Source: an uncultured virus (IMG/VR IMGVR_UViG_3300025626_000022)
Taxonomy: Duplodnaviria; Heunggongvirae; Uroviricota; Caudoviricetes; Crassvirales
IMG/VR virus record: IMGVR_UViG_3300025626_000022
DNA length: 20,000 nt
Strand: one strand, 5' to 3'
Positions 1-20,000 of this stretch are shown in pieces (position 1 is the stretch's first letter; every line of letters starts with the position of its first letter). Position numbers and translations under genes: made by a program. The notes under the pieces were generated by a model. That model did not search any database. It was not told the origin of the DNA and was given only the letters and a program-made list of their open reading frames with translations.

Positions 1-584
1 ATTAGAACATTAGAGTTAACAGGTCGACCTGCTCTATTAGGCGTTTGTTGCTCAGGTGCAGGAATTCCACTCATGTTGTTTTGCTGCATGCCAGCATCTC
101 CTTCAACGGCTAAAGTATTAGGATTTATATATTTTAAGGCAGAGCCTTTAAAGTCTTGTTGTTCCATTTTATTGTTTTTTATCAAAAATTCTTTTTTATT
201 AGCTTTTCTATCTATTAAGTTAGCTGTTTTTTCGTTTTGTCTTTTAATTTTTTTAGCTTGAGGTATTGCTTTTTTTATTTTAACTCTAGTAGCTCTAGAT
301 TCGTCTTTTATAGCTTTATTATCTATCTTAGATTGTATTTTTTGCTCTTTAAATCTACTTTTAGCTTTTGTAAGTTTTTTATGTAGACCAGGCTGATAAA
401 CTTTGCTTTCTTTTTTTAATTTTTCAGCAGTTGGATTACCTCCATCATCGCTAGTTCCTTCTACAACTCCTTCTTCGTTTAGAGAGGCAAAAGTAAGAGG
501 TTGAGCATTAGTCTTCGCAAAAGAAGCTGATACACTTCCAGGGCTTGAGTAAGAATTTTTAAAAAATGGACTATTTTTTTTCAT
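1..584 (-). CDS. Lys-rich hypothetical protein, partial (runs off window start); possible internal virion protein
   Basis: Not in ORF track because it has no stop in the window. Manual translation from ATG at 584: MKKNSPFFKNSYSSPGSVSASFAK...KKLTKAKSRFKEQKIQSKIDNK...AGRPVNSNVL, open to the window edge; starts 1 nt after the stop of 586..1029. Confidence 0.8.
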   Translation of the reverse strand, partial: MKKNSPFFKNSYSSPGSVSASFAKTNAQPLTFASLNEEGVVEGTSDDGGNPTAEKLKKESKVYQPGLHKKLTKAKSRFKEQKIQSKIDNKAIKDESRATRVKIKKAIPQAKKIKRQNEKTANLIDRKANKKEFLIKNNKMEQQDFKGSALKYINPNTLAVEGDAGMQQNNMSGIPAPEQQTPNRAGRPVNSNVL

Positions 585-585
585 T

Positions 586-1029
586 TTATCTTTTTTTATC
601 TTTGTTTAAATCTAATATAGATTTATATAATACTTTATCCATATAAGTTTCTTTTCTCATTATACTGTTTTTAGAATTCATAGGTATATCTTCTTCGCCT
701 AATATTATTCTATATACTCTTGAAAGCATTTGTTTAAACTTTAATGATGTTTTGTATATGTGATATTTTTGAGTTGTTCTATTTCTTTTTCTAAAAATTA
801 CTATCCAGTCTTCTTGAAACAGTCTACTCCATCTTCTATTATCCCAACTGTAGGAATAACATCCGTCTTTGAAATCTTGTTTGTTAAAATATTGTAAAGA
901 ATCTAAATATATTAAAAGTTCAAAATCAGACTCTCTTATATTGTAATTTCTTTTAACCCATTTTCTTATTATTCTATAATGTTTAAATAAGTTTAAATCC
1001 TTAAGATCAGATGATGTCAGTTTTCTCAT
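586..1029 (-). CDS. Hypothetical protein, possible winged-helix (MarR-like) fold
   Basis: 147 aa ORF coupled to groES by an ATGA overlap. The pattern 'IRESDFELLIYL...RRWSRLFQEDWIVIFRKR...IYKTS' resembles wHTH proteins (inference only). Confidence 0.55.
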   Translation of the reverse strand: MRKLTSSDLKDLNLFKHYRIIRKWVKRNYNIRESDFELLIYLDSLQYFNKQDFKDGCYSYSWDNRRWSRLFQEDWIVIFRKRNRTTQKYHIYKTSLKFKQMLSRVYRIILGEEDIPMNSKNSIMRKETYMDKVLYKSILDLNKDKKR

Positions 1030-1286
1030 AAGATGATTACTACATCTTGTTCTTTAATAACTTTAAACTCATCTTCACCTATCTCAACACTAAAACCTGC
1101 GTGACGATCATAGTAAATTTCATCTTTTTCTTTAATAGCTATAACTTCAGAACCCACATTGATGACTATAGCTTTTCTATATCTAATATCTTCTCTATTA
1201 CTTTCATCTAATATTAAACCACCATTTGTTTTTTTGGTGGTTTTATTATCTTTCTCAATTATTATATATTTTCCTACTGCTCTCAT
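1026..1286 (-). CDS. groES: Co-chaperonin GroES (Cpn10), phage-encoded
   Basis: 86 aa; MRAVGKYIIIE start, mobile loop KTNGGLIL, AIVINVG, VIKEQDVV C-terminus; ATGA-coupled to groEL. Confidence 0.92.
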   Translation of the reverse strand: MRAVGKYIIIEKDNKTTKKTNGGLILDESNREDIRYRKAIVINVGSEVIAIKEKDEIYYDRHAGFSVEIGEDEFKVIKEQDVVIIL

Positions 1287-2821
1287 GCTCTTAAATTATT
1301 AATAACACAATCAGTTGATATAATAGTTGTAGCTACTGAAGCCGCGTTTCTTAATGCACTTTTAGTAACTAGTAGTGGATCTATTATTCCGGACTTTACC
1401 ATATTTACCGTTTCGCCTGTAACCACATTTAATCCTGTACCATTTACTGTAGGAGTTTGATAATTTTCAATTCCAGCATTAGACAGTATAGTTTTATAGG
1501 GATGTTGAATAGCTTTTAATAAAACTTCTTCAGACTTTGAATCAGCTTTTACATCTAAAGATGCATTTAATAAAGCAATGCCACCACCTGGCACTATACC
1601 TTCTTTTAACGCGGCTTTTGTAGCACATATAGCATCTTCTACTCTGTCTCGCTTTTCTTTTAATTCTATTTCTGAATTAGCACCGACTTTAACAACTGCT
1701 ACCTTAGCTTTTAACCTTGAAATTCTTTTTTCTAAACTATCTTTTATAAAACCTTTAGTAGTCTTGTTGTATTGATCTTCTAAATCTTTAGTTAATTCAA
1801 CAACCTCTTCACTTTTAGTATCTATCTGTATTATAGTTTCTACCGTACTACTAACTGATTTTTTACACTTACCTAAATATTTAATATCTATTAAATCTAA
1901 ATCATCTCCTAAATCCTCACTTATGACTTTGGCTCCAGTTAACAAGCTTAAATCATCTAGTGTACTTTTTCTATTAGCTCCGTAAGTTGGAGCTGCTATA
2001 ATGTTTACTTTTATATTGCCTTTAATTTTGTTCATAGCTAAAGCGCTACTAACTTGAGGCTCTACGTCTGCTATTATCAATAGTTGTAGTTGGTTCTTAA
2101 TTACGTGCTCTAAAATATTTTGTATTTTTCTAATGTTTTCTATTGGAGAGTCAACTATTAAAACTAAGCAATCATTAAGCTCTGCTTCGTTTTTAGCTTT
2201 ATTAGTTACAAAATGTGGATTTGAAAAACCTTGTTCGTATTGAATCCCCTCTATTGTTTCTACTTTAGTATTTGGCTCGTCGTGAGTTTCCATTATTACT
2301 AAACCGTCTTTACCTACGGAACTAAAAGCCTTGTGTATTACTTTACCTAGTTCTTTGTCGTTATTAGCTGATATTGTAGCTACTTGTTCTATATTACTCT
2401 TTCTAACTTTTGAAGAGTTTTTTTCAAGATATTGCACTACTTTTTTAACAGCTTTATTAATTCCAATTTTTAATTCTCTAGGATTTAATTCTTTAAATTT
2501 AGAAGCTTCTTGAAGTATAGCACACGCTAGAACCGTGGCGGTAGTTGTGCCATCTCCTGCTTCTTTAACGGTTTTTCTAGCTGCTTCTTTAATTAATTTA
2601 GCACCCATATTTTCAACAGGATCTAAAAGTATAATACTATTAGCAACTGTAACACCGTCTTTTGTTATTTGAGGATCTCCATTTTGGTTTTCCATTATAA
2701 CACATTTGCCGCTAGCCCCTAAAGTGGAGCTAACAGCTTTTGTGAGAGTTTCTATTCCTTGGAATATTTTGTTTTTAGCATTTTCACCGAAGTTTAAATG
2801 CTTTACAATTGTCTCGTTCAT
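1283..2821 (-). CDS. groEL: Chaperonin GroEL (Cpn60), phage-encoded
   Basis: 512 aa; ITKDGVTVA, AGDGTTTATVLA ATP-binding motif, ATISANND, EKRDRVEDA, GIVPGGGIAL, GIIDP..VTKSAL.NAASVA; lacks the bacterial C-terminal GGM tail. Confidence 0.98.
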   Translation of the reverse strand: MNETIVKHLNFGENAKNKIFQGIETLTKAVSSTLGASGKCVIMENQNGDPQITKDGVTVANSIILLDPVENMGAKLIKEAARKTVKEAGDGTTTATVLACAILQEASKFKELNPRELKIGINKAVKKVVQYLEKNSSKVRKSNIEQVATISANNDKELGKVIHKAFSSVGKDGLVIMETHDEPNTKVETIEGIQYEQGFSNPHFVTNKAKNEAELNDCLVLIVDSPIENIRKIQNILEHVIKNQLQLLIIADVEPQVSSALAMNKIKGNIKVNIIAAPTYGANRKSTLDDLSLLTGAKVISEDLGDDLDLIDIKYLGKCKKSVSSTVETIIQIDTKSEEVVELTKDLEDQYNKTTKGFIKDSLEKRISRLKAKVAVVKVGANSEIELKEKRDRVEDAICATKAALKEGIVPGGGIALLNASLDVKADSKSEEVLLKAIQHPYKTILSNAGIENYQTPTVNGTGLNVVTGETVNMVKSGIIDPLLVTKSALRNAASVATTIISTDCVINNLRA

Positions 2822-2854
2822 TTAATTTAATTTGATATGATTTGTTTTGAATAT

Positions 2855-3145
2855 TTACTCGAAGGTTTTAACTACTTTCGGTCCTTTGGTAAACTCTAGC
2901 TTTTTAGCATAATGTTCAATAGAAGCATCTATTGCTTGTTCTGCTCCAGCTATTGTTTCTCTTCTGGTAACATCGATCCAGTCATCTGAGTCGATAGATT
3001 TATATTCGGTTTGTAGAAACCCATTAGGTAGTTGTACTATTCTCCAGTTTTTCTTTTCTGAAATATGTTTCCAGTACTTAATAGTTTCTTCATTTGGTTG
3101 TGGCGCACTAGACCACGTATTGGTGCGGGTATATAAAAACGTCAT
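2855..3145 (-). CDS. Hypothetical protein upstream of groEL
   Basis: 96 aa ORF, co-oriented with groEL, A-rich upstream region, Trp-rich (WRIVQLPNGFLQTEY, WIDVTRRET). Confidence 0.75.
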   Translation of the reverse strand: MTFLYTRTNTWSSAPQPNEETIKYWKHISEKKNWRIVQLPNGFLQTEYKSIDSDDWIDVTRRETIAGAEQAIDASIEHYAKKLEFTKGPKVVKTFE

Positions 3146-3204
3146 TTTATTTGGTTTTAAGTTAAACGTTGGTTATTTATATTATCACTTGATAATTCGG
3201 TTAT

Positions 3205-5052
3205 TTAAGCTTCTAACGCTTCAATTCTTGCGGTTAATTCTTTTATTGCTCCTACTAATAGTGGAACTAGCTTGCTTTGGTCGATACCTTGATATATAGG
3301 ATTGCCTTGGTCGTCAACCGCGTCTTTTTCTCCGTGTATTGCTTCTGGAATAATACTAGAAACTTCGTGAGCTAAAAATCCATCTACAACATCGCTGTCT
3401 GTTTCTGATATAAAGTTAAACCTACTTGGTTTTAGTTGTTTGACTCTATCGACCGATCCAGTCATTTCAACTACATTTTCTTTTAATCTATAGTCAGAAG
3501 ATGTATTAAATGCTGTAGCTGAGTTAGTCATAGTTATACTACCTACATTCGTAGTACCACTTACTGACTGTGTGAAGTTCATAGCATAACCACTTACCCC
3601 ATTTGTTCTAAGTACCTTTATGCCTTCATTATACGGACCTAAATTTATATTAATTGCTCTAGCTCCTTGACCGCCAGCAGGTGCTAAAGATATACAATTT
3701 TCAGAGCCCTGTGAAGGACCTTGAGAATCTATTATATTTAATGTAGCTCCTAAGCCTGAAGGATCCTGATTTCCAGATCCTCTTATACTCAAAGATTTTG
3801 ATGTGTTATTGTAAACTAAAGAACTATCCGCCGTAACCGAATTGGTTCCATTACCTCTAGGTATTTGGCCTGAATTTATACTAACTAAGCCTGTTCCTCC
3901 GTTTGCTACAGGTATAGGACTTGTAATACTTACAACCTTTGCACTTCCAGAACCAGTAACAGAAATAGGTGATGTTCCAGTAACGGCTGAAATAGGTAAA
4001 TTGATCCATTCTAATTGGTATGGTGAAGATCCTAGTGTTTTAGGCGCTCCTAGATATTGACTTTCTACAGTTGGTGCGTTTGGAAGCTTTATTACATAGT
4101 CAGCTGGAGTTCCAGCTCCTGGCCCTTCTATAGTTACTTTTGAATTTAATCCATCTTTAACTGCTACGCCTCCATTAATTACAAAAAAACTTCCATTTCT
4201 AACCTTGGTTTCTGTAGAATCAAAGTATTCTAAATTAGAGTCTTGAAGCTCACCAGCACTGTCAACAAAAGGAATTCTTTTTGCTGTTATTTGACTTTGG
4301 TAGTTAGTACCAAGCTCTACAGTTGCACCATTATTTGATGATGTGGCTGTAATACTACCACCAACATTTAAGACTGTTGTTTTATTAGTAAAAGTTGCAA
4401 CTTGAAGCGCATTAGAAACAAGCTCTACAGTTGTGCCATTATTTGATGATGTAGCTGTAAGATTACCACCAACATTTAAGGTTGTTGTGTTATTAGTAAA
4501 AGTTCCAATTTGAAGCGAGGAAGCATCTTCCCACCGACAAAGTGAACCAGTAGATGTTAAAACTTGACCATCTCCTCCTTTGCTACCTTGATAATCAATT
4601 AAAGCACCATCTCCAGCCGGCGCTCCACCAGTTCCTCCAAGTTGTATATTGCCTGTCCAAATTCCACCAGTTCCTTCAATCTTAAAATATTCGTCATTGA
4701 AATTACTGCCATCATTGCCCGCGTGCTGAGACATTACAGAATTACCTATAGTGCTGCTAGAACCAGTTGGTCCAGAAAATATAGATACGTTTCCAGAAGT
4801 TCCAGGTCCAACAGTACCACCACCACCAGAGTAATTAGGCACATTTAACACATTACCACTACTTAATGTTGCTTCTCCTGAAGTTCCTGCTGTTGTTAAA
4901 GATAAAGGAGAACCATTTATTAACGTTTTTAACTGTTGAACTGTAGCTTGTTTTGTTCTTTTTGCTGGATCTTGAGTGACATTGTCAGTTATTAATACAG
5001 AATCTGACAATGACAGTGTTGATATTTGAGGATATGTGTAAATTATTGCCAT
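3205..5052 (-). CDS. Tail fibre/spike protein with C-terminal Peptidase_S74 intramolecular chaperone
   Basis: 615 aa, G/S/T-rich; PVANGGTG fibre motif; C-terminal TSSDYRLKENV...GFLAHEV...PEAI.GEKD...IDQSKLVPLLVGAIKEL coiled coil typical of S74 domains. Confidence 0.9.
   Translation of the reverse strand: MAIIYTYPQISTLSLSDSVLITDNVTQDPAKRTKQATVQQLKTLINGSPLSLTTAGTSGEATLSSGNVLNVPNYSGGGGTVGPGTSGNVSIFSGPTGSSSTIGNSVMSQHAGNDGSNFNDEYFKIEGTGGIWTGNIQLGGTGGAPAGDGALIDYQGSKGGDGQVLTSTGSLCRWEDASSLQIGTFTNNTTTLNVGGNLTATSSNNGTTVELVSNALQVATFTNKTTVLNVGGSITATSSNNGATVELGTNYQSQITAKRIPFVDSAGELQDSNLEYFDSTETKVRNGSFFVINGGVAVKDGLNSKVTIEGPGAGTPADYVIKLPNAPTVESQYLGAPKTLGSSPYQLEWINLPISAVTGTSPISVTGSGSAKVVSITSPIPVANGGTGLVSINSGQIPRGNGTNSVTADSSLVYNNTSKSLSIRGSGNQDPSGLGATLNIIDSQGPSQGSENCISLAPAGGQGARAININLGPYNEGIKVLRTNGVSGYAMNFTQSVSGTTNVGSITMTNSATAFNTSSDYRLKENVVEMTGSVDRVKQLKPSRFNFISETDSDVVDGFLAHEVSSIIPEAIHGEKDAVDDQGNPIYQGIDQSKLVPLLVGAIKELTARIEALEA
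4311..4517 (-). repeat. Intragenic 108-bp (36 aa) imperfect tandem duplication in tail fibre gene
   Basis: CAAGCTCTACAGTTG... starts at 4311 and 4419. Protein: LQIGTFTNNTTTLNVGGNLTATSSNNGTTVEL / LQVATFTNKTTVLNVGGSITATSSNNGATVEL. Confidence 0.92.
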
Positions 5053-5063
5053 TTTTGTTTATT

Positions 5064-6089
5064 TTAGTCGTTTCTTTTTACAACGTACTTGCCTTTTTTG
5101 TCTTTTTTCACATTAGAATAATCTTGGACACTTAATTGAGGGTAATTTTTAGGATTATTACCTTTATTTTTAAATTTAGACTCAAAATCGTCTTCACTTA
5201 CCATGTCACCAACATTGTACTTGTCAAAACCTCTAACAGTATCACCTTGTACCATCTTACTTTTGGGTTTTCCAGGTCCACCATTCATATTAAGTGGTGA
5301 ATGACTGCTGCCTTTCATATGTCTTAACACTTTGCTTGCTCCCATGTGTGATAAAGCTTTAGGCTCTTGGTCAATTACAGGTCCACCATAAGATAAGTCT
5401 CTTGACATATTCATAGGAGATTCTTTTTTTCCGTACATTTTAGCAGGTGAAGCTTCTATTTTAGCTTTTAACTCAGGTGGTAAGTTGTTTTGTTTTCCAA
5501 CTAGCTCCTTTTCAAGAGGTGATTTTTTACCATACATATTCATGGGTGATTTATCATCAGCTCTTTCATTTTCTAAATAATGTAATCTAGCCGATGCTGA
5601 TAAATTCTTATTGTAAGCTTCTTTGTTGTCATAAGCTTTGCCAGTCATTTTAGCTGGAGATTCTGATCTTTTCACTTTAATATCTTTTGCAGATACTGTT
5701 TTAGCTCCTTTTGCATCTCTTCTACCTTTTCTAGCAATTTTTTTACTATCACCGCCTTGTCCAGCAACATTTGTAGATTTAAGTTGTTTTTTTACAGTAC
5801 CATCTTTTTTATACTTAGTGTAGCTTCTTGTAGAAGGATCTTTTACATCAACTTCAACTGCTTTAGTTTTTAAATTTCTAGGCGAAGCAGAATATCTAGT
5901 TTCTTTTTTAGTTGAACCTTTGTAAGTTCCTTTTTTATCAAAACCTGCATTGCCTCGTCTGCTTGTTGTTTCTGACTTTAAAGTACCATCTTTTCTATAT
6001 ACTTTTACGCTTCTTTTCTTTTCAGCTGCAGTATTACTTGATGTTACTACTTTCTTTTTTGTTTTTTTATTGACTGGTGATTTTTTCAT
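5064..6089 (-). CDS. Basic low-complexity protein with repeated SPxx(M/K) motifs; possible internal virion/DNA-binding protein
   Basis: 341 aa, very Lys-rich; eight SP motifs (SPVNK, SPRNL, SPAKM x2, SPMNM x2, SPLEK, SPLNM) and MYGKK x2. Confidence 0.7.
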   Translation of the reverse strand: MKKSPVNKKTKKKVVTSSNTAAEKKRSVKVYRKDGTLKSETTSRRGNAGFDKKGTYKGSTKKETRYSASPRNLKTKAVEVDVKDPSTRSYTKYKKDGTVKKQLKSTNVAGQGGDSKKIARKGRRDAKGAKTVSAKDIKVKRSESPAKMTGKAYDNKEAYNKNLSASARLHYLENERADDKSPMNMYGKKSPLEKELVGKQNNLPPELKAKIEASPAKMYGKKESPMNMSRDLSYGGPVIDQEPKALSHMGASKVLRHMKGSSHSPLNMNGGPGKPKSKMVQGDTVRGFDKYNVGDMVSEDDFESKFKNKGNNPKNYPQLSVQDYSNVKKDKKGKYVVKRND

Positions 6090-6116
6090 TTTAAATTTGT
6101 TGTTTGTTGTTTTTTT

Positions 6117-6521
6117 TTAATTTTTTAAGCAATCGTAAGTAGATGATACTTGACCACCTGATGTAACTTCCATTACTTTTTCATTAGCCATTTTATAAGA
6201 GCCTGTTCCAAGAACTGTACTACAACCGCTATCAGTGTAAACATTATCTCCAGCTACTGGAAAACTACCAGATCCATTATGGTATAAAGTATCTTCTGGT
6301 TCCCCTTCACAAGGTTCTTTTGATGACCTTGAAGTACTAGTAAAAGCAGTACAGGTACTAGCTGATTGTCCATAAAAATCATTTGCTAGTTCTATATTAC
6401 TAGTTACTGTAGGAGTTGGTAACGTAGATCCAAAAGTGTACAAAGACATATTAGTACTACCTTGGCTAAATTCTGTAGCTATATCTTGCATTGATAATGG
6501 GCCTGAACTAGGTAATGCCAT
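6117..6521 (-). CDS. Small virion protein following S74 fibre gene; putative fibre-tip adhesin
   Basis: 134 aa starting MALPSSGPLSMQDIATEF, a type of N-terminus commonly found directly downstream of S74 fibre genes; 1-nt stop/start overlap with 6521..7408; four Cys. Confidence 0.6.
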   Translation of the reverse strand: MALPSSGPLSMQDIATEFSQGSTNMSLYTFGSTLPTPTVTSNIELANDFYGQSASTCTAFTSTSRSSKEPCEGEPEDTLYHNGSGSFPVAGDNVYTDSGCSTVLGTGSYKMANEKVMEVTSGGQVSSTYDCLKN

Positions 6522-7408
6522 TATATTAATCTTTTTAAGCCATCAACTTGTTTTGATAAGTCTTTTATAGCTTCTATTAGTAGTGGTACAATTTTTTCAT
6601 ACTTAACAGCTTTATAACCGCTATCTCTAGTAGTAACCACATCTGGTAGTATTTTTTCTATTTCTTGAGCTATAACACCTATATCATGTCCACTATTGCC
6701 GTGAACCTCTTCTTTTTCTATCCAGTCAAACTCTATACCTTGTATACTATTAACTTTATCTAAAGCTTTATCAATAGTTTTAATATTATCTTTTAATCTA
6801 ATGTCAGAAGTAGAAAAAGCTACAACATCATTAGCTGCATCTATTCTACCTACTGTTGTTGATGGTGTGATAGCGCCAACTGCTAGGGAAATTGTAGATT
6901 TTAATGCTCCAGTGCTAGTTATAGAAACTCTTGAATTAGTATTGTTAGTTCCAAAATTTATACTACCACTACCTGCTGCAGTTACAAAAAACATTGATCT
7001 GTTAGCTGCAGTCTGTATCATATTAAATTGATTATCTCCCTCTATAGAAAACTCAAAGCCAGAATTAGCGTTAGCTACAAACTTAGTACATTCCATAGTA
7101 CCAGTTGTTTCTAATGTTGTTCCATCAAAAGTTAAAGCAGATTCACCGTTTAGAGCTGTAGCGCTAGAAAAAGTAGCTACTCTATTATTAGATCCATTAG
7201 CCGATGTTACTGTCCCTGTATTCGTTGTATAACCTTCCCCGTTTGTTAATTGATTATTGTTTGTTGGTATAGTGGTACTATTAAAGGCGTTTGAACCTAG
7301 TTCTCTAGTCCCAACAACATTTGATGGATTAATCATCAAAGCAGTTGCTTCACTACCTTGTGCTGGTAGACCATCAATAGATATTCCGTCTAAAAAATTT
7401 ATTGCCAT
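6521..7408 (-). CDS. Short tail fibre with C-terminal Peptidase_S74 chaperone domain
   Basis: 295 aa; STSDIRLKDNI...GIEFDW...DIGVIAQEIEKILPDVV...AVKYEKIVPLLIEAIKDL; IPTNNNQLTN..GY fibre motif. Confidence 0.9.
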   Translation of the reverse strand: MAINFLDGISIDGLPAQGSEATALMINPSNVVGTRELGSNAFNSTTIPTNNNQLTNGEGYTTNTGTVTSANGSNNRVATFSSATALNGESALTFDGTTLETTGTMECTKFVANANSGFEFSIEGDNQFNMIQTAANRSMFFVTAAGSGSINFGTNNTNSRVSITSTGALKSTISLAVGAITPSTTVGRIDAANDVVAFSTSDIRLKDNIKTIDKALDKVNSIQGIEFDWIEKEEVHGNSGHDIGVIAQEIEKILPDVVTTRDSGYKAVKYEKIVPLLIEAIKDLSKQVDGLKRLI

Positions 7409-7432
7409 TTAATTTAATTTAATTGTATTTTT

Positions 7433-8938
7433 TTAACCTATTTTTTGGACTAAGCATCTTATATTTGCTGAAGCAGCTGTTGTAACTACAACTTGGTTAA
7501 CGCTTGTTCTGTCTACAGAAGCATATACTGTTTCATTATTTGTAAGATCGTACACTTGAACTATAACATCAAGAGTGTTAAGGTTATGGTTAAAAGTGTG
7601 TGTAGTTCCAGAAGAGCTAGTACCCGCGAAAGAGTTTTTACTTCTAAAATAATCTGCCATTAACTGTGAAGTGATACTAAAGTTTCCTTGTGTATTTACC
7701 GAGCCTTGAAACATTGCAAATTTATCGTCGTCTGCTAAAACTGTAGCTAATGAAAGGCTCTTTATATTGAATCCCACTGTAGCTGTTCCATTAGAATAAG
7801 AAAGTGATAAACCTTCATCGTTGGTGGAAGTACTAGCATTAACGTTGCCAATACCAACTGTCGATGCTGTTGCTAAGTCAGTGTCAGATTGTATTACTGC
7901 AAAGTCACCTTCTACGGATGCTCCAGCAGCAGCAGCAGTTTGAACTAATACTGAATCACCAGGCGTTAAAGGAGTAGCAGCATTGCCAAAGAAATCACCT
8001 GCAACAGTTACTACATAGTAATCACCTATTGCAATAGCAACTCTAGAACCACCACTTGTTAAATTACCACCACTAACTATAGCACCAGTGGTAGCGTTAA
8101 ATCCACCTTTTACATTTAAACCACCTGCAACCGCAGAATCAACATAAGCCTTTGTAGCGGCGTCTTGAGCTGCAGACGGATCAGTAACATTATTAATTAA
8201 GTTGCTATCCATATCTATAGCTGCTGTTGCAGCTGCCCAAGATGATATAGGTATAGAATTAGCTGTAATTTTCCTAGCGTGTATTCCCCCTGGAGCTGCA
8301 CTAAAGTCGTGTACAGCTAGTACATCTTTTCCTGCATCAAAAGTACCAGAGTAACTTGCTAAATCAAGAATATTAAGATTAAACGAAACAGTGTCTGTTG
8401 CCGATGCTACTGTGTCTATACCACCGTTACTAGCGCCTAATAAAGATACTGTATCGTCATTTTCTATAGTTTGTGTTGTACCTGAGTCACCTGAAAGTTC
8501 AAAAGAATTCATTGTGCCACTGCTACCACTAGCAGCTGATGTAAGTCTACCTTGAGCATCTACAGTTATATTTGCGCTTGTATAACTTCCAGCTGATACA
8601 GCTGTATCGTCTAAGTTAATTGTTACTGTTCCAGTTGGAGAAGGCGAACTAGCTGAAGTGCTTATGCCTGTACCTCCTGTAAAATCTAATGTAACGCCAC
8701 TTGATACGTTGTAACTAGTTCCTGCGTCTGCTTGAACAGTCCATCCAGTATATGTTCCAGCTGATGGATCTATCCAATCTGTACCATCGTAGTATTTAAA
8801 CTTGTTTGCTGTTGAGTTGTATATCATTTGTCCAGATACTGGAGCGGATACATTCGCGTCTGCAGTTTCCACTTGTAATCTAGCTCCAAGAAGCTGATTT
8901 TGGTTAAATTGAACGTTGTCTAAAAAATTTATTGCCAT
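7433..8938 (-). CDS. Tail fibre / structural protein
   Basis: 501 aa; GQMIYNST..KFKYYDG..W, AGSYTSANITVDAQGRLTSA, INNVTDPSAAQDAATKAYVD, KGGFNAT..GDYYVV fibre motifs; C-terminal HNLNTLDVIVQVYD domain. Confidence 0.85.
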   Translation of the reverse strand: MAINFLDNVQFNQNQLLGARLQVETADANVSAPVSGQMIYNSTANKFKYYDGTDWIDPSAGTYTGWTVQADAGTSYNVSSGVTLDFTGGTGISTSASSPSPTGTVTINLDDTAVSAGSYTSANITVDAQGRLTSAASGSSGTMNSFELSGDSGTTQTIENDDTVSLLGASNGGIDTVASATDTVSFNLNILDLASYSGTFDAGKDVLAVHDFSAAPGGIHARKITANSIPISSWAAATAAIDMDSNLINNVTDPSAAQDAATKAYVDSAVAGGLNVKGGFNATTGAIVSGGNLTSGGSRVAIAIGDYYVVTVAGDFFGNAATPLTPGDSVLVQTAAAAGASVEGDFAVIQSDTDLATASTVGIGNVNASTSTNDEGLSLSYSNGTATVGFNIKSLSLATVLADDDKFAMFQGSVNTQGNFSITSQLMADYFRSKNSFAGTSSSGTTHTFNHNLNTLDVIVQVYDLTNNETVYASVDRTSVNQVVVTTAASANIRCLVQKIG

Positions 8939-8946
8939 CTTGTTTA

Positions 8947-9315
8947 TTAATTGAAATACGCTTTACCCGAAAAGGGCGCGCTAAATGTTAGTTGTACTTG
9001 GTCAGTATTTATATATTTTACATTACCTATCATTACCACGTTTGAATCACTAACAACTGTCACAGAGGGATATTTGTTTAAACCATGTGACACATATCTA
9101 GTAGCTTCAGGTATTGTAGCATCTCCCCATACTCTTAAAGGTATGCTTTGGTTAATGATAGTAGAATTTTCTTCAATTACATACCCTGCCAATATCTCTA
9201 ACGATGTATTCTTTGTATTGAATCCTACGGTTGAGGAATCTACATCCGATATAGTTATCTCATCTTTTGAATTTAATGGAGCTTTCTTAAAAGGATATGT
9301 AGTTATTATTGGCAT
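8947..9315 (-). CDS. Small structural protein, putative fibre adaptor
   Basis: 122 aa. N-terminus MPIITTYP..D...I.D...TK resembles that of 3205..5052; C-terminal HGLNKYPSVTVV..V...V.YI...QVQLTFS.PFSGKAYFN resembles the C-terminal domain of 7433..8938. Confidence 0.75.
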   Translation of the reverse strand: MPIITTYPFKKAPLNSKDEITISDVDSSTVGFNTKNTSLEILAGYVIEENSTIINQSIPLRVWGDATIPEATRYVSHGLNKYPSVTVVSDSNVVMIGNVKYINTDQVQLTFSAPFSGKAYFN

Positions 9316-9402
9316 TTATAAGTATTTAATTTTCAGCTTAGCTGTTAATATAACATATCACATAAAGTTTAAGTTATTTACATATATTAATAGTATAATT
9401 AG

Positions 9403-9448
9403 GGTGACAAATGCCCCTTATTATTAGCTCTAAGGGGCTAATGTCACC
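9403..9448. repeat. 18-bp imperfect inverted repeat (operator/origin/hairpin candidate)
   Basis: GGTGACAAATGCCCCTTA (9403-9420), 10-nt spacer, TAAGGGGCTAATGTCACC (9431-9448); 15/18 positions complementary. Confidence 0.85.
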
Positions 9449-9652
9449 TTTTTATTAATTATAAGAAATATAGAAGTTTAGGGTTGCCCCCCTCCTAATC
9501 TATTTACGTGCTTAAACAAAAATGCAATATTCTAAGCGGGTCCCCGTTCCATATTTGATTTCGTTTTCATTTATATATATGAGTGCGTTGCTTGATTTAA
9601 TCGATGCATCGACATTCGGTGTCCCACATTTTAGACTTTTTCTAGAACTATA

Positions 9653-9685
9653 TTACAATGTAGATACGATTGTATATAGATAATA
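9653..9685 (+). promoter_or_regulatory. 33-bp repeated motif copy 1 (putative phage promoter)
   Basis: TTACAATGTAGATACGATTGTATATAGATAATA. Confidence 0.7.
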
Positions 9686-9714
9686 ATATCAACTAACAAA
9701 TAAATAAAAACAAT

Positions 9715-9798
9715 ATGAAAAAATTAAATAATATAAATATAATAATGCCAGTGATAATGATAACTTATGAATTAATATTCTTAATAAATATAGTGTAG
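9715..9798 (+). CDS. Putative 27-aa hydrophobic peptide
   Basis: MKKLNNINIIMPVIMITYELIFLINIV*; A-rich leader directly after motif copy 1. Confidence 0.4.
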   Translation: MKKLNNINIIMPVIMITYELIFLINIV

Positions 9799-9913
9799 AC
9801 TAATTAATAATATATCACTCACTATAATAAACATCTGATATTCAGGGTAAATTATAGAGAAGTCGCGCGATACACCTAAGAACTAAAACTAACATACAAA
9901 CAAAGTTACACTC

Positions 9914-9946
9914 TTACAAACTAAATACGACAACAACAAGATAATA
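9914..9946 (+). promoter_or_regulatory. 33-bp repeated motif copy 2
   Basis: TTACAAACTAAATACGACAACAACAAGATAATA. Confidence 0.8.
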
Positions 9947-9988
9947 ATAATAACTAAACTAAATATAAATAAATAAAATAAAATAAAT

Positions 9989-10225
9989 ATGAAAACTAAT
10001 AAACTAACAACAAAAAGATTTGTAATCAGAAAGTCTTTACTCGGTACAAATACTGTAATCACTTTCACTAACAAAAAAGATATAACTTTCACTTATGATC
10101 ATGACGAGATTTACTCAACATTTCAAGAAAAGTTTGAATCAATGAGTTGCTTTCAAAACTACAAAAGTTATACTAATTCAAATACAGTTCCAAAATTCTG
10201 TAGAGAATTAAGTGAAATATCTTAA
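9989..10225 (+). CDS. Hypothetical early protein
   Basis: 78 aa ORF with A-rich leader downstream of motif copy 2. Confidence 0.8.
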   Translation: MKTNKLTTKRFVIRKSLLGTNTVITFTNKKDITFTYDHDEIYSTFQEKFESMSCFQNYKSYTNSNTVPKFCRELSEIS

Positions 10226-10235
10226 AACTAAAAGT

Positions 10236-10389
10236 CCAGTTAGTTACTTGTTTACTGGTAAATCAAATATGAATAAGTAAAAGTCGATGTTGATAGTAAT
10301 ACTTTAACGACTATAAATAACACGAACATATTACTCAGCACATAACTGAAATGGTTGGAAGTGAGATTCGATTTCTCACTCAGTTACAA
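10236..10389 (+). ncRNA. Putative structured RNA with tRNA-like (T-arm) 3' part
   Basis: Intergenic. Stems CCAGT/ACTGG, TTACTTGTTT/GAATAAGTAA, AGTCG/CGACT, TAACTGA/TCAGTTA and GTGAGA-TTCGATT-TCTCAC (T-loop-like). Confidence 0.45.
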
Positions 10390-10416
10390 ACTAAAAACGA
10401 CAAAGTGTCGATAATA
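10384..10416 (+). promoter_or_regulatory. 33-bp repeated motif copy 3
   Basis: TTACAAACTAAAAACGACAAAGTGTCGATAATA. Confidence 0.8.
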
Positions 10417-10442
10417 TAATAAACTAATTAAAATAAATAACT

Positions 10443-10643
10443 ATGTATAATCCAAATAATCCTTCAAACTGGTCTTGGTCAAAAGCTTTTGACGAAATGA
10501 ACCAAACAGTAAATCAAGCTGAACTTACTCAACAATGTATAAACCATGTTCTAAATTATCCTGGTGAAGCTAACGGTGTTTTCATGACACTAAACAAAAC
10601 TCAACAAGATGATGTTTATGAACTACTAAATCAAATATTATGA
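10443..10643 (+). CDS. Hypothetical early protein
   Basis: 66 aa ORF after motif copy 3; ATGA-coupled to next ORF. Confidence 0.75.
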   Translation: MYNPNNPSNWSWSKAFDEMNQTVNQAELTQQCINHVLNYPGEANGVFMTLNKTQQDDVYELLNQIL

Positions 10644-10852
10644 GTACTAAAGTAATAAAAGGTAGTTATAATTTAAATACTACAATAGATAAAATAGCAA
10701 TGTCAGAATTTAAAATGCACTATTATCAACTTGGTGACAATGAAAAACAATGGTGTAATGATGAAATGATAAATAATCCTAAGTGGTTAGCTCCTTTTTG
10801 GAAACAAGAAGGTTATGTACCTGAAAGCTCAACTTGGCTAAATAATAACTAA
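10640..10852 (+). CDS. Hypothetical early protein
   Basis: 70 aa ORF, ATGA overlap. Confidence 0.7.
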   Translation: MSTKVIKGSYNLNTTIDKIAMSEFKMHYYQLGDNEKQWCNDEMINNPKWLAPFWKQEGYVPESSTWLNNN

Positions 10853-10866
10853 TAAATAAAATAAAT

Positions 10867-11025
10867 ATGATAGATAACTATGAATTTGAAATATACTATG
10901 GTGAGATAGAAGAACCACTATATTTAACTAACGATAAAAACTATATTTGTGACGACATGAGAGATTTCATGGAAGAACTAGGAATAGTAATGGAAGAAGT
11001 AATATATAAAGTACAAGTAATATAA
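10867..11025 (+). CDS. Small acidic hypothetical protein (52 aa)
   Basis: Manual translation MIDNYEFEIYYGEIEEPLYLTNDKNYICDDMRDFMEELGIVMEEVIYKVQVI*; A-rich leader; fills the gap before motif copy 4. Confidence 0.7.
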   Translation: MIDNYEFEIYYGEIEEPLYLTNDKNYICDDMRDFMEELGIVMEEVIYKVQVI

Positions 11026-11057
11026 TACAAACTGAATACGATAACTAATAGATAATA
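11025..11057 (+). promoter_or_regulatory. 33-bp repeated motif copy 4
   Basis: ATACAAACTGAATACGATAACTAATAGATAATA, ATG 5 nt later (11063). Confidence 0.8.
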
Positions 11058-11062
11058 ACAAT

Positions 11063-11311
11063 ATGAAATATACAAACACAGACAACTTAACAGCAATCAA
11101 TTATGGTGACGGTGAAATCAAACTCATGATCTTCAACAAACATAAATCTCCTTATGGTTATTCACCTCGCGACTTAGTTGTCTCACTGTTCAGTGTTTCA
11201 ACAAAAGAATTTACGTACAATTATGTACAACAAGAAGTAGACAAAGTGTATTCTACTTTTAACTACGACGAAATACACGAATTACTAACTAAACTAAAAA
11301 ACAATATATGA
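11063..11311 (+). CDS. Hypothetical early protein
   Basis: 82 aa ORF; ATGA-coupled to next ORF. Confidence 0.75.
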   Translation: MKYTNTDNLTAINYGDGEIKLMIFNKHKSPYGYSPRDLVVSLFSVSTKEFTYNYVQQEVDKVYSTFNYDEIHELLTKLKNNI

Positions 11312-11568
11312 AAAAACTATTAATATCTGTAGGTGCATTTATACTAATGTCATCAACAGTAAACAAAACAAAATATCCTTCTGATCAACTATGTTTCGCT
11401 ATGTTAAACGTAAGTGAACTAAAAGATTGGGTGTGGAATGACTTACAAAATGGTAAAATATCACAACAACAAGCAGAAAATTATAATGAATTACTTGAAG
11501 AAACTTATATTTTTATAGCTGATTATTACAAACATTTACCTGATGGAACTTTAGTAGATAACTTTTAA
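11308..11568 (+). CDS. Hypothetical exported protein (signal-peptide-like N-terminus); paralogue of 17884..18189
   Basis: MKKLLISVGAFILMSS; core NVSELKDWVWNDLQNGKIS. Confidence 0.7.
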   Translation: MKKLLISVGAFILMSSTVNKTKYPSDQLCFAMLNVSELKDWVWNDLQNGKISQQQAENYNELLEETYIFIADYYKHLPDGTLVDNF

Positions 11569-11579
11569 AAATAACTAAT

Positions 11580-11804
11580 ATGATACTAACTAATAAAGAA
11601 AAAGACGAAATTACTTGGAGAGTAGTTGACTCACTATACGAAAAACTAGCTAATGAGCTAGAATATGAACTTGAAGATCACAATGACTTCATAGAAACTA
11701 ACGATGAATTTATGGATTTATTCAATGAAATGACTATAAAAATAGTAAAGTATATGAGAAGTGAATTATTTCAACCAATGACTAACGAAGATTTAAAACA
11801 ATAA
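11580..11804 (+). CDS. Small acidic hypothetical protein
   Basis: 74 aa, D/E-rich helical. Confidence 0.75.
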   Translation: MILTNKEKDEITWRVVDSLYEKLANELEYELEDHNDFIETNDEFMDLFNEMTIKIVKYMRSELFQPMTNEDLKQ

Positions 11805-11805
11805 T

Positions 11806-11976
11806 ATGACAGAACAACAAAAAATAGAAGCAATCGCTAATGATATACAGAATGGTGTCTACGGTTGGACACAGAAATGTGGAACAGAGTGGCAGAAGTG
11901 GACATACTCACTAATGCAAGCAAGAAAAATATATGACGGTGAATTAATAATAGATTTAAGTATAGAAAATGAATAG
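11806..11976 (+). CDS. Hypothetical protein (56 aa)
   Basis: Manual translation MTEQQKIEAIANDIQNGVYGWTQKCGTEWQKWTYSLMQARKIYDGELIIDLSIENE*; tiles the gap between flanking ORFs. Confidence 0.7.
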   Translation: MTEQQKIEAIANDIQNGVYGWTQKCGTEWQKWTYSLMQARKIYDGELIIDLSIENE

Positions 11977-12160
11977 AGATAGAGAATGGGATTTTATAGA
12001 TGATGAACTACAACAAATAGAAGATAATAGATCTTTACTAGCAACTTTTGCACTAGTAGTTAAAGAACTAGCTATAAAACACCCTAATAACCAAGAACTA
12101 GGTGCAGAAGTAAGACAATTAATACAAGATTACAAACTAAATACGAACACTAATAGATAA
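11969..12160 (+). CDS. Hypothetical protein
   Basis: 63 aa with a K.HPNNQELGAEVR motif; 3' end runs through motif copy 5. Confidence 0.7.
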   Translation: MNRDREWDFIDDELQQIEDNRSLLATFALVVKELAIKHPNNQELGAEVRQLIQDYKLNTNTNR

Positions 12161-12162
12161 TA
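12130..12162 (+). promoter_or_regulatory. 33-bp repeated motif copy 5
   Basis: TTACAAACTAAATACGAACACTAATAGATAATA, ATG 5 nt later (12168). Confidence 0.85.
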
Positions 12163-12167
12163 ATAAC

Positions 12168-12311
12168 ATGAAAACAATTAAATTTTACCCAAGCGACAGA
12201 TCACTAATAAGATTAGACGGTCAAATGCTAAAAGGCTATACTATTAATAATATACCAGACGACTACACAAGCTGGTTTAACTATAAAGGCTTAACTTACA
12301 TAACAAGTTGA
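12168..12311 (+). CDS. Hypothetical protein (47 aa)
   Basis: Manual translation MKTIKFYPSDRSLIRLDGQMLKGYTINNIPDDYTSWFNYKGLTYITS*. Confidence 0.7.
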   Translation: MKTIKFYPSDRSLIRLDGQMLKGYTINNIPDDYTSWFNYKGLTYITS

Positions 12312-12321
12312 CAAACAACTG

Positions 12322-12367
12322 ACGAAATGTAGCTCATACTTAACCGGTATGGGCTTTTCGTGGTATG
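12322..12367 (+). promoter_or_regulatory. Conserved RNA hairpin leader element copy A (terminator/attenuator-like)
   Basis: ACGAAA...AGCTCATAC-TTAACCG-GTATGGGCT-TTTCGTGGT-ATG. Confidence 0.7.
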
Positions 12368-12808
12368 AAATGTAACCACAATATTCCACAAGCAAGATTA
12401 GATTTAGGATATACTGTCTGTGTCGAGTGTTCAACTGAAGAAAAACTCGGTTGTATTGACACTATCAACCATAAAACTGGCAATACTGTTCAAGTAATGT
12501 CACGTGAAGATGCAGACAAAGCTAGTAAGCTTACAAAACGAGCAGGTTTTGGTATACTAAGATCTATGGCAGGTGGTTCAAGTCAACGTAAAGCTAAGTA
12601 TAAATACGATGGATGCTCAACTACTTATGTAGGTAACGACGTAATGTTCGAGCAAATAGGTAAAACTTACATCGATTTCTTAGATGTTGACAAAGAAATT
12701 GCAGAGCGCTATCTCGATCGAGCGCTAAACAACTTAGAAATATCTCAATTACAATATAATAAGATAAAGCTAGTTTGTTACAATCTAAATACGATCACTA
12801 TTGGATAA
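12365..12808 (+). CDS. Hypothetical protein with N-terminal DksA/TraR-like zinc-finger motif
   Basis: MKCNHNIPQARLDLGYTVCVECS resembles the IP.ARL....C..C of C4-type DksA/TraR fingers; 147 aa. Confidence 0.6.
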   Translation: MKCNHNIPQARLDLGYTVCVECSTEEKLGCIDTINHKTGNTVQVMSREDADKASKLTKRAGFGILRSMAGGSSQRKAKYKYDGCSTTYVGNDVMFEQIGKTYIDFLDVDKEIAERYLDRALNNLEISQLQYNKIKLVCYNLNTITIG

Positions 12809-12810
12809 TA
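12778..12810 (+). promoter_or_regulatory. 33-bp repeated motif copy 6
   Basis: TTACAATCTAAATACGATCACTATTGGATAATA. Confidence 0.8.
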
Positions 12811-12824
12811 TATATAAATAATAT

Positions 12825-12971
12825 ATGAATAAAATAACAAAACAACTCGAAAACTTGTATTCTTGGACAAAATTCTATCAAGATCGAGGTAATAAAGAAG
12901 CAATTAGAAAATGTCAAACTGAAATCGCACAGTTGAAACAAGCGTTTAACAAATTAAAAACTAAAAAATGA
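12825..12971 (+). CDS. Hypothetical protein (48 aa)
   Basis: Manual translation MNKITKQLENLYSWTKFYQDRGNKEAIRKCQTEIAQLKQAFNKLKTKK*; ATGA-coupled to 12968. Confidence 0.7.
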   Translation: MNKITKQLENLYSWTKFYQDRGNKEAIRKCQTEIAQLKQAFNKLKTKK

Positions 12972-13258
12972 AAGATACTAACGCTATCGAACAAGCATTG
13001 AAAGATAAATGCAAAAAAGAAATAAGCAAAGTAGTTAATGTATTTATGAATGAACTTGAAACAAAAATTAGAGGTGAATATAATTCAGCTAGTTACTATG
13101 ACTTTACGCCTCCTAATAATGAAAATAAAGCTAAATTCCACGTAATGGGTACTTCACAACTAGAAAATGTGCTATTTAGAATGATCTCAAATGCTCATCT
13201 TGAATCTATGGTTGCTTTAAAATCAAAAGAATTAATTAAAAAACTTGAATTAGTATGA
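12968..13258 (+). CDS. Hypothetical protein
   Basis: 96 aa ORF, ATGA overlaps at both ends. Confidence 0.75.
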   Translation: MKDTNAIEQALKDKCKKEISKVVNVFMNELETKIRGEYNSASYYDFTPPNNENKAKFHVMGTSQLENVLFRMISNAHLESMVALKSKELIKKLELV

Positions 13259-13596
13259 AAAATAGAACACTAAATGAAATTAGACAATCAAAAGAGTTTC
13301 AAATTGCTAAAGCTAATGCAGATCTACAAGCGGAAGTAGCTAAAAACACTAATAAAAACCCTTTTGAACACGAAGAAGTAGATAAAACTATTGATCAAAT
13401 TGTAGAAGACTTACAACCTGTAATATATGATACTATATTTGAACTAATTTGTAATGAAATGGGTACAAAATATGTATTTGACTCATCAGAATACTTAACT
13501 GAATCAGGTTTAGAACTATTTGAAGACGAATGGTTCGAGTTTTATCATGAAAATCATGGTAAAATAATGCATAAACTACTACAAAACTTAAAATAA
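13255..13596 (+). CDS. Acidic hypothetical protein
   Basis: 113 aa; acidic C-terminal half weakly similar to 11580..11804. Confidence 0.75.
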   Translation: MKNRTLNEIRQSKEFQIAKANADLQAEVAKNTNKNPFEHEEVDKTIDQIVEDLQPVIYDTIFELICNEMGTKYVFDSSEYLTESGLELFEDEWFEFYHENHGKIMHKLLQNLK

Positions 13597-13748
13597 TGAA
13601 CTACTCATTAAACTTTTTAAAACAAACGGCAAGTGATTACGATATACCTTTAAACGAGGTAAAACGTATTAGAGAAAACAATAATAGATTAGATTTCTAC
13701 AACGCACTTGAACAATATTTAATAAATAAACGAAAAAACTTAAAATAA
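13596..13748 (+). CDS. Hypothetical protein (50 aa)
   Basis: Manual translation MNYSLNFLKQTASDYDIPLNEVKRIRENNNRLDFYNALEQYLINKRKNLK*; TAATG overlaps at both ends. Confidence 0.7.
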   Translation: MNYSLNFLKQTASDYDIPLNEVKRIRENNNRLDFYNALEQYLINKRKNLK

Positions 13749-13945
13749 TGAAGAAATTTAACGGAATGGAGTCACATCTTATAATAGATGCACTTACTTT
13801 TTATGTAGCTCAAGTTGAAAGCGATATATTACAGATGGAAAAAGAAGGTAAAAGATCTATATTTGCACCAGGTTTTTATACTAATATATCAAAAGAGTTA
13901 AAAGATAAAGTAAAATCTATGACTAAAAAACAAATTACAAACTAA
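13748..13945 (+). CDS. Hypothetical protein
   Basis: 65 aa; stop codon lies inside motif copy 7. Confidence 0.75.
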   Translation: MKKFNGMESHLIIDALTFYVAQVESDILQMEKEGKRSIFAPGFYTNISKELKDKVKSMTKKQITN

Positions 13946-13967
13946 ATACGAACACTATAAGATAATA
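13935..13967 (+). promoter_or_regulatory. 33-bp repeated motif copy 7
   Basis: TTACAAACTAAATACGAACACTATAAGATAATA, ATG 5 nt later (13973). Confidence 0.85.
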
Positions 13968-13972
13968 TAAAT

Positions 13973-14194
13973 ATGTTATACGATAAATTAAAACCACATA
14001 TCAAAGCCAAATTGAAAGAAAACGCTAAAGAGTATGAATCTGTAAACTGGCTATTTGATAAACTAAAACAAAAAGACAATTACTCTGACTTAACTATTGA
14101 CGAGCTAAGATCTGTTTGTACATTTGGCGATGTATGGTATCATGATCTTACTCAGTCACAGCTTATATGGGGTGAATGGCTAATAAATAAATAA
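13973..14194 (+). CDS. Hypothetical protein
   Basis: 73 aa ORF immediately after motif copy 7. Confidence 0.75.
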   Translation: MLYDKLKPHIKAKLKENAKEYESVNWLFDKLKQKDNYSDLTIDELRSVCTFGDVWYHDLTQSQLIWGEWLINK

Positions 14195-14196
14195 AT

Positions 14197-14547
14197 ATGA
14201 ACGAAGAAAAACTAGCTTTAGAAACATTAAAAGCACTAGGTGCTAAAGATACATCAAGTCCATCTCAAATAAAAAGAGGTACAACTTGCTTTACATTACC
14301 AACAGGTGACTGTATATCTGAACACAAAACAGGTTACATTAGAAAAAATCTACTACATAAAACTGGTGGAATATATACTTGTTATCAACTAAATCCACAA
14401 TATAAGACAATTGAAAAGTCTATAAACTGGAATGGTAAAGAAGTTGAATTTGAAAGAAACAACAGAATGTTGATATGGAACAGAGCTGAAAGACTAAAAA
14501 GACTTGTATTATATACAATAAAACAAATAAACAAGTCAAATGGATAA
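14197..14547 (+). CDS. Hypothetical protein
   Basis: 116 aa ORF, tightly packed, co-oriented. Confidence 0.75.
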   Translation: MNEEKLALETLKALGAKDTSSPSQIKRGTTCFTLPTGDCISEHKTGYIRKNLLHKTGGIYTCYQLNPQYKTIEKSINWNGKEVEFERNNRMLIWNRAERLKRLVLYTIKQINKSNG

Positions 14548-14632
14548 AGATAAAAGAGATTTAGCGCTAATAATGGCAGTTTTAGCGCTACTACTCTATA
14601 CAATTTTACTAACTGTCTCAATACTAAATTAA
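14540..14632 (+). CDS. Putative 30-aa single-pass membrane peptide
   Basis: MDKDKRDLALIMAVLALLLYTILLTVSILN*; fills the gap between ORFs. Confidence 0.55.
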   Translation: MDKDKRDLALIMAVLALLLYTILLTVSILN

Positions 14633-14642
14633 ATTAACTAAC

Positions 14643-15092
14643 ATGGAACCAAAAGAACCAACACAAGAAAAAATTATAGAAGCTGTAAAAAAGTATTATG
14701 GCTTAACAATAGATGAAAACGCTTATCAAAGCGCTGATGTATATGCTTACGAAGAAACAACTGCAGATGGTTATTCTGTGTATGTTGTAACTAATGACAT
14801 GAATAGAGTATGTATATCTGAAGATGTATATTACTATGAATCTGATATACCTGAAGCTATCATGGAACAAATAAATTATTCTAATGGCGACTGCACACTA
14901 TATGCAGATCAATACTTCCTAGATGATATATACTTTGATGATGTACTACTAGAAGCATTTCAAGATATAGCTGAAAGTATATATGACGAAATTATGAATG
15001 AAGACAGTGATTACAACTTTGACATGGCAGAACTGCAATGGCTAAAGGAAGAATTTACTGAATCAGAAGAGATTAATCAGACTGTTAGTTAG
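14643..15092 (+). CDS. Highly acidic protein (DNA-mimic candidate)
   Basis: 149 aa; hand count about 38 D/E versus about 6 K/R; Tyr-rich. Confidence 0.75.
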   Translation: MEPKEPTQEKIIEAVKKYYGLTIDENAYQSADVYAYEETTADGYSVYVVTNDMNRVCISEDVYYYESDIPEAIMEQINYSNGDCTLYADQYFLDDIYFDDVLLEAFQDIAESIYDEIMNEDSDYNFDMAELQWLKEEFTESEEINQTVS

Positions 15093-15110
15093 TTAATAGT
15101 AGTTTAGTTT

Positions 15111-15180
15111 CCACGAATAGCAAAGGCATAGCGCCTCGGCGTAAGCTCGTACTCAAAAGGTACGGGCTTTTCGTGGTATG
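15111..15180 (+). promoter_or_regulatory. Conserved RNA hairpin leader element copy B (terminator/attenuator-like)
   Basis: CCACGAA...AGCTCGTAC-TCAAAAG-GTACGGGCT-TTTCGTGGT-ATG. Confidence 0.7.
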
Positions 15181-15393
15181 AATAATATAAATATGATGAA
15201 AGCATTTATGTTACTAGGTGATCTAGATGCTACAAGCACAGAAAAGTTAAGCGACGCAAGAGTTGCTTACAAAGAAAGAATAGCTTTTGCTACAATGAGA
15301 GCTAGTATACCTGATTGGCAACCACCAAGTGATTGGGATAGTTTAACTAACGGACAAAAACTAGACAGACTTGATAAGTTACAATCAGTATAA
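15178..15393 (+). CDS. Hypothetical protein
   Basis: 71 aa; P.DWD.L....K..RLD motif; stop abuts motif copy 8. Confidence 0.75.
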   Translation: MNNINMMKAFMLLGDLDATSTEKLSDARVAYKERIAFATMRASIPDWQPPSDWDSLTNGQKLDRLDKLQSV

Positions 15394-15426
15394 TTACAAA
15401 CTAAATACGAACACTAACAGATAATA
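15394..15426 (+). promoter_or_regulatory. 33-bp repeated motif copy 8
   Basis: TTACAAACTAAATACGAACACTAACAGATAATA, ATG 5 nt later (15432). Confidence 0.85.
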
Positions 15427-15431
15427 TTAAT

Positions 15432-15737
15432 ATGAAAGACGACGCAATTGAAAAACTAGCACAACTATTATTTGATAAAATAATGGAAAAGCAAGAACAA
15501 GCTGATATGGAGTATGCAGATCAAATACAAAGCTTAATGAATAATGGCTATGTTGTTAATGATATAACCGACAAACTAGGTATTAACGAAGAAGAAAAAC
15601 TAGTTGGTGAGTTAGCTAAAATGCAAACTATAATGATGATTCTTGAAGACAAAGAAGAATACGAAAAAGCAGCTATAATACTAAAGAAAATAAATACAAT
15701 AAATAGAAAATTAAATAATGGATCAGGAAAATATTAA
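15432..15737 (+). CDS. Hypothetical protein with C-terminal UVR (UvrB/UvrC)-like motif
   Basis: 101 aa; EDKEEYEKAAIILKKI matches the EdYEkAa.lrd.i UVR pattern. Confidence 0.6.
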   Translation: MKDDAIEKLAQLLFDKIMEKQEQADMEYADQIQSLMNNGYVVNDITDKLGINEEEKLVGELAKMQTIMMILEDKEEYEKAAIILKKINTINRKLNNGSGKY

Positions 15738-16563
15738 AGCTATGCTAGCGCATAAATACAATGAAGATAAAGCAGATTATCCTGCATTTATCCAACCTAA
15801 ACTAGATGGCGTACGCTGTTTATTCACTGCAAAAGGCGCTGTATCTCGTGCTAACAATCAATTTATGAATGTACAGCATATAGAACAAGCTCTAAAGCCT
15901 TTCTTTGCAAAGAATCCTACAGCTATTCTTGACGGCGAATTATACAATCATGGTCTAAAAGATGACTTTGAAAAGATTATATCTCTTGTTAAAAAGAGAA
16001 AGCCAACAGATGCTGATAGAGCTGAAGCTAAAGAACTAGTACAATACCATATGTATGACGTAGTTAGTATGAAAATAGCTACTTATGTAGATAGAAACTT
16101 ATTTTTACTAGCTGAACCATCTTTTAGAAACAGCTCTATATTAGAAGTTACTTCTACTAGATTAGCTACAGATTTTGATGATGCACAAAGGTTTCATGCT
16201 AAAAACCTTAAACTAGGTTACGAAGGTTCTATATATAGAACACCGTCTGGCAAGTACAAAGGTACAAGATCATGGGATCTTATGAAGTTTAAAGACTTTC
16301 ACGATGCAGAAGCTACAATTATTGGTTATGAAATAGGTAAAGGTAAGCGTGAAGGTACACTAGGTAAGTTTATTATGCAAGATTATGAAGGTAATAAGTT
16401 TGGCTGTCCTCCAGGTAAAGGCTACAACTACAAAGACTTAGCTAATATGCTAGAAAATATACACGACTACATTGGTCAGTATGCTACATTTACATACTTC
16501 GAACGAACTAAAGCAGGTAGTTACAGACATCCACATTACAAAGCAATACGTAACTATGAGTGA
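15718..16563 (+). CDS. lig: ATP-dependent DNA ligase
   Basis: 281 aa; motif I QPKLDGVR, LDGELY, YHMYD, GYEGSIYR, YKGTRS.DLMKFK, OB-fold C-terminus ending RHP.Y..IR. Confidence 0.93.
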   Translation: MDQENIKAMLAHKYNEDKADYPAFIQPKLDGVRCLFTAKGAVSRANNQFMNVQHIEQALKPFFAKNPTAILDGELYNHGLKDDFEKIISLVKKRKPTDADRAEAKELVQYHMYDVVSMKIATYVDRNLFLLAEPSFRNSSILEVTSTRLATDFDDAQRFHAKNLKLGYEGSIYRTPSGKYKGTRSWDLMKFKDFHDAEATIIGYEIGKGKREGTLGKFIMQDYEGNKFGCPPGKGYNYKDLANMLENIHDYIGQYATFTYFERTKAGSYRHPHYKAIRNYE

Positions 16564-16726
16564 TTATGAAGCAACGGGTTTAGCTGAAGGTTTTATATCA
16601 GCTGAATCAGAAGAACAAGTAATAGATGCTTGGCAGCATTTACACGATACTGGTCTTGCATATAAATTGCAAGGCTGGTTTGGTAGAACAGCACAAAACT
16701 TATTAAAACAAGGAATAATACAATGA
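16556..16726 (+). CDS. Small phage hypothetical protein (WQ.L.D.G....LQGWFGRTA motif)
   Basis: 56 aa from ATG 16556 (MSDYEATGLAEG...), which overlaps the ligase end by 8 nt; more plausible than the TTG start at 16472. Confidence 0.75.
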   Translation: MSDYEATGLAEGFISAESEEQVIDAWQHLHDTGLAYKLQGWFGRTAQNLLKQGIIQ

Positions 16727-16875
16727 GTGATCCAATAAGTTATATGCCTTGGTTGGTGAAAAAAAACAACAACGACCCTTATCAATGTTTAATATGCTCA
16801 GAGTCAATGGATAAAGTTGACTTTGATTTCTGCGACATATGTCCAGACTGTTTAGACGAGGAAGGTTATATTTAA
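16723..16875 (+). CDS. Small zinc-ribbon protein (50 aa)
   Basis: Manual translation MSDPISYMPWLVKKNNNDPYQCLICSESMDKVDFDFCDICPDCLDEEGYI*; CxxC...CxxCxxC; ATGA-coupled. Confidence 0.7.
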   Translation: MSDPISYMPWLVKKNNNDPYQCLICSESMDKVDFDFCDICPDCLDEEGYI

Positions 16876-16884
16876 AAAAAAAAT

Positions 16885-17004
16885 ATGAGAAGACTAATAT
16901 ATGACATGTTTTATGCTGATGAGATCAGCGAAGACGTAGCTTACAAGCTAATAGAAAAATTAAATAAAATAAGAGACAAGACTAAATATAGTTGGGAACG
17001 ATGA
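16885..17004 (+). CDS. Hypothetical protein (39 aa)
   Basis: MRRLIYDMFYADEISEDVAYKLIEKLNKIRDKTKYSWER*; ATGA-coupled to next ORF. Confidence 0.6.
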   Translation: MRRLIYDMFYADEISEDVAYKLIEKLNKIRDKTKYSWER

Positions 17005-17171
17005 GAGAATTACTTAAAAAAAGAAGATGCTTATCACATAGAAAATATGTCTCACAACGCATGGCTCAGCTACAAAATGAGCTATGCCAAGAGGCTATTG
17101 AAACTGGTATAGTTAACTTAGAAAAAAGAAAACAATTATTAAAATATAAACATCATTTAAAAAACTTATGA
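17001..17171 (+). CDS. Hypothetical basic protein (56 aa)
   Basis: MRELLKKRRCLSHRKYVSQRMAQLQNELCQEAIETGIVNLEKRKQLLKYKHHLKNL*; ATGA overlaps at both ends. Confidence 0.6.
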   Translation: MRELLKKRRCLSHRKYVSQRMAQLQNELCQEAIETGIVNLEKRKQLLKYKHHLKNL

Positions 17172-17269
17172 AAAAAGAATTATTAGAAAAAATTAAAGAA
17201 CAAATAAAATTAGAAATTTTATATTATGAGATGCTAGGGGTGACACATGGTATTAAAGAAATAGAGTAA
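17168..17269 (+). CDS. Putative 33-aa peptide
   Basis: MKKELLEKIKEQIKLEILYYEMLGVTHGIKEIE*; ATGA-coupled. Confidence 0.45.
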   Translation: MKKELLEKIKEQIKLEILYYEMLGVTHGIKEIE

Positions 17270-17283
17270 GGGGCAAATGTCAC
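17238..17283. promoter_or_regulatory. Second copy of GTGACA-N32-TGTCAC site overlapping start of HTH gene
   Basis: GGGTGACA at 17238-17245; TAAGGGGCAAATGTCAC 17267-17283 matches 9431-9447 at 16/17; identical 44-bp span. Confidence 0.65.
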
Positions 17284-17903
17284 ACCGAGATTTAAAATAC
17301 TTAAATAATAATAGAATAATATACCGTAGGTATTCTTCAGATATACCAACATCTAGCCATAGTTGGGGTTGGTACTATGCTAAAGGTACTTATGGTTATT
17401 ATGCTTTGTTTAATAATAAAGCAAAAATAAATACTATAAGATCGTTAAAGTGGCATTTATTAACACTATGGTATTTAAATCCTAATCTTGATAAAAATAA
17501 ATTTGAACAACTTGCAGAATATATAATATACAAAGCAAATGGTTTTGTTACTTTTAATATTGGTCAAAAATTAATAAATAAAGTTGTTGAAGACGTATTT
17601 AATCAAGACCTTGATACCCCACCTAAAAATAGACTACGTAAAATAGTTTTTAAAGATTCTAGTGGCTTACTTGCAATAGAGAAATTGCAAATAGTAGGTA
17701 GAATAATAGGACAAGCAAAAGGGATTAAAGAAGATGATATATATGAAGCAATGCTTTATATAAACGAAGAAAAAATAATTACAATAAATAGAATAGCTAA
17801 AGCGTTGAAATGCACTAAAAGAACTATTTATAGACACATGAGTGAAGAGCTTAAAAAAGAAAAACAATTATTAAATAAAGAATATGAAAAAGATAATATT
17901 TAG
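17277..17903 (+). CDS. DNA-binding protein with C-terminal helix-turn-helix
   Basis: 208 aa, basic; C-terminal ITINRIAKALKCTKRTIYRHM is a clear HTH pattern. Confidence 0.75.
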   Translation: MSHRDLKYLNNNRIIYRRYSSDIPTSSHSWGWYYAKGTYGYYALFNNKAKINTIRSLKWHLLTLWYLNPNLDKNKFEQLAEYIIYKANGFVTFNIGQKLINKVVEDVFNQDLDTPPKNRLRKIVFKDSSGLLAIEKLQIVGRIIGQAKGIKEDDIYEAMLYINEEKIITINRIAKALKCTKRTIYRHMSEELKKEKQLLNKEYEKDNI

Positions 17904-18189
17904 TATAACTACCTTACTAGTACTGACGTCTAGTTCTGTTAACATGCAAAGAGGAAATTGGGTAAATATATATTGTAGAGCAGATTTAAATAAATGCGTA
18001 TACAACCTTACTCAATTAAAATCATGGTTAGAAAGTGATTATAAAGAAGGTAAAATATCTTCTAAAATATATGATGAATACTTTGTAGCAATAGATAATA
18101 CTACAAGAGGTTTACAGATGTTAATTAAAGACGAAGGTCAGTGTGACACTACAGATTACAAAGTAAAAAAGCTAAAATACAGTAAATGA
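17884..18189 (+). CDS. Hypothetical exported protein; paralogue of 11308..11568
   Basis: MKKIIFSITTLLVLTSS signal-like N-terminus; NLTQLKSWLESDYKEGKIS core. Confidence 0.7.
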   Translation: MKKIIFSITTLLVLTSSSVNMQRGNWVNIYCRADLNKCVYNLTQLKSWLESDYKEGKISSKIYDEYFVAIDNTTRGLQMLIKDEGQCDTTDYKVKKLKYSK

Positions 18190-18944
18190 AAAAATACAAT
18201 ATAAAAAACTACATAAGATATAAAGAAGAAGTAAAGGTTCTAATTAGCAATATAGAAATAAAAGACTTTATCGAATATACTGATGATGAGTTAAAAATTA
18301 TATTTCTTCCTTTAGTAGAAAATGTAGCTAGAAAATTTTCAACAGCTCAAGAAGCTTCAGGAGTTATGTCTATATTAGATTTAATTCAAGAAGGATCTTT
18401 GCAACTATGTAAAGCTGTAGATAAACTAGATAGAGAAAAACTATCAAATTCTGAAGACAAATCAAAATCTTTAAAATCTTTTTTTGCTAAGCGAATACGT
18501 GGAGGTATAAGAAGAGAAATAGATAAGAATAGAGCTCAAATGAGAATACCAGAGCATAAGCTTAACGAAATAAGAAAAGATGGAGGTAAAGATAAGAAAA
18601 TGGTTGAAATGTTTTTTAATTCTATGTTTTTAAGTATAGACACTAAACCATACAATGATGAAGATATGATATATCAAATACCTGATAAATCAGATCCATA
18701 CAATGAAACACTGCTTAATGCTTATATATTAAGTTTATTAAATAAACATCTAACTTCTGATGAAGTGTTTGTTTTAAATAAAAGCTATGGCCTTGATGGA
18801 GAAAAGTGGTCTGCTAATGAAATAGCTAAGGCTTTAGAAATAAAAGGTATCTCTGCTTATGTAAGAGTATCAGAGATTAAAAAACAAGCAGTACAAAAAC
18901 TTATAGACAATGTAGATCACTCGCAAGTGATTGATTATCTGTAA
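18186..18944 (+). CDS. Phage-encoded RNA polymerase sigma-70-family factor
   Basis: 252 aa; region 2 LPLVENVARKF...DLIQEGSLQLCKAVDKLD...KRIRGGIRREI...MRIPEH; region 4 LTSDEVFVLNKSYGLDG...EIAKAL...RVSEIKKQAVQKL. Confidence 0.88.
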   Translation: MKKYNIKNYIRYKEEVKVLISNIEIKDFIEYTDDELKIIFLPLVENVARKFSTAQEASGVMSILDLIQEGSLQLCKAVDKLDREKLSNSEDKSKSLKSFFAKRIRGGIRREIDKNRAQMRIPEHKLNEIRKDGGKDKKMVEMFFNSMFLSIDTKPYNDEDMIYQIPDKSDPYNETLLNAYILSLLNKHLTSDEVFVLNKSYGLDGEKWSANEIAKALEIKGISAYVRVSEIKKQAVQKLIDNVDHSQVIDYL

Positions 18945-18974
18945 ATTAACAAATAAATATGTAATTATATATAT

Positions 18975-19532
18975 ATGACAATAAACCAAAAATTAACCCA
19001 AATTCAAACGAAGTTTAAATCGAAAAAGAGTAGATTTAACTCATTCGGCAAGTATTATTTCCGATCTGCCGAAGACATCCTAGAAGCAACAAAGCCCTTT
19101 TTAAAGGAGTTAGATGTATCAGTTACGATTAAAGAAGAATTAATTTCTTATGATCCACCTGTTATGCAGGTTACTGCTAGATTATCTAATGGCGAAGAAG
19201 AAAAAGGTACAGGTAGTAATAAATCTGTTACAGCTGTAGCTATTGTAGGTGTTGACTTAGATCAGAAAGGTATGCAAATGCCACAGAGATATGGTGCAGC
19301 AAGTTCTTATGGTAAGAAATATGCACTAGGTAATTTGTTTTTAATCGACGATACGCAAGATGCAGATGCAACTAACTCTCACGGTAAAAAACAAACAATT
19401 ACTCAAGCAGCTATATCAACAGCTCAATTACTTAAAGCTAAAGAATATGTTAAAAGCGGCGGTAAGTTAGATGCTATAAAATCTAAATATAAATTAACGA
19501 AAGAGCAAGAAAAAGAGTTAGCTACATTATGA
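18975..19532 (+). CDS. erf: ERF-family single-strand annealing protein
   Basis: 185 aa; NSFGKYYFRSAEDILEA.KP, Q..GAASSYGKKYALGNLFLIDDTQDAD ERF signature. Confidence 0.88.
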   Translation: MTINQKLTQIQTKFKSKKSRFNSFGKYYFRSAEDILEATKPFLKELDVSVTIKEELISYDPPVMQVTARLSNGEEEKGTGSNKSVTAVAIVGVDLDQKGMQMPQRYGAASSYGKKYALGNLFLIDDTQDADATNSHGKKQTITQAAISTAQLLKAKEYVKSGGKLDAIKSKYKLTKEQEKELATL

Positions 19533-20000
19533 AAGATAAAAAAGAAATACTAGAGAAGCTGAAAGACGATGAACATTATTATGGTGAGTTTGGCAGAAAC
19601 TTTATATCTAATTCAGATATAAGAACACTGATGACAAATCCACTTGATTTTAAAAAGCCATCTGAACAGTTTCCTCACTTTCTTATTGGAGGTTACTTCC
19701 ACACTGCTATTCTTGAACCAGACAAGATCAAGAATTTTAAAATTGTAGAAGCAAGCTCACGTAATACTAAAGCTTACAAAGAAATAACAAACGGAGAAGT
19801 TTGTTTGTTACAACATGAGGTTGACAAGGTCGAAGCATTGGTTGAGAAGATGATGAACAATAAAGTTTGTCGCGATCTTATACATGCTGAAGGCAATGAG
19901 TTTGAAGTTCCTGGTGTCTGCGAATTAGCAGGTAACTGGTGGAAAGGTAAAGCTGATATTGTTAACCACAGTGAAAAATTAGTTGTTGATTTAAAGACTA
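19529..20000 (+). CDS. PD-(D/E)XK exonuclease, RecE/Exo VIII-like (partial, runs off window end)
   Basis: Manual translation MKDKKEILEKLKDDEHYYG...ISNSDI...IGGYFHTAILEP...EFEVP...WKGKADIVN...VVDLKT; ATGA-coupled to erf. Confidence 0.85.
   Translation, partial: MKDKKEILEKLKDDEHYYGEFGRNFISNSDIRTLMTNPLDFKKPSEQFPHFLIGGYFHTAILEPDKIKNFKIVEASSRNTKAYKEITNGEVCLLQHEVDKVEALVEKMMNNKVCRDLIHAEGNEFEVPGVCELAGNWWKGKADIVNHSEKLVVDLKT

What the first reader, a model, noticed from the sequence alone, without database searches (positions are those of the whole stretch)
12322..15180. Twice-repeated structured RNA leader with compensatory covariation fused to the start codon
Seen: 12331-12367 AGCTCATAC-TTAACCG-GTATGGGCT-TTTCGTGGT-ATG and 15144-15180 AGCTCGTAC-TCAAAAG-GTACGGGCT-TTTCGTGGT-ATG. 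The geometry is identical. The stem differs only by an A-T to G-C compensatory pair, keeps a T-G wobble (favouring plus-strand RNA), and the loop varies. Both copies have an upstream segment complementary to the 3' tail (ACGAAA 12322-12327 with TTTCGT; CCACGAATAGC 15111-15121 with GCTTTTCGTGG) that can extend into the hairpin base. The two downstream genes are unrelated and, unlike most neighbours, lack an A-rich leader. Inference: an undescribed cis-regulatory RNA (attenuator/antiterminator switch, processing site or translational control element).
Basis: partly seen in the sequence, partly recalled or inferred. Interest (0 to 1): 0.78.

Follow-up and report, generated by a model that had tools for sequence, protein, structure and literature searches.

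The report
Phage RNA rack with swappable modules
Two short folded RNA elements between the early genes of an uncultured ocean phage are the fixed frame of a cassette into which related phages plug about fifty different small folded RNAs; the frame probably marks where the transcript is cut, and what the plugged-in RNAs do is unknown.

Summary
Observation confirmed at exact coordinates, but the hairpin is only the frame. In 167 distinct units from related marine phage contigs two helices (P1, P3) are constant and covary as plus-strand RNA, while two slots hold nothing or one of about 50 structured inserts, nested in each other, in arrays of 2-3 units. Inserts covary on their own and also ride on tRNA- or tmRNA-like frames in relatives, so they are independent of the frame. 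The ATG follows directly in 86 of 120 unbiased units; downstream genes vary. No Rfam family matches. P3 resembles T7 early-region RNase III hairpins (suggestive only). Best reading (0.55): a host-RNase-III-type processing frame that displays and releases interchangeable small RNAs and frees the buried start codon; cleavage is not shown. Not a riboswitch. This scan noted the same family before on other DNA (e1-5947416) and similar racks in other phages.

The parts
12318..12327 (+). Unit 1, 5' strand of helix P1 (pairs with the tail after P3)
   Evidence: fold; same place in relatives
12328..12330 (+). Unit 1, slot A, empty here; 30-75 nt inserts at this place in relatives (L001, L002, L009)
12331..12355 (+). 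Unit 1, helix P3 (arms 12331-12339 and 12347-12355) with slot B = 7-nt loop 12340-12346
12356..12364 (+). Unit 1, tail = 3' strand of P1; inferred cut after 12359; ATG at 12365
   Evidence: pairing; cut position inferred from T7 R1.3
12365..12808 (+). 147-aa ORF with Cys pairs, no PHROG or Pfam match; starts at the same Met in relatives that lack the unit
15111..15117 (+). Unit 2, 5' strand of P1
15118..15143 (+). Unit 2, slot A, loaded with 26-nt module M4 (internal loop formed by 15120-15126 and 15134-15140); absent or replaced in contigs of two RNA libraries; same internal loop occurs circularly permuted on other frames
15144..15168 (+). Unit 2, helix P3 (arms 15144-15152 and 15160-15168) with slot B = 7-nt loop 15153-15159
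15169..15177 (+). Unit 2, tail = 3' strand of P1; inferred cut after 15172; ATG at 15178
15178..15393 (+). 71-aa ORF, no PHROG or Pfam match; one of at least four unrelated genes seen after site 2
10343..10386 (+). Second kind of frame: armless tRNA/tmRNA-like element (7-bp acceptor stem, 11-nt linker, T-arm), empty here; relatives carry cargo in the linker
   Evidence: (z -1.9)
10236..10335 (+). Two pseudoknot-like RNAs ahead of the tRNA-like element; the first is optional among relatives; stems change in step by eye, not counted
   Evidence: plain folding gives no signal (z +0.6)
12130..12165 (+). One of 8 copies of a promoter-like repeat of the early region (others near 9653, 9914, 10384, 11025, 12778, 13935, 15394); separate from the units
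   Evidence: promoter role is inference

Best explanation
The P1/P3 element is a constant RNA frame in the phage's early transcripts. Its 3' strand forms one continuous helix (P3 then P1) while the 5' strand is interrupted by slot A and the tip is slot B. The host's RNase III (inferred) recognises P3 and nicks the U-rich tail about 4 nt below it, as at T7 early sites. That (a) leaves the upstream RNA ending in a protected helix that holds the cargo modules folded and displayed, or frees them when units stand in arrays, and (b) releases a downstream message whose AUG was buried at the foot of P1, with a 5-nt leader. The conserved boxes also serve as crossover points, so that modules and the following gene are reshuffled between phages. 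The modules are selected RNAs in their own right, most likely ligands for host or phage proteins during take-over. Shown: the frame, its strand, the slots, nesting, covariation of one module, exchange of frames. Inferred: cleavage, the enzyme, the cut site, the translation effect, recombination at the boxes, the modules' targets.
For: Frame: in 167 distinct units pair 6 is G-C in 103, A-U in 62; other changes are mostly G.U on the + strand or full swaps; a third site type changes P1 on both sides in 4 of 4 resolved units; P1 tail paired upstream at p>=0.5 in 141 of 148; stem-to-ATG distance is 9 nt in both site types (115 + 6 units). Cargo: slot B holds >=20 nt in 37 of 167, up to 81; slot A >=20 nt in 92 of 125 resolved; module M1 is 100% paired over 234 cells with 4 of 13 pairs changed on both sides and invariant loops; M1 also sits in a tmRNA tRNA-like domain without mRNA part (Rfam E 6e-14, 2.5e-11); M4 keeps its internal loop in circular permutation on other frames; a G-rich loop is kept while its closing stem is exchanged; at site 1, 3 of 48 relatives carry a tRNA-like cassette instead. 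RNase III: the window's stems share 4.8 and 4.2 of 9 pair types with five T7 early hairpins against 2.43 +/- 0.97 for 63 control hairpins (2 of 63 reach 4.8); in that register the proximal-box rule of PMC1540722 (GC, AU/UA, AU, AU/UA) is met; RNase III is absent from 4 of 4 near-complete relatives and present in a Flavobacteriaceae genome; 3 of 5 16S leader-trailer helices of such genomes show the same foot and an interrupted 5' strand (by eye).
Against: No cut, end or strand was observed: only contigs were served. The T7 likeness was found post hoc, is modest, and T7 sites resemble each other more (4.25-6.5); the records do not annotate these hairpins as RNase III sites, that naming is recalled. 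The E. coli distal-box pairs (UA, UG) are not met (AU, UA here), and E. coli RNase III needs an 11-bp helix, which empty units reach only by stacking on P1. A 130-nt insert in the 5' strand is far larger than the internal loop of T7 sites. 22 of 125 resolved units carry no cargo and many relatives lack the unit at site 1 (19 of 48), so the frame is kept without cargo and is dispensable per site. The 3' box was fixed by my search patterns, so changes on that side are under-counted, and units are related, not independent events. No target of any module was found. The host is inferred.
Confidence: 0.55

Rival explanations
1. Leaky intrinsic terminator or attenuator: P3 plus the U-run ends most transcripts, the 3' tail folds back as P1 to seal the RNA, and the gene behind is made at a lower level; cargo rides at the 3' end of terminated RNAs without any nuclease.
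For: GC-rich hairpin followed by a U-run; a promoter box usually follows after one more gene and sometimes at once (2 of 120); similar stems with long U-tracts occur in unrelated phages; PeSL stem-loops are terminators (PMC2839356 abstract).
Against: Only 5 U in 8 nt (4 in 8 at the third site); neither copy is among the 8 sites listed by the terminator scan; loops up to 81 nt; arrays of three units; 91 of 120 units lead straight into a gene without its own promoter.
Confidence: 0.17
2. Uncut boundary or protein-binding frame: the element is never cleaved; it insulates or stabilises messages, or is bound by a phage or host protein, and dampens translation of the next gene; inserts are displayed inside the mRNA.
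For: Sequence, not only pairing, of P3 is nearly invariant; the AUG sits at the foot of a -18 to -31 kcal/mol fold with no A-rich leader; an earlier scan note read it this way (e1-5947416; a lead, not evidence).
Against: The alternative frames are tRNA-like, a shape that RNase P and 3'-end nucleases cut (established knowledge); no candidate binding protein travels with the unit.
Confidence: 0.17
3. DNA-level recombination site (attC- or REP-like) that exchanges genes and inserts; the RNA fold is incidental.
For: Genes and inserts change exactly at the conserved boxes; two paired boxes with variable spacers recall attC sites (recalled).
Against: No tyrosine recombinase and no Y1 transposase in 5 of 5 near-complete relatives; G.U-type changes on the transcribed strand in frame and modules; tRNA-like frames carry the same modules.
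Confidence: 0.06
4. Riboswitch-like switch in which the insert senses a ligand and controls the next gene.
For: Inserts look like aptamers (stems with conserved internal loops); P1 covers the start region.
Against: Insert and downstream gene vary independently; empty units persist; one dominant fold; same modules occur on frames not tied to a start codon.
Confidence: 0.05

Closest known systems
RNase III processing hairpins of phage T7 early RNA (R0.3-R1.3; R1.1 in PMC1540722, R1.3 in PMC8565310)
   Same: Intergenic hairpins in an early region, about 10-bp upper stem starting A-U, G-C with a U.G at pair 4, U-rich strand below, interrupted lower helix, just ahead of a gene.
   Different: T7 hairpins have short loops and a small internal loop, no exchangeable cargo, no arrays; distal-box pairs differ; cleavage here is untested.
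PeSL regulatory cassettes of T4-like phages (PMC2839356, abstract)
   Same: Repeated non-coding element in a hyperplastic early region at whose copies genes are shuffled.
   Different: PeSLs contain a promoter and a terminator; here promoters are a separate repeat, the U-tract is weak, and the element carries variable structured inserts.
Pseudo-ToxI repeats of phage PhiTE (PMC3475682, abstract)
   Same: Phage non-coding RNA units that expand and recombine; a model for what cargo could do.
   Different: One repeated mimic of a known host antitoxin; here about 50 unrelated modules on a common frame and no host counterpart found for the one module tested.
tmRNA tRNA-like domain (Rfam RF00023) and engineered tRNA scaffolds (the latter recalled)
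   Same: The alternative frames in relatives keep acceptor stem (often G3.U70), D-like loop and T-arm, with cargo where the anticodon arm or P2 would be.
   Different: No tag reading frame, below the family's gathering score; not called by ARAGORN; they are natural and exchange cargo with the P1/P3 frame.

Membership tests
T7-type RNase III site | Intergenic, on the coding strand of an early polycistronic region | tested here: met
   2-3 fixed sites, always on the coding strand
T7-type RNase III site | About 10-bp upper stem with an interrupted helix below | tested here: met
T7-type RNase III site | Proximal box GC, AU/UA, AU, AU/UA (E. coli rule) | tested here: inconclusive
   met in the register borrowed from T7; the register is my inference
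T7-type RNase III site | Distal box UA, UG (E. coli rule) | tested here: not met
   AU, UA in 162-165 of 167 units; host enzyme differs from E. coli's
T7-type RNase III site | Cleavage by RNase III | not testable with these tools
   only contigs served
Intrinsic terminator | U-tract of 7-8 nt after the stem | tested here: inconclusive
   5 of 8 U, 4 of 8 at site 3; not listed
Intrinsic terminator | Short loop | tested here: not met
   20-81 nt in 37 of 167 units
Riboswitch or attenuator | Fixed link between sensor and a class of downstream genes | tested here: not met
Riboswitch or attenuator | Two competing folds | tested here: not met
   P3 probability >=0.8 in 142 of 148 units; computed, not probed
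Any Rfam 15 family | Match to a covariance model | tested here: not met
   window and 60 unit-bearing or candidate loci: no match on a unit
Integron attC or REP element | Cognate tyrosine recombinase or Y1 transposase in the genome | tested here: not met
   0 of 5 relatives for each family; a host enzyme was not excluded
PeSL cassette | Promoter and terminator stem-loop in one repeat | tested here: not met
   promoter-like repeat and unit are separate
Pseudo-antitoxin RNA | Likeness to a host antitoxin RNA | tested here: inconclusive
   one module only: model R1 in 101 genomes, best hit inside an ORF
tmRNA (alternative frames only) | mRNA-like domain with tag frame | tested here: not met
   about 300 model positions skipped

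The most novel reading that the evidence does not exclude
These phages run a combinatorial library of naturally evolved RNA aptamers: dozens of small folded RNAs, mounted on interchangeable host-processed frames (RNase III-type helix, tRNA- or tmRNA-like domain), nested and reshuffled by recombination, each binding a host defence or house-keeping protein early in infection: an RNA counterpart of the variable early protein genes around them.
Probability: 0.35. Interest if true: 0.92.

Novelty: new variant of a known kind. Interest (0 to 1): 0.72.

Why it matters
Phage early regions are read as collections of small proteins. Here the gaps between those genes hold a second, equally variable inventory made of RNA, with conserved folds that move between carrier frames. 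If the modules are ligands for host proteins, this is a source of natural RNA inhibitors and a direct handle on the defences of uncultured marine bacteria; even if not, it is an uncatalogued RNA family, a natural version of the RNA scaffolds that engineers build, and a compact test of RNase III rules and of 5-nt-leader translation in Bacteroidota.

Tried and rejected
Rfam: nothing on the window or on units. Cultured phages: no meaningful match for unit 2, none for two neighbouring proteins. Host origin of the frame: 0 of 401 genomes of the family of G034 held the exact pattern, loops of 5-35 nt only. Host origin of module M1: 11 of 101 genomes gave weak hits; I looked at the best two, one lay inside an ORF and neither was convincing. 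Anticodon-loop decoys: 0 of 11 distinct 7-nt loops on stems of 4 bp or more fit the pattern. Malachite-green aptamer: one module shares 6 + 11 letters with it but the module's own paired changes (L029, L138, L297) give another fold; taken as chance. RNA libraries: contigs only, so no ends, strand or level. A broad stem pattern returned mostly unrelated terminator-like hairpins. Slot-A parsing: the first two automatic parses mis-assigned many P1 strands and were replaced, which left 41 of 166 units unresolved and has one cluster that is coding sequence. Dropped before counts: GC-rich loci (above 42%), L234, and 7 boxes without a 5' arm (5 at contig or locus ends, L053 and L165 apparently chance). 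No whole genome is held. Literature searches that found no description of this element; they cover open-licence papers only, and the supplements of PMC5737381 were not read.
Full report
Setting. The window is an AT-rich phage stretch with GroEL, ligase, sigma factor, Erf and exonuclease VIII genes. From about 9.6 kb on, the + strand carries many small ORFs without family matches and 8 copies of a promoter-like repeat. Relatives are 55-68 kb marine viral contigs. A Bacteroidota host is inferred: A-rich leaders without Shine-Dalgarno motif, best Erf matches in Riemerella phages at 40%, a GroEL relative in a contig of a Flavobacteriaceae assembly (possibly a binned phage).

Observation. Both copies are as described, fold far better than shuffles and better on the + strand, and have leaders without A, unlike 23 neighbours. 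Rfam gives nothing.

The frame. Each has a 5' P1 strand, slot A, the 5' arm of P3, slot B, the 3' arm and a tail that pairs with P1. The 5' arm was not part of the main patterns, yet pair 6 is G-C in 103 and A-U in 62 units, G.U in 1, and unpaired in 1 mis-parsed unit at a contig end. Other changes are G.U on the + strand (pairs 1, 7, 8, 9) or full swaps (pairs 4, 7, 9); pair 1 is open in 8 and pair 3 in 1. A third site type shortens the U-run and changes P1 on both sides yet keeps 9 nt between stem and ATG. Units are related, so these are counts of sequences, not events. They stand at two or three fixed intergenic sites, always on the coding strand. Directly after the 47-aa gene, 29 of 48 distinct relatives have the unit, 10 a promoter box, 4 the next ORF, 3 a tRNA-like cassette, 2 other. 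With a pattern that did not demand ATG, 86 of 120 units run into ATG, 5 into TAG-ATG, 5 into another module, 2 into a promoter box, 20 into other leaders, 2 are cut. The link to the start codon is common, not defining.

The cargo. Slot B holds 20-81 nt in 37 of 167 units; slot A holds 20-134 nt in 92 of 125 resolved units; 23 have both, 22 neither. The 116 distinct inserts fall into 51 clusters, one a parse error and several composites, 26 with two or more variants. Modules nest inside modules (L142, L075, L133, L348), move between slots (L052 against L007; L028 against L158) and sit between units in arrays of two or three (L054, L100, L103, L110, L149). In two RNA-library assemblies the window's own slot A is missing 26 letters or holds 82 others. 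Module M1, 18 variants, forms a three-way junction with every cell paired, 4 of 13 pairs changed on both sides, against 23-46% paired for slid controls (the structure was derived from these sequences). A scan for M1 found it in 4 further contigs without the P1/P3 frame, which are more distant relatives: in two it fills a tmRNA tRNA-like domain lacking the mRNA part. The window's module M4 keeps the same internal loop in circular permutation in L142, in a tRNA-like frame in L320 and twice in L373. A G-rich loop is kept on different closing stems, in and outside units. The window itself has an empty tRNA-like frame at 10343-10386. So modules are conserved apart from their carrier; this is the strongest result.

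Mechanism. Since the alternative frames are tRNA-like, a shape cut by RNase P and 3'-end nucleases (established knowledge), a processing role for the P1/P3 frame is the simplest common ground. I folded the leaders of T7 early genes from the record; naming them RNase III sites is recalled, since the records do not annotate them. The window's stems share 4.8 and 4.2 of 9 pair types with them, 63 control hairpins 2.43 +/- 0.97, 2 of 63 reaching 4.8: suggestive, post hoc. R1.3 cleavage gives a product starting with C (PMC8565310, passages), which places the cut 4 nt below the 9-bp stem; here that would leave a 5-nt leader. In this register the proximal-box rule is met and the distal-box pairs are not (PMC1540722, one of seven parts of the text and passages). 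Single-strand cuts and A-U preference near the cut are usual (PMC6212723, passages), and preferences are similar in B. subtilis (PMC11780869, passages). The phages lack RNase III (0 of 4); the Flavobacteriaceae genome has it. None of this shows cleavage; the RNA runs are contigs.

Rivals. A leaky terminator remains possible, above all for empty units; an uncut boundary or protein-binding element equally. A DNA site is unlikely without a recombinase, though exchange at the boxes by Erf probably does the shuffling (inference). A riboswitch is unlikely as insert and gene vary independently.

Comparison. It works most like T7 RNase III hairpins, shuffles genes like PeSLs (PMC2839356, abstract) and may act like pseudo-ToxI (PMC3475682, abstract), but meets the definition of none that I could test. 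Four searches (listings only) and passages of PMC5737381 showed no description; closed papers and supplements were not seen. Within this scan it is not new: e1-5947416 describes the same family in a related genome, including swappable inserts and tRNA-like replacements, and five notes report constant stems with variable cargo in other phages. These are unchecked leads; they suggest the strategy is widespread.

Verdict. A real, uncatalogued RNA frame with an exchangeable, independently conserved cargo; processing by RNase III is the best but unproven mechanism (0.55); the cargo's function is open. New variant of a known kind, with a 0.35 chance of being a new kind of system. Interest 0.72.

Noticed in passing
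window 9653-15445, + strand: Eight copies of a rigid promoter-like repeat ahead of early genes; earlier scan notes e1-5947414 and e1-6200192 treat it in related genomes.
   Followed up: partly
window 10236-10335: Two pseudoknot-like RNAs, the first optional, with stems that change in step among relatives; no Rfam match.
   Followed up: partly
L062 2052-2125, +: Hammerhead-ribozyme-like sequence with intact core motifs but below gathering score, about 550 nt after a unit in a distant relative.
   Followed up: no
L370 450-551 and L375 450-551, - strand; L327 10115-10199: Mini tmRNA-like domains (G3.U70, T-arm, no tag frame) carrying cargo; could bind SmpB or alanyl-tRNA synthetase (inference).
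   Followed up: partly
L013, L014, L140, L313, L319, L320: A third cassette type: two hairpins followed by a tRNA-like frame with 24-81 nt of variable cargo.
   Followed up: partly
L122, L136, L313, L320: G-rich loop on a swapped stem that could form a G-quadruplex aptamer.
   Followed up: no
L053 955-991, -: abiF RNA match above gathering score in an unrelated viral contig.
   Followed up: no
G001 ends: The contig carries two versions of the early region, one at each end, with different genes behind the units; many contigs break near the units.
   Followed up: no
L320 17488-17559, -: A standard tRNA-Glu gene in the early region of one relative.
   Followed up: no
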